In this document: positions 1 to 64,000 of the stretch, one piece after another
Numbering within the stretch: position 1 is the first letter of the stretch
Layout: the number at the start of each line of letters is the position of its first letter
Assembly: GCA_963835575.1 (NCBI GenBank)
Contig: CAWIGG010000004.1
Coordinates: 288,001-352,000, forward strand
Length of the DNA: 64,000 nucleotides
Origin: an uncultured Spirochaetota bacterium
GTDB taxonomy: Bacteria; Spirochaetota; Brevinematia; Brevinematales; JAOACQ01
Direction of reading: 5' to 3'
Made by a program: the position numbers and the translations under genes
The notes under the pieces: model-generated
What the model saw: only the letters and a program-made list of their open reading frames with translations
Database searches by the model: none
What the model was told of the DNA's origin: nothing

Positions 1-759
1 ATCAATGAATTGCGGAATAATTTTGAAACTTACCATGTCAGGGAAGCCGCTAAAACACTCATGGATATCGCGAGAATCGGAAATAAATATTTCGACGAGT
101 TGAAACCATGGGCATTAAAAAAGGGAAATCCTAAAAAAATGGACACATCGATGAATGTCTGCATGAATATTTTGAGGGTCCTCTCTGTCGCCATGTACCC
201 CTTTATGCCGGATTCAGCTCAAAAGCTCTGGAAAATGATCGGTGAAGAGGGCAATCTTGTTGATGAAAAATGGGATAAACTTGCCTCCGCACGCATTAAG
301 CCGGGGCAGAAGATCGGAGAACCGGAAATACTCTTTGTGAAATATGAAGATAAAATTATTCAAGAGCAGATCGACCATCTCCTGAAAAAATCAAATAGAG
401 CTTCCAAGCCTGCTTCTGAAAAAGTTTCTGAAACTGTAACAATAGATGATTTCAAGAAATTAGATTTAAGAGTCGCGGAAATTATAGAGGCGGCGCCCCT
501 TGAAAAATCCAACAAATTACTCAAATTGAAAGTCCGCGTCGGAGGGAATGAAAAGCAAATTCTTGCCGGGATAAAAGCTCATTATGCTCCCGAACAGCTT
601 GTTGGAAGAAAAGTCATCATCATTAATAATCTGGCGCCGGCAAAGCTGATGGGCGAAACGTCCGAGGGAATGCTTTTGGCCGCGAGCAGCGACGATCATA
701 CCAAAGTTATCTTCCTCACGCCTGAATCGGATATAGAAAGCGGCGCTAAAGTAAACTAA
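1..759 (+). CDS. metG: Methionyl-tRNA synthetase, C-terminal part (anticodon-binding helices plus Trbp111-like tRNA-binding domain); 5' end outside window
   Basis: GNKYFDELKPW, YPFMP and 'IDDFKKLDLRVA...NLAPAKLMGETSEGMLLAA' motifs; frame open from base 1. Confidence 0.95.
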   Translation: MNELRNNFETYHVREAAKTLMDIARIGNKYFDELKPWALKKGNPKKMDTSMNVCMNILRVLSVAMYPFMPDSAQKLWKMIGEEGNLVDEKWDKLASARIKPGQKIGEPEILFVKYEDKIIQEQIDHLLKKSNRASKPASEKVSETVTIDDFKKLDLRVAEIIEAAPLEKSNKLLKLKVRVGGNEKQILAGIKAHYAPEQLVGRKVIIINNLAPAKLMGETSEGMLLAASSDDHTKVIFLTPESDIESGAKVN

Positions 760-761
760 AA

Positions 762-1730
762 CTAAATATAAGCCGCTAAAGCCCTTTCAAGTCTTTTGAT
801 ATCATGCTCCGTGTGAAGCGTGCTGATAAAACCGGCATCTCCTTTCATTATAATTCCATATTTAAGAAGCTCAGTCGGAGTAAAAACCCGCTTTAATTTA
901 AAAATGCTTTTGTTCTGAAACGAAACTGCCGGGGAATGAATACTTTGGGTATTATAATTGAAAGGCCGCGTTCTAAAAAAATATTTCATTGTTTCCAATA
1001 TGGCAAGGGCTTTATAGGACGGGATATTTTCGCCTGGTATTTCCATGGCAGAGATAATTACTGCCGCGTCCATCCCATTCGCTATATTATTCGCGCTGAG
1101 TATAATTGGAATATCCTTTAAATTTCTGATGAAGCTTTTATTTAATCGGAAAGCGGCCCTGCTTTCAAAAGAACATTTCAATTCGGCCCGGCAGATTGAA
1201 TAATCGTATTCACTCAAATCCCCGTCAAAATCCAGGGGTTCAAAAATGAAGAGGTCATATACTTTATCTGCTTCGGCTTTTTCGATTTTCATTCCCGGAA
1301 AAATAACATTAAGCAGCCTCAGTAAAAAAACGGTATTGACCCCGGTTGATTGGGGTTTCAATGTATTGAAGAGCGAAATGAGAGCTGTCTGGATTGAATT
1401 ATAGAACGAAATACAATCAAATAAAGCGATTTCTTTAAATTGTTTTACCAGAGAATTATAAAACTTGCTTAAAAAACAGGTTGATGTCCCGGCAGAAATC
1501 CCATTCTTAATATAAGCCGTAAGAAGCGGGTTATTGTGCCCGCAGATAACCGAACCGTTGTTTAAATAAAAATCCGCATACTTGTTCCCGTCCAGATCAT
1601 AAACATACTGATTCTTTTCTTTTTTGACCACAACAGGCAGGCTTTTATCAAACAAAGAGTTTTTTAAAGAATTGATATGACTTTCCGAAAACCGGGTCAA
1701 AAAACTCTCGATTTGAGGAAATTCGGACAT
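762..1730 (-). CDS. Class III aminotransferase / HemL-like protein, apparently degenerate
   Basis: N-term 'YVYDLDGNKYADF..NGSVICGHNNP' and C-term 'FISTLHTEHDI' match the GSA-aminomutase fold; PLP-binding Asp and Lys motifs look substituted. Confidence 0.7.
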   Translation of the reverse strand: MSEFPQIESFLTRFSESHINSLKNSLFDKSLPVVVKKEKNQYVYDLDGNKYADFYLNNGSVICGHNNPLLTAYIKNGISAGTSTCFLSKFYNSLVKQFKEIALFDCISFYNSIQTALISLFNTLKPQSTGVNTVFLLRLLNVIFPGMKIEKAEADKVYDLFIFEPLDFDGDLSEYDYSICRAELKCSFESRAAFRLNKSFIRNLKDIPIILSANNIANGMDAAVIISAMEIPGENIPSYKALAILETMKYFFRTRPFNYNTQSIHSPAVSFQNKSIFKLKRVFTPTELLKYGIIMKGDAGFISTLHTEHDIKRLERALAAYI

Positions 1731-1753
1731 CTTTTCTCCCGTATCTTAATATT

Positions 1754-1924
1754 GTCATTTCTAAAAACTTAAAAAGTTTTTAGAAATGACTGTTATACCA
1801 AATATAGCAGCCGCTACATATGCTCCGCATACTTCACGCGGCTGCGTCGTTTTTATTTTCCTGAAGTTCATTTTATTTAGGCAGTTCCAAAAAATTTTAA
1901 GTTTTTGGAACTGCCTAAATAAAA
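1754..1924. repeat. Tri-hairpin intergenic repeat (family A) copy
   Basis: Palindromes gtcatttctaaaaac..gtttttagaaatgac and ttttatttaggcagttccaaaaa..tttttggaactgcctaaataaaa flank a gcagccgc..gcggctgc hairpin; homologous in reverse orientation to 54356-54521. Confidence 0.8.
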
Positions 1925-1954
1925 AAAGGGGCTGTCCGGAATAGAACAGCCCCT
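1921..1954 (-). terminator. Intrinsic terminator of rny
   Basis: ggggctgt-loop-acagcccc hairpin followed by a T-tract on the minus strand, just after the rny stop. Confidence 0.8.
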
Positions 1955-1962
1955 GAGTATGA

Positions 1963-3495
1963 TTACTTTGCGTATTCTATTACACGCGTTTCTCTTATGA
2001 GGGTCACTTTGATCTGACCGGGGTATTTCATCTCGTTCTCTATCTTATGCGCTATATCCTTGGCTAATATATAAGCCGTTTCATCATTCACGACTTCGCT
2101 CGCAACAAATACGCGCACCTCTCTTCCGGCCTGAATTGCATATGCCTTTTCAATCCCCTGGAAAGAAGTCGCGATATTCTCCAGGTTCTGGAGCCGCTTC
2201 AAATATTCTTCAAAGGATTCACGCCGCGCACCCGGCCTTGAGGCAGAAATGGCATCAGCAGCCATCACAATGGACGCTTCAATATACTTGAGTTCGGCTT
2301 CTCCATGGTGCGCCGCTATTGCGTTAACAATATTATCAGGCATGCCGTATTTGTGGGCAACTTCCGCTCCCACAAGAGAATGGACTCCTTCTCCGGTTGT
2401 TTTAATTCCTTTTCCAATATCATGGAGAAGTCCCGCCACTTTAGCATGATCGACATTAGTACGCAATTCACCGGCTATCATACCGGCAAAATTCGCGACT
2501 TCAATCGCATGATAATAAACATTCTGCCCATAGCTCGTTCTGTACTTAAGCCTTCCAATATAAGGATAAAGCTCTCTCGGCAGGCTGACTTTTAAATCAA
2601 GGCAGGCCTGTTTTCCGGCCTCAATAATCTCCTGAGTCATATCCTTTTCAACTTTAGCCGCAATCTCCTCAATCCTGGCAGGATGAATCCGCCCGTCTAC
2701 AATCAGTTTTTCAAGCGATTGCTTGGCTACTTCTCTCCTGTAAGGATCGAAGGAGGATATGATCACTACTTCCGGCGTATCGTCAATAATTAAATCCACA
2801 CCGGCGATGGATTCAAAGGCTCTGATATTTCTTCCCTCTCTACCGATGATTCTGCCTTTCATCTCATCATTGGGCAAGGTAACAGTAGAAATGGTCTTTT
2901 CCGCGGTGACTTCAGCCGCATTCCTCTGAATAGCAGAAACAACAATCTCACGCGCCTTTGATTCGCCCTGATCCCGGGCTTCATCTTCAATTTTCTTAAT
3001 AATATTGATAGAATCTCTCTTGGCTTCTTCAGTCATTTCCAATATGAGCTGTTGTTTTGCTTCGGCGGCCGTCATCTGCGCAACCCTCTCCAATTCATGA
3101 AGATGGCGCTCATAAGCTTTCTTTAACTCTTCCGACTTCCGCTTAAACTCCTTTTCCTCATTTTCCAGCTCTCTTTCTTTCTTCTCCAGAGATTCTATTC
3201 TTTTGTCCAGTGCATCTTCTTTCTGCACCAGACGGCGCTGAGCTTGCTGAAGTTCAAAATTCCTTTCTTTAAATTCTCTGTCTAACTGCTTTCTTTCTTC
3301 AATTACCTTGTCTTTGCCTTCAAGTAAAACTTCTCTTTTTCTGGCTTCCGCTTCCCTTTCCGCAGATTCCAGAATTTCCTTTACTTTTTCTTCGGCAGAT
3401 TCTAACCGGTACTTTGCGATGAGCTTCCTCACAAAGTAACCGGCAATACATCCAACTAAAAGAGAGGGGAGAGCCGTCAAAAATACGATCCACAT
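1963..3495 (-). CDS. rny: Ribonuclease Y
   Basis: N-terminal TM, coiled coil, KH domain (KGRIIGREGRNI), HD domain (LLHDIGK), C-term 'YAIQAGREVRV'. Confidence 0.98.
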   Translation of the reverse strand: MWIVFLTALPSLLVGCIAGYFVRKLIAKYRLESAEEKVKEILESAEREAEARKREVLLEGKDKVIEERKQLDREFKERNFELQQAQRRLVQKEDALDKRIESLEKKERELENEEKEFKRKSEELKKAYERHLHELERVAQMTAAEAKQQLILEMTEEAKRDSINIIKKIEDEARDQGESKAREIVVSAIQRNAAEVTAEKTISTVTLPNDEMKGRIIGREGRNIRAFESIAGVDLIIDDTPEVVIISSFDPYRREVAKQSLEKLIVDGRIHPARIEEIAAKVEKDMTQEIIEAGKQACLDLKVSLPRELYPYIGRLKYRTSYGQNVYYHAIEVANFAGMIAGELRTNVDHAKVAGLLHDIGKGIKTTGEGVHSLVGAEVAHKYGMPDNIVNAIAAHHGEAELKYIEASIVMAADAISASRPGARRESFEEYLKRLQNLENIATSFQGIEKAYAIQAGREVRVFVASEVVNDETAYILAKDIAHKIENEMKYPGQIKVTLIRETRVIEYAK

Positions 3496-3646
3496 ATACT
3501 TCCCCTACAAAATATTTACCATTTTCTTACTGTAATAATTTAAAATCAATTTCAATTACTGTCAAGGTATTGAACCTTTTTTTTGTTAAAAAGTTATTAA
3601 AACCATGTGCGCTTTTCCATCACAAAAGTCATTCCAGAATAGTCTC

Positions 3647-4246
3647 TTATTTATCAAGAACAGACCATATGCCGATTTTATGCTTCTGAGCGTATTTTTC
3701 AGCTTTTTTGAACTCTTTTTTATAGAAACGGACAGCATCAGAACCGGTTTCCCCAATAAAATAAGTTCTGGCCAGTCCGCTTTTTACCAGGTAAAAGTTT
3801 ACATTTGTCTCATTTAAAAAGATCAATCCCAGTAATCTGTTATAAATATCCTTTTGTTCCGTTAGCGGAAGTATTAAATCAATATCCTGATGAAAAGGCA
3901 AAAGCTCTTGAAGAGAGACTTTTGCCATTTCTCCCAGCTTTTTAATTTCAGATTTTTTGATTGTATTTCCCCTGGAACGAAGCGAAAGCATTCCGCGCTC
4001 AAGGCGGGAATTATTCCATGTTTCCAGAGTATCAATGAATAAAAACCTTACATAATTAGTCTCAAATTGAGCGCCATTGCTTTCATTATTATGCTCAATA
4101 ATAATGGTATCACCGTCAATGACGCGCAAAACCCTGGCTTTCATACTGATTATACCTGGAGAAGGATATTTAATATTCAAATCATCAGAGAGGCCGCTGT
4201 TTAGAGAACTTATTAATATTATAAATAAAAAGATTAGAAACTTCAT
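3647..4246 (-). CDS. Thermonuclease (SNase) family exported nuclease
   Basis: Signal peptide; 'RVIDGDTI', 'VRFLFIDTLE', 'DIYNRLL', 'AQKHKIGIW' motifs. Confidence 0.9.
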   Translation of the reverse strand: MKFLIFLFIILISSLNSGLSDDLNIKYPSPGIISMKARVLRVIDGDTIIIEHNNESNGAQFETNYVRFLFIDTLETWNNSRLERGMLSLRSRGNTIKKSEIKKLGEMAKVSLQELLPFHQDIDLILPLTEQKDIYNRLLGLIFLNETNVNFYLVKSGLARTYFIGETGSDAVRFYKKEFKKAEKYAQKHKIGIWSVLDK

Positions 4247-4261
4247 CCCGCAGAGTATCTA

Positions 4262-5137
4262 TCAATCTTTATTTTTAAAAAATATATTCATGAATTTCTG
4301 CCATCCGGTATGATCATCCGAAACTTCCATATTCAATACCCTTCTCGCAATATGGTTGACGCAAACCGCAACATTTGAATGCGGATCCAATACGACAAAA
4401 GGCGTCTGCTTCCGGACCGCTTCGCCGATCAGAGGGTCTTCGTATATAAAGCCGAAATTATCTATTTTAATATTCAGGAACTGGGCGCAGATATCGATGA
4501 TCTTTTTTGATACTTTATTTGCCTCGATATTGGTCCTCACCCGGTTTAAAACCAGCTTGATATTTGGGCTTTCGGATTCAGTCACAATCGCTTTTATAAT
4601 ACCGTAAGCGTCGGTCATGGAAGTCGGTTCAGGCGTTGTTATAACTATGGTTTCATGCGCGGCCAGTACAAATGACAGTACATTTTTCGATATGCCCGCG
4701 GACGTATCAATTATAATATAATCCGCGTAGCTGATCTCTTTGAGCGCGTCTATCAGGTTCTGCTTTTCCTCATCTTTAAGATTGGCAAGCTGGGTAAAGC
4801 CGGAAGCGCCGCCGATAATATCCACGCCCACCTCTGTTTTATAAATAATTTCAGACATCTTCTTCTGCCCTTTCATGACATGATAAAGGTTATGTTTCGG
4901 AATCAGTCCTAATAAGACATGAATATTGGCAAGCCCGAGATCGGCATCAAATACGATCACTTTTTTAGGATGATCTTTCATATTGGCCAGGCTTATTCCC
5001 AGGTTCAGGGCAAAACTGCTTTTTCCCACGCCGCCTTTACCTGAAGTAATGGAAATAATCTGCGTGTTTGATCTGGGAAAACCACCCATCATCCGCCTTA
5101 ATCCCTCAGCCTGATCCGGCCCCAGAATGGTTGACAT
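4262..5137 (-). CDS. flhG: FlhG/FleN MinD-like ATPase
   Basis: DQAEGLR motif, SGKGGVGKS, DADLGLAN; follows flhF. Confidence 0.95.
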   Translation of the reverse strand: MSTILGPDQAEGLRRMMGGFPRSNTQIISITSGKGGVGKSSFALNLGISLANMKDHPKKVIVFDADLGLANIHVLLGLIPKHNLYHVMKGQKKMSEIIYKTEVGVDIIGGASGFTQLANLKDEEKQNLIDALKEISYADYIIIDTSAGISKNVLSFVLAAHETIVITTPEPTSMTDAYGIIKAIVTESESPNIKLVLNRVRTNIEANKVSKKIIDICAQFLNIKIDNFGFIYEDPLIGEAVRKQTPFVVLDPHSNVAVCVNHIARRVLNMEVSDDHTGWQKFMNIFFKNKD

Positions 5138-5189
5138 AACGGTACCTCAAAGTATTATTTATTTACAAAAAAAAGCTTTTGTTCAGAGT

Positions 5190-5300
5190 CATGCTGCCGC
5201 CCGAGTTCTTGCGAACTCTACACGGCAGCAGAATTAACATTATCCAAAAAGTCATTTATAACAGGAACAATTTCAAAAATTATTAATTTTTGAAATTGTT
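5190..5300. repeat. Partial family A repeat between flhF and flhG
   Basis: gctgccg..cggcagc hairpin with inner gagttc..gaactc, plus palindrome acaatttcaaaaat..atttttgaaattgt; similar layout to 1754-1924. Confidence 0.55.
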
Positions 5301-5301
5301 C

Positions 5302-6597
5302 TTATTTTAATGAATCGGCAATTAACCGATCTACATTAGCAATTTCAAAGTCTTCCGGCACTCCCTGGCCGTTTGTTATGAATGAAAGCGGTTTTTTAGT
5401 CTGGTAAAGCGAAGAAACGATTGAGCCCAGGTATACTGTCTCGTCCAGCTTTGTCGCGATGATGTGAGAAAAATCAAGGCATGAATAACTGTTCACGACC
5501 AGATCCAGGTCTTTAGGCTTGGTGGTAGCGCTGACGACAAGATGAATGTCAAATTTATGTTTTGCTTTTTTCAGCCAATCCGACAGCTCTTTAATCACAA
5601 CGGCGTCTTTCGGGCTTTTCCCGGCGGTATCGATAAAAGTATAATGCGTCTCATCCTGCTCCAGAAGCTCATAAAACTGATCTTCCTTATTGATCGGGTA
5701 AAAAGGCGCTTTCATCAGGTCTGAATATGTTTTAAGCTGTGAGTCCGCCCCAACTTTGTATCTGTCGATGGAAATAAAACGGAGAGACTTCTGGCGTATT
5801 ACGGCTATATGGGCCGCCATTTTGATAATGCTCACGGTTTTTCCCACACCGGTTGGTCCCACAAAGAGAATATTTTTGCCGTTATTATAATTCTCCATCA
5901 GGATATCTTCCCTGTTGATATTTGCCTTCAGGAAGTCGCGGATCGTTGTCAGCACCTGCGCTTTATCAATCAGGACATCATTTTTCTGCATTTTCAGATA
6001 TTCCTGGATATCATGAATAACCTGGGGATGAAATTCCCTTTCCCTGAGGAATTCCTCGGCCCATTGAATATTTTTCTGCGAAATCTCCAGGTCCTGCATG
6101 ATCTTTTTTTTGTTTTCAAGGGACGTGTTCCTGGTATTTTTCATCAATCCCTCTTTGATCTCATCAAATTCATTCTTGATATAACTCTGGATCTGTTCTA
6201 GCGAGCTCTTCAGGTTCTGGACTTCTTCCTCCAGTTTCTTGTTTTTTTCGGCTTCTGCAAGAATATGCTTCGCGTTTAAAAGAGAAGATGATGGCGCCGG
6301 TCTTTTATAATTTGCCATCATGTCGGCGGTATTACTCTCGTCATCTTTAAAAAGAGTGGGCTGGAGCACATTTTTCTTAACGCTTGATCTTTTCTCCCTT
6401 TCAAGTATCCTGGTTTCGTCTATACATGCCGTGGCAATCCAGACTGTTTCCTTTCTTAAGCCTAAAAATCTTCTCCTCTCCTCAGGATAAGTCCTTATGA
6501 GCATGGTTTCTTTGATTCTGTTTTCTACCCGGGCGGCCATAAACATTTTATCAACAGCTTCCTGCTTGGTCTTCCCTTCATAAATGGCATACCTCAT
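5302..6597 (-). CDS. flhF: Flagellar SRP-family GTPase FlhF
   Basis: GPTGVGKT, DTAG, TKLDET, GQGVPED motifs; between flhA and flhG. Confidence 0.95.
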   Translation of the reverse strand: MRYAIYEGKTKQEAVDKMFMAARVENRIKETMLIRTYPEERRRFLGLRKETVWIATACIDETRILEREKRSSVKKNVLQPTLFKDDESNTADMMANYKRPAPSSSLLNAKHILAEAEKNKKLEEEVQNLKSSLEQIQSYIKNEFDEIKEGLMKNTRNTSLENKKKIMQDLEISQKNIQWAEEFLREREFHPQVIHDIQEYLKMQKNDVLIDKAQVLTTIRDFLKANINREDILMENYNNGKNILFVGPTGVGKTVSIIKMAAHIAVIRQKSLRFISIDRYKVGADSQLKTYSDLMKAPFYPINKEDQFYELLEQDETHYTFIDTAGKSPKDAVVIKELSDWLKKAKHKFDIHLVVSATTKPKDLDLVVNSYSCLDFSHIIATKLDETVYLGSIVSSLYQTKKPLSFITNGQGVPEDFEIANVDRLIADSLK

Positions 6598-6618
6598 AAA
6601 AACAACTCCTCAAGAATT

Positions 6619-8694
6619 TTACATGACAATATTAATGATCCCAATCTGGTCCAGCGTATAATTAGTCGGTATCTCGGAATATGATAAAACCCCGATAGTC
6701 GGGAAAGATCTTTCTATGAGTTCCCTTACCAGCCTCCGTATCTTCTGGGAAGAAAGAATGACCGGCTGACGGCCTGTTTTAATGACTCCTTCTATAACCT
6801 GGCTCGCTTCCGTAATAAATCTATTGACGACTTCCGGCTCGAGTGTCGAAACAAGGCCCTGGGGCGTTTCATGGATCGAATCGGTAAAGATCTGCTCAAG
6901 CTCCGGATCTATAACAATGGCCCTGAGGCTGTTTGTTTCATCCACATAATTTGACGAGATCTGCTTGCCGAGGGCCTGCCGCACATATTCAGTAATCAGA
7001 TCAATATTCTTGATGCTCCCGCCGTAATCCGAGATTGTTTCCAGGATCGTCAGCATATTTCTGATCTTAACGCCTTCCTTAAGCAGATTCTGGAGCACTT
7101 TCTGTATCTCCCCGACGCTGGAATGCTTTAACGCTTCTTCAGTCACGACAGGATATTCCTTTTGAAGCGCGTCAATCATCGATTTTACATCCTGCCTTGT
7201 CAAAAGCTCTCCGGCGTTCTTTTTGATAATTTCGGTAATATGGGTCGCTATAACCGACGGCGGGTCAAAAATATCAAACCCAAGGGATTCCGCCTTTGCC
7301 CTTTCCTCATTTGCGATCCACTTGGCATCCAGCCCGAATGCCGGCTCCTTAACCTCGATGCCCTCAATCTGCTTTAAATCCAGCTTGGGATTCATTGCCA
7401 GAAAGCGGTTTACATAGATTTTCCCGCGGGCTACTTCCGAGCCCCTTATTTTTAAAATATACTCCGCCGCATCAATCCCCACGTTATCTATGATCCGGAT
7501 CGGGGGCACAAGAATACCCAGGTCAAGCCCGATACGCCGCCGGATAAGTTTTATCCTGTCCAGCAGGTCGCCCCCTTGTTCTTTGTCAACCAGCGGAATG
7601 AGATTGTATCCGATCTCGAGGTTCATCGGGTCTATCCTGACAATATCCTCAACCGTTGTTGTCTGATCCGTTGCCTGCTTTGATTTTGAGCTTTCCACTT
7701 CCTTTTTCTTTGTATTAGCACGGATGGAAGCACTCATTGAATAACCAATACCTAATAATAATCCGCCTATCGCAAGATTTGTGATTATCGGGAAACCCGG
7801 CAGGAAACCCAGGAATGCTATAAAACTGCCGGCTATGTACAGGACTTTCGGCGCTATGCCGATCTGGGTCACCACATCCCTTCCGAATTTCTCTCTCGAA
7901 GCCGTCCTTGTCACTATTATACCTGTTGCTGTCGCCACCAGAAGGGAAGGTATCTGCGAAATAAGTCCATCTCCAACCGTCAGAAGTGTGTAAGTTTGCG
8001 CGGCTGTACCTATATCTTCACCGCGAATAACAACACCGGTTATCAAACCGACAATGATATTGACAAGCGTAATCACAAAGGCGACTTTCACATTACCGGA
8101 AACAAATTTGGACAAACCGTCCATGGCTCCGTAAAAATCCGCTTCCAGCCTGATCTCGTCCCTTCTTTTACGCGCTTCATCCTCTGTTATCAAACCGGCA
8201 TTTAAATCCTCGTTTATAGAAAGCTGTTTGCCGGGAAGCGCATCAAGCGTAAAACGCGCAGCGACTTCTGAAACACGCGAAGCGCCTTTTGTGATGACAA
8301 GGAACTGTATTGCTATTAAAACAATGAATATGGTAATACCAACTATATAATTGCCGCCGACAACAAATTCACCGAACGCCCTGATAACCCTGCCGTCAAA
8401 AGCAGCCCCCAGCGTCAGAATCAGACGCGTCGCCGAGACATTCAGCCCCAGGCCGAAAATAGTTGTCAGGAGAATCAGCGAAGGAAAAGCGGAAAAGTCG
8501 GACGGTTTCTTGACATACATTGTGCTGAGAATAATCATTATGGAAATGGCCAGATTTATAATGAGCAGTATATCCAGGACAAATGTTGGGATCGGAATGA
8601 TCAGCATCATGACAACCACAATAAGGGAAATCGCCACAAAAATATCAACATTATCCTTGAGCCTGATCAAACCCTGCCCGGGTGTTGCCGCCAT
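6619..8694 (-). CDS. flhA: Flagellar export gate protein FlhA
   Basis: FHIPEP motif 'RVSEVAARFTLDALPGKQ', 'FYGAMDG'. Confidence 0.98.
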   Translation of the reverse strand: MAATPGQGLIRLKDNVDIFVAISLIVVVMMLIIPIPTFVLDILLIINLAISIMIILSTMYVKKPSDFSAFPSLILLTTIFGLGLNVSATRLILTLGAAFDGRVIRAFGEFVVGGNYIVGITIFIVLIAIQFLVITKGASRVSEVAARFTLDALPGKQLSINEDLNAGLITEDEARKRRDEIRLEADFYGAMDGLSKFVSGNVKVAFVITLVNIIVGLITGVVIRGEDIGTAAQTYTLLTVGDGLISQIPSLLVATATGIIVTRTASREKFGRDVVTQIGIAPKVLYIAGSFIAFLGFLPGFPIITNLAIGGLLLGIGYSMSASIRANTKKKEVESSKSKQATDQTTTVEDIVRIDPMNLEIGYNLIPLVDKEQGGDLLDRIKLIRRRIGLDLGILVPPIRIIDNVGIDAAEYILKIRGSEVARGKIYVNRFLAMNPKLDLKQIEGIEVKEPAFGLDAKWIANEERAKAESLGFDIFDPPSVIATHITEIIKKNAGELLTRQDVKSMIDALQKEYPVVTEEALKHSSVGEIQKVLQNLLKEGVKIRNMLTILETISDYGGSIKNIDLITEYVRQALGKQISSNYVDETNSLRAIVIDPELEQIFTDSIHETPQGLVSTLEPEVVNRFITEASQVIEGVIKTGRQPVILSSQKIRRLVRELIERSFPTIGVLSYSEIPTNYTLDQIGIINIVM

Positions 8695-8708
8695 ACTTTA
8701 ATCCTCCG

Positions 8709-9875
8709 CTATGCCGCCACGCTCTCGCGCATCTGATAAACGAGAGAGAGCACTTTCGCCACAGCCATAAAAAGCTCCGCCGGTATTTCCTGGCCGACCT
8801 CGACTTTTTTATAAATCTCTCTTGCCAGCGGTTTATTTTCTATTACATAAACATTATTATCCTTTGCGATCTGCTTGATCCTTTCGGCAATCGGGCCTTC
8901 GCCTTTCGCTATAACAAGCGGCGCGTTCATAAAGCTCGGTTCATATTTCAAAGCCACGGCTATATGCGTCGGGTTGGTTATGACCACGTCCGCCTTCGGT
9001 ATTTCCTGGATCATCTTGCGCGATAGAAGTCTTCTTTCCAGTTCACGGATCTTCGCCTTTATTTCAGGGTCTCCTTCCATTTCCTTAAACTCTTCCTTGA
9101 TTTCCTGTTTGGTCATCCTTAATGATTCAATATAAATCCAGCGCTGAAAAGCGTAATCCCCGACGGCGAAAATAAGCAGGAGAATCCCTGAAAAACTGAC
9201 AAACTGGAACATGATCGACCAGATCAGTTTAAAAGCGTCCAGAACATCCATCCTGGCGATTGAGATCATCTCCGAGAGCCTCTGATTTATAATAATAAAA
9301 GCAATGACAAAAACACCAGTCACTTTCAGGATCGACTTAGCAAGATTAAAGATCGCTTCTCTTGACCAGAACATCTTGATAAAATTGGGGCCGATATTTG
9401 AGAAAATCTTGCCGATATTAAAATTGATCTTTTTTGTCGAAAATACAATCCCGCCCTGGATAAGACTTCCGGCGACCGCCGCCACAACACCGACAAGCAT
9501 CAGAGGCAGGACGCTGGAAGAGGAAAGCCAGAGCATATCAAGAAAGAACGGCATGACGCTGTTGACGCTTACTTTTATAGTGAGAAGATTTTCAACATAG
9601 TAGCGCATGATCCGGATGAGGGAATTAAAAATAAACCCGCCGATAATGCATACGGTCCAGAAACCCATCAAAAAAACTATGATCGCGGTGAGTTCCTGCG
9701 ACCGCGGGATATTTCCTTCCTCACGGGCTTTCCGCTTTTTATATTCTGTGGGTTCTTCGGTTCTTCCCTCATCTTCAGCGGCAAAAAGCTGCAGGTCAAA
9801 TTCAAAGTTATTTAAGTATGCCTCATCATAAAGCATCAGCCATTTTAATTTTTCACTATATATCATAATCCTCAT
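8709..9875 (-). CDS. flhB: Flagellar export protein FlhB (start codon uncertain)
   Basis: TEEPT, KEMEGDP and NPTH autocleavage motif. Confidence 0.97.
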   Translation of the reverse strand: MRIMIYSEKLKWLMLYDEAYLNNFEFDLQLFAAEDEGRTEEPTEYKKRKAREEGNIPRSQELTAIIVFLMGFWTVCIIGGFIFNSLIRIMRYYVENLLTIKVSVNSVMPFFLDMLWLSSSSVLPLMLVGVVAAVAGSLIQGGIVFSTKKINFNIGKIFSNIGPNFIKMFWSREAIFNLAKSILKVTGVFVIAFIIINQRLSEMISIARMDVLDAFKLIWSIMFQFVSFSGILLLIFAVGDYAFQRWIYIESLRMTKQEIKEEFKEMEGDPEIKAKIRELERRLLSRKMIQEIPKADVVITNPTHIAVALKYEPSFMNAPLVIAKGEGPIAERIKQIAKDNNVYVIENKPLAREIYKKVEVGQEIPAELFMAVAKVLSLVYQMRESVAA

Positions 9876-9878
9876 CCA

Positions 9879-10661
9879 TTACGTCGCTTTAATATACCTA
9901 ATCAGTTCCGATGTTTCTTTCAGCATATTATTTATAACACTCCCTCCCAGATCCACAAGCGAAGGCAGTAAAAGCCAGATAACGAAAAACCCTATAAAAA
10001 GCTTTAAATTAAAGCCCATGATCATAACATTAAACTGCGGCGCAACCCTTGATATAATACCCATTGCCATATCCATTAAAATGGTCACCCCGATGATGGG
10101 CAATGAAACTTTAAGACCGATATCAAACATGGTCATAACCGCAGAAACAAAACCCTTCATCAAAACCCCGAATGACTGCAGGGTTAATACCTGCGCTGTT
10201 TTAAAACTGTCCACCATTAACTGGAGCATAAAGAAATGGGCGTCAACCCTCAAAAGCAGCAGTAAAATAAGGACTCCAAACACATTGCCGATGGCCGGTA
10301 CCTGTGTCTCAGAAATCGGGTCAAACACTTCATTCATTCCAAGGCCCATCTGAATGCTGAATATCTGCGCCGAAACCTGAAAAGATGAAACAATGATATA
10401 GATAAACAAACCAATTCCCGCCCCAAAAACAAAACTTGTGAGTGTCTTAATACCGAAATCCATCAAATCGGCCGGTAATTTGACGCCCATTCCTATAACC
10501 AGAGGAACAGCAATCAGGCTTGTAAAAAAGCCCAGCGCCAGCTTGAAGCGCATAGGCATGGCAAGGCCGGAGAAAAAAGGCGCAGTGACAAACAAACCGA
10601 TCATCCTCACCAGAATAATGAGGAACAGCTCAAAATATTTTACAACATACTCATAAAGCAT
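9879..10661 (-). CDS. fliR: Flagellar export protein FliR
   Basis: Hydrophobic; 'QMGLG', 'SRVAPQFNV'; operon position. Confidence 0.95.
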   Translation of the reverse strand: MLYEYVVKYFELFLIILVRMIGLFVTAPFFSGLAMPMRFKLALGFFTSLIAVPLVIGMGVKLPADLMDFGIKTLTSFVFGAGIGLFIYIIVSSFQVSAQIFSIQMGLGMNEVFDPISETQVPAIGNVFGVLILLLLLRVDAHFFMLQLMVDSFKTAQVLTLQSFGVLMKGFVSAVMTMFDIGLKVSLPIIGVTILMDMAMGIISRVAPQFNVMIMGFNLKLFIGFFVIWLLLPSLVDLGGSVINNMLKETSELIRYIKAT

Positions 10662-10698
10662 ACTAAATTATTTCCTCTCAATGCCCTGCCTGCCCCCT

Positions 10699-10968
10699 CT
10701 ATATTTTAGCCCTCGCGATCAAATCAAAAAGATTTTTTGTAAAGTCCACCATATTATTCACAAAAAAAGGCCCTGCGACTACCATCAGGAGAAGTATGAC
10801 AATCATTTTGGGCACAAATGTCAGCGTCTGCTCCTGGATCGAAGTCGTCGCCTGGAAAATACTGACTATAAGCCCCACAACCATGGCGGCCCCCAGGAGG
10901 GGCACGCTCAGGATAAGTATCTCATACATGGTCTGGTTCAGGATGCTTAAAACCAATCCCTGGCTCAT
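10699..10968 (-). CDS. fliQ: Flagellar export protein FliQ
   Basis: 'GLIVSIFQATTSIQEQTLTFVPK'. Confidence 0.97.
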   Translation of the reverse strand: MSQGLVLSILNQTMYEILILSVPLLGAAMVVGLIVSIFQATTSIQEQTLTFVPKMIVILLLMVVAGPFFVNNMVDFTKNLFDLIARAKI

Positions 10969-10978
10969 ACTTCCTCTC

Positions 10979-11746
10979 CTATGTCCTGAAGCTTAAAATC
11001 AGTTTTTCCACCAACAGGTCCCAGCCGTCTACAAGGAAGAACAATAAAATCTTCAAAGGGAATGATATCATGATCGGGGGCAGCATCATCATTCCCATCG
11101 ACATCAAAACGCTTGCAACAACAACATCAATGATCGTAAAAGGAATCAGTATCAGCATGCCCATGTAAAAAGACAGGGTCAATTCATTTAAAATAAAAGC
11201 GGGTATCAGCACATAAGTCGGCACATCTTCCGGCCCTTTGGGCCTTTCAACCTTGGACATTTTTATAAACCGGTAAATATATCTTTCCGCTGTTTGATGG
11301 AACATAAATTCCCTGACCGGCTGAATCGCCTTGGTAAAACCGTCATTGAGCGTCATCTTTCCATCCAGATAAGGCCTCACGCCCTCCTGGTATGACCTGT
11401 TAAACACCGGGAACATAACAAACAGGCTGATAAATAGGGAAAGGCTGATAATGATCTGGTTAGGGGGAATATTCTGAGTGGCCAGGCCTCTGCTGACAAA
11501 AGAAAGAACAATGAAAATACGGACAAAACTTGTTAATACAATCAGTAAGGTCGGGGCCAGGCTGATGACTGTGATAAGGAACAATACCTGAAGTGATAAC
11601 GCAACCTGCCTGGGCGTTTTGGCCTCTTGAATGTTAAAATTAAGCGTCGGGATCGGTATATTCTGACCGGCTCCCGTCTGTTGAGCGTTTACAGGCGCTG
11701 TGAATAAGAAAAAGGAGAATAGAAAAAACACCGCACTTTTATTCAC
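10979..11746 (-). CDS. fliP: Flagellar export protein FliP (GTG start after GGAGG)
   Basis: 'TSFVRI', 'PPNQ', 'MSMGMMMLPP', 'DGW'; RBS upstream of GTG at 11746. Confidence 0.96.
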   Translation of the reverse strand: MNKSAVFFLFSFFLFTAPVNAQQTGAGQNIPIPTLNFNIQEAKTPRQVALSLQVLFLITVISLAPTLLIVLTSFVRIFIVLSFVSRGLATQNIPPNQIIISLSLFISLFVMFPVFNRSYQEGVRPYLDGKMTLNDGFTKAIQPVREFMFHQTAERYIYRFIKMSKVERPKGPEDVPTYVLIPAFILNELTLSFYMGMLILIPFTIIDVVVASVLMSMGMMMLPPIMISFPLKILLFFLVDGWDLLVEKLILSFRT

Positions 11747-12150
11747 AAATCCCCTCCCAATCCTGCAAACCCAAAAAGCACAGGCAGTGCGTAAATGTGC
11801 AAAACAAAGCATATAGTAGAATTTTTACTACTACTACATTATATTATTACTTATGTCAAAAAAAAATGCAAGGGTTTTGCAAGAAATATTTTTAATGAAA
11901 ATATTGGGGCGAAAGGAGATAAAGAGGGAGAGGTTTTTATGTAGAAACAGGTTCAAAGAGCGATTTTGAGAAAATTTAAAACTTTTTATCAAATTCTATC
12001 AAAGAGTCCTTTTTGCAACTCATTTTATTATATAGAATTAAGAAATTTGCCGTATCATCATTAAAAACCCCCGCCTCCATTAGAAAACAGACAGACATGC
12101 TCCGCAGGGGACAGGGAATATTTATGATATTCAATCTGTATGGAATTATT

Positions 12151-13116
12151 TCATTTAAATTGAATATTTTTTATATAAAGTTTTCCTGAAACAGCGGATA
12201 TCGGCTCAAAACGGATGCACTTGATCTTTGTGAAATCCACTCCGGAAAACTAGCTCAAACTGACTGTACAATTTGTGTATGAGCTTGCCGGAATACCAGC
12301 AACCGTGTTTGTTTTAGTTGAAGTTCCATCGGTAAAATAACGTCCACACTGCCGGTATCACACTGTATGCTGAATATAACGCTTGTGTAAGCAGATATAT
12401 TAACGACAGTGCTGTAATCCTCGGCAGTTTTGTTCAATATGAAACCCAGTCCATTAGCATTGGCTCCGTTATTATAGTCTAGCTCGTCATTATATATTGT
12501 TTTACTTAATGATGTATTTGCATACCACATAACTGTTCAATCCTGCTATCCTGTTTGTTGCAGAACTGCCGGTATTATAGAAAAAAATATTTGAAATTGA
12601 AAAACTATATGGATTGCCTGCTGTATGAAATAGAACTATATTTGTAATCTTAGTGCTGTCATAACCAGAACCAGGAACAAAGCTGCCTAACGCAATTTCA
12701 TAACTTGCAAAACCTGTTGTGTTGATTTGAAAATTAGAATATGCATTAGTAGTACCTAAAGCATCATTGCATAAATTAATTCCACCGTATCCTAACTGTG
12801 AACTCTTAATCTCAAAGTGAATACGATTAAATGGTGTTAAATCCAGGCCTAGACAGGAACCGTTAGAATATTTGTCAATATATTTAGTCAAACCAGCATA
12901 TGTATTAGTAGTTGAGTTGAAATTCAATCCCTGCTAAACATAGCAATGGTAATTTGCCGGATAAGAATAAATTTTATCACCTGTTACATAGTAAGTGTTG
13001 TCAACCGGGCCCGAAGAAGAACTGGATCCTGAGCTCGATGGGCCGTTTTGGCACCCCGACAGCAGGACCGCCGCCAGAGAGCACAGCAACAAACTAATTA
13101 ATGATTTCTTCATCAT
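12151..13116 (-). pseudogene. Decayed lipoprotein with two CIA30/CBM11-like beta-sandwich domains
   Basis: Lipobox LLSGC and Ser-rich linker; in-frame TAG at 12934-12936; frameshifts near 12535 and 12340; second TAG near 12250; ends 'FSGVDFTKIKCIRF..GKLYIKNIQFK*'. Confidence 0.75.
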
Positions 13117-13347
13117 ATGCCTCCTTTATTTTACTATCCAGAATACATTTATAAATAATATACCTCTGGAGTTCAATAAAATTGCAATGCAAGTCAAAAT
13201 AAATTCTCATAGAAATCCCGAATGATAAAAAAGTTGATCTTGAATAATAAGTTGATTGAAAGTTTTATTTTATCCGAGAGGCCTCTTCAGAAGAAAAGAC
13301 AGGCAACCGGAATTTATATAATTTACCGAAAAGATTTATTCCTTAAA

Positions 13348-14198
13348 CTAAACCATTTCCTTTTCAAATATTTCTTTCCAGGGTATGCCTGGGCTGAGCG
13401 TACCCGATTCTAAATGCGTTCCGACAGCCGGTACCGGCACCCAGAGCCTCCATTTTTTCCCAAAAAGATTCTGCTTCCAGCAATGTATCCAGGAATTCTT
13501 GATCATTCCCAAAAACAACTTTTCACCGCCCAGCCAGCGGAAAAAATAACGTAAAACAGCAAATGGATTAAGTATATGGCTTTTAGTCAGGCTGATCCAG
13601 ACGGCATTGTCCAGATTTCCTTTAAAATAGGTCATAAACACATTTTTTGTCTTCGCAAGAACTTTCTTTGAGGTTAGAAACGTGAGGCAGGTCGTCGCAG
13701 CGGTCTGCCAATGTTTATTCCCGTAAAACAGGATGTTTTTATTCAGGGTCACATGAAAATCCATAAAATAATAATCATTATGGTCGTACGGAGTAACAAA
13801 GTGCGCTTCTGGACAATTCTTCGCAAAAAGCACCATCTGTTCAAACTCATCAGGCAGATAAAAATAATCATCTTCGGCAAAATACACTAATTCCGAATAT
13901 TTCTGTTTGAGAAGAAGCTCAATCTGCATTTTGAAAGTTCCATGATTGCCGCAATGATCCAGACTGATCAGATCCAATTCTTCAGATGTGAAATATTTTT
14001 TAAATAAACTCATATATTCCGGCGGACAGGAATCCAGCAGAACAATCATTTTGACTTTCAAACTTCCCAGGGACCTGCGGAGAGATTTTAAACAGAACTC
14101 GGACAATTTGAGCTTATCCTTGGGATAGACTTCCGGTGTTTTTGATACTTTGGGATATATTCTATAGGCTATGGTAATGTCTCTTTTTTTTCTGACAT
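13348..14198 (-). CDS. GT2-like glycosyltransferase, frameshifted at an A8 tract near the start
   Basis: 'VYFAEDDY' motif; RBS plus ATG at 14198 joins the main ORF (MSEKKRDITIAYRIYPK...) only if the A8 at 14184-14191 were A9. Confidence 0.75.
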
Positions 14199-14255
14199 AA
14201 ACGGCTCCTTATTAAATTATAAATAGTAAAACTATTCCCTGAGACACATCGTCCA

Positions 14256-15719
14256 TCAGCCTTTAAGCTGGGCATTCAAACCCTGGATTTTTCTTATAAT
14301 CATAATTGCAAAAACATCCCTTCTGAATAATAAAAATAATCCGTAAGTCAGCAAAGTGAAGACACCGGCCGTCCCCAGAATAATAAAAGGATTCATGCTG
14401 ATCAAACGGGCCAGGATGACGCCGGCAATGACAAATAAAATGCCGGCGAAGTAATTGAAGCTCATAGGATTAATGAACCGGAAATTCAAGTATTTCCTGC
14501 CCAGATAAAGCTGGCTGAAGAAAACCGCCGTTTCCGAGATGAGAATGGCAATAGCGGTCCCATTCTGCTGAAAACGGGGAATGAGCAGCAGATTGCAGGT
14601 CAAATTCACAACGGCCCCGATACAATTTGAGATCAGCATCTTTTTTTCCTGGCTGTTCGGAATCAGCACCTGGAAACCCAGGAATGAATCCAGACTGGTA
14701 ATAAGCAGGATCGGACAGATGAGCATCAGGGAAAGCGACCCGCCGATGAATTTATCTCCGCCGAAAACACTGAGTATTTCATTGGATAATAACAATATCG
14801 CCGTAATCGCCGGAATTGACAGAAAGTATATAAAATTGATGGATTTCTCCGCCAGATCCCGGTAATCCTTTGAACGGTTGTTTTTTATATAATAGGACAG
14901 CCGGGGCACAAGCACTGTTCCCAGAGATACCACAAATGTTATCGCCAGCGTAGTGAGCTTCCTATCCATCACATAGTAGCCGACAGCTTTATCATTGCTC
15001 ATAAAACCGAGCAGCGTTGTATCCAGAATATTATAGACGCTCCCGACAATTCCGGTCAGTATTAAAAAAAGCAGGGGTTTGAAATGCTTTCTGAATTCAA
15101 GGCTTTTCAATTTCAAATCCGCATATTTGCCTACCATAAGCATGTTCCATATATTAGAACCGCTCAAGGCCAGCACCAGTATTCCCGCATACCAGACATA
15201 ATCGGCCGCTTTATGGATACACAGGAATATCAGTATAAATGAGACCAATTTAAAAACCAGGCTGCGTACAGTTATGAAACCATAATTTTCCATCCCCTGA
15301 TAAAACCAGTCAATTGAAAACGCCGTTAAAATTATGTTGACGCCAAAGACAATATAAAGAGATAGTTCGGAGCGCATTTTTTCCACAAATAAAAACATTC
15401 CCGCATACATTGTCAAAGAAACAAGTGTCGAAGCCAGCCCGATCATAAAAAGACTTGAAAAAACACGGCTTCGCGCCGGCCGGTCTTCCCGGTAAAACGC
15501 TATTTCACGGGTCCCATAAAGCGGTATCCCGAATGTTGCAAGCATAATAAAGTAATTGGAAATTGAATTAGCCAGGCCGAATTTCCCCAGTCCTTCCGGG
15601 CCGATTATCCTGGATATATAAGGAAAAGTAACCAATGGAAAAAGGATATTCATAACAGTCAATAATGTATTGAATATATAATTCCGGCTGATGGAAGGCT
15701 GTTTTTTACTGCTGATCAT
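14256..15719 (-). CDS. wzx: Wzx-type polysaccharide flippase
   Basis: 'NYIFNTL..LFPLVTFPYISRI.GPEGLG', many TM segments, 'AVGYY'. Confidence 0.92.
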   Translation of the reverse strand: MISSKKQPSISRNYIFNTLLTVMNILFPLVTFPYISRIIGPEGLGKFGLANSISNYFIMLATFGIPLYGTREIAFYREDRPARSRVFSSLFMIGLASTLVSLTMYAGMFLFVEKMRSELSLYIVFGVNIILTAFSIDWFYQGMENYGFITVRSLVFKLVSFILIFLCIHKAADYVWYAGILVLALSGSNIWNMLMVGKYADLKLKSLEFRKHFKPLLFLILTGIVGSVYNILDTTLLGFMSNDKAVGYYVMDRKLTTLAITFVVSLGTVLVPRLSYYIKNNRSKDYRDLAEKSINFIYFLSIPAITAILLLSNEILSVFGGDKFIGGSLSLMLICPILLITSLDSFLGFQVLIPNSQEKKMLISNCIGAVVNLTCNLLLIPRFQQNGTAIAILISETAVFFSQLYLGRKYLNFRFINPMSFNYFAGILFVIAGVILARLISMNPFIILGTAGVFTLLTYGLFLLFRRDVFAIMIIRKIQGLNAQLKG

Positions 15720-16528
15720 ACATTTTTCCTAATTGTAATATAAATCAGAAATACCCTGCGCATAAGCCATTTTTTTGTCCTTTCCCATAAGCTGATTTTT
15801 TTGGGATGGCTCATCTCTTTTGAATCGGGATGGATGTAGACAGCTTTTTTATACACAATCCTGAATTTCGAATGAGTCCGCATATAGCTATCCACCCTGC
15901 TTTCATAGATTCGGTTTATATAAACCAGCAGATATCTCAGGCTCATCAGATGAAAATAACGGTAGATTGGCCTGTAAAAATCCGCTTTTCTACCCAGATA
16001 TATCTGATCTGAAAACCCATAACCGATCAGGAAATCCCCGGTTTCCTGAAAAGATTCCTTTCTGCAATCATCCAAATTTTTCGTCCAGGCTGGACAGGCG
16101 GTAAAATAACTTGTTTCTCTCTCCATTTCTATTATCGAGGGAGAAATCCAGTCTGTTTTCTTCGCCAGAGCAATATCGCTGTCCCAGTGCAGAAAATATT
16201 CCGAACGGCACACCTGGAGCATAACATATTCCCAATCGGAGTACCAGGGAATCCTACCCAGTTCTTTTTTTTTCAACCCTACTTTTTTAAGCGCCGTCTC
16301 TATATGATCTTCAACAAAATAAAAGTCATTAATAACTTTTTTCCTCACAATTTTTTCCGCCAGTTTAGAAACCGCCATCCGGTCGCTTACATTGCCGATG
16401 ACGACAAAAACATTCTTGAATGAAAACCTGTTCCTGTCTATTATGTTTTTTATAAAATCCGGGTCTAAAACTTTCCTGTAAGTTTTTTCATAGCAGTTTA
16501 TAATCAGATCCACATCATAGCGGCTCAT
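15716..16528 (-). CDS. Putative glycosyltransferase (GT-A fold)
   Basis: 'YFLHWDSD' DxD motif, 'GFSDQIYL'; stop overlaps the wzx start. Confidence 0.65.
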   Translation of the reverse strand: MSRYDVDLIINCYEKTYRKVLDPDFIKNIIDRNRFSFKNVFVVIGNVSDRMAVSKLAEKIVRKKVINDFYFVEDHIETALKKVGLKKKELGRIPWYSDWEYVMLQVCRSEYFLHWDSDIALAKKTDWISPSIIEMERETSYFTACPAWTKNLDDCRKESFQETGDFLIGYGFSDQIYLGRKADFYRPIYRYFHLMSLRYLLVYINRIYESRVDSYMRTHSKFRIVYKKAVYIHPDSKEMSHPKKISLWERTKKWLMRRVFLIYITIRKNV

Positions 16529-16907
16529 TTTTAATTCACCATCCTCTAAACGAAAATTTATCATTTATTTTATTGAAAAAACAAAACCCCGGCGCATATT
16601 TTAATGCTAAAGGAAAAAATCTGTCAAAAAAAGAGGTTTTTACAGATTTAGTTCTTTATTGCCTGAATAGAACTTAAGAAAATTTTAATAACTATAATCT
16701 GCAAAAAACAGCCGCCCAATTACATGGAACAGTACAGAATTCAAGTTTTTTGTGTTTTCAGGGGGAAAGTTTTTCATCCAGCGGATCATCTATTTTTGCG
16801 TCCTTTAAAGATTCCTGATCAGCTTAAGAATGCAGCCGAATAATCACAAAGCAATAATAAATTGAGCTAAATTTAAAATGACCGCTTTTCTCTGTTATTA
16901 TATTTTT

Positions 16908-17543
16908 TTATATTTCGCGGATCACAGCCCGGGCCGGCGCTCCGTCGCTGTTTAGAATCCTCAAGGGAAGACAGATCATTTCATAATTGCCGGCCTTAAT
17001 CCCGCATAAATTCAAACCCTCGATGATCCAGACCCCGGTTTTTAAAAGCGCTTGATGTGTTTCCAGACTTTCCTTTTCAAACCCTCCGACAGATAGATAA
17101 TCTATCCCGATGACTCGGACTTTGATTCGGGCCAGATATTCCGCAGCTTCTTTTGAGACATAAACAAAATCTTCCACAAACCTGTTTTTCTTCCAGCATC
17201 TTCCGGAATTCAATGTCTTGAATAAAATCCGTTCGCCTTTTCCGATTTTATGCTTTTTGAGCTCAGAGGGTATAATTGATTTTCTGTTATTAATCTCGAT
17301 CACCCTTGCCGGACCTATTACCGCTTCCAGCGGCAGCTTATCCAGGCTTTTGCCTTTTTTTAGAAAATGCAAGGGCGGATCCATATGGGTCCCGGTATGC
17401 GAACACATTGAGATAAGAGAAACATTGCATGGAGAACCTTTTTTAATATCCCATATCCGCTCGCTGTAGAAATCCTGGTCGCCCGGCCAATGGACCATGT
17501 CGTTATAAAGCGGAACACTGATATCTTTCCACTCCCGGCTCAT
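16908..17543 (-). CDS. Cyclase family metal-dependent hydrolase (kynurenine formamidase-like)
   Basis: HTGTHMDPPLHF, GIDYLS, 'IIEGLNL', 'DGAPARA'. Confidence 0.92.
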   Translation of the reverse strand: MSREWKDISVPLYNDMVHWPGDQDFYSERIWDIKKGSPCNVSLISMCSHTGTHMDPPLHFLKKGKSLDKLPLEAVIGPARVIEINNRKSIIPSELKKHKIGKGERILFKTLNSGRCWKKNRFVEDFVYVSKEAAEYLARIKVRVIGIDYLSVGGFEKESLETHQALLKTGVWIIEGLNLCGIKAGNYEMICLPLRILNSDGAPARAVIREI

Positions 17544-17720
17544 ATTTGCGCACCCCTTTGATTCCATTATTTTATACTGTATCATTTATAAATATACATA
17601 AACCTTTCCATATTGTAAAGAAAGATCTGATTATAACTGTCCGAAAATATAAAGAAAACTGACTGCTATTTCAAAAAAAATATAAAAAGCGGTTCTAATT
17701 CATTCAGTATAAGCATCCAG

Positions 17721-20207
17721 TCAGAACCTGCTCGAAAAGAAACTCTCCGCTTCGCGGATGATCTGTTTTAAACTTCCGCTGATCAATTTTGCCGGCGGCA
17801 GGGAATTAAGAAAGATCGGCCCGTAGCGCTTTGTTTTAATGCGGTGGTCCATTATGGCGATCACGCCCTTGTCGGTCTTGCTGCGGATGAGCCGGCCCAT
17901 TCCCTGCTTCAGCCGCAAGACGGCCCTCGGGACGCTGTAATTGATAAAGGGGTTCATGTCCTTGAACTCCAGCAGATTGACCTTGGCCTTATAGATCGGA
18001 TCGGCCGGCGAGTCGAAAGGCAGTTTTTCGATGATGACGCAGCGGAGATTGTCGCCCTGGATATCGATCCCTTCCCAGAAGCTGGACGTGGCGAAAAGGA
18101 CCACATTGGGATTTTTGCTCATCTTTGAAAGAAGCTCGTCCCTTGGAAAATCGCCCTGCTTGAGCGGGAGCAGCCCTTCATCGCTCAATTCCCCGTTTAA
18201 AATCTCGAATGTTTTATTCAGCCGGACATAGGATGTGAAGAGGATCAGAACGCCGCCCTCGCTCATCAGGGACAGCTCTTTGATCAATAGGGTTTTTTCC
18301 TCCGTGACACTGCCATGGTCCAGGTCTTCCTCGAGGATATAAATTTCCGCCTGCTTTGTATAATCAAACGGGGAAAGAAGCCGGACCTCAATTTTCTCCT
18401 TGTTGGTCGCGAGCTGCAGCCCGACGCTGGTTTTAAAATAATCGAACTTATTATTGATCATCAGAGTGGCGGACGTAAAGACAGTAAAATCCTTTCTTGA
18501 GAAAAGGGAATTGGCCAGAAAATCGCCTACTTCCAGCGGGCTGTAATGAAACCGGATATTTTTCTTTGTCAGCTCTATCCACTTGACAAAATTGATCTCA
18601 TTCTCTGTATTAAAGATCAGGTCATACACTTCCCGGGCGTTCACAAGGCTTTTCATCCGGTAGCCGATGGACTGGATCACTTCCAGCGCCTCATGATGGA
18701 CCGCAACATCCTTCAGCCTTCCCGCGAACTGCTCAAAATGCGTCGTAAAATGTCCGATCTGCTTGAAAAGCAAGGAAGCCGCGTCAGATAACGCCTCATA
18801 GGCCGGGCTTTTTATAAACTCCTCATCCAGGCCGACCGAATTGGATTCCTTCGTCCATTCTTTTAAAAGCTCCACCGCGTCAAACATAAAATCCGCCAGC
18901 GCATGAAGCAGGTCCTTATGCATCTTTAAAAGCTCCTCATAAGCCTGCGCCAGTTCCACATGGGCATCTATATTCCCTTTCCTGTTCAAAAGGACAAACA
19001 GGCCGTACCCTTTCCCTTTTTTTAATGTGTAGAGTTTTCTGAGCTGATAGAGAAGCGACTGGATGGAAAAATCCTTGGAGAGGGATTTCAGCGCCACATC
19101 CTCCAGGTGATGCGCCTCGTCAAAAACGATGCCGGAAAAAAAGGGGAGCATGCTCCGATGGCTTGCTTCATCGATCATGCTGAAGACAAGGGAATGGTTG
19201 ACAATGACGATGTTGGACTTTTCAGCCTGAAGCCTCGCCCGGTAATAAAAACAATCCCCGTAGTACTGGCATTTTCTGCGGCTGCAGATGATCGAATCGC
19301 AGGCCACTTCCTCCCAGACTTCATCGCTGACATAGCTTCCGAATTCGCCGATCGTTCCTTCCTGGCAGGTGCCGCTCCATTCCTCGATATCAAAAATAAT
19401 CCGCCAGTGCTCATCCTCGCCGAAAAGCGTGTCCTGCTTTTCCTTGTCTCTGATGAGGTCCTGAATCTTCTTTTTACAGAGATAATTTCCCTTTCCGATC
19501 AGCACGGAATAGTGAACATCTTTTTTCAGGTATTGATAGACAACCTTCTCCACAATGAGCATGTCCTTTCCGGCTATCTGCTGCTGAAGATTGATCGTCT
19601 GCGTGGAAACGATCACTCTCTTTTTATTCTCAACGGCCCAGATGGCCGCCGGAATAAGATAGGAAAGCGACTTGCCGGTCCCTGTGCCGGCTTCAGAAAT
19701 AAGAATATCCGATTCATTCACCGCTTCAATTACTCCCGACACAAGCTTGATCTGTTCCTCACGCGGCTCAAAATAGGCGATATTTTTGGAAAGGAGCCCG
19801 TCCTCCTCGAAAATATTTTTTATTTCCTCATCCTTGATATAAACGCGCGCCTCTGGCTTGAATACGATGTTGACATACTTGCACTGATTATCGATGATGT
19901 AAAAGCCGATCTTTTTATTGGCCAGTTCCGTGGCCAGCTGGATGTCGTTTTCAGAGGCCCTGAGGTTGTCGCCGTCGCTGTCGTCGCCCGGGTGGTTATG
20001 GATCAGGACATCCCCCTGCAGGGTGTCCATCAGAATGACCGGGGTCGAATTCTCATTGCCGTAGGCAAGCGGCTCGACCTCATAAACGGCGCCGGACCTG
20101 TCGACATTCCCGACAAACGAGACTTCCTGTCCGGCGTTTTTTTCAATCTCGCCGGCGATATAGTCAATCGCTTCAGGCGTAAAGCATTCTACGGCAAGCT
20201 TTTTCAA
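17721..20207 (-). CDS. dinG: DinG/YoaA-family Fe-S helicase with N-terminal JAB/MPN-like domain
   Basis: EAGTGTGKS, DEAH, FWEGID, QGMGRLIR; Fe-S Cys cluster; N-term E..HNHP..S..D. Confidence 0.92.
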   Translation of the reverse strand: MKKLAVECFTPEAIDYIAGEIEKNAGQEVSFVGNVDRSGAVYEVEPLAYGNENSTPVILMDTLQGDVLIHNHPGDDSDGDNLRASENDIQLATELANKKIGFYIIDNQCKYVNIVFKPEARVYIKDEEIKNIFEEDGLLSKNIAYFEPREEQIKLVSGVIEAVNESDILISEAGTGTGKSLSYLIPAAIWAVENKKRVIVSTQTINLQQQIAGKDMLIVEKVVYQYLKKDVHYSVLIGKGNYLCKKKIQDLIRDKEKQDTLFGEDEHWRIIFDIEEWSGTCQEGTIGEFGSYVSDEVWEEVACDSIICSRRKCQYYGDCFYYRARLQAEKSNIVIVNHSLVFSMIDEASHRSMLPFFSGIVFDEAHHLEDVALKSLSKDFSIQSLLYQLRKLYTLKKGKGYGLFVLLNRKGNIDAHVELAQAYEELLKMHKDLLHALADFMFDAVELLKEWTKESNSVGLDEEFIKSPAYEALSDAASLLFKQIGHFTTHFEQFAGRLKDVAVHHEALEVIQSIGYRMKSLVNAREVYDLIFNTENEINFVKWIELTKKNIRFHYSPLEVGDFLANSLFSRKDFTVFTSATLMINNKFDYFKTSVGLQLATNKEKIEVRLLSPFDYTKQAEIYILEEDLDHGSVTEEKTLLIKELSLMSEGGVLILFTSYVRLNKTFEILNGELSDEGLLPLKQGDFPRDELLSKMSKNPNVVLFATSSFWEGIDIQGDNLRCVIIEKLPFDSPADPIYKAKVNLLEFKDMNPFINYSVPRAVLRLKQGMGRLIRSKTDKGVIAIMDHRIKTKRYGPIFLNSLPPAKLISGSLKQIIREAESFFSSRF

Positions 20208-20300
20208 TTATGGCTCCTATGGGATAGATGTTCTTGAAATGCTGTTTATATTATAAAGGATTTCGTTTGGATTTGCACTATTTGTAATAGCCCAATTAAG

Positions 20301-20413
20301 CAGGATCAGCAGGATAACGCAGGATTTTCAGGATTTTATAATTCCTTTATGTAATATCCGATTGTTCACGCGGATGACACGGATAAGTCGGATTTTATAG
20401 GATTTAGTTTTAC
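20301..20413 (+). repeat. 9-10 nt periodic (CGGAT/CAGGAT) repeat module (family B)
   Basis: caggat x4 then cggat x3; inverted counterpart at 23018-23072 (16/16 taggatttagttttac); similar modules at 40195 and 40798. Confidence 0.75.
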
Positions 20414-20716
20414 TTTTAGGAACCTTATTGCTTTTACTCAATTTACGGAATTTAATAGGACACTCGGGGACGGGGATTTTAGGGTGGCTACGCCAGTTAT
20501 ACAAAAAGCGTCATTGCGAGTCAAAAAACCCGAACAATGCCAATATTTGTCATACGAAGCAATCTGTCTGCAAATTAATGATTCTAAATTCATTGGCAAG
20601 ATTTCGCCTGCGAACAAATGGTTGAGCAGAGAGTATGACTCTTAAAATACAGCTTTCCTTTTTTTTCCCTGTCTGGCATAAGATTCCTTTCTTATTTTGA
20701 AAATATTATTTTTTTA

Positions 20717-21035
20717 TCCGACAGGCTGCCGGGGGGGTTACGATATTTCTTTCTTTTCGAAAAGAAAGAAATATCGCGCTAAAGAAAGAAAACAGGTCGA
20801 GGCCATTTTCATTCGAAGCAGCCGGAATGTACGGAGGTGTGTCATCCGGCTTTTAAAAAACCAATTCCTTATTAAAATAGCCTCCTATGTCGCCGTCCAA
20901 TGGCTTTATGCGTCGGTTGCGGCTTCCGTGCCGCAAGCTTGTGCTTCTTTTCATTTATTATAACAGCGGATAACACGACTTGATATGGAGTTGATTGGTA
21001 TTCTGATTAAAGTCAGGAGGAAAATGGCCTCGGGA
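20717..21035. repeat. Structured ~320 bp element (family C), copy 1; candidate ncRNA or MITE
   Basis: Perfect 36-bp palindrome cgatatttctttcttttc|gaaaagaaagaaatatcg; cgaggccattttc..gaaaatggcctcg closing stem; inverted homolog at 45180-45544. Confidence 0.85.
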
Positions 21036-21059
21036 AAGGAAAAAAACTAATTGCTATTA

Positions 21060-22952
21060 TTAAACTCCATGTCGTGAATAATCAGGTTTGAATCTAAATA
21101 ATAAATATAATTCTTCAGGAGTATAAATTTTAAGGATAAAAACTCCATATAATAGATATAAATGTAATTCTGATTTTTCTAAAAGTTTCATTATATATTC
21201 AGTTATCTCAAATGAATATGATATAAAACTCTCTTTTTTATAAATTTCATTTGAATTATAATACTCTCGACCAACATACATTATACCAACAAGCAACGCT
21301 AAAAATTCTTTTTTCTGTAATCTAAGATAACTTATAAAATTATTTTTTATTTTTCTAGATTCTAATAAATAGTCTGAACTCAAATTTGATAACTCTATAC
21401 CAGTTCCAAGATTATATTTTTTATGTAGTATATTTCTATCAGATTTCAATTTTATTGCAAGATTTATTGTATTATATATTATTTTATTCTCATCGGATAA
21501 TGAACTTAAGAGTAACTTTCTATTATTTTTCATCTCAATATCTTTATTTTCTTTAATAATTTTCCTAACATTTTTATAAATATAGTTTCTAAATTCATTT
21601 GTATTCATTTTATTATGTCGCCCATCATACGTTGATGCGTCCTTATTATAAAGAGATTGTTTTGCAAATATTACTAAAGCACCTTTTTGTATTCTACTGA
21701 CCAATCTTGCTCCTTTTGGCAAGGGACCATCATAATAATAACCCGAATCCCAAACTGATCTATCTACATATTCATTTGGTTTAATTTCTGTTAATTCTTC
21801 AATTATACTTTCATAGATAATTGCTTTAATGGGTTTAGTTTCTATTCTTAAATAGTTCCATTCTGGCACATAATGAAAATTTTCATAGATCAATCTTTTT
21901 GGTTTTATGATATAACAAGAACCATTTAAATCTAAATCAAGGCAGCCAGGTTCATTAGATTTTTTAACTCCTATTAAATCTAGTCCACCACCTCTTGGTA
22001 AAAATAGATGATTTAAATTTTCTGTTTCACATAGAAATGATAAAATAGATATTATATCATCTATATTATTCCAAACCATACGTGCCGGTTTATTAATTTT
22101 ATGTACATGGTCATCAAAATAATTCCATTGCAATATATTCTGAATGCTGAAATCTTTTGAGGCGGTTAGCCACTCTTCAATTTTATTAATGAATATATTC
22201 ATTGTTGGTCTTAATGATGGATTTTCATTTGTACAATCACGTAATAAATTATCTATTGGGAAAAGAAAATCATTTTTTATAAATCTTTTTAATGAAATAT
22301 TTTCATCTGAAGCATCATACCTACCATCAAAACCATCATAAACATTTGTTAACAATATCCAGAATGTTTTTGATAATGAATATACGTCAGCTAATCTACC
22401 ATCGGAATTTTGAGGTGATCTCCTCATTTCTGGAGCAATAGTCCATATTGGCCCTAATTTTTTTTCTTTTGTTATCTTAGATTTATGAGGAAAATCTACT
22501 AAACCAAAATCACCAATACACCAATTATTATTATAATAATATAAATTTTCAGGCTTTATATCTCTATGAGAAATTCCAATATTATGAAAATATATTAAAA
22601 CTTTTGCTATACTAAGAATAGCTTTTGCTATTTCATAAATATCAGTTTTGCTAATTTTTTCAATGATGGGCGTCGCAATTGGCATTACATACCAATAAGG
22701 AATGTCTTTAGTTGATGCTTGAAGAAAAGAATCTAATATAGGAATTATACCTATAAGATTATTATTATCTTTTACAGTTTGAATTTCATATTTAAATCTC
22801 TTAAATAAAATATTATTTTTAATAAAAATATTTTTTAATATCTTCATTGCATATTCTTGCTGATTTTGATCTTTTACTTTCCAAACTTCTGAATTTCCCC
22901 CAAAACCAAGTTTTTCAATTAATGTATATTTATCAATTTTTTTAATTTTCAT
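21060..22952 (-). CDS. Hanks-type Ser/Thr protein kinase with unknown middle domain and DUF3775-like C-terminus; AT-rich, likely horizontally acquired
   Basis: GFGGNSEV, AMK, HRDIKPEN, DFG, APE, DVYSL; visibly far more AT-rich than its flanks. Confidence 0.9.
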   Translation of the reverse strand: MKIKKIDKYTLIEKLGFGGNSEVWKVKDQNQQEYAMKILKNIFIKNNILFKRFKYEIQTVKDNNNLIGIIPILDSFLQASTKDIPYWYVMPIATPIIEKISKTDIYEIAKAILSIAKVLIYFHNIGISHRDIKPENLYYYNNNWCIGDFGLVDFPHKSKITKEKKLGPIWTIAPEMRRSPQNSDGRLADVYSLSKTFWILLTNVYDGFDGRYDASDENISLKRFIKNDFLFPIDNLLRDCTNENPSLRPTMNIFINKIEEWLTASKDFSIQNILQWNYFDDHVHKINKPARMVWNNIDDIISILSFLCETENLNHLFLPRGGGLDLIGVKKSNEPGCLDLDLNGSCYIIKPKRLIYENFHYVPEWNYLRIETKPIKAIIYESIIEELTEIKPNEYVDRSVWDSGYYYDGPLPKGARLVSRIQKGALVIFAKQSLYNKDASTYDGRHNKMNTNEFRNYIYKNVRKIIKENKDIEMKNNRKLLLSSLSDENKIIYNTINLAIKLKSDRNILHKKYNLGTGIELSNLSSDYLLESRKIKNNFISYLRLQKKEFLALLVGIMYVGREYYNSNEIYKKESFISYSFEITEYIMKLLEKSELHLYLLYGVFILKIYTPEELYLLFRFKPDYSRHGV

Positions 22953-23017
22953 TAAAAACCTTCCACTCTCGTCCTATTTTATTCCCGGCATCGAGTATTA
23001 GAATAAGGCAGCTCAAT

Positions 23018-23190
23018 GTAAAACTAAATCCTAAAAATCTGTCCCAATCCGTGAAATCTGTGTGAAATTGGGGTCTATAAATAAGCTTTAATAAAGTAAA
23101 CAAAGGATTGTGAGTCAGAATTTTATGTATTACCGGCGTAGCCCGCACCCTATTCGCGTATCTTCGCGTATCTTCGCGTATCTTCGCGGA
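23018..23190 (-). repeat. Family B repeat modules, inverted relative to 20350-20503
   Basis: gtaaaactaaatccta...atccgtgaaatctgtgtgaa; ggcgtagcc..caccct; tandem (ttcgcgtatc) x3. Confidence 0.7.
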
Positions 23191-23204
23191 AGCCCAGTCC
23201 TGCC

Positions 23205-25781
23205 TTAAACCGGCTTCTCCTGCCTATTCATGAAGTTATTCAATTCTTCCGCCCCGAACAACACCTCCCGCGGCTTGCTGGAGCCTGTCGACGGGCCAAG
23301 GGCCCCCATTTTATCCATCGCCTCGATCAGCCTGGAAGCGCGGTTGTAGCCGATGCGGAAGCGGCGCTGGAGGGACGAAGCCGAAATCTCGCCGTTTTCC
23401 ACGGCCGCCTTGAGCGACTCGATAAAGAGCGGGTCGTCGCGGTAATCGACTGAAAAAGCCGAATCCGTTTCCGAGGCGGGGCTTGCCATCAGGCCCTCGA
23501 CATCGATCACATAATCCGCCTTTCCGTTCCTCTTGAGGTCTTTTACAAGATTTTCGATGTCCGAATTGGAAACATAGGGCGACTGAATGCGGAGCATATC
23601 GATAAAATTCGGCGTCATAAAAAGCATGTCTCCCTTTCCCAGGAGCTTTTCCGCCCCGCTTTTATCCAGAATGGTACGGGAATCCGTCTGCGAGCTGACG
23701 CGGAACGCGATGCGGGAAGGGAAGTTCGCCTTGATGATCCCGGTAACGACATCCACGCTCGGCCGCTGTGTCGCCACAACCAGATGGATGCCCACGGCCC
23801 TGGCCATCGCCGCTATGCGGGATATGACCTTTTCCGTTTCCTTCGGAAGCCGGAGCATCAGGTTCGCGAACTCATCTATCACGATAACAATATAGGGAAA
23901 GTATTCATAGGTTTTTTCGGCGTCATCCCTGGCGGCGGTTTTGATCTTTTTAACCTCGCGGTTATAATCGTCCATGTTGCGCACGCCGAAATCGCTGAGC
24001 ATCTTGTATCTTTTATCCATTTCGGCGGACGTCCATTCCAGCACGGCAATGGCCTCTTCCGGGCTGGTTATGACCGGCGCCAGCAGGTGCGGAATGCCGT
24101 TGTAAAGCTCCAGCTCCACCATTTTGGGATCGATAAAAATAAACTTCACCTCTTCGGCTGTCTTTTTGAATGTCAGGCCGCCGATCAGGGAATTGACATA
24201 AACGCTTTTTCCGCTGCCGGTCGTACCGGCGATCAAAAGATGCGGCATTTCCGTCAGGTCTTCAATCACGATATTGCCAGCTATATCCTTCCCGAGGATG
24301 AGCGGAAGCTTCGCCTTTGTTTTTTTATATTCTTCGCTTTCTATGATCTCGCGGAGGACAACCGTTCTCCTGAATTTGTTGGGCACTTCCACGCCGACGA
24401 TGCTTTTGTTGCCGATCGGCGCGACAATGCGGATGTTGCGCGTGCCGAGGTTCAGCGCCAGGTCGTCCGTCAGGTTCACGATATTTTTGAGCTTCAATCC
24501 TGTGGGGGGAATTATTTCATAACGGGTGATGGCCGGCCCTCTCGAGTGACCGGAGACCCTGACGTCAATTTTAAAGCTCGCAAACGTATTCTCAATGATC
24601 TTGGAGACCCTGTCGATCTCCTCGTTCTCCTCCGCGCGGGAAAAGCTTTCAAGCCCTTTTTCCAGAATATTCAAATCCGGAAAAACATAATCCGGATGGG
24701 TTTCTTTTTCAGTAAAAAGCTCCTGTTCAATGTCTTCCCTGCTCCGCCTGGACTGCGCCAGCTCGGCGTAATCAGCCTCGCCGACAATCTCTTCTATTTC
24801 CAGACCGTTCGATTCGTTCAATAACTCAGGTTCCGGTTTTTCTTTTTGAATGATTATCTCCTCTTCCGGCTTTTTTTCACTCACTTCCTCTACAGGAATT
24901 TCTTTATCCATAATAGAAATATTAGCTGCAGAAATGGCTTTCTCACCCTCTCCCAGCTCCTGATCAAAAAATTGATTGATTTCTGATAAAATATCCCCGG
25001 CGGCCTTTTTCTCTATAAGCCACAGCGGCGCTTTCTGCGCTTCCCGGGACAGCGAAGCGACATCGACAAATTCCCTGCCCTCATCTTTCCGCGGAGTATG
25101 GTGGAGATACTCCGGCTCCTTCCGCTCCGCCCATTTTTCTTCCTTTTCCATATTCCGGCCCGGATGATCTTGGGTATTCCGGCCTTCCCCCTGATAAGCG
25201 AAGACTTCCCTTCCGCTGACAGGCTCTTCTTTTGTTTTTGCCAGAAGGCCGAACATCTGGAAAGGCGCGAGTACAATCCATCCCAGAAGCCTGGCCAGTC
25301 CGTAAGTCATCTGCTGGAAGAGCTTCATGGCTGAAACCAGGGAAAGCAGTAAAATAAGGGAAAATATGCCGATTATGATATAGGGATGCAGAACTTCCTG
25401 AAGGCTTTTGGAAATGGCAAGGCCGAAAAGTCCAGATTCTATATAGGTTGCCGCGGGCATGAGGACTGCCAGTATGACAGACAGGCAGATTGTCGCGATA
25501 ATGAACAGGGTTGCTTTTATAAAAATCCTTCCGATTTTCGCGCCGACCAGAAAATTGATCCCGATGACAAAAAAACCGAAATTAAGGGCCAGAGAACCGT
25601 ATTTTCCATACAAGAGGACCAGGGGGGAAGAAATCCAGACTCCCAGGATCCCGGCCATATTTTCAAGAGGCTGGTTGACCTTTGACGCAAGAAAGGCCGA
25701 ATCCATAGGATTAAAACTGAGGAGCGCAATCAGTAATACCGCGGAAAAGGCAATCAATGTATAGCCCAGAATAATTCTCAT
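23205..25781 (-). CDS. ftsK: DNA translocase FtsK
   Basis: N-terminal TMs, GTTGSGKS, IDEFA, ATQRPSVDV, gamma domain 'SSLQRRFRIGYNRASRL'. Confidence 0.98.
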   Translation of the reverse strand: MRIILGYTLIAFSAVLLIALLSFNPMDSAFLASKVNQPLENMAGILGVWISSPLVLLYGKYGSLALNFGFFVIGINFLVGAKIGRIFIKATLFIIATICLSVILAVLMPAATYIESGLFGLAISKSLQEVLHPYIIIGIFSLILLLSLVSAMKLFQQMTYGLARLLGWIVLAPFQMFGLLAKTKEEPVSGREVFAYQGEGRNTQDHPGRNMEKEEKWAERKEPEYLHHTPRKDEGREFVDVASLSREAQKAPLWLIEKKAAGDILSEINQFFDQELGEGEKAISAANISIMDKEIPVEEVSEKKPEEEIIIQKEKPEPELLNESNGLEIEEIVGEADYAELAQSRRSREDIEQELFTEKETHPDYVFPDLNILEKGLESFSRAEENEEIDRVSKIIENTFASFKIDVRVSGHSRGPAITRYEIIPPTGLKLKNIVNLTDDLALNLGTRNIRIVAPIGNKSIVGVEVPNKFRRTVVLREIIESEEYKKTKAKLPLILGKDIAGNIVIEDLTEMPHLLIAGTTGSGKSVYVNSLIGGLTFKKTAEEVKFIFIDPKMVELELYNGIPHLLAPVITSPEEAIAVLEWTSAEMDKRYKMLSDFGVRNMDDYNREVKKIKTAARDDAEKTYEYFPYIVIVIDEFANLMLRLPKETEKVISRIAAMARAVGIHLVVATQRPSVDVVTGIIKANFPSRIAFRVSSQTDSRTILDKSGAEKLLGKGDMLFMTPNFIDMLRIQSPYVSNSDIENLVKDLKRNGKADYVIDVEGLMASPASETDSAFSVDYRDDPLFIESLKAAVENGEISASSLQRRFRIGYNRASRLIEAMDKMGALGPSTGSSKPREVLFGAEELNNFMNRQEKPV

Positions 25782-26000
25782 TTCCCAAACCCCTTTTTAA
25801 TAAAAAGCAAGGGCTATTATACCTATTATAAAGTAATAAATAGAAAAATTAAATAATTTCAATTCAATAATTATTATCCGACTTTTATTCTAATAAACAA
25901 CTCATTTTTTATCAAGTAGAGCTCAATCAGTTAAATCTTAACGGAATAGTTTGACTTTTTTTCCTATTTGTAATAAAAATATGGAGACAGGAGAGATTCT

Positions 26001-28694
26001 GTGACCAAAGCCAAAATACTTATAGTAGAAGATGAAGTCATTGTTTCAAAAGACCTGGAATCAAAACTGAATAAACTTGGTTATGACGTGGCCGGCAGCG
26101 CATCCACCGGAAAGGATGCCGTGGCAAAGACAAAAATAATAAACCCGGATATTATTCTGATGGATATAGCCCTGAAGGGCTCCATGAACGGTATTGAGGC
26201 CTCAAAAACCATCAGGGAACATCATGATATCCCCATTATTTACCTTACCGCGTCATCCGATGAATTGACCATTCAAAAGGCCGAAAAAGGCAATCCTTTC
26301 GGATATATCATCAAGCCTTATGGGGAAAAGGAGCTGCAGACCAATATTGAAATCGCGCTGTCCCGCTATCAGCTGGAAAAACGGTTAAAAGAGAGCGAAG
26401 GATGGCTCACGGCCACTTTCGACAGCATGGGAGACGCCGTTATAGCCGCCGATAAAAACGGCATCATCAGGAAAATGAATGCCCAGGCTGAAGACCTGAC
26501 CGGATGGAAGAAAGACGCCGCGATCGGGAAAAAAATTACCGAAGTCTTTCAAACCAGGGATGAAAAAACAGGGGAAGACCTTACCAAAAGCCTTTTAAAA
26601 GGAATTGAAGACAGCGCCAGCGAGAAGCTTATCAACACTGAAATACTCATATCCAGAAGCGGCTCAACCATTTATATCGATAAAAGAGCGGCCCCTATCA
26701 AGACCGGGGACGGGAATATTCTGGGCGTTGTAATGATCTTCAGGGATGTCACGGAAAAAAGAAGGCTTCAGCAGCAGATTTTTGATTCGGAAAAAAAGTT
26801 CCGCCATATCTTTGAACAGGCAAATGACGCGATTTTTCTTATGGAAAAAGGCATTTTCAGGGACTGCAACGCAAAAGCCGAAAAAATAGTCGGCCGCAAA
26901 AAAGAAATGATCATCAACAAAAAACTGGGCGATTTGTTTGATTTTATGCAGCTGGAATATCCGCAGGACCCGCCGGCTAAAATTTATGAGGAAATAAAAA
27001 AAGACCTGCAGAAGGGAAATGTAACCAGGGAATTCATTTTAAAAAGAAAAGACGGCAAGGAAATTATTGCCGAAGTCAGTTTCAGTTCTATTGTTATTGA
27101 TAATAAGCTTATGGAACTGATTTTCATCCATGATATCTCCGACAGGAAGAAGCTGGAAAAAGCTTTTCAGGAAAGCGAAAAACAATACCGGCAATTGGTG
27201 GAAATGGCGCAGGAAGGCATCTGGTCCATTAATGCGAATTATGATACTGTTTTTGTCAATCCGCGCATGGCGGAAATCACTGGTTTTACAGTTCTTGAAA
27301 TGATAGGGTCTCATTTTTGTTCTTTTTTTCATCCGGAAGACTCAAAAAAATGCATCAATAATATTGAAAAAGCTAAAAAAAATATGGAAAAGAGCTTTGA
27401 AGAACGGCTTATCCGCAAAGATAAATCACTCATTTATGTCAGGATAACCGTTTCGCCCATATTAAATGAGACAGGCGCATTATCCGGGCACATATTTGTC
27501 GTAACAGATATCACCAACCTCAAAAAAGAGGAAGAGGAGATCCGCAAGCTTTCCTCCGCCATTGAACAAAGCCCTTCATCCATAGTCATAACTGATATAA
27601 AGGGCAATATTGAATATGTTAATCCCCATTTCATAGAACTGACGGGCTACTCAAAGGATGAGCTTCTGGGTAATAACCCAAGGGTACTCAAGACAGACTA
27701 TACGCCCCGGGAAGAATATGTTAAACTCTGGAAAATCATTTCAGAAGGCGGGACCTGGCAGGGCGTTTTCCATAATAAGAAGAAAAACGGCGAGCTTTAT
27801 TGGGAATTGGCCTCAATCTCGCCGATTAAAAACAGCGGCGGTACGATCACTCATTATATCGGCGTAAAAGAAAATATCACTGACAGAAAAAAAGCCGAGG
27901 ACGCCCTTTCAAAAACCCTTATGGAACTTGCCAGGCTTAATGAGAATCTGGACAAAAAGGTGAAAGATGAATTGAATAAAAACAGGGAAAAGGACCAGCT
28001 TCTCATCCAGCAGTCGCGGCAGGCCGCGATGGGCGAGATGATCGGCAATATCGCCCATCAATGGAGACAGCCGATTAACGCCCTCGGCATTGTGATACAG
28101 AATATTGAGCAATCCTTTGTTCATGAAAAACTCACAAAAAAATACCTTGAGAATACCGTCAATAAAGCCATGTCAATTATCCGCCATATGTCCCAGACGA
28201 TCGATGATTTCAGGAATTTTTTTAAGCCTGATAAGGAGAAAGAGGATTTCAGTATAAAGGAAGCAGTTAACAAAACCATCTCATTTATGGAAACCAGCTT
28301 AAGAGAATATAATATTTTAATTATTTTTAAAACTGAAAAAGACATAATCCGTAATGGTTTTCCCAATGAATACTGCCAGGTCATTATGAATATTTTCAGT
28401 AATGTAAAAGACGCTGTTCTCGAAAGGAAAATCCATCAGTCAAATATTGTCATAGAATTAACAGAAAACAACGGGAAATCAATACTGACAATCCGGGATA
28501 ATGCCGGCGGTATTCCTGAAAATATCATAGACAGGGTTTTCGACCCCTATTTTTCCACAAAGGAGCATGGTTCCGGCATCGGCCTTTATATGTCCAAGGT
28601 CATTATAGAAAAAAATATGGGCGGAAAACTTACTGCCGGGAATATTGGGAAAAAGCCCGATTCGACCGGAGCGGAATTTAAAATAGAACTTTAA
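26001..28694 (+). CDS. Cytoplasmic sensor histidine kinase: REC + 4 PAS + HisKA + HATPase
   Basis: REC (VEDE, MDI, KP), repeated PAS-PAC ending DVT/DIS/DIT, H-box IAHQWRQP, DNAGG, GSGIGL. Confidence 0.93.
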   Translation: MTKAKILIVEDEVIVSKDLESKLNKLGYDVAGSASTGKDAVAKTKIINPDIILMDIALKGSMNGIEASKTIREHHDIPIIYLTASSDELTIQKAEKGNPFGYIIKPYGEKELQTNIEIALSRYQLEKRLKESEGWLTATFDSMGDAVIAADKNGIIRKMNAQAEDLTGWKKDAAIGKKITEVFQTRDEKTGEDLTKSLLKGIEDSASEKLINTEILISRSGSTIYIDKRAAPIKTGDGNILGVVMIFRDVTEKRRLQQQIFDSEKKFRHIFEQANDAIFLMEKGIFRDCNAKAEKIVGRKKEMIINKKLGDLFDFMQLEYPQDPPAKIYEEIKKDLQKGNVTREFILKRKDGKEIIAEVSFSSIVIDNKLMELIFIHDISDRKKLEKAFQESEKQYRQLVEMAQEGIWSINANYDTVFVNPRMAEITGFTVLEMIGSHFCSFFHPEDSKKCINNIEKAKKNMEKSFEERLIRKDKSLIYVRITVSPILNETGALSGHIFVVTDITNLKKEEEEIRKLSSAIEQSPSSIVITDIKGNIEYVNPHFIELTGYSKDELLGNNPRVLKTDYTPREEYVKLWKIISEGGTWQGVFHNKKKNGELYWELASISPIKNSGGTITHYIGVKENITDRKKAEDALSKTLMELARLNENLDKKVKDELNKNREKDQLLIQQSRQAAMGEMIGNIAHQWRQPINALGIVIQNIEQSFVHEKLTKKYLENTVNKAMSIIRHMSQTIDDFRNFFKPDKEKEDFSIKEAVNKTISFMETSLREYNILIIFKTEKDIIRNGFPNEYCQVIMNIFSNVKDAVLERKIHQSNIVIELTENNGKSILTIRDNAGGIPENIIDRVFDPYFSTKEHGSGIGLYMSKVIIEKNMGGKLTAGNIGKKPDSTGAEFKIEL

Positions 28695-28754
28695 ATGAAA
28701 GAGCTTTAAATTTTCTCAAAATAGGTGTAATATATATCAAAGAACTTTTAATTA

Positions 28755-28808
28755 AGGGCATTCCCAAAAACTACCATGAAAATCAAATTGGTGTTTTTGG
28801 AAATGCCT
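28755..28808. repeat. Family A palindrome (54 bp)
   Basis: agggcattcccaaaaactacc..ggtgtttttggaaatgcct; nearly identical to 51990-52044. Confidence 0.85.
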
Positions 28809-28903
28809 AAAATCTTATACTTGGAGAATAAGATGTTCTAAATTCCTTAATATTTTGTCGGTTTTTAAAACTACCCTTAAAATTATAAATTTAGGAGGAA
28901 TTC

Positions 28904-29731
28904 GTGATGAATAAATGGTATCTGATATGTTTTTCGCTATTATTCTGCTTTCTTACGCGGGATATTTTTCCTGATGATAAAATGGCATATTCCGTAAGTC
29001 TTTATGTCGGCATTGTAAAATATTCCCAGAACAACGGCTCAAGCTGGAAAAAGGTTTTTCCCGATCTCGCGCTCATCGAACAGGCCCTTCTTAAGACAGG
29101 CCGGAATTCATACTGCGATATTCTCATGCCGAACAGGGGGGTTTTCCGCGTAATGGACAATACCCTCGTTCAGATCAAGGAATTGAAAAAGCAGGTGGAA
29201 GAGATCAAGGTAAAAAAAGGCAGGGCCATGTTCAGCGTTAACAGAAAGCTTGAAAAGGATGAAAGCTTTATGGTTGAAACATCCGTTGCCAACGCGGCAG
29301 TGCGGGGCACAAAGTTTGAAATCGACGCCGACAGCACGGACCTCGATGTTTCCGTTGCCGAAGGCACGGTCAGCATAACAAGGAATGTCAATATCCCGGA
29401 TGAATACAAAGACGATGAACAGGTCCAGAGCCTCCTGACGGTGGATGCCGCGTCAAACCAGACAATCAAGCTGACAATGGAAGAAAATAAGGAACTGGAA
29501 GACCACATCAACAGGGTGAAAAATAATAAGGATGAAGTACTGAAAGCGCTTCAGGATTCACATGACGCCACGGCGAAAAAGCTCCAGATCATGAAGCGGA
29601 ACATCAACCGCGTCTTTGACGAGCTTGAAAAATCTGACGAAAAACAGAATACGGATTTGAATAATAACAATAATAATGATGATGATGAAACGCAGAACAC
29701 AATAGATAAAGTCAAAAAGCACGAAAAGTAA
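28904..29731 (+). CDS. Exported FecR-domain protein
   Basis: Signal peptide; 'LKTGRNS', 'VETSVANAAVRGTKF', 'VSVAEGTV'; AGGAGG RBS. Confidence 0.85.
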   Translation: MMNKWYLICFSLLFCFLTRDIFPDDKMAYSVSLYVGIVKYSQNNGSSWKKVFPDLALIEQALLKTGRNSYCDILMPNRGVFRVMDNTLVQIKELKKQVEEIKVKKGRAMFSVNRKLEKDESFMVETSVANAAVRGTKFEIDADSTDLDVSVAEGTVSITRNVNIPDEYKDDEQVQSLLTVDAASNQTIKLTMEENKELEDHINRVKNNKDEVLKALQDSHDATAKKLQIMKRNINRVFDELEKSDEKQNTDLNNNNNNDDDETQNTIDKVKKHEK

Positions 29732-29744
29732 ACTTATAATAAAT

Positions 29745-29818
29745 AATAAAGGCGCCCCTCACCATTTTGCCCGGCTTAACCGGAGCAGCTGACAAAATGG
29801 TGAGGGGCGCCTTTTTAT
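29745..29818. terminator. Long hairpin / bidirectional terminator between the convergent FecR gene and eno
   Basis: aaaggcgcccctcaccattttg...caaaatggtgaggggcgccttt, arms over 20 bp with A/T tails. Confidence 0.8.
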
Positions 29819-29831
29819 TTGTAATATTCAG

Positions 29832-31163
<1,332 letters not shown>

Positions 31164-31172
31164 TTATTTAAT

Positions 31173-31210
31173 ATACCGTAGAGACGCTGCTTGCGGCGTC
31201 TCTACGGTAT
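31173..31210. repeat. GTAG-type REP-like palindrome
   Basis: ataccGTAGagacgc-tgcttgcg-gcgtctCTACggtat. Confidence 0.7.
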
Positions 31211-31280
31211 GAATTGATATCCATATATGATACCGATAATTATCAGAAAAGTCAAAAGATGCGGGTATTTCCGCTATCTT

Positions 31281-31472
31281 TTAAGCGGTTGTTCTCATCC
31301 CCGCCTTGAACTGCCCCAGTACCGCGATGTCCAGATATCCGCCGCTACGCCAGGCGAAATTCATGACGCTATCCAGCGGTTTTCTCAGAGCGTCCAGGCC
31401 GAACTTTTTACAGGCTGATTGAATATCATTTAAAATTTCACCGGCTTTCTTGACAATATTTCTCAAAACCAT
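31281..31472 (-). pseudogene. Truncated dynamin-like GTPase N-terminus
   Basis: ATG overlaps the USP stop (TGATG); 'LDIAVLGQFKAG' P-loop breaks off before the expected KS and stops a few codons later. Confidence 0.7.
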
Positions 31473-31888
31473 CACTTTATAACCATAACGGAACAGGGCG
31501 CGAGTCTCACAAGACTCTGGCATGTGCTTCCCATTACCCGGTCATAAAGCGCGGAATGCCCCATTGAACCGATGACAAGCAGATCATACCCATGTTTTTT
31601 AATAAACTCGATTATCGTTTTCACTTCATGCCCGATAATCACATGCGTGTGTATTTTTACCCCATGGGCTTTAGCCATCTCCTTAGCTTTCCTGATCGCG
31701 CTTCCATATTTTCCGTCCTCCGCTTTTTTTTCTTCCACAATTTCGCCGATCGTATCCGAAAAATTGGGTATTTCCTCAACCGACACGGTCTCGATTTCAG
31801 AGCCGAAGCTCTTTGCCAGATTAACCGCTTCATTTAAAGCCTTGATGGAACCGGCAGAACCGTCCACTCCCACCAGTATTTTCTTCAT
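31472..31888 (-). CDS. Universal stress protein
   Basis: 'KKILVGVDGS', 'DLLVIGSMGHS...MGST..LVRLAPCSVMVIK'. Confidence 0.95.
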   Translation of the reverse strand: MKKILVGVDGSAGSIKALNEAVNLAKSFGSEIETVSVEEIPNFSDTIGEIVEEKKAEDGKYGSAIRKAKEMAKAHGVKIHTHVIIGHEVKTIIEFIKKHGYDLLVIGSMGHSALYDRVMGSTCQSLVRLAPCSVMVIK

Positions 31889-33090
31889 AGACTGCCTCCT
31901 TCCTTTTCCTTATTCTTTTTCATTCCGCCCGCGCTTAAAAGCCTGCCCCAGGCGTTCATAACACTTGTTTCAGGCTGAAAGAACTGCTGTGCTATCAGCG
32001 TCGGTATGACCGCGCTGAGAATGACCACGGTCACAAGTATGGTGTATTGATTCTGATCGATAATATGGTTATTCAGGCCGAACAGGGCGGAAATGGTCCC
32101 GAAAGTGAGCCCGGTGGACATCAGCAGGGTTGTGTAGTTCGCTTCCTTCGGGCGCATTTTGAACATTCTGGCCGACGGCCAGACGCCTATCGCTTTTGTA
32201 AAAACTTTCAATAATAGCAAAACCGCGATAACGGCCAATGAAGCCCAAACGGCGGGAAGCGAGACAAAAAGCCCCGCTTTCATAAAATAAAACGGCGTAA
32301 ATATGGTAAACGCGATTGTCCGCATTCTGGCAACCAGCGTTTTATCCCTTAAAAATACTCCCGCCACAACAAGCCCGACGAGATAGGCCGGAAGCACCGC
32401 CTCGCTTTTCGCCGTCGTCGCGAGGCCGCCGAGGAAAAACAGGATCAGGAAAATAAATTTCACTTCCGGTTCGCTGACCCTTTTCGCTCCCAATTTTCCA
32501 ATGATATATTGCGTCAATTTCGGCATGAACCATAATACTATTACAAGAACGACGGCAAAAACCAGAAGCCAGATGTTGAAATCGGCGAATAAAATACCTA
32601 AAGCCAGAACGGTCCCAAAGTCCGTTATAAAACAGGCGGCGAGAAGCATCTTTCCCATAGCCGTTTCGGAAAGCCCCTTTTCGATCATCACGGCGTAAAT
32701 CACCGCGACGGAAGTCGTTGACAGGGCTATTCCAGCGATCTGCGCCTGATGAAGCCCCCATCCCAATACAAATTGGGCGAACAGCCATACCGCCCCGAAC
32801 GGGACAGCGAACAACAGAACGCCTATTATGAAACTGACCTTAAAATTTGTCTTGAGCGATTGCGGGTCGATTTCCGCGCCCGCCAGAAAAGTCAGAACGC
32901 CGCTTCCCAGCATCGCCAGAAAATCGATCCATTGGGTCGTCCCATGGATACCGAGAAAATTGCCCGCGAAAACCCCTACGAATATTTCAACAAGGGCGAC
33001 GGATATTCCTATCCTTATTGATATCAAACTGGCGGCAAACGCGAGCCCCATCCACACCGCCGCCGTAAGCCACACATTGTCAAAGAGCAT
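31885..33090 (-). CDS. Cation:proton antiporter (CPA2/KefB-like)
   Basis: About 12 TMs, 'FLAGAEID', 'LSTTSVAV', 'ITDFGT', 'PFYFMKAG'. Confidence 0.9.
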   Translation of the reverse strand: MLFDNVWLTAAVWMGLAFAASLISIRIGISVALVEIFVGVFAGNFLGIHGTTQWIDFLAMLGSGVLTFLAGAEIDPQSLKTNFKVSFIIGVLLFAVPFGAVWLFAQFVLGWGLHQAQIAGIALSTTSVAVIYAVMIEKGLSETAMGKMLLAACFITDFGTVLALGILFADFNIWLLVFAVVLVIVLWFMPKLTQYIIGKLGAKRVSEPEVKFIFLILFFLGGLATTAKSEAVLPAYLVGLVVAGVFLRDKTLVARMRTIAFTIFTPFYFMKAGLFVSLPAVWASLAVIAVLLLLKVFTKAIGVWPSARMFKMRPKEANYTTLLMSTGLTFGTISALFGLNNHIIDQNQYTILVTVVILSAVIPTLIAQQFFQPETSVMNAWGRLLSAGGMKKNKEKEGGSL

Positions 33091-33113
33091 TATCTTCCTC
33101 CATATCTAAATAA

Positions 33114-33764
33114 CTAATATTTCATCCCTTCATAACCGGAAAACATCCGCACCGCTTTTTGATAGATGAGCTGTTCCTCATAGGTCAGGTCCGGCCTGCC
33201 GCCGCCCAAAGAATAATTCCTGAAATCAATGAAATTCTTCAGTTTTGAGAATATCTCCTCAAATATTGAGATTTGAAAGGATTTGATCCATTCCGGCGGG
33301 CGGTTTTTGTATTTTTTAATGAGTTTAAGATAGTGAGGAACGCAGAGGCCATGGGAATTGAGAAAGGATCCCTTAAACTCTTCTTCGATCATGAAATCTT
33401 TAAGGGACGAAATGTACATATTCTCCGATGACCGCGCGAAATCGCATGCCTGGCAATCCTTTGTCTGCGTCAATCCTGGATTCGCCGGGCTGATTGATTT
33501 CATTTCATCCAGTTTATCCATTGAAAGATAATAGTAAAGGCTTGCAGAGGCCATCGCGTTTTTATAGCCGAGAAATTTATACGAATGGAAATTACAGAAG
33601 CCTTTATTTTCCCGGAATTTCCCGATAAACCCGAAATCATTAACACCTTCGTATAATAGATCATCAAAGTATTTTTCCATTGCTCCGGATAAATAAAAAC
33701 ACGCAGGACATTCGTCTGCTTGAAAGGAATCCATTATTTTATAATAGAAGGTATGTTTTTCCAT
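33114..33764 (-). CDS. DUF6062-like protein with duplicated CxxC...CxxH metal-binding motifs
   Basis: CPAC...GFCNFH and CQAC...GLCVPH. Confidence 0.7.
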   Translation of the reverse strand: MEKHTFYYKIMDSFQADECPACFYLSGAMEKYFDDLLYEGVNDFGFIGKFRENKGFCNFHSYKFLGYKNAMASASLYYYLSMDKLDEMKSISPANPGLTQTKDCQACDFARSSENMYISSLKDFMIEEEFKGSFLNSHGLCVPHYLKLIKKYKNRPPEWIKSFQISIFEEIFSKLKNFIDFRNYSLGGGRPDLTYEEQLIYQKAVRMFSGYEGMKY

Positions 33765-33789
33765 CGCTCCTCCTGCCTGAAGAAATTTC

Positions 33790-33845
33790 CCGCAGGAGTT
33801 ATCAGCCTTTGAGGCGGTTAGAGGTGAACTCCATCACCCTTTGTT
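33790..33845 (-). ncRNA. Fluoride riboswitch (crcB motif)
   Basis: Minus strand GGTGATGGAGTTCACC..AACCGC..GCTGATAACTCCT matches the crcB consensus including the GGAG/CTCC pseudoknot. Confidence 0.93.
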
Positions 33846-36800
33846 TTTGAAGTGAATTACTTTATAAATAAATTATAATAAGATCCCGGGCTCCCGTCAA
33901 GTTTTAAAAAACGTAAAATTATAATTCATTGAATTTATTTTCAAAATATTTGAGTTTTAATTTATGATGGAATATTCTATAAGAAGGAAATACAAATAAT
34001 TACAGGAATCGTTGATGAACCCGTTAACTTTATTCCATCCCCTCATTAAAAAATGGTTCGGTGAAAAGATCGGAACGCCCACGGAAATCCAGTCCAGGTC
34101 ATGGCCTTTGATCGCCGATGGGCGGCATGTCCTGATGACCGCGCCGACCGGAACAGGAAAAACACTGGCCGCTTTTCTCTGGGCTTTAGACCGGCTCCTC
34201 ACCGGGAAATGGGAACCTGGTAAAACCAGTGTTCTCTATATATCGCCGCTGAAAGCGCTCAATAACGACGTGCGGAAAAACCTCCTCAAACCGCTTGAGG
34301 AAATTAAATCTTATTTTAATTCGGAAGGGCTTAATTTTCCGGATATAAAAGTGTTCGTCAGGAGCGGAGACACGCCCCCGGATGAAAGGCGGAGAATGGT
34401 CAGCCGGCCGCCGGAAATCCTCATTACGACACCGGAAAGCCTGAATATCCTTCTGACATCAAAAAACAGCTTTACTCTCTTCGATGGTTTGAAGACGGTA
34501 ATCCTGGATGAAATCCATGCACTGGCCGGAAATAAAAGAGGCACTTACCTCATCTGCGCCGTGGAGCGGCTCACACGAATTGCCGGGGAATTCCAGCGCG
34601 TCGTCCTCTCAGCGACGGCAAAGCCTCTTCAGGTCATAGCTGATTGGGCCGGAAGCCAGAGAAAGATGGAGATCGCCGAATCGGCGCAGTCAAAGGAATA
34701 CGAAGTGTCCGTCACATTCCCGGCTGACGCAAGGGAAAAGATGATTGACGATTCATGGTGGCCGCCTTTGATCGACGAATTCAAGAAGAGGATCAAAAGC
34801 CGCCGTTCGACTTTGCTCTTTGCCAACAGCCGGAGATTGACTGAAAAAGTTGTCCGGCTGATCAATGAAAACGAGCCGGAGATCATAGCCTATTCACACC
34901 ATGGCTCCATCTCAAAGGAAATCCGCCTGGCTGTGGAGGACAGACTGAAAAAGGGCGAGCTTAAGGCGATCGTCGCCACAAATTCCCTCGAACTGGGGAT
35001 CGACATCGGCGAACTGGACCAGGTCATTCTCATCCAGACGCCCCGCTCGATTTCCTCCGCACTGCAGAGGGTCGGCCGCGCCGGGCACCAGGTCGGCGCC
35101 GTCAGCAGGGGCCTTCTTTTCCCGACGCATGGACGCGACTTCCTGGACGCGGCCGTGATGGCCAGAAGCGTCAGGGACTTCGAGATAGAGTCCATCAGGC
35201 CCGTCGAGTGCCCGCTCGACCTGCTGGCCCAGATCATCCTCTCCATGACGCTTGTCGAGGAATGGGACATCGACAAGCTCTACGGTTTTATCAGAACTTT
35301 TTATCCCTATAGAAACCTGCTGAAAAAGCATTATCTCCTTGTGCTTGATATGCTCTCCGGGCGGTATGCCGACAGCCGCATCAAGGAGCTCAGGCCGAGG
35401 ATTTCCGTCGATAAACTGGAAAACAAGGTCCGCGCCAGGGAAGGATCGGCCTACCTGATCTATCTTTCCGGCGGGACGATCCCCGACCGGGGCTATTATA
35501 ATATCCGGCTTCAGGACACCCATGCCAAAATCGGCGAGCTGGACGAGGAATTTGTCTGGGAAAGAAAGATCGGCGAATCATTTTCTCTAGGGACAAGCGT
35601 CTGGAGGATCCAGAAGATAACTCATAACGATGTGGAGGTCGTCCCGGTGGAATACGACCCGAATATCATTCCTTTCTGGAAAGCGGACGAGTTCGATAAG
35701 GATTTTTTCCTCTGTGAAAAGATAGCTCTTTTCCTGGAAAAGGCGGATGAATTAATAGAAGATGAAACGGTTTTTTTAAACAAACTGCGGACGGAATACT
35801 CCATGGACGAGGCCTCCTCAAAGGAGCTTTACTTCTTTTTAAAATTACAAAAAGACATGACGCGATCTTCACTTCCAAGCCGGCATCACCTTTTGATCGA
35901 GCATATCCTGACAAAGGCCCCCGGCGATAACAAGCAGGTCGTCCTTCACACCCTCTGGGGCGGCAGGGTGAACCACCCATTCGCGATGGCGCTCAGCGCC
36001 GCCTGGGATGAAAAATACGGCAACCCGCTGGAAGTCATGGTCAACGATGACTGTGTTTTATTGATGCTTCCGCATTCATTTGATGGAAAAGAAATTTTTG
36101 ATATCATCGGTCCAACGGACATCGAAACGCTTCTCCGGCGGAAGCTCGAAAACACAGGCTATTTCGGCGCCCGTTTCCGCGAGAACGCGGGCAGGGCGCT
36201 CCTCCTGCCGAAAGGCGATTTCCACAGCCGCGTCCCGCTCTGGCTGAACCGCCTCCGCTCCAAAAAGCTTATGGAAGCGGTCAAAAAGTATAATGATTTT
36301 CCCATCCTGCTTGAGACATGGCGCGAATGCCTTCAGGACGAGCTCGACCTGGCAAGCCTGAGAAAAGTCCTGGACGAGGTCCGGAACGGGATGATCCGGA
36401 TCAGTGAAACGGAGACACGGGAACCTTCCCCCTTCTGCGGCAGCATCATCTGGAAGCAGGAAAATACTTACACATATCTTGACGACACACCGGCACCCTC
36501 CGGAACATCAGCACTGTCGGGGGACCTTTTTAAGGATATCCTCCTTCAGTCCGGCCTTCGGCCCCGGCTTCCGGAAAAGCTCGTCTTGGAATTCGAACAG
36601 AAGCTGAAAAGGACAGCGCCGGACTATTCCCCGCAGAACGCTCAGGACCTCCTCGACTGGATCAAGGAAAGGCTTCTCATTCCCGAAGACGAATGGAACG
36701 AGCTCCTCACTGCCGCCGCTGGAAATGAGGAAAATATACATGATGGTTTGAAAAAACTTGAGAATAAAGTTTTTATGATCAAATCTCCTGAAACCGGCAG

Positions 36801-37781
36801 CGGACTCATTTTTGCCGCTGAAAACCTGTCGATTATTATAAATTTTTATGATGCCGCGCCGGAAGATTTAAGTCTATATGATCTGTCCGGCAGTCCGGTT
36901 AAAGAAAATGTCATAAACCGCCTGATAAAGCTTTCGGAAAAAATCAATTCCGAGTCCGCCCTTCTGGACGAAAACCGTTTTGTCCTGCAGTGGCTTTCCT
37001 ATTATTCCGCGATTGAGGCAGACATTATAAATAAAAAGCTCTTAATTGAAAAAAACCGCATCCAGGGAATAATCGGAATCCTTTCTGAATCGGAAGACGT
37101 GATCGCGGATTGCCTGATCGAAGGGGACAAAAATCTTTATATTTCAATTAAGGAAAATCTGGAGTCCATGCTCCGGATGCTCCGCCACAGCCGGCAAATC
37201 TCGTTCAAAGCCCTGCCCGTGGAGGCGCTCCAACTCTACCTGGCTTCATTTCAGAACGTCATCCGGAAAAACGATTCTAATGAAGGCCTCAAAATAAGCC
37301 TGGAAAAGCTCTTCGGCTATCCGCTGGAAGCCGACGCCTGGGAAGAGGCCGTATTTCCGGCAAGGCTCGCGCCGTATTATACATCCTGGCTTGACAGCCT
37401 CCTGCAGAACACGGGACTCGTCTGGTTCGGCTGTGGAAAAAAAAAGGTTTCCTTCGCTTTTCAGGAAGACCTCGAACTATTCGAGGATCAGTCCCGCCGT
37501 CCGGAAAGCATGACTAGTCTGGAAGAGGGAAAACGTTACAGTTTTTTTGATATAGCCGGACTGCTTGATCTCAATTCGGAAAAAGCCTCTGAAACAGTAT
37601 GGAACATGGCATGGAAAGGCGTCATCGGCAACGATTCCTTCGAGACAGTCAGAAAGGGAATTCAAAACAAATTTTCCGCCTTTAAAATACAGGATCAGAA
37701 GTCCCTCAGCCGCCGCTCCGGCCAGAGCCGCTGGGAATCCAGCCGGCCGATCCTGGGAAGCTGGTACGCTTTTACGACAGC

Positions 37782-39456
37782 TTGCCTGTCGGTTATTTCA
37801 TTTTCGGAGTCAAACCAGCCCCTTACAATAAGCGGGCAAATAAAAATTTTGTCAGCTTAGCTGATTTTAATAATAAATTTCGAATAATCGATACTCAGAC
37901 TATACAAAATCCTCTCTATTTTCTCAAATATTGGGCATATTTCATAAAATTATGCGCAAGGGATACCCAGCATAGCTCCAAATTCACTTTCCGTTGACCT
38001 CTGTAAACTGTCTGAACATAACCCTTCTGTGTTTTGATGTTTGAAAATACGTGTTCTTTACCTATCCTGCGGTTGTATATCTTTTGCCCTTCTTCGCTGT
38101 AAAGTTTTGTTAAATAAGCATCAATCTTAGACCGATTATTCAATTCAAACTCACTGAAAATTACTGTCTTTTGCTGTGTTTTCGGTTTGATGTTTTTATA
38201 ACACTCACTGAAAAATGGACATCTTTCACAGCCCTTCCGTGAATACAAAAATGTATATCTTTGGTTATTTCGATCTAAATACCCATTTTCCTTACGGCCG
38301 CCCCGGCATCCCAGGATATATTCGTCATCAATCTTTTCCAGTTTAAAGTCTCTTCGCTTCTGTGATTTATCACTGAAATCCCGCTCTTTCGTATCCACAT
38401 AAAGGTCTTTTCCTTCCTCCACCATCCGGATTGTCTCTTCCATGTCCTGAAAACCCGAATCAAAAAGGTATTTGCTAGCCTTATCAACTTTTAATTCCGC
38501 TTTTTTCTGTTCCACCCTCTTTACCATTTCTTCCGTATGCTGTTTTTCCGGTGTTGTGATTGCTTCAAAATCTATAATCACATCATTATTACTGACCATC
38601 ATCGCCGAATTATATCCCTGTATAAACACACTATGCGGATTTCCAGACATCAGCTTGCTTTCGGGATCAGTCAGGTTGGTGAATTCTTCGTCTGTCTTTT
38701 CCCCTCTCTCTACCTGTTTTTTGTATTCATCGATTTGGTTCAAAACACTATCGTAAATCTTTTTCCGCCTTGATACCCGCTTCTTCTCCGCTTCGTAATA
38801 AGGCTGCTCCAGCTTGCCTTCCCGGTAAGATTCTTCCAGTTCCAGGTCTTGTTTCACAATCTTTTCCGCCATCTTCTGGTAAGTGTCCATCAGCTTCCGG
38901 GTATGTTTCTTTCCCACATTCTTATTCTTACTCGCGTAGGCCTTGATCTTTGTGCCGTCACCCACTACCATGTCCCAATCTATAGACCCCATTTCGTTGA
39001 GTATATATAAAAGCTGGCTGAACAACTCCTCGATCTTTTCCTGAAAAAGTACCTTGAACTCGCAAATTACCGAATGGTCAATTTTCAGCCGGTTTGAAAC
39101 ATACATAAACCCAATGTGTTTTTTCAGCAAATCTTCTATCTTTCGGCTGATACGATTTCCCGTAATGTAACCGTAGAGTACCGCACAGATCACATCCCGA
39201 GGATTTTTAATCTCTCTGCCTCTATGGTCGTTCTTATAGTAAGCCGCGAAATCCTCCAGTTTAATACGGTTTTTGATGAATTCTTTTAGTATAAATTCTC
39301 TGGAATTCTCATCAAACTGCTCGCCTATATTGATCGCGAGGAACTCACCCTGCTCCAGGCTGTTCTTTTCAAATCTTGCCATCTTTTTCTCCCGTTTTAT
39401 TTTAACGGGAACCCTGCCGTATGTCCATGAAGCATGTTATAAAAACCGACAGGCAA
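37782..39456 (-). mobile_element. IS1182-family insertion sequence
   Basis: 13-bp perfect TIR ttgcctgtcggtt/aaccgacaggcaa; CAGC duplicated at 37778-37781 and 39457-39460. Confidence 0.9.
37916..39382 (-). CDS. DDE transposase, IS1182 family
   Basis: 'DGTKIKAYAS', 'NLTDPESKLM', 'QGYN', 'DSGF', CxxC..C insert, 'EHVFSNIK', 'AHN'. Confidence 0.9.
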   Translation of the reverse strand: MARFEKNSLEQGEFLAINIGEQFDENSREFILKEFIKNRIKLEDFAAYYKNDHRGREIKNPRDVICAVLYGYITGNRISRKIEDLLKKHIGFMYVSNRLKIDHSVICEFKVLFQEKIEELFSQLLYILNEMGSIDWDMVVGDGTKIKAYASKNKNVGKKHTRKLMDTYQKMAEKIVKQDLELEESYREGKLEQPYYEAEKKRVSRRKKIYDSVLNQIDEYKKQVERGEKTDEEFTNLTDPESKLMSGNPHSVFIQGYNSAMMVSNNDVIIDFEAITTPEKQHTEEMVKRVEQKKAELKVDKASKYLFDSGFQDMEETIRMVEEGKDLYVDTKERDFSDKSQKRRDFKLEKIDDEYILGCRGGRKENGYLDRNNQRYTFLYSRKGCERCPFFSECYKNIKPKTQQKTVIFSEFELNNRSKIDAYLTKLYSEEGQKIYNRRIGKEHVFSNIKTQKGYVQTVYRGQRKVNLELCWVSLAHNFMKYAQYLRK

Positions 39457-40171
39457 CAGCCGTAAAAGAAAGCGACCCGATAGAAGAAGTCGAGATGATA
39501 AAAAACCGCGCCCGCGTCCTATTCGACCGTTACGGCGTTCTTTTCAGGGAGCTCATCGCGAACAAACTGCCGGCCCTGCAGTGGGGCAGGCTCCTGAAGG
39601 TCCTCCGGCTGATGGAACTTTCCGGCGAGATCATCCCGGGCTACTTTTTCGAAGGCATACCCGGCCTCCAGTTCGCCTCCCATGAGGCCTTCCGCTTTCT
39701 CAATAAGGTGCTGCCGGAGGATTCCGTTTACTGGCTGTGCGCCGTCGACCCGGCGTCCCTCTGCGGCATCAAGCCGGAAGGATTGAGGCAGAAATTCCCT
39801 AGAAGGATTTCATCTAATTATATGGTTTTTCATGGAAGGGACCTGGTCCTGACAATCGAAAGGGACGGCAGGGCGCTCGAATTCACCGTTGAACCGGGCC
39901 TGCCTCAGATTCAGAAGTACCTGGAGGTATTCAAGACGCTCCTGACAAGGGAATTCAATCCCCTTTCTGCCGTCCGTGTGGAGAAGATCAACGGCATCGC
40001 TGCGGCGGAGAGTCCTTATAAAGAGGATTTGAAGAAGTTCGGGTTTCAGGCAAGCTATAAGGGACTGGAATTGTGGAAGTATTAGAATTATAAAAGATAA
40101 CTATAGTATTTAAACACTTTTGTTTTTTAACACGAAGAGCACGAAGATTATTAACGATTCATTGATTATCG

Positions 40172-40260
40172 GATTGAAAATTCTAACTAATGGCTCTTTT
40201 TTGTAATATCCAATTCCACACGGATGGGCGCGGATGAGGCGGATTCGCGCGGATTTTATT
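40172..40260 (+). repeat. Family B direct repeat, left of the TA cassette
   Basis: tcttttttgtaatatc..cacacggat..cgcggatgaggcggatt.gcgcggatttta; repeated at 40776-40866. Confidence 0.8.
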
Positions 40261-40352
40261 TTTTCATAGTCGGAAATTTATTTAATTAATTCGGTACTTA
40301 AAGTTATCTGACAAGACCAATATATAAACCACAAAACACAAGAGCACGGAGG

Positions 40353-40493
40353 CTTGATACAATATATTTTGATATTGTTACAGTTTTTGAATATAATATT
40401 ACTCCGGCGGACAGAAGATTACTCAGAAAGATAATATTCGGGAATTTCGATTACATCCTATCGGAATGGAATAAATTTAAAAGGGGGAAATAA
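40353..40493 (+). pseudogene. C-terminal remnant of a DUF4160-family toxin
   Basis: LDTIYFDIVTVFEYNITPADRRLLRKIIFGNFDYILSEWNKFKRGK*; no start codon; stop overlaps the DUF2442 ATG. Confidence 0.6.
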
Positions 40494-40756
40494 TGCGGGT
40501 ATATCATAAAATCGATAGAATTGATTTTGAGGGACCAAAAATGATGCTTATCGTTGATGGGAAAAAATACATTATCGATATTCTTAAACAATCCAGAAAA
40601 TTAGCCAAAGCCGATATAAAAACAAAAATGAACTTTCAAATATCTCCTTCCGGGTATGGAATACATTGGCCGGAAATCGATGAGGACCTTTCAATTGACG
40701 GGCTGATCGGGAATAAAGCAATAAAATCAAAAAAGCTCACGACTAAAATTTCTTAA
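40493..40756 (+). CDS. DUF2442-family putative antitoxin
   Basis: 'SPSGYGIHWPEIDEDLSIDGL'. Confidence 0.88.
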   Translation: MRVYHKIDRIDFEGPKMMLIVDGKKYIIDILKQSRKLAKADIKTKMNFQISPSGYGIHWPEIDEDLSIDGLIGNKAIKSKKLTTKIS

Positions 40757-40775
40757 TAAATTCTCATGTTGTTGA

Positions 40776-40866
40776 ATTGAATATTTAAATTCATGATTCT
40801 TTTTTGTAATATCTGATTGTTCACACGGATACGCGCGAATGAGGCGGATTTGCGCGGATTTTAATT
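40776..40866 (+). repeat. Family B direct repeat, right of the TA cassette
   Basis: Homologous to 40172-40260 and 20350-20396. Confidence 0.8.
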
Positions 40867-40882
40867 TGTATTTCATATTGTA

Positions 40883-43402
40883 TTACTTAAAGAATTTCTT
40901 CAAGTCTTCTTCCTCTTTGCCCTGTTCGACAAGATAGAATTCTACACTATCATTAATCTGCCCGAATGGGAGTTCCAATTGTTCACAATGTTCAATGGTT
41001 TTTCTTTTCTTCTGCTCAGTCATAAAATTTAAAACTTTTTGCTTATATAATGTATCTGCATTTCCAGCCAAATGTTCGCCTTTGCTTTCAAGAATATAAA
41101 CTAATTCAAGTTTACAAGTATCATTTTTCTTTGCAGCTACAAAGTCGGGGCGGAGTTTGTATTCCTGCCATCCTTGGATAGAATACCAATTTCTTGAAAC
41201 CTTATTGCGGAACCACCAGAGTATTTTTTCCTGTTTGTCGAGAATATCACCAACTGTTTGTTCAAGCGTATTCATTGCAGAAAGGTCAACATCATCGAAA
41301 AGGTAATATTTATAGGGATTGGGCATACGTCCGACAACAATATAATCTTCTTCGGGTATTTTAAAACCAAGATCAGGGTCATCCGACACGGCAAGAATAA
41401 TTTTCTTTGTTTTTAGGTAATCAACAAAAAGTTTTTCTTCAAGTTTTACTTTTTCTTTTGAAAGCAGTTCGAACATAAAAGCGGATATATAACCGAAATT
41501 TTCTTCCACTTTTTCTTTCCCAATCCCGGCAATTAAAGCGTCAATATGGTTTGAAGCTAATTTTCGCGCAAAGAATGGGTTTTCTGTCAGTTCTGTATAA
41601 CGGCGTGTAAGGTAATCGATGTTGATTTCTTTTATACCATTTATTTCAGTTCTTTCTAACTTGGCTGTAACCATACTCGATTCATCAAGAGTAATAATAA
41701 TTGAATGACGTTCTTTTGTTTCTTCGCTGAATGAAGCTGAAAGACGATCAATGAAACCGTTAATCCGGAAAGAGGAAAAATCTATAAACGGTTTTATATC
41801 CAGTTCATAAGAAAAACGGTGTTTCCGTTCTCCTTCATCAATCATTACCCATACTGGAAGATAAAAAGCGCTTTCATATTTTGATTTAAATTCTTTACGG
41901 ATATTTACCTTTTTCGTTTTGTTTATTTCGTTGTTGTCGCTCACCTTTATTTTTGTAATTAAGTCTTCAAGTCCTTCGTTTTTAAATCCTGTATCAACTT
42001 TTTCCAGAATGGAGCGGGTGTCGCCCTTGGAATAATAGATATAACTTTCATCCAGTTCGGGAATACCCGTTTTTCGCGCAAAAGGCTGACGGAGAATCCG
42101 TCCTACAAGCTGGGTAATTCCGGTATCGGAATTGACATTTGGAATAATGCCGAGAATATACGCAAAGGAGCAGTCCCAACCCTCGCGGAGGGCTTCTTTA
42201 GTTATAAGATAGCGTATATTACAGTCCGGGGCGAAAAGGTTTTTATCTTCAATATCATTCTGCGCGCTTGTTTTTATGGCGATTTCATCCGGGTTTATTT
42301 CCAGTTCCTGCAAAAACTCCTTCACATCAAGGCTATGAACGCCGTGTTTGCCGCGCTGGTCTTTTCCCGTAGATTCCACCTGAATAAGCGCAATAGGTCT
42401 GATATAAAGTCCTGAGTCCTGGCGGTATTTGATAGTTCTTTTTTCCAGAGCGTCCCGGTGAGCTTTTATCTCCCTGAGCATGGATTTCCAGTCGTCTTCT
42501 TTACGGCCTGAAGGCGGAATAATGTGCATATCCAGCTTGACCATTTCCTCGTCTTTCAGTTCAAGGCCGGAAATGCTCACATGAATATTCATTTCCGCTT
42601 TCGGCGTAGCGGTTAGCCCGAGAATCATTTCCGGATTGAGCCCGTCAATGGTTTTACGCGCCATATCCGAAAAGACTTTGTGGATTTCATCAATGATAAT
42701 AAAAGGTTTTGAAAGGCGGATAGCGTTACCGAGGCTTGTTCGTACAACCGGCCCGATTTCAGTTAAGAGGTCGAGGTTCGGACAAATTTTTAAAAGTTCG
42801 GCATGAAGATCATACCGGTTATCGGAAGGAAAAAAGCTCTCAAAACCGCCAGAGTCCTGAAATACCTTAAGGGCTTCTTTGCCGTTCTGCCTGCTGATAG
42901 ACTGGATCATAACGAAAAGAACAACAAGGTTTTCCTCTATATCATTTGTGGTTAGTCTTTGCCCTTTTTCCAGTATCAGCGTCTTGTTTCCGCTGGCCTG
43001 GTCGAGGAGCTGGCGGAGCGGGTTAGCCTTATCCCGCAGTTTCTGTACCGTCTGTGAATAAATCGTTTCACTTGGGACAATCCAGACGACAAGTCCCGTC
43101 CGCTTACGGGCAAAAATAGTTTGATATTCGCGGATTGCTTCAACCGCCAGAAGGGTTTTACCGCCCCCCGTAGGCACTTTCATAATAATACGGGGATAGT
43201 ATTCATTAAGGCCGTTTGTACAGCGGTCTTTATATTCTTTATTTAAAGTCTGAAAAGTGGTTTGTACCCAGTTCAGCGTATGCCGCATTTCGGCAGGCAG
43301 GGCTTTCCGGGCCGTATCAAAAGCGTCTTTTGTTTCCCTTGCTTTGGAGTAAAAAGATTTAAGCTCCGATATTACCTTGACCTGGTAATTCTTGAGGAAC
43401 AC
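40883..43402 (-). CDS. res: Type III restriction enzyme Res subunit
   Basis: PTGGGKT, DEIH, TATP, LREGWD, QLVGRILR, C-terminal PD..ESK nuclease. Confidence 0.9.
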   Translation of the reverse strand: MFLKNYQVKVISELKSFYSKARETKDAFDTARKALPAEMRHTLNWVQTTFQTLNKEYKDRCTNGLNEYYPRIIMKVPTGGGKTLLAVEAIREYQTIFARKRTGLVVWIVPSETIYSQTVQKLRDKANPLRQLLDQASGNKTLILEKGQRLTTNDIEENLVVLFVMIQSISRQNGKEALKVFQDSGGFESFFPSDNRYDLHAELLKICPNLDLLTEIGPVVRTSLGNAIRLSKPFIIIDEIHKVFSDMARKTIDGLNPEMILGLTATPKAEMNIHVSISGLELKDEEMVKLDMHIIPPSGRKEDDWKSMLREIKAHRDALEKRTIKYRQDSGLYIRPIALIQVESTGKDQRGKHGVHSLDVKEFLQELEINPDEIAIKTSAQNDIEDKNLFAPDCNIRYLITKEALREGWDCSFAYILGIIPNVNSDTGITQLVGRILRQPFARKTGIPELDESYIYYSKGDTRSILEKVDTGFKNEGLEDLITKIKVSDNNEINKTKKVNIRKEFKSKYESAFYLPVWVMIDEGERKHRFSYELDIKPFIDFSSFRINGFIDRLSASFSEETKERHSIIITLDESSMVTAKLERTEINGIKEINIDYLTRRYTELTENPFFARKLASNHIDALIAGIGKEKVEENFGYISAFMFELLSKEKVKLEEKLFVDYLKTKKIILAVSDDPDLGFKIPEEDYIVVGRMPNPYKYYLFDDVDLSAMNTLEQTVGDILDKQEKILWWFRNKVSRNWYSIQGWQEYKLRPDFVAAKKNDTCKLELVYILESKGEHLAGNADTLYKQKVLNFMTEQKKRKTIEHCEQLELPFGQINDSVEFYLVEQGKEEEDLKKFFK

Positions 43403-43404
43403 TG

Positions 43405-45039
43405 CTAAACCCCCGGACGCTGAAATAGGTTATAGGGTATGCCGACGTATTCAATATTTTTCTCTCTCATATAATCTTCTTCAAGGAAGCAGGCCGGGGC
43501 GTAAACAACAATCCGTTTTTTCTGATTTCCGGCGGCAATCTTTTCCGCAAGGCTTAAATTAAGCGCCATACGGGTTAGTTCTTCAAAGTCCTGTTTATAG
43601 ACAAGGTATATTACCATATCAGCGTGTTCACCGACAAAGTAAGTCTTTTCATTGATAGCAGTCTTGTTTTTCAGACTCTCGCCTGTACAGAGATAATACA
43701 CATACTCCGCAAACTGTTTGTATTCCGGTAATTTCCCGGATAATAGAGTTTCAGCGTCGATGGGAATGCCAACCCGGTAATACTGAAAGCCGGAATCATA
43801 ACCGTATTTCTCAATAGCCCGCTTGACCCGCTCGCGCGTTATGTCCTTGCAGATGTTTTTTTTAGGCTCTGAGGCAGTAGCTTCTGTCATTTGAATGAGA
43901 ATACACTTCCTTTTAATATTTTTATTTTCAATATTTAAATCCATAACAGCTTGCATAGTCGTACCCGAACCAGCAAATGAATCGAGAATGATATCATTAG
44001 GGTTTGAACATAATTGAATAATTCGTTTTATTAATCCAACTGGTTTAGGATTATCAAAAGGAGCATCAAAATCTGGAAACAATTCTTTCAGTTCTTTACG
44101 AGAACTATCTGTATGTCCAACCTCATCATATAACCAAATTGTTAGCGGAACAGTGCCTTTTTGAACTTCATTAAAATATCTTTTTAATTGAGGCGCACCC
44201 AATCCATCTTTTCCAAAAAATACACGCCCTTTATCAATCCATTTTTTCATAGTTTCTTTATTAGTTAACCAACATCGTCCCTTTGTTGGATTATAATCCT
44301 TACCGGTATTTGGATTTTTTATTGGATAATCATAATCCGCCGAATAAGTTTTTACAGTTAAATTATCTGGACGCCAGAATCCTTTGCCATCACTACTATC
44401 AAATTTATAAAGTATATCTTGCTTCTCAGTACGTGGTAAAAGATTTCTCACCCAACCAGTTGAATTACCATTAATTAATTTCTTTTTTGCATAACAAATG
44501 ATAAAATCATGATTATCAGAAAAATATTTTGCATCGTTTGAAGCCGCGTATTTTTTTTGCCATATAATATTTGTAATAAAATTTTCATCACCAAAAAGCT
44601 CATCCAAAACCATACGAAGTGTATGTTGTTCATTATCATCTATTGAAATAAAAATTGCCCCATCATCCGATAGCAGTTCCCTTAAAAGTTTCAATCTTGG
44701 AACCATCATACAGAGCCATTTGTCGTGACGGGTCAGGTCATCCTTACCGACTTCCTTTCCCAGCCATTCTTTGAGCATAGGACTGTTCACATTGTCGTTA
44801 TAAATCCAGCCTTCGTTTCCCGTATTATACGGCGGGTCGATATAAATGCATTTGATTTTTCCGGCGTATTGCGGAAGCAGGGCCTTGAGAGCAAGAAGAT
44901 TATCCCCTTCGATAATTATGTTGCCGTCCGCTTTTTCTGACTGGAAGTTAAGTTTTTCAACCTCGTCCAGGGTATGGTATGGTATTGAAAGGTGGTGGTT
45001 CCAAATGATGTTCTTTCCTTTGAATTGCAGAGTGGGCAT
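43405..45039 (-). CDS. mod: Type III R-M Mod subunit (beta-class N6-adenine methyltransferase)
   Basis: IYIDPPYNTG, ISIDDNE, PKP, DSFAGSGTT. Confidence 0.93.
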   Translation of the reverse strand: MPTLQFKGKNIIWNHHLSIPYHTLDEVEKLNFQSEKADGNIIIEGDNLLALKALLPQYAGKIKCIYIDPPYNTGNEGWIYNDNVNSPMLKEWLGKEVGKDDLTRHDKWLCMMVPRLKLLRELLSDDGAIFISIDDNEQHTLRMVLDELFGDENFITNIIWQKKYAASNDAKYFSDNHDFIICYAKKKLINGNSTGWVRNLLPRTEKQDILYKFDSSDGKGFWRPDNLTVKTYSADYDYPIKNPNTGKDYNPTKGRCWLTNKETMKKWIDKGRVFFGKDGLGAPQLKRYFNEVQKGTVPLTIWLYDEVGHTDSSRKELKELFPDFDAPFDNPKPVGLIKRIIQLCSNPNDIILDSFAGSGTTMQAVMDLNIENKNIKRKCILIQMTEATASEPKKNICKDITRERVKRAIEKYGYDSGFQYYRVGIPIDAETLLSGKLPEYKQFAEYVYYLCTGESLKNKTAINEKTYFVGEHADMVIYLVYKQDFEELTRMALNLSLAEKIAAGNQKKRIVVYAPACFLEEDYMREKNIEYVGIPYNLFQRPGV

Positions 45040-45179
45040 AACCGGCTCCTTATATTTACCCGTCAGTAAAAAAAGTAAAAGCGCATCAATCTAATGGATA
45101 TTTTATAGTAAACTAATTTTAAATACAAAATTTTTTTAACTTTATTATATTTATTAATTATTCTGCATAAAATATCCGC

Positions 45180-45544
45180 TCCCGAGGCCATTTTCCTCCT
45201 GGCTATAATCTGTACATAAAATAACTCAATATCAAGTCGTGTTATCCGTTAGTATAATAATAGAAGAGAGGCACATGTTTTTGACAAGGATGTCAAAACC
45301 GACGCATAAAGCCACGCCCAGCACCACTTTGATTGCCTGTCCTCAAAGTGGTGCTGGGCAAGGACGGCGACATAAGGAGGCTATTTTATTAAGGAACCGT
45401 TTTTTAAAAACCGTATAACACACCTCCATACGATCCCGATTGCTTCGTATGAAAATGGCCTCGCCCTGTTTTCTTTCTTTAGCGCGATATTTCTTTCTTT
45501 TCGAAAAGAAAGAAATATCGCAAACCCCCGACAGCCTGTCGGGA
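45180..45544. repeat. Structured element (family C), copy 2, inverted relative to copy 1, with an extra hairpin
   Basis: Same palindrome and cgaggccattttc/gaaaatggcctcg stem; inserted gcccagcaccactttga..tcaaagtggtgctgggc hairpin. Confidence 0.85.
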
Positions 45545-45633
45545 AAAAAACCATTAAATTTTAATAAAAAGAAAAGACTTTGACTCCCGGCATCACTGCC
45601 GCCCGACCTGCCCCTCCGGCTGGCCGGAAAAAC

Positions 45634-46619
45634 CTATTCTTTAAACCATTTTGAGTTCGTCGAAATAAGATTTGTGCCCTTTTCCGAAATGATGAAGACA
45701 GGCAGTTTGTTACTGTCCGCGAAAGACAGACCTTTACTTAACCCCAAGACAAATATCCCCGTCGAGAGGGCGTCGGCATCTTCCGCGCTGGGCGACAGGA
45801 CAGTGACGCTCGTGATGCCGTTCATCGCGGGATAGCCGGTTTTGGGGTCGAGTATATGAAAATACCTGATTGAATTGGTAATGAAAAACCGCTCATAATC
45901 GCCGGATGTCGATACGGATTCGCCGTCCTTGAGCGTAATGATCTTATAGATTTCCCCGGGTTCCCTCGGGTGGCGTATGCCGATCTTCCATGGGGTATTG
46001 TCCGACTTTACGCCGAAAACCTTCAGGTTGCCGCCGGCGTTGACAATCCCCGCGGCAATATTTTTGTTCTGAAGGAATTCCACCATCCTGTCAACGGCAT
46101 AGCCCTTCAGAATGCCTCCCAGGTCTAATTGGGTATGGGACGGCATCTTTATCGTATTGGAAGTAAGGCGGATTGAGTGATAGCCGATAAAAGGCAGCGT
46201 TTGTTTGATAGAAGCCGGGCCCGGCAGGCGGTATTCCTGGTTGATAAAACCCCAGAGCTTTACCAGGGGAAATACGGTTATATCAAAAGCCCCGCCCGTT
46301 TTTTTTGAGAATAAAAGCGAATCCCGGATGATCCGGGTTTCTTCTTCATCCATTGACCGGGGCAGACTGCCGCTGTTCAATTGAAAAACAAAGGAGTTTG
46401 TAATAGTTGTGCTGTATTTGTTTTCCAGTTTCTCCGCGACGGCAAAAGCCTCATCCGCCGTTTTTCCGGCTGTTGAAGCGCCCAGATCGGTGTATAGGAC
46501 AATCTCGAACAATGTGTTCATAATAAAGCGCGTGAAGAAATATTTCGCCGTTCTTTTTTTTCGCATGATAAGAAGCTGATAAGTAATAACGATAAAAGGA
46601 TAAGAAAGGCTTTCTTCAT
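45634..46619 (-). CDS. apbE: FAD:protein FMN transferase lipoprotein; signal peptide out of frame at an A8 tract
   Basis: GAFDIT, DLGGILKGYAVD, STSGDYER, HILDP, ADALST; upstream MKKAFLILLSLLLISFLSC joins the ORF only with A9 at 46554-46561. Confidence 0.9.
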
Positions 46620-46867
46620 GACACTTCCATGCTTTTTGTTCTGACGCCTTTGATTATACCGAGGTCCTTTGAAAGTCCACTGATCTCCTTTTTTGTCCCG
46701 GCCAGATGCAGCAGAATCAGGCCTTCCTCGGAACAGCGGCTTCCGGCTTCATGCAGTCCGACGCGCATTTTGATGATGCAGCCGTGTTTTGTCAGTATTT
46801 CCTGGACCTTCACCGCTTCGCTCGTTCTTTTGTCCAGCAATAACGCCATGATAACGGTTTTTCCCAT
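46616..46867 (-). CDS. Small ACT/NikR-C-like protein (TM1266 / iron-only hydrogenase regulator-like)
   Basis: 'R...AVKVQEILTKHGCIIKMRVGLHE...GLILLHL'. Confidence 0.65.
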   Translation of the reverse strand: MGKTVIMALLLDKRTSEAVKVQEILTKHGCIIKMRVGLHEAGSRCSEEGLILLHLAGTKKEISGLSKDLGIIKGVRTKSMEVS

Positions 46868-46885
46868 AGGAGCCCCCTATTCACT

Positions 46886-47413
46886 TTATTCAGGCTTTGA
46901 TTCCTGCGCCGGCTCTTTCTTTTTATCCTTACTTTCCATAAACATCAGGATGATCAGGATAAAGAAACCCGCCATTATGTACAGATCGGCAAAATTAAAG
47001 ATGCCTGTCCTCAGGTAAGGCCCAATGCCGAGGTTCATGAAATCGATGACATGCCGGCCCGCTATAAACCGGTCGGTTATATTGCTCGCTCCGCCGGTAA
47101 ATATAAGTGCAAAGGCAATCACCTGCGAAGCGGGCATTTTTTTGGAAAAAAGGACATAAAAGAAAAGGAGCAGAAGGAACAACGCCGGAAGGAGCGTCAG
47201 CATGATAAAACCGGCTTCTTTGGGGAGCTTTTCGCCGAGGCTGAGGAACGCCCCCGTGTTTTCCGAATACTGTAGCCGGAAAGTATCAAAGAAGTAAGAA
47301 AAAGACATCCCGCCCGAAAGCTTTTCTTTAGCCTCGGCTTTTGTCGCATGGTCGACGATATAACCGGCCGAGAGAATGATAAAGAGAATAACTATTCTAT
47401 ATATTAAGCGCAT
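46886..47413 (-). CDS. lspA: Lipoprotein signal peptidase II
   Basis: DHATK, NTGAFLS, GGASNITDR, VIDF, FNFAD. Confidence 0.95.
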   Translation of the reverse strand: MRLIYRIVILFIILSAGYIVDHATKAEAKEKLSGGMSFSYFFDTFRLQYSENTGAFLSLGEKLPKEAGFIMLTLLPALFLLLLFFYVLFSKKMPASQVIAFALIFTGGASNITDRFIAGRHVIDFMNLGIGPYLRTGIFNFADLYIMAGFFILIILMFMESKDKKKEPAQESKPE

Positions 47414-47678
47414 ATAAACCCCTTGTTTAAATTTCCTTACGGGCAATAATTGTATAATGAAGACCGTTAATTGTCAAAAGATGCTTGATTTACCGCTGTA
47501 TTTACTCATACCTGAACCGTGGTCTATACTGATAAATTACCGGTTTTCCATATCCGAGCCCGGCTCATGGATAAGACAATCGATTGGAGGACCGGTGAAT
47601 CTTGATAAATTCTGTTTTTTTCAATATAATAAGAGTCTTATCATATAAGAATGGAAGTATCATAAAAAAGGGAATTCT

Positions 47679-49202
47679 ATGAAATATATCAGCACAAGGG
47701 GCAACTATCCGGCTATCTCCAGCGCGGAAGCGATTGTCCAGGGAATGGTCCCCCGGGGGGGCCTTTTTGTACCGGAAGAAATCCCTCAGCTTGATATCGA
47801 AAGGCTCAGGGGATTAAACTACCAGGGCATAGCCTATGAAGTGCTTAAGCCTTATCTCTGCTCGGACGGGAACTATTCAGAAGAAGAAATCAAAGGTTAT
47901 ATAGATTCAGCCTATAATCTCGATAAATTCGACGATGTAAAAGTGGCGCCTCTCCATTTTCTCGAGGATAACCTGGGGATCCTGGAACTCTGGCATGGGC
48001 CGACGGCTGCCTTTAAGGATATGGCCCTGCAGATAATGCCTTATTTTCTGACCGGCGGGGTTAAAATCCTCAACCGTAAAAATGAGATCGTGATCCTTGT
48101 CGCCACTTCCGGCGATACGGGAAAAGCGGCGCTGGAAGGATTCAAAGATGTGCCCGGAACAAGGATCATCGTCTTCTATCCGAAAGACGGCGTCAGCCAT
48201 ATCCAGGAAGTCCAGATGCTCACGACCGAGGGGAAAAACACGCATATTATCGGAGTCCAGGGAAATTTTGACGACTGCCAGAATTTAGCAAAGGATATTT
48301 TCTCGGATGCCGATTTTAATTCCCTTCTCCGCAAAAAGGGGTTCGAACTGTCCTCGGCCAATTCCATCAACTGGGGAAGGCTTGTGCCCCAGATCGCCTA
48401 TTACTTCTGGGCATATTTTCAAATGGTCGAAAAAAAGACGCTTTTTACAGGCGAAAAAATAGACGTCTGCGTTCCGACAGGTAATTTCGGCAATATACTG
48501 GCCGCCTATTACGCCGGCGAGATGGGCCTGCCTGTCCGCCGCCTTGTCTGCGCGTCCAATAAGAATAATGTGCTCTCGGAGTTCATTCAAACGGGCATTT
48601 ACAATAAAAAGAGGGAGTTTTATAAAACAAGCAGCCCTTCAATGGATATTCTCATTTCCTCCAATCTGGAGCGTTTTTTATTTTCCATATCCTCAAATAA
48701 TCCCCGGAAAATCCTCCGCTGGTATGAGGACCTTTCCCGGGACGGGCTGTTTAAAGTCGACGATTCCACCCGGCAGAGGCTTAAGAACACCCTGTACGGC
48801 GATTTTGCGACAGAGGAAGAAACCGCCGTCATGATAAAAAAAATATTCGAACAATACAGCTATCTGATTGACCCTCATACCGCGGTCGGCGTCAAGGTTT
48901 ACGAATCCTACCGTAAGACTGTAACAGATGCCGTGCCCGCTTTTATTTGCGGCACCGCCTCGCCTTATAAATTCAATTCGGCCGTATACAATGCCCTGAC
49001 CGGGAACGGCGCCGTAACGGACGAATTCGCCATTCTGCAGAAGCTTAAAAAAATCAGCGGGACTAAATTACCGCGGGCAGTGGAAGGCCTGGAACATTTG
49101 AAAATCCGGCGGAGCAGGGTTATTGAAATAAAAAAGGGAAGGGATGAAATCCTTCATATCTTAAAAGGCGGTAAAGGCCCGCGCCTCAGTCTCAAGAGCT
49201 AA
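47679..49202 (+). CDS. thrC: Threonine synthase
   Basis: YISTRG, HGPTAAFKD, ATSGDTG, NSINWGR, PTGNFGN. Confidence 0.97.
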   Translation: MKYISTRGNYPAISSAEAIVQGMVPRGGLFVPEEIPQLDIERLRGLNYQGIAYEVLKPYLCSDGNYSEEEIKGYIDSAYNLDKFDDVKVAPLHFLEDNLGILELWHGPTAAFKDMALQIMPYFLTGGVKILNRKNEIVILVATSGDTGKAALEGFKDVPGTRIIVFYPKDGVSHIQEVQMLTTEGKNTHIIGVQGNFDDCQNLAKDIFSDADFNSLLRKKGFELSSANSINWGRLVPQIAYYFWAYFQMVEKKTLFTGEKIDVCVPTGNFGNILAAYYAGEMGLPVRRLVCASNKNNVLSEFIQTGIYNKKREFYKTSSPSMDILISSNLERFLFSISSNNPRKILRWYEDLSRDGLFKVDDSTRQRLKNTLYGDFATEEETAVMIKKIFEQYSYLIDPHTAVGVKVYESYRKTVTDAVPAFICGTASPYKFNSAVYNALTGNGAVTDEFAILQKLKKISGTKLPRAVEGLEHLKIRRSRVIEIKKGRDEILHILKGGKGPRLSLKS

Positions 49203-49867
49203 TTTTGAGCCCTGTCCGGCGGGTCCTGCGGCTGTGATTGAACTTGATCTTCTGCCTGATCCTGAACTTTAACCGCTCCAAGCTTCCAGTAAATTTTTTT
49301 CAAAATCCAGACAGGTATAAAGGAAAAAAGAAGAAGCAGCGCTGAGAGCGTTATAAACACCGGGAAAGAAAGCGTCTTCTCAAAATACTGCGTGATGAAT
49401 TCCGGAAGGAATGAAAAAGGCCAGGTTAATAAGGCGGCGATTTTAAACCGTGAAATACTCCAGAGAAGCCCTCCGGCGCATAATGAAAAAAATAAAGGAA
49501 AAACAATCACATAGAGCACAAAGCCCTTCATATGAAAGAGCGTGGAAAATAGTTCTTTAAAATACTCAACGAAGGAACCCAGATAAATAATGTAAAGATA
49601 AGCGCAGAACAGCTGGACGGCAATATAAGACAACCCCAGGGCTTCCAGCGGAGGAAGAGAGCTGAGGAGCGGTATACCGCGGATAATATCGGAAAAATTC
49701 TTAATGGAAAAAACAAGGGTTAAGACTGCCGCAATCTGAAAGATAAAGATCAGCACCTTCAGAATAAAGCCGGCAAAGAGATTTTCATTCTGAGGCTTTC
49801 CCGATAAAGCGCTTTCCTCCAGCTTTCTATTATGGCCCGGATGAACTTTTATCTGATTCTCTTCCAT
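49199..49867 (-). CDS. Hypothetical membrane protein (about 4-5 TMs)
   Basis: Hydrophobic ORF with RBS, co-oriented with upstream genes. Confidence 0.7.
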   Translation of the reverse strand: MEENQIKVHPGHNRKLEESALSGKPQNENLFAGFILKVLIFIFQIAAVLTLVFSIKNFSDIIRGIPLLSSLPPLEALGLSYIAVQLFCAYLYIIYLGSFVEYFKELFSTLFHMKGFVLYVIVFPLFFSLCAGGLLWSISRFKIAALLTWPFSFLPEFITQYFEKTLSFPVFITLSALLLLFSFIPVWILKKIYWKLGAVKVQDQAEDQVQSQPQDPPDRAQN

Positions 49868-49894
49868 TCGCTTCTCCTGTCGGATTATTGCACT

Positions 49895-50725
49895 CTAAAA
49901 CGCGCTTTTGTATTCCAGTATTCTTTTTTCCAGGACTGTCATATCAAGATACTGCTTTTTTAATTCCTCCACTCTGGCCCTGTCTGTATTTTTTACAAAA
50001 TAAGCCACTTCATACTGGGGCGATAGCAGGGTCAACAGCGGCTTTAAAAGCGATATGTCTTCGACATCCAGGCGGAAATATTCCGCGTTTTCCTCGCTGA
50101 ATTTCTTAATTTTATCTTTTCCGTTCACTTCCTTATAACCGACCTGCGCCATAACGGCTTTCCTGTAAGCGCTTTTTGCCGCATCCAGCTCATTATTTAT
50201 ATCCACTGTTTCCAGCTCATCTTCCCAATCCTTCGGCATAAGCATAAAAACCCTCTGCCTCGCATCGTCTTTGTAGAATTCACCGGCAACCCACATTTTG
50301 TCATTTTTACGGATCATGCCTTTCATCAATATGACCTGGTCCCTCCCCAGCGCCATATAGGGGGCGACTTTGCCGATCAGATCAAAGGAAAGCATTCTTC
50401 TATATGCAAACTTATTGGTCTTGAGCCGGCAGTAGCTGTCGCTTTTGACAAAGATGAGATTATTAAAATACATTGACGGGCTGTAATAAACCGCTGTATC
50501 CAGGCTGACGGCGTTTTTGGCGCTTTGCGCGATGCTTTCGAAGAGTGAATTATAAAGGATCTTAATGATCAGTAAAACCGGCAGGATAAACAGCGCCAGT
50601 TTTCCAACCGCCAGGAACGCCTTGATCGCGCCGGAAATAAAATTCGAGCAGCGGGGGCACTCGCGGGTATTAAAAATACCGCCTTCAAAATGATTGCCGC
50701 AGTTATTGCAGACCCACCTTGCCAT
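49895..50725 (-). CDS. Hypothetical protein with N-terminal Zn ribbon (CNNC..CPRC) and one TM
   Basis: ORF with GGAG RBS directly after lysC. Confidence 0.7.
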   Translation of the reverse strand: MARWVCNNCGNHFEGGIFNTRECPRCSNFISGAIKAFLAVGKLALFILPVLLIIKILYNSLFESIAQSAKNAVSLDTAVYYSPSMYFNNLIFVKSDSYCRLKTNKFAYRRMLSFDLIGKVAPYMALGRDQVILMKGMIRKNDKMWVAGEFYKDDARQRVFMLMPKDWEDELETVDINNELDAAKSAYRKAVMAQVGYKEVNGKDKIKKFSEENAEYFRLDVEDISLLKPLLTLLSPQYEVAYFVKNTDRARVEELKKQYLDMTVLEKRILEYKSAF

Positions 50726-50737
50726 AATTTCTCCCTT

Positions 50738-51949
50738 TTATTCTCCAAAGAAACGTTTGTGGAGAAGCCTTATCGTATCATCCGCTTTATCTTTCCCGAT
50801 GACGACGGAAATTTTTATTTCAGAAGTGGATATCATCTCGATATTGATCTTCGCTTTCGCCAGTTCGTCAAAAACAGCGGCCGCGACACCCGCATGGATC
50901 CTCATACCGATGCCGACTACCGAAACAATAGCGATATCGTCATCATAAGACACATCTTCAGCCTTAAGTTCTTTTTTCAATCCTTCCATTATTTTTTTTG
51001 TATCAATCATATCGGTCGAGAGGACCGTAAATGAAATCTGGCTTTTAGAATCGCGGCCCAGGCTCTGGACGATCATATTCACATTGATGTTGGATTCTGC
51101 CAGCTTTTTAAAAATACTGGCGGCCACTCCCGGCTGGTCGGGTATGCCGGATATATTCACGCGAGTTTCGTCTGTTTTTTTCGCTATTCCTGTTATAACT
51201 AAATCTTCCATATCCTTATTCTCCTTTACTACTAAAGTTCCTTCGTTTTCCACAAAGGTGGAAACAACCCTCAGCGGCACGCCGTATTTCATGGCAAAAA
51301 TAACCGAACGGTCATGCAGGACCTTGGCGCCCATGGAAGCAAGCTCAAGCATTTCGTCATGAGTAATCCGGGCAAGCTTCTTCGCGTTCTTTACGATCCT
51401 GGGATCGGCGGTGTAAACGCCGTCAACATCCGTGTAGATATCGCAGTAGTCCGCCTTCAGGGCCGCCGCCACAGCCACGGCCGTCGTATCGGAACCGCCT
51501 CTGCCGAGCGTGGTGATATTTCCCTCTCCATCGATCCCCTGAAAGCCCGCAACCACGACAATCCTGCCGTCTTTCAGGGCCTTCTGGATTTTTTCCGTGT
51601 TGATGTCCAGAATTTTAGCTTTTGTAAAATCCGCGGTTGTCTTTATCCCGATCTGCGCGGCATTATAGGAAATCGCGTCCACTCCCAGATTATGAATGGC
51701 TATGGAAAGAAGGGCGATTGATACCTGTTCTCCTGTCGAGACCATCATATCCATTTCCCTTTTTGAAGGATTCGGGGACAATTGCTTTCCGAGATTGATA
51801 AGATAATCCGTCGCGCCGCTCATGGCGGACACAACGACAACAACATCATTTCCCTTGCTTTTTGTTTTGACCACTTTTTCGGCCACTTTTTTTATCCTCT
51901 CCACATCGCCGACGGATGTGCCGCCGAACTTCTGAACTACCAATGCCAC
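50738..51949 (-). CDS. lysC: Aspartate kinase (GTG start)
   Basis: VQKFGGTSV, TLGRGGSDTTA, two ACT domains, ISTSEIKIS. Confidence 0.97.
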   Translation of the reverse strand: MALVVQKFGGTSVGDVERIKKVAEKVVKTKSKGNDVVVVVSAMSGATDYLINLGKQLSPNPSKREMDMMVSTGEQVSIALLSIAIHNLGVDAISYNAAQIGIKTTADFTKAKILDINTEKIQKALKDGRIVVVAGFQGIDGEGNITTLGRGGSDTTAVAVAAALKADYCDIYTDVDGVYTADPRIVKNAKKLARITHDEMLELASMGAKVLHDRSVIFAMKYGVPLRVVSTFVENEGTLVVKENKDMEDLVITGIAKKTDETRVNISGIPDQPGVAASIFKKLAESNINVNMIVQSLGRDSKSQISFTVLSTDMIDTKKIMEGLKKELKAEDVSYDDDIAIVSVVGIGMRIHAGVAAAVFDELAKAKINIEMISTSEIKISVVIGKDKADDTIRLLHKRFFGE

Positions 51950-51989
51950 CGTTAGACCCTCCTCAAAAAAAATGACGGTATTATTATAC

Positions 51990-52044
51990 AGGGCATTTCC
52001 AAAAACTACCAAAAAAAAATAAATTGGTGTTTTTGGAAATGCCC
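51990..52044. repeat. Family A palindrome in the divergent lysC/tmk promoter region
   Basis: gggcatttccaaaaactacc..ggtgtttttggaaatgccc; near-identical to 28755-28808. Confidence 0.85.
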
Positions 52045-52127
52045 GGCATCTCAATTTTAATATTGCTTTTTTGCGGAGCGAAAATTATAATACAATCTCT
52101 TTAAATTTAAAAACAAGGAAAAAAATA

Positions 52128-52745
52128 ATGAAAGGCTTTTTTGTCACTTTTGAAGGCATCGAGGGGTGCGGAAAATCGACGCAGGCATATTACCTTTATG
52201 AATATTTAATCAACAGCGGCAGAAAGGCCCTTCTTACCAGAGAGCCGGGCGGGACCGAAAGCGGCGCGCATATCCGCGATATTCTTCTCAACTCTTCTTC
52301 ATTATCTCCGTACTGCGAGCTTTTTCTTTTCCTGGCGGACAGAAGCCAGCATGTCGAAGGGCTTATCCGGCCCGCCCTGGAAAAAGGCTCCGTAGTTATC
52401 TGCGACAGGTTTTACCACTCCACGTTTGCCTATCAGGCGGGAGGCAGGCATGTCCCTCTGGAAACGGTTGAATACCTGAATGACCTGGCAATACAGGGAT
52501 TAAGGCCTGATATTACTTTTCTTATCGATATCAATCCCGAAACCGGAATGGCAAGAAAACATTCCGCAGAGCTTTCATTAGACCGTATAGAAAAAGAAAA
52601 CGGATCATTTCATAAGGCAATAAGGGATTCTTATTTAAAACTGGCTGAAAAAGATAAAAATATTGCCGTCATAAACGGAGAAAGGAATAAAGAGATCATC
52701 CGGGATGAAATCATTGAAATATTTTTAAAGAAATGTCAAAAGTAA
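52128..52745 (+). CDS. tmk: Thymidylate kinase
   Basis: FEGIEGCGKST, REPGGT, DRF..ST.AYQ, PD. Confidence 0.97.
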   Translation: MKGFFVTFEGIEGCGKSTQAYYLYEYLINSGRKALLTREPGGTESGAHIRDILLNSSSLSPYCELFLFLADRSQHVEGLIRPALEKGSVVICDRFYHSTFAYQAGGRHVPLETVEYLNDLAIQGLRPDITFLIDINPETGMARKHSAELSLDRIEKENGSFHKAIRDSYLKLAEKDKNIAVINGERNKEIIRDEIIEIFLKKCQK

Positions 52746-52839
52746 GCTGCCCGGATTAACACTCCGGTTTTTATACACTACAAAGATCACCAAGAGGCAC
52801 TAACCAGGTTTTCCTTGCTCTGCTTCATTATTGAATCTT

Positions 52840-53029
52840 CCGCTAAGCCACGCGAAGTCACGCCAATATAAAATATTCTATGCCTCTATTCAATTACCCT
52901 TTGAGTCAATTAGTTTTTTAATATGCTATTTTTCCTTATCACTAATACTCAATGCATACTAAGTGTCACAAACCATATGTACCCTCAATCCCTTATATTA
53001 TATTCGCGTCTATTCGCGTGTATTAGCGG
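52840..53029. repeat. Family B-like inverted repeat pair enclosing about 126 bp
   Basis: ccgctaagccacgcgaagtcacgccaatataa vs ttatattcgcgtctattcgcgtgtattagcgg. Confidence 0.7.
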
Positions 53030-53175
53030 ATTATCCGGCCCAACTTAATCTTTTAATAACCAAAAGGAAATTTATTTCTAATATTGCTTACAAGACTCAA
53101 AACGATGCCCCAAACATGCCGAGGGGAACACAAAAGAGCCGGCAGTCAAGAGTCATCAGCTTATTAAAATTTTTA

Positions 53176-53204
53176 TTTACATTTATTATTTTAATTGTTA
53201 AAAT
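53176..53204 (+). promoter_or_regulatory. Sigma70-type promoter, probably yielding leaderless dxr mRNA
   Basis: TTTACA-17 bp-TAAAAT with TGn extension; ATG 7 nt downstream; no SD. Confidence 0.6.
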
Positions 53205-53211
53205 CATAAGC

Positions 53212-54357
53212 ATGGAAAAGATTGTTCTACTCGGCGCCACAGGCTCAATCGGTTCTTCTGTTCTTGATGTGCTCAGGAATCACTCCGCAAGATTCAAGCT
53301 CATCGGGGTAAGCGGCCATAAAAATCTGGAGAAATTGGAAGCCATCGTCAGGGAATTCGTCCCGGAGGCGGTTTGCCTTTCAAAAGAGAACAGGGATTTT
53401 ATAAAATTATTTCCTGAAGTCTCATTCGTTTTCGGGGAAAAAGGACTATCAGAATTGGCTTCTCTTCCTTCCGCGGATACCATTGTTATCGGAATAGCGG
53501 GTATTGCCGGCCTTGCCCCCACTTTAAGCGCCATTAAAAGCAAAAAAAGGCTCCTGACAGCCAATAAGGAATCCATCGTTGCCGCCGGCGGGCTTGTCAA
53601 CCGGCTCCTGGCCGACACAAACCAAATGATAATACCCCTGGACAGCGAGCATAATGCCATCTTTAATATCTTTTCCAGAATACAGAAACAGTATATTAAA
53701 AGCATCTGCTTAACGGCTTCAGGCGGGCCCTTCCTCAATAAGAATATCACAGTGCGCACAGCCAGGAAGGATGTCCTGCAACATCCGACATGGGACATGG
53801 GCCATGAAATTACCGTCAACAGCGCCTCGTTAATGAATAAAGGGTTCGAAGTTATTGAGGCCCATTTCCTGTTCCATATGGATTATGACGATATTAAAGT
53901 CCTGATCCATCCGCAATCTCTTGTCCATGGAATTGTTGAAACAATAGACGGCACTCACTTTATGGCGGCGTCGCCCAGCGATATGCGCTATCCCATCGCG
54001 CTTTCGCTCTTTTATCCTGATTTTCCGGAACAGAAATTTCCGGACCTTGATCTGAGTCAGAAGAAACTGGAATTCTTCGAACCGGATTATAACAAGTTCC
54101 CCCTGCTGAAATTGGCTTACAGCGCGGGAAAAGAAGGCGGCATATTGACCGCCGTACTGAATGCCGCAAATGAAACCGCGGTGAATGCTTTTTTAAAAAA
54201 CAGGATTAAATTTATTCATCTGCCTGACCTGATCCATCAGGTCATAGAATCCTTTAGCGGAAGAAATATCAAAAATGGGGAATTATCTCTTGAAATAATC
54301 AATCAAATCGACATTGAAGCCCGGCAGAAAACAGCCGGTCTCATTGAAAGGTTTTAG
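53212..54357 (+). CDS. dxr: 1-deoxy-D-xylulose-5-phosphate reductoisomerase
   Basis: GATGSIG, ANKES, PLDSEH, TASGGPF, HPTWDMG, NKGFEVIEA, NAANE. Confidence 0.97.
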   Translation: MEKIVLLGATGSIGSSVLDVLRNHSARFKLIGVSGHKNLEKLEAIVREFVPEAVCLSKENRDFIKLFPEVSFVFGEKGLSELASLPSADTIVIGIAGIAGLAPTLSAIKSKKRLLTANKESIVAAGGLVNRLLADTNQMIIPLDSEHNAIFNIFSRIQKQYIKSICLTASGGPFLNKNITVRTARKDVLQHPTWDMGHEITVNSASLMNKGFEVIEAHFLFHMDYDDIKVLIHPQSLVHGIVETIDGTHFMAASPSDMRYPIALSLFYPDFPEQKFPDLDLSQKKLEFFEPDYNKFPLLKLAYSAGKEGGILTAVLNAANETAVNAFLKNRIKFIHLPDLIHQVIESFSGRNIKNGELSLEIINQIDIEARQKTAGLIERF

Positions 54358-54521
54358 GGCAGTTCCAAAAACCTTAAGTTTTTAGGAACTGCCCCGATAA
54401 TAAAAACTTTTTGGTTAATGTAAATGACGCTACTGCGTGGAGTTTGCAAAGCAAACTTAGCAGTTGCATGACTTAAAACAATATCGGCAGTTCTAAAAAT
54501 GTGAGTTTTTAGAACTGCCCT
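54356..54521. repeat. Full family A tri-hairpin element between convergent dxr and hybrid kinase
   Basis: Outer IR agggcagttc/gaactgccct; two terminal palindromes and a central hairpin homologous to 1807-1845. Confidence 0.8.
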
Positions 54522-54525
54522 TTAG

Positions 54526-56877
54526 TTATTTTTCAGCGGCGTCCAGAACTTCCCGCACCTTATTGGCCAGTTCTATCATGGAATAAGGTTTCTGGATAAT
54601 GTCGCGCGCTCCCAGTTCTATCGTATCCTGGACCCTTTTATCATTCCTGAAGCCTGAAGCCAGAAGAACTTTCACATCGGGGGCTATCGCTTTCATCTCA
54701 ATATACGCTTCTTTTCCTGAAAGCTTCGGCATCGCCATATCCAGAATAACCAGGTCTATTTTTTCATGTTCCTTTTTAAAAATCTTTACGCATTCATCGC
54801 CGTCCTGCGCAGAAATCACCTGATACCCGCATTTTTCCAGTATCGTTTTCGCCACTTTCCTGACATTATCCTCATCGTCAGCCAGGAGAACCGTTTCATT
54901 TCCCTTTGCCGGTTCCTGTTTTTCCTTTTTTACCGGGACACTCTTTTCTTTATAAAGAGGAAGAAATACCTTGAATTCAGATCCGCTGCCGACTTTTGAT
55001 AATACATCAATAAACCCGTCATGCTGATGCACAATATTATAGACCATGGCAAGGCCCAGTCCCGTGCCCTTGTCTTTTTCCTTGGTCGTAAAGAAAGGAT
55101 CGAAGATTTTCGGCATTGTTTTACTGTCAATCCCCACGCCGGTGTCTTTAACAATTATGACCCAGTACTCATCCTCGCTGGCTTCGGGATGATGCTTGCG
55201 CAGGCGGGCGTCATTCGTTATTTTTTCAAGCGAAAGGCTGAGAATTCCTCCCTGATGTTCGTTTGGTTTTCTCATGATAGTCATGGAATGTTCCGCGTTC
55301 ACGCAGAGATTGAGCAATATCTGCTCTATCTGTGTGAAATCCGCTCTTGCGACAGCCATACTGTCATTAAGATGGACCTGGATTTCCACAGACTTATCAA
55401 AAGTATTTCTGCAGATTTGTATAACACTCCGGAAGACCAGGTTCAAATCCACTGTTGTGAAAGCGATATCCTGCTTCCTGGAAAGCGAGAGCAGCTGGTT
55501 GACCATGTCCGAGGCCCTTTTCGCCGAATCTTCAATAATAGAGATATGTTCTTTCAGGCTCTCTTTTTCAATTTTTTTCGTACTGCCGAGCATATACTGG
55601 ATCAGTGAAACTGAACCGATGACCCCGGCCAGGACATTATTAAAATCATGGGCCAGACCGCCAGCCAGCCTCCCGACAGTTTCCATCTTCTGGGCCTGCC
55701 GGAGCTGCGACTCTTTCCTTTCCAGTTCCGTGATATCATCAAGGCGGATAACCACGCCGCCCGTACCGTTAAACACGAGAGGATAAAAAGATATGTTAAA
55801 ATAGCGCCTTTCCTCTTCAGTTAAAGTTTCCCGCTGGATCTCAATCGGCATTCTCTTTTTTATCACATCCTCAAAATTACCTTCATACTGCTTGAGCGTC
55901 GGGATCATTTCCCATATTTTTTTTGAAACAGCCTCAGAGGCGGGAATTCCCGTTTCTCTTTCCGCCGCCATATTCCACTGAGTGATAATCCCTTCATGAT
56001 TAATGGAAATTAAAACCGAAGCCAGAGAATCGAAAATATTCTTGAGATAATTTTTGGTTTTCCTGAGTTCTTCTTCCGCCTCTTTACGCTCCAGGATTTC
56101 CTTTTTTAATTCTTCGAGGGTCTTTTTCAACTGGATTGTCATTGTGTTGAATTCCAGGGCCAGGGTGCCGATCTCATCATTGGACGATACATGCACAAGC
56201 TTATCAAAGTTACCCTGAATGATCTGTTTCGTGCTTTCAACAATGGATATGATCGGTTTTGTCAGCCTGCCGGCCAGCAATATCGATATGAAAAATGATA
56301 AAAGGATAACAATCGCCGTAAAAACAGCCATCAGTATGCGCGCGAACGCAAAATCCCTGTCCAGTTCTATGAGAGAATTCTCAAAAGATTTTTTTGACTT
56401 GGTGAATGTCTCATCCAGCAATGCGTTCAGGCTGTTTTTATTTTCCTTGAATTTATTCACAATATCCTTTTGCGACTGGAATCCCTCCAGATCTTTTATC
56501 CCGAGAATGGAAGACCCGAATTGATAATAAAGCCTGAAATAAGTTCTGAGCTTCTGCAGAGAAGGCTCTTCTTCCGGGATCCTTTCGGAAAGGTCGTCAA
56601 TATTTTTATAAAATGACTTGGCCAGATCGTCCAGGCGTACTTTTTCCTTCCGGCGGCTTTCAATATCAAAAAGCATTGTGTCCCAGATTTCGGCATGGAT
56701 GCGCATGATGATCAGATAGGATTCCTGGATATACTTTTCAGTCGTGAAATTATTCTCAACCAGCAGATTTATCTTCCGCGCCGACTGATTAAGAAAAACA
56801 AGATTAAAAACAATAAAACCCATAAATAGAAGGATCAATATCCCGAAACCCATCAAGACACGGTACTTTAGCCTCAT
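54526..56877 (-). CDS. Hybrid sensor kinase: TM-periplasmic helical sensor-TM-HAMP-PAS-HisKA-HATPase-REC
   Basis: DEIGTLA (HAMP), AHDFNN, NLCVNA, DTGVG, GTGLGL, C-terminal REC. Confidence 0.93.
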
Positions 56878-57180
56878 AAGCTGCTGTAAACCTCCGGATA
56901 CCCCTTGCCCCTTAAATGAATAAAAGCGATATAATCAGATTACCGCATAATCAGTAATCAATCCGTAATACAAATTGCTGTCAATTAAATCATACATTCA
57001 AAACCGGAATATTTCAATAGCTTTCTTGTTTTGTCTTGATTACATGAAATTCAAATATGAGGGATCCATTGCCCGGCTCAAGATGGAATATGATAAATCC
57101 GTCTTTCGGCCGGAGTGTAATAATTGGATTATAAACCTGTTATTCAGCTTGTTTCTATTTTAACAGGTACCTGATAACAA

Positions 57181-58182
57181 TTATTTCTTTAGAAATCCGA
57201 CAACAAATAAATCTGTTTGAACCGGAATTTCCTTTTTATAAACAGCGTATTTACTGCCGCCGATAGTGATCTCAAATTCGCTTTCATTCACAAGCTTTCT
57301 GCCGAGCTCCCGTATATCCTCAGAATTATCTTTATAAGTCAGCTTATATTCGTCCGGAGCAAACTCATTTTTTGACATCTGCTTCAAATAATCGAACTCT
57401 TTCAAAACCTTGACCTTTAAAAACCTGACTGATGCTTCATTAGCTCCGATAACCATCGAATCTTTAGACATGAAAATGAGCGGGGTTTTTTGTTTTCTGA
57501 GAGCTTCCCGTCCTATCGGCGTTAAATACAAATCACAGTTTATTACAGCTTCCAGTTTGTTTTTATTATATACAGGCATCATATATACTTTTATAAAACC
57601 GTTCCCAGCGATCTCCGCAAAAGGTTCATCAGTCCAGATCAGCTTTTTCGAGGGATTATGCTTTTCATCCGCCAGAAAATACCAGAATATAGTACGGTAG
57701 TCAAAATTAAATGGTATTACAGAAACAAGGTCAACCCAGGGCGCCACAAACCCTACGCCGTCGCTTCCCAGGATCCAGAGCGTCATATAGTTTGTAATTG
57801 ATGAAATCATCAGTTTTTCCGATTTTTCATAAAGACGGATCTTTTCTTTTATTTTATTGGTCGGGAAAGGGGCCATATCCGCGACCATGACTGCGCAGCC
57901 GCTGTCGTTTGTGGCTTTATGATATAAATGTCCCTGTTGAAATTTATATTTTCCCCCGTCTTCAATATCCATTTTATCGATTGATAAATTAATTGTACTT
58001 TCATTCAGGTATAAATCATCCAGAAACAGGTTTAGTTTTTCCACTCCGGCTTTGGAAAAGGCAAAATATCCGTTTATATCGCTAACAGAAGCTTCAACAT
58101 CCGATTTCATATTTTTTACCGAAGACCCGCAAGATGTAATAATAAGAAAAAGAAATGACAGGATAATCAGCTCTTTTTTCAT
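57181..58182 (-). CDS. Lipoprotein with Cache-like ligand-binding domain
   Basis: Lipobox IITSC; 'FDYRTIFWY..NP..KLIWTDEPF...G.G....MPVY....EAVINCD' dCache-like pattern. Confidence 0.7.
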   Translation of the reverse strand: MKKELIILSFLFLIITSCGSSVKNMKSDVEASVSDINGYFAFSKAGVEKLNLFLDDLYLNESTINLSIDKMDIEDGGKYKFQQGHLYHKATNDSGCAVMVADMAPFPTNKIKEKIRLYEKSEKLMISSITNYMTLWILGSDGVGFVAPWVDLVSVIPFNFDYRTIFWYFLADEKHNPSKKLIWTDEPFAEIAGNGFIKVYMMPVYNKNKLEAVINCDLYLTPIGREALRKQKTPLIFMSKDSMVIGANEASVRFLKVKVLKEFDYLKQMSKNEFAPDEYKLTYKDNSEDIRELGRKLVNESEFEITIGGSKYAVYKKEIPVQTDLFVVGFLKK

Positions 58183-59108
58183 ATATTTCTCCCTGTTTTT
58201 AATTCTTCATTATCAATAAAATATCTTTCTTTTATCGCTCTCAATATTTCATCTTCTTTACTGTATGGTATCGGGGCCCTTAAAATGCCGATATTACCGC
58301 TCCCCTCTTTTTTGTCCGGTATGTCCCCCGCATCTTTAATTATAACAGGCCTTGCTCCGTTTTCCTCGATTTCATACACAAGAGATTTCACAGAGCGGTT
58401 GTTTTCACCGCTGCAAATCACCCATATTTCAGAAAGATTTTTTCCTCTTACAGCTTGCGCAATCTCTTCGAATATACCGGACCCCAGGACCCATCCGCAT
58501 ATCCCTTTAAGCCAGAAAATGTTTTCCTTATGAGGGAAACATGTGCTGATATATTTAACAATGGTTTCCGCATCCTTCAGACGGAATGAGGAATAAACCA
58601 GCAAATGGACCGGTTTTCCTCCATCAAAAAATCGAAGTTTTTCTTTATAGTTTTCTATCGTTAAAAAAACCGTGTTAACAGGAAAAATCGAACTGTAATT
58701 ATAAAAAATCATATGCCCTTCATCCAGAAGCATCAAACACTGATAACCCGGCCTGACTTTTTTAATCTCATTTTTAAGCATCGCTATCCAGGGGCAGATT
58801 TTTTCTAATACAGGGGTCCCTTTTTCTTTAGCCGCTTCAATCTCTTCAAGGCTGCCGTCATAACCGCTTACCAGTATCCCGGCACCTGCGGGCAGCTCCG
58901 AGATATTCCTAATATAACGGTAATTATATCGGTCAAACCAGCCTGTTTCTACACCTTTACCGCCCCGTGAATTCCATTCCAGATTTAAATAATATTCAGT
59001 ATTATGATATTTCTTATCTTTTTTCAGATATTCCCAGTAATCTTCTTCAAACTGCTTTTTAATAAAACCGCATCTGCCGTCATTCTGAAAAAAATAAAAA
59101 AAAGGCAT
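58179..59108 (-). CDS. Divergent IspH/LytB-fold Fe-S protein
   Basis: Three spaced Cys (GRCGF, KICPW, GICGW); 'ISELPAGAGILVSGY' resembles IspH 'LDEVPEGATVIFSAH'; AGGAG RBS at the 59108 start. Confidence 0.6.
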   Translation of the reverse strand: MPFFYFFQNDGRCGFIKKQFEEDYWEYLKKDKKYHNTEYYLNLEWNSRGGKGVETGWFDRYNYRYIRNISELPAGAGILVSGYDGSLEEIEAAKEKGTPVLEKICPWIAMLKNEIKKVRPGYQCLMLLDEGHMIFYNYSSIFPVNTVFLTIENYKEKLRFFDGGKPVHLLVYSSFRLKDAETIVKYISTCFPHKENIFWLKGICGWVLGSGIFEEIAQAVRGKNLSEIWVICSGENNRSVKSLVYEIEENGARPVIIKDAGDIPDKKEGSGNIGILRAPIPYSKEDEILRAIKERYFIDNEELKTGRNI

Positions 59109-59122
59109 TGTTTCTCCTAAAA

Positions 59123-60394
59123 CTATTCCCGGTCCGTTCTCAGGTAGCAGTATTGCTTGATGATTTCCCTGATATTCTCTTTGTCCGGTTTTGATATTCT
59201 GCTGATATGAAAACCGCATAAAATTATTTCCATATCAAGGCTTTGCCATTTGATCAGGCTGCAGCCGCGGATAAAACCGATTTGCGGGAAACACATAATG
59301 AATTCGTATTCATTTTTTGTTGAACAGTTTTCAGGCATTTCTTCCATTTCAAGACGGAAACCGTCAAAGGAAATATCGACAAGCTTTGCTTTGATATAGT
59401 TATTTTTATTGGAATCCCAGAGCGAAACCGTACAGTCTTCGCTTTTTATAGGATAAAAACGGTGTGCCGGGTCTGTTGAATTTCTTCCATCCCTCAGGCG
59501 TTTGAATAATTTCCTGTTAATCAGGCGGCCTTCCATTTCAAAATAGGCGCGGATAGTTCCTTTCTGATAAAGAGTGACATGAAAATTCAGGAAAAGCCAT
59601 TCACCATCCTTATTATTTTCCGGCGATATGAATTCCGCTTTCATGCCCGCGGGATAATGTAAATCGACATAATCATAGAATTTTGAATTATACTGGCTCA
59701 GAACAAATTGAACGCCATGAAGAGGAACCTTGCCGTAAATATGGCTGCATGCCGTGGTGAACTGCCTGGCCGCTTCTATCAGCATAACTCCAGGCACATG
59801 GTCATTGGGATGCTCGAAAAAGAAGGAATGTCCCGAATCGATAACAAGATCCGCGTAGAAAATCTTTTCCAGAGTCAAGCCGGGGATATTTTCGATTATT
59901 TCGGCCAATTTCAAGCGCTCAATATTTGAAATATGGATATTTTTCTTATAGAGGATTGAATAAATATCTTTAACTTCTTCATCGGAGAGATGATTTTTTA
60001 AAATATAATTCTCGTTTTTATTGTTTTTACGGTAATAATTATGAAGCAGTCTGATTTCTTTCTGGTCCAATTGATTTGAATGGTCCAGGATATCCAGAAC
60101 TTCCGTGCTTAAAAAATGAGGGATATTAAATAGAACATAATATTTTTCATTTTTATGTTCCGGCAAGGAAATATTTCCCCCGATGATGCTCTTATCATCG
60201 ATATTCTGCAGACGGTAATACTCCAGAAACATATCCTGCTGCGCTTTTGGCAAACTCGGGATAATTATATTTTCTACTGTTTCCTTTTCAAAATAAGCGG
60301 GGATCGCTCTCCGCAGATTTTTTACAAATACATTGTCCTGCAGACTTTTATGGACATATTTTTTATCAAGAGCGGCATCCAATTGTAAAACCAT
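59123..60394 (-). CDS. AfsA/ScbA-type (A-factor biosynthesis) hotdog domain protein fused to C-terminal PilZ
   Basis: 'KKYVHK...NVFV' and 'HSFFFEHPNDHVPGVMLIEAARQ' AfsA signatures; 'LVDISFDGFRL...IKW...CGFHI' PilZ pattern. Confidence 0.8.
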   Translation of the reverse strand: MVLQLDAALDKKYVHKSLQDNVFVKNLRRAIPAYFEKETVENIIIPSLPKAQQDMFLEYYRLQNIDDKSIIGGNISLPEHKNEKYYVLFNIPHFLSTEVLDILDHSNQLDQKEIRLLHNYYRKNNKNENYILKNHLSDEEVKDIYSILYKKNIHISNIERLKLAEIIENIPGLTLEKIFYADLVIDSGHSFFFEHPNDHVPGVMLIEAARQFTTACSHIYGKVPLHGVQFVLSQYNSKFYDYVDLHYPAGMKAEFISPENNKDGEWLFLNFHVTLYQKGTIRAYFEMEGRLINRKLFKRLRDGRNSTDPAHRFYPIKSEDCTVSLWDSNKNNYIKAKLVDISFDGFRLEMEEMPENCSTKNEYEFIMCFPQIGFIRGCSLIKWQSLDMEIILCGFHISRISKPDKENIREIIKQYCYLRTDRE

Positions 60395-60600
60395 TGCTTT
60401 TTCCTTTTTTTAAATATAAAAAGCCCCCGAAATTAACATCAATAATAACTGAATTATGCTTTTTAAATTTTTAATAAAAACAATTAATAAGCATATTTGA
60501 TGAAAAGCCCTTAAAATACTTTCATTCATAAGATGATAAGTTAATGCAATTTTCCCATATCCAGGAACAATTAAATTTAGAAGAACAAAACTATTACCTT

Positions 60601-60635
60601 AAAAAAAGGGAGCCCCATCCCTTTCTTTTTTTTGT
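60601..60635. terminator. Bidirectional-type hairpin terminator
   Basis: A7-ggga-gcccca-tccc-ttt plus T-tract, downstream of flgJ. Confidence 0.55.
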
Positions 60636-60844
60636 TCTTTTAAACGTTATTTGATCAGTATTTAATTACTGCTTATTATTATATATGATTCAAATTATTA
60701 TTATAACAATAAATAAAAATTTATCAAGAATATTATTTTTCTTATAAAAGAAGAATATTTCCTGAACTGAAAGATTTTCCTATTTGAAAGCTTTAAAAAA
60801 ACACCCATTTAATGATATATTTTAAAATAAGATTGTATTAAAAA

Positions 60845-61165
60845 TCACCTGACAGTCAGAAGATATTTATAAACCATATCCCCGAGGCCGATCCCGCCTG
60901 ATTTTGAGATGTTCTTCGAGTATTCGTTATAGAGCATGTCTTCAAATATATCCTGCTTTAAACCGCCGTTCAGCCATTCATCCTTGGGAACTGTGCTCCG
61001 CATTGATTTAAAGAGCTGATTGATAAAAAGCGACTCAAATTCCTGGGAAACTTCCTTTAATTTTTTATCATCCATCCCTTTATAATTTTTCTTCTCATAC
61101 GAACGGAGCTGATCGCTTTTCATGTTTTCACTGGCCGTAAACAGGCTCTCGCTTCCTATCTCCAT
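60845..61165 (-). CDS. flgJ: Single-domain FlgJ (rod-binding) protein
   Basis: 'LKEVSQEFESLFINQLFKSMRSTV...IFEDMLYNEY...GGIGLGDMVY'. Confidence 0.9.
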   Translation of the reverse strand: MEIGSESLFTASENMKSDQLRSYEKKNYKGMDDKKLKEVSQEFESLFINQLFKSMRSTVPKDEWLNGGLKQDIFEDMLYNEYSKNISKSGGIGLGDMVYKYLLTVR

Positions 61166-61183
61166 TTTCCGCCTCCGCGTATA

Positions 61184-61210
61184 ATATCGGCAGAAAACAG
61201 GATACTTTTA
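61184..61210 (-). promoter_or_regulatory. Sigma28 (FliA/SigD) promoter of flgJ
   Basis: TAAA-N15-GCCGATAT, exact consensus, upstream of the GGAGG RBS. Confidence 0.85.
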
Positions 61211-63229
61211 GCGGTTGGTCGTTTTTCCTTTTTCATTTTCATCGGCATTCTGCGGAATATTAATGGATTTAAAAAACAAAAAGCTGTTTCTGATAACCGA
61301 TTTATTTCCCTGGTTTTCTTCCCAGCTTATCCGGAAACCCAGAAAATTCTTTTTCCTTAAAAATATTGTGTTATTTGTGTCCATCTGCAGAGGCACTGTC
61401 ATGTTAATTTCCTTGCCGGCCGGTATCTCTTTAATCATATTATTTTTTTGAATATATTTCCCGGCATTGGGCAGATATTCAATCTTGAAATTATTCGCTT
61501 TTGTTGCCATGGTATTAACGATATCAAAGGAAATGAGAACCTCCTTTTTCTGTAAATCGATTTTTGAGACGTCTATCTGTATTTCCAGGGGAATAGCCTG
61601 GTAAAGCTGTTTAAATTCATAGACTATCTCGCCGACCCCAAGCATCCATTCATTCGGCGTATAAGGCCCCCTTCTTCCGAACATCAGTTTATACAGGTCA
61701 TTAATGACAATCCCGTTTGCGATTAAAGATCCGGAGCCGTTTTTAACCAGCTGCAGGTTAGCTCCCACATAATTTTCTATGGCGCTGATATCAAAGCCGT
61801 TGACATCCAGGTTCTGATAATCAAAATAATAGGATACGATCAGGCGGTTAATATAATGGGCTATCATGGGATTTTTGCTGATGTCATTCAATTCATCGAG
61901 GATTTTATCATAATTCATATTAAAATCAACAATAACAAAATCGACGCCCGCGGACAGCAAGACCGAAAGAATCGCCGGATTTTCCATCAGAAGACTATCG
62001 TTCAAGTAATAAAATATGGGTTTTTTATGACCGACCTTGTCAATAATATCCCGGATGTAATCGGCGATATAATAAAGTTTCCATAAAGCGAAACGGTTCA
62101 GATTATTTTTATCCTTCATTTTATCTTTAAAGAAAAGAAATTTGCCGTTAAAATCCATATCTGTCCAGTTGTTCGGGACACTGATCTGGCAGTCGCTGAA
62201 ATAATTGTCCATCAGCTCGGCCCCGTAATTCGTGGAAAGAAAAACGTCGGAAAATCCGACATACGACATATTATTATTTTCCATAAACGAAGACAGGAGT
62301 TTGATCAGGCTTTTTTTCCTGTTTTCATCAAGCGGGGATATGAACGAAGGGTCCTCGCCGTAATTATCCCCTTTAAAAAACAGTACCGGCTTATAGCCGA
62401 TCTTCTTCGCGTCAACGCCTTCGACTTTCAGGCCTCTGGCGTAAATCCCGAAATTTTTATTTCTCTTATTAACCTTATCCGCGAGTATGATGGATTCGCC
62501 GAGTTTATCCTTATCCCAGGGCGACTCCAGCGTTACATCCTCCTGAAATGTTTTTGTTATCCCGGCCAGCATAATAATACCGTCGGCCGAAACAAAATTG
62601 ACCCATTCAGGAATATAATTCCAATCAACCTCCTTGCCCTCAATTGAAAGAATATTCCGTTTGGAAATCCTTTCAAGAGAATCTATGCCCATGAACACCT
62701 GGCCTTTGTTTAAAATATACTTCGGGTTATTCTCATTGATGACAAAGCTGTTTTTCGCTGTAACCGGGGCCTCGGGGCTGTCTACGAAACCGGACGCGCT
62801 GACATCAACTTTCCCTTCAATTTCAGGGCTTTCCGGGAAATAATAACCGATCCAGGCTTTCTGCCCTGAAAAATAAGATAGACTGATCCTTTCATCCCCG
62901 TCTATATTTTTTATTCTTTTCCCATCCTGAAAAAATTCCACGCGGATAACGGAATTTTCAGGAATCTCCCGCCTTTTTTTCCCGGTGATCCTCGCGAAAA
63001 GCTTCACTTTTTCATATTTATTGTAAACTTTTTTATCTGTTTCAATTTTCAATTGATAATCCGTATTATTCTGTTCATCCAGACGGCCGGTTTCTTCCTC
63101 ATTCAATTCAAGGCCGAGAATATTTTTATTAATATAATGCCGGATAGGAGAATAAAATATATTTCCAGCGATGAGTAATAATACGATAATGATTAAAAAT
63201 ATAATGGATAAAGTCCTCAAAAATTTCAT
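61208..63229 (-). CDS. Large membrane-anchored hypothetical protein (Ig-like ends, possible barrel core)
   Basis: N-terminal TM; 'IETDKKVY...EKVKL.A' MG2/Ig-like motif; no recognisable catalytic motif. Confidence 0.7.
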   Translation of the reverse strand: MKFLRTLSIIFLIIIVLLLIAGNIFYSPIRHYINKNILGLELNEEETGRLDEQNNTDYQLKIETDKKVYNKYEKVKLFARITGKKRREIPENSVIRVEFFQDGKRIKNIDGDERISLSYFSGQKAWIGYYFPESPEIEGKVDVSASGFVDSPEAPVTAKNSFVINENNPKYILNKGQVFMGIDSLERISKRNILSIEGKEVDWNYIPEWVNFVSADGIIMLAGITKTFQEDVTLESPWDKDKLGESIILADKVNKRNKNFGIYARGLKVEGVDAKKIGYKPVLFFKGDNYGEDPSFISPLDENRKKSLIKLLSSFMENNNMSYVGFSDVFLSTNYGAELMDNYFSDCQISVPNNWTDMDFNGKFLFFKDKMKDKNNLNRFALWKLYYIADYIRDIIDKVGHKKPIFYYLNDSLLMENPAILSVLLSAGVDFVIVDFNMNYDKILDELNDISKNPMIAHYINRLIVSYYFDYQNLDVNGFDISAIENYVGANLQLVKNGSGSLIANGIVINDLYKLMFGRRGPYTPNEWMLGVGEIVYEFKQLYQAIPLEIQIDVSKIDLQKKEVLISFDIVNTMATKANNFKIEYLPNAGKYIQKNNMIKEIPAGKEINMTVPLQMDTNNTIFLRKKNFLGFRISWEENQGNKSVIRNSFLFFKSINIPQNADENEKGKTTNR

Positions 63230-63239
63230 TTTACGCTCC

Positions 63240-63434
63240 TTACTTTTTTTCCAGCAGCGATTTCACCGGCAGGTAGGAAATGATCCCCAATATCATCCCC
63301 AAAACAAAGGACAAAGGGAACAATGTCAGCATTTTGTCCGGATAGATCCTGAAAAACAAAATGACAAAAAGCGTTGCTATTAAAAAAGAAATACCGGTCT
63401 GGATCATCAGTATAAAAAAGAGCCGTTTGCCCAT
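63240..63434 (-). CDS. Small two-TM membrane protein
   Basis: GGGAGG RBS, two hydrophobic segments, directly upstream of the 61208-63229 gene. Confidence 0.6.
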   Translation of the reverse strand: MGKRLFFILMIQTGISFLIATLFVILFFRIYPDKMLTLFPLSFVLGMILGIISYLPVKSLLEKK

Positions 63435-63824
63435 AGGAGCCTCCCACTGGAATTATTTTAAAGTATTATAAGACAAAGACCAAAAAAAATAAAGGAACGG
63501 GACAGAATGGTATTCATTGGACTTTAAATTAAACAGAAATTAATTAAACCTTCATATTAAATTAATTTAAGCATCTTATCCTTTAAGCAGATAATTTTTC
63601 ATCTCTTGTTTTCATATATTCATTCACAACCTCTCCCCTTTCTATTAAGTCCTGGTCCTCTCTCTCGGGCCGGGACTGTCTTTTTTTGAGGCCGGATCGG
63701 GCGATTTCTTCAACATTCATATAAGGTTAAGCCAATTAATCTAAAATTAATATAAAATTTACCGGATTTTAATATTCATTCCTTAATATACTGTGTTTTA
63801 TATCATGATAAGGAGATTTATATT

Positions 63825-64000
63825 ATGGTAAAGATCGATATGCATGTTCATTCAAGCCATTCCAAACATCCCTCAGAATGGTTCCTTCAAAGGCTGGGAG
63901 CGGCCGAGTCTTATACAGACCCTGAAGTTGTCTATTCAAAAGCGAAAGAAAATAACATGAGTTTTGTCACTCTTACAGATCATAATACAATTGACGGGGC
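63825..64000 (+). CDS. PHP-domain protein, 5' part (runs off window)
   Basis: AAGGAG RBS; MVKIDMHVHS...ESYT.P...VTLTDHNTIDG PHP motifs. Confidence 0.88.
   Translation, partial: MVKIDMHVHSSHSKHPSEWFLQRLGAAESYTDPEVVYSKAKENNMSFVTLTDHNTIDG

Follow-up and report, generated by a model that had tools for sequence, protein, structure and literature searches.

The closest described relatives of the locus studied here are the Streptomyces AfsA/ScbA gamma-butyrolactone and SRB/SAB butenolide systems (AfsA-BprA-ArpA, SabA-SabP-SabD and SrrX-SrrP-SrrG), in which an AfsA-family synthase carrying an ExxR motif is accompanied by a phosphatase, an SDR and a TetR receptor. According to the available portions of published accounts, AfsA pathways depend on a phosphatase together with a reductase (PMC7756379, PMC11877004, PMC12301235), the residue pairs E78/R81 and E240/R243 are essential in ScbA (PMC13454427), and AfsA homologs are spread over 12 phyla, with products that are mostly unknown (PMC8209734). 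A non-actinobacterial example is the AfsA-like PBS domain of gladiostatin/gladiofungin biosynthesis in Burkholderia gladioli, which condenses dihydroxyacetone phosphate with 3-ketothioesters in a cluster that also holds phosphatase genes; the accessible text of the same source states the route from butenolide phosphate to 4-hydroxy-3-methylbutenolide as unresolved (PMC7756379). That domain releases a polyketide antibiotic from a PKS, whereas the AfsA-like protein described here is a stand-alone enzyme encoded with sensor genes.

The window, a 64,000-nucleotide stretch of a contig from an uncultured Spirochaetota bacterium, contains within 54526..60394 four co-oriented open reading frames, all on the minus strand, which the open reading frame list and domain searches identify as follows:

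59123..60394, minus strand: AfsA-type hotdog and PilZ-fold protein, 423 aa (Pfam AfsA, predicted model, fold searches)
58179..59108, minus strand: IspH/LytB-fold protein with three conserved Cys, 309 aa (LytB HMM, fold, alignment)
57181..58182, minus strand: lipoprotein with lipobox Cys18 and a putative dCache-like ligand-binding fold, 333 aa (alignment, family profile, Pfam PDC)
54526..56877, minus strand: hybrid histidine kinase, 783 aa (TM1, ~150-aa extracytoplasmic sensor domain, TM2, HAMP, PAS, HisKA, HATPase, REC)

The longest frame of the IspH-like gene opens at 59219, and we preferred the ATG at 59108 because an AGGAG ribosome site and the N-termini of homologs agree on it. With this start, the genes are separated by 14 bp, joined by a 4-bp ATGA overlap and, ahead of the kinase, spaced by 303 bp, in agreement with the layout given by an earlier sequence-only reading; a promoter scan was not above chance (25 sites vs 20 +/- 4.9). 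As that reading also held, the cassette's open reading frames and domains include no TetR, reductase or phosphatase. Among the domains detected, AfsA, LytB (E 3e-6, just over the cut-off) and those of the kinase (HAMP-PAS-HisKA-HATPase-REC) pass their Pfam thresholds, while PilZ (E 0.028) and PDC/Cache (E 0.003) fall under theirs and were later strengthened by fold and profile comparisons.

The synthase matches AfsA (PF03756) at E 5e-19, with 69 bits against a cut-off of 24. In its predicted model (pLDDT 79), one hotdog, formed by residues from about 5 to 30 and 175 to 293, is split by a large insertion of ~140 aa and followed by a C-terminal PilZ-fold domain (308-419), unlike the double hotdog of the Streptomyces enzymes; it lacks a second AfsA repeat and scores 60 bits against the cut-off of 200 for the ScbA/BarX equivalog NF041195. 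The insertion matches no known family and gave no usable match in an Atlas search (best 0.78). There are faint signs of an internal repeat in the insertion, its second, weaker stretch occurring in 9 of 22 rows and being absent from the window protein (P0001). Across the family, E207, H199 and Q211 are kept in 48/48 rows and R210 in 47/48; E207 and R210 form an ExxR pair spaced like the two pairs of ScbA, and we infer its mapping to ScbA numbering. A structure search with the predicted model returned FabZ dehydratases as the closest folds of the hotdog (Z 15.5), with no AfsA relative found among solved structures to compete with them, and no FabA/FabZ family of Pfam or NCBIfam matched the synthase at E<=0.1. 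Family, motif and neighbours make a butenolide-phosphate synthase the likely identity of this protein.

The predicted model contains a PilZ barrel that aligns with PP4397 over 109 residues (Z 13.3, rmsd 2.6), and the D/NxSxxG motif occurs in 36 of 47 family rows, including the window protein. RxxxR, the switch motif of c-di-GMP-binding PilZ domains, is missing from all 47: the second Arg is retained, and the first is Asp308 in the window protein. A canonical PilZ switch responding to c-di-GMP was rejected, and the domain probably has a structural or protein-binding role instead.

HMM searches of 401 spirochaete genomes placed AfsA-PilZ in 52; its usual neighbours are a sensor protein and either SDR reductases or HAD phosphatases, and acyltransferases also occur nearby. 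Phosphatase and SDR partners like those of the Streptomyces systems are present in relatives of the window cassette, although not in the cassette itself. One leptospiral genus, LipL32-negative and presumably saprophytic, carries AfsA-PilZ in all of its 30 sampled genomes, with SDR and kinase genes following it in 18/18 loci checked, whereas none of the 19 genomes of a LipL32-positive genus has it. Some genomes of the sample score over the cut-off of a Leptospira-specific equivalog, and the closest named homologs carry the label Spirochaetota, in agreement with the phylum of the window.

The second gene of the cassette belongs to a rarer family, present in 9 of the 401 genomes, every one of which also has AfsA-PilZ. 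It adjoins the AfsA gene or lies at most two genes away in six of these nine and in three metagenome loci, and natural fusions link it to an extended SDR (P0048) and to SnoaL (P0038, P0042). One of the three metagenome loci is seemingly non-spirochaetal and lacks PilZ. An Atlas search with the window protein returned LytB clusters only; pattern-based locus scans found no relative in genome contigs or metagenomes, where HMM searches did find the family, and no match to a divergent IspH-like protein was found in plasmids. The family was likewise absent from 14 genomes reached through other loci, in a search that had no positive control.

Similarity to IspH/LytB resides in the predicted trefoil fold (TM about 0.7), the three cluster cysteines and H124. 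The window protein's C13, C105 and C204 are predicted from sequence to hold a three-Cys [4Fe-4S] cluster; the equivalents of C96 and C197 are kept in 24/24 rows and that of C12 in the 20/20 rows covering it. Much of the catalytic surroundings, in contrast, has changed. The equivalent of E126 is found in 0/24 rows, and of the diphosphate pocket (H41, H74, H124, Q166, T168, S225, N227, S269) only H124 (21/24) and T168 (16/24) are largely retained, with the substitutions H41 to W, H74 to Y, E126 to V/I, Q166 to Y, N227 mostly to R and the S269 region to P. Together with a separate normal IspH in 9/9 genomes, the window's own included, these losses rule out normal function as an HMBPP reductase. 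The gene is unlikely to be decaying, since it maintains invariants of its own (C105, C204, Y83, Y172 and W229 in 24/24 rows, R176 in 23/24) across 29-52% identity.

A function for this protein is suggested by what is missing around it. Cluster-type HADs occur in 11 of the 52 AfsA-PilZ genomes and the IspH-like gene in 9, with both in none; the window genome (G000) is among the nine without such a phosphatase, and seven additional HAD-bearing genomes lack the IspH-like gene. In G276 and G285, two of those 11, the HAD genes are broken or split. The metagenome locus L154 reads AfsA-HAD-HAD-lipoprotein-kinase, matching the window order except that HADs stand where the IspH-like gene would be, and three sister pairs (G000/G276, G306/G268 and L173/L175), with supports of 98-100 in a quick tree, differ in carrying HAD or IspH-like genes. 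Over the 52 genomes the exclusion has p 0.095, reaching 4e-4 only when one 30-genome genus is left out; on independent tree pairs it runs in the expected direction in about 4/5 and never in the opposite one, at a non-significant p of 0.06-0.25. Neither gene type occurs in 32/52 genomes, which can thus do without an enzyme dedicated to phosphate removal. SDRs are found alongside the IspH-like gene, which is therefore not a substitute for the reductase. The absent phosphatase of the cassette is probably the key, with the IspH-fold enzyme filling the position that a phosphatase occupies in Streptomyces-type pathways. Gene displacement and active-site changes make it very likely that this protein acts in the AfsA pathway, and it may, at slightly less than even chances, strip the phosphate from the AfsA product.

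The biochemistry of IspH bears on how this might occur. In the accessible part of PMC4864966, IspH cleaves an allylic diphosphate and shows a hydratase side activity, and a mutant at the E126-equivalent position loses normal activity and still eliminates the diphosphate, having lost the protonation-requiring reduction of DMAPP to isoamylene. This last loss argues against straightforward reduction, unless the proton comes from solvent or a different residue.

The same biosynthesis could assign the IspH-like protein a different tailoring step, namely reductive dehydroxylation or hydration of an already dephosphorylated hydroxymethyl-butenolide, with housekeeping phosphatases removing the phosphate and the HAD exclusion reflecting alternative end products. 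The free hydroxymethyl-butenolide would be an allylic alcohol, as is a substrate of IspH, but E126, which protonates the leaving OH in the account given by the available text (PMC8837944), is missing from every row. The hydratase side activity and the 32 genomes that do without a cluster phosphatase would accord with this explanation, yet such an enzyme should benefit from a cluster phosphatase and never occurs with one (0/9). We consider it unlikely.

Returning to phosphate cleavage as the preferred reading, the remaining two genes would provide its receptor. In split sensors such as LuxP-LuxQ, TorT-TorS and XylFII-LytS, a separate extracytoplasmic binding protein is encoded beside a membrane kinase. 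The window shares this arrangement at the gene level, but its predicted binding protein would be a dCache-type domain held by a lipid anchor, and the ~150-aa sensor domain of its kinase has no Pfam family and no convincing match among solved structures in the PDB. The lipobox Cys18 is invariant in 15/15 family rows, and a profile built from the family reaches 5e-6 against dCache sensors of solved structure; PDC is detected at E<=0.01 in 8/15 members and dCache_1 in 2/15. Amino-acid sensing was rejected, given that the dCache_1AA motif YxxxxRxWY...Y...D is lost: none of the 15 rows has Arg at the R126 position, and nine, among them the window protein (P0003), have Phe at the Y144 position. Obligate genetic pairing of the LuxPQ kind is seen, with lipoprotein and kinase sensor domain co-occurring 10/10 both ways in the 401 genomes, with differing output domains. 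The two genes adjoin in 8/10, with two small genes intervening in G276 and a split over two contig ends in G399. This strict co-occurrence argues strongly that the lipoprotein partners the adjacent kinase, as a predicted extracytoplasmic receptor; that its ligand is the AfsA product stands at about even odds.

It is also conceivable, if rather improbable, that one variable insertion site hosts two modules unrelated to each other: AfsA and the IspH-like protein would make a metabolite, and the lipoprotein and kinase would sense some other environmental ligand. AfsA-PilZ is missing from 6/10 receptor-pair genomes; PF03756 was not found in five receptor-only genomes by a search whose built-in controls are AfsA-free but which detects the gene of G000. 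The 303-bp gap ahead of the kinase fits this arrangement too, as does G206, a genome of the same genus in which another AfsA cassette occupies this flgJ-like/dxr site, whereas the ATGA overlap joins the lipoprotein to the IspH-like gene. AfsA, moreover, neighbours this rare pair (10/401) in six loci, the window and five others, with differing gene orders. In G276 the modules lie at separate loci, but cluster-type SDRs and an acyltransferase accompany the receptor pair there. In the six loci where AfsA and the pair are linked, the identities of AfsA and of the lipoprotein are correlated (rho 0.69, permutation p 0.017), which may reflect shared descent only. The circuit envisaged by the sequence-only reading is supported in part: an AfsA-type hotdog with butenolide-pathway-type neighbours, an IspH-like gene tied to AfsA, a lipoprotein tied to its kinase, and AfsA, lipoprotein and window-type kinase together in five other loci. 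What did not hold was the conserved four-gene operon, since the full set, and indeed the IspH-like gene with the lipoprotein, occurs only in G000 among the genomes surveyed, same-genus relatives having HADs and different sensors; the set falls into two conserved modules.

Elsewhere, sensors of other kinds take the place of the lipoprotein-kinase pair. In 17/19 fetched regions AfsA-PilZ has a kinase or chemoreceptor gene nearby, a raw count with no background rate for other genes, and most loci have a cytoplasmic Ser/Thr kinase-AAA-GAF protein or an MCP. No ArpA/ScbR TetR receptor accompanies the cassette, the best match in the window genome reaching 51 bits against a cut-off of 150, mostly over the DNA-binding end; membrane kinase or chemoreceptor neighbours stand where Streptomyces has TetR.

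Since 11/17 of these neighbouring sensors are cytoplasmic Ser/Thr kinase-AAA-GAF proteins, the synthase bears a PilZ-fold domain and the cassette lacks an exporter, the product might instead stay inside the cell as a second messenger or a modified lipid, regulated or read there by the nearby sensors. We judge this quite improbable: the window partner is an extracytoplasmic lipoprotein with a predicted ligand-binding fold, and small acyl-butenolides diffuse without needing exporters. Least probable is a plain FabZ-like dehydratase or thioesterase beside a decaying IspH paralog, for despite the FabZ fold matches and the vanished IspH catalytic residues, Pfam gives AfsA with no FabA/FabZ, and the IspH-like family retains its own invariants.

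Our best reading, held tentatively, is a butenolide signalling cassette whose Fe-S enzyme cuts an allylic phosphate. An AfsA-type hotdog homodimer would, with good likelihood, join beta-ketoacyl-ACP and dihydroxyacetone phosphate into a 2-acyl-3-(phosphooxymethyl)butenolide. The open iron of the three-Cys [4Fe-4S] cluster in the IspH-fold protein would then break the allylic C-O(P) bond. Reductive cleavage would yield a 3-methylbutenolide, and elimination followed by hydration a 4-hydroxy-3-methylbutenolide; in related cassettes the corresponding step would fall to HAD phosphatases. The released product would be captured by the dCache lipoprotein, which would dock on the periplasmic domain of the kinase as LuxP does on LuxQ.

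A broader proposal, which we hold to be less likely than not, is that a family of IspH-fold Fe-S proteins left isoprenoid metabolism and, though not homologous to HAD phosphatases, took over their task by cleaving the allylic phosphate of the butenolide phosphates that AfsA makes. The family would do this within spirochaete-wide butenolide signalling cassettes whose readers are kinases, chemoreceptors and a Cache receptor on a lipid anchor, not TetR proteins. Our literature search, whose coverage excludes most subscription journals, found no description of these gene combinations. The cassette family supplies candidates for a post-AfsA Fe-S enzyme family and for non-TetR receptors, and is open to study in culture through the leptospiral genus carrying AfsA-PilZ. 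If true, this proposal would give the IspH fold a new job and free-living spirochaetes, probable saprophytic Leptospira included, a self-made diffusible signal system.

Comparative analysis supports, as a hypothesis, the four-gene signalling circuit proposed by the sequence-only reading, and recasts it not as a fixed four-gene system but as two mix-and-match modules. The genes are co-oriented on the minus strand, with the spacing which that reading described, in the following transcription order:

60394-59123, minus strand: first, P0001, AfsA hotdog plus PilZ-fold protein
59108-58179, minus strand: second, P0002, IspH-like protein
58182-57181, minus strand: third, P0003, Cache-like lipoprotein
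56877-54526, minus strand: fourth, P0004, hybrid histidine kinase

The cassette is flanked by a flgJ-like rod-binding gene on one side and a convergent dxr on the other, and the P0001-P0003 genes have a GC content of 38% against 42% for the genome. The same flgJ-like/dxr site carries a different AfsA cassette in the same-genus genome G206, which suggests that the slot is variable. G206 also conserves, next to its flgJ-like gene, the predicted membrane-anchored 673-aa protein of window 61208-63229, which matches no Pfam family. The interval from dxr to the kinase contains a 166-bp element (window 54356-54521) that resembles a MITE or REP-type repeat. It has palindromic ends, terminal inverted repeats of 17 bp and 28 genome matches of at least 120 bases, and its arm motif occurs in 193 copies.

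The suggested HMM check places P0001 above the Pfam AfsA cut-off. The predicted model (22 sequences, pLDDT 79) contains a single hotdog, formed by residues 5-30 and 175-293 around an insertion of ~140 residues, with a PilZ barrel C-terminal to it at residues 308-419. The insertion (residues about 30-175; window 59870-60305) shows weak signs of an internal repeat, matches no family, and is also present in PilZ-less AfsA forms (metagenome loci L173 and L175). An ExxR pair in the motif FFEHxxDHVPGxxLxEAARQ, retained in 47 of 48 full-length rows, has the same spacing as the essential residues of ScbA in the available part of PMC13454427. P0001 falls outside the ScbA equivalog, scoring 60 bits where the cut-off is 200; the equivalog has two repeats, whereas P0001 has one hotdog, and a homodimer would restore two sites. 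The alternative of a plain dehydratase, named in the sequence-only reading as grounds for refutation, loses ground because FabA/FabZ HMMs do not match P0001, though its top fold matches are FabZ; among solved structures, no AfsA relative was found. D/NxSxxG is present in the PilZ domain in 36 of 47 rows, and RxxxR in none of the 47, which makes c-di-GMP binding doubtful on sequence grounds.

AfsA-PilZ matches occur in 56 of the 401 same-phylum genomes; 52 were retained at E < 1e-30, and four weak or partial ones (G025, G237, G272 and G290) were dropped. The gene is found in 19 of the 20 regions retrieved, and 17 of these 19 include a nearby sensor gene (11 Ser/Thr kinase-AAA-GAF proteins, four histidine kinases and two chemoreceptors), as a raw count. 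The exceptions are G104 and G316, the latter with an apparently split AfsA-PilZ gene. Other repeated neighbours are SDRs, two HAD subfamilies, acyltransferases and STAS proteins, a set that agrees with the phosphatase and reductase known as AfsA-pathway partners (available parts of PMC7756379, PMC11877004 and PMC12301235).

Probable saprophytic Leptospira loci (L014-L029, L031, L032, L042, L043, L052, L256-L258) have an altered AfsA-PilZ active-site region (VHK to TRT and FEHxxxHVPG to SPPNLKHISG, with E, R and Q kept). Downstream of the gene come an SDR and a Ser/Thr kinase-AAA-GAF-PP2C protein. This AfsA-PilZ form may act on another substrate or serve in regulation. In a LipL32-positive leptospiral genome, a stand-alone short AfsA protein of 185 aa (L053:8945-9499) heads a separate uncharacterised biosynthetic cluster of desaturase, flavin oxidase, hydrolase, HpaB-like and carrier-protein-like genes.

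The model of P0002 (pLDDT 91.5) adopts the predicted IspH trefoil, with a TM of about 0.7 and 15% identity. Comparison of its 24-row family alignment with E. coli IspH, using residue roles from the available part of PMC8837944, reveals that the three cysteines and mostly H124 are kept, that H41 is W in 23 rows and H74 and Q166 are Y in all 24, and that no row has Glu at the E126 position. New conserved residues in the family are R176, R238 and several Trp; the two Arg and the aromatic lining would suit an acyl-chain monophosphate. P0002 falls outside IspH membership. The family is clearly set apart in the phylum sample: its profile finds nine genomes at E < 1e-75, with the remaining 79 matches above 1e-14, one of which was examined and is a normal IspH. 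All nine have AfsA-PilZ as well as a separate normal IspH over cut-off. The IspH-like gene lies next to AfsA-PilZ or two apart from it in G000 (the source genome), G354, G228, G306, G140 and G077. G104 and G133 have it near an SDR on a contig other than that of AfsA-PilZ, and in G067 its contig is 2 kb. Metagenome loci L158, L164 and L173 show the same link. A representative protein library yields 18 family members at E < 1e-30, some labelled Nitrospirota or Desulfobacterales, and the family also occurs fused to an extended SDR or to SnoaL.

Our exclusion analysis (DISPLACEMENT) covered 67 genomes, the 52 with AfsA-PilZ and 15 others, and used one profile for each of the two HAD subfamilies found beside AfsA-PilZ. 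Strong matches occur in 11 of the 52 AfsA-PilZ genomes and in none of the nine with the IspH-like gene, two of which have only weak matches (3e-8 and 4e-6), read as generic HADs. Two of the 11 HAD cases are broken: G276 has a fragment apart from AfsA, and in G285 the gene is split. Another 12 genomes, seven with HADs beside AfsA, gave no IspH-like match. Locus L154 reads AfsA-HAD-HAD-lipoprotein-kinase, compared with AfsA-IspH-like-lipoprotein-kinase in the window. On a quickly built tree of 55 AfsA rows, labelled per genome for handled genomes and per locus for metagenome contigs, the IspH-like label changes nine times, at least seven of them on branches with support; G000/G276, G306/G268 and L173/L175 are sister pairs that differ by a swap. 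The statistics are modest: Fisher p is 0.095 over all 52 genomes and 4e-4 when the 30-genome genus g75 is excluded, and five independent pairs show the trend in about four and a reversal in none (p 0.06-0.25). Neither a cluster HAD nor an IspH-like gene is present in 32 of the 52. The IspH-like gene does occur alongside SDRs, and hence the position it takes over is that of the phosphatase rather than that of the reductase. On metagenome contig L175 (8839-12059), a PilZ-less AfsA, sister to the IspH-like-linked AfsA of L173, sits ahead of a HAD from another subfamily and an MMPL exporter.

The second module is the receptor pair. The lipobox Cys of P0003 is invariant in 15 of 15 rows, and its family profile is dCache-like without the amino-acid-sensor motif described in the available part of PMC8915833. 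In P0004, two hydrophobic segments flank a domain of ~150 residues belonging to no known family. The P0003 search found 13 of 401 genomes, ten at E < 1e-30; three weak matches inside longer proteins were dropped. The P0004 sensor-domain search returned exactly the same ten; as these genomes contributed sequences to the profiles, it is the absence from other genomes that carries information. Lipoprotein and sensor domain stay together across different cytoplasmic outputs, which suggests that the extracytoplasmic parts of the two proteins cooperate. AfsA-PilZ is present in four of the ten genomes, adjacent in three, and linked loci L153, L154 and L086 add three more. It is missing from the other six, in five of which a PF03756 search found none; such AfsA-free pairs could be eavesdropping receptors or evidence for another ligand.

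At L250:4254-14889 (G276), the lipoprotein and sensor domain feed an apparent PP2C-type output, with AfsA at another locus. Nearby are STAS genes, two SDRs and an acyltransferase, together with a histidine phosphatase that may represent a third phosphatase type in the system. At L246:10359-11219 (G324), an ORF with a normal-IspH-like N-terminus lies divergently beside an AfsA-free lipoprotein-kinase pair, perhaps by chance.

Tentatively, we regard the following chain as the most likely: the P0001 synthase would make a butenolide phosphate, the Fe-S protein P0002 would remove the phosphate, the product would reach the periplasm, and the Cache lipoprotein P0003 would relay its signal to the kinase P0004. 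IspH can cleave an allylic diphosphate, and a mutant at the E126 equivalent keeps HMBPP diphosphate elimination and loses the protonation-dependent reaction (available part of PMC4864966). As the predicted AfsA product is an allylic phosphate, this chemistry favours, by analogy, cleavage of the phosphate C-O bond by P0002, either reductively or by elimination-hydration.

On the synthesis side, the proposed system resembles Streptomyces butenolide signalling. It falls outside the TetR-type circuit; no ScbR-type receptor in G000 passes the cut-off, in keeping with the earlier observation that no TetR receptor accompanies the cluster. The proposed sensing side resembles LuxPQ. The portions of the literature available to our search contained no description of these gene combinations. 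The most valuable new point is an IspH-fold family that is proposed to replace phosphatases.
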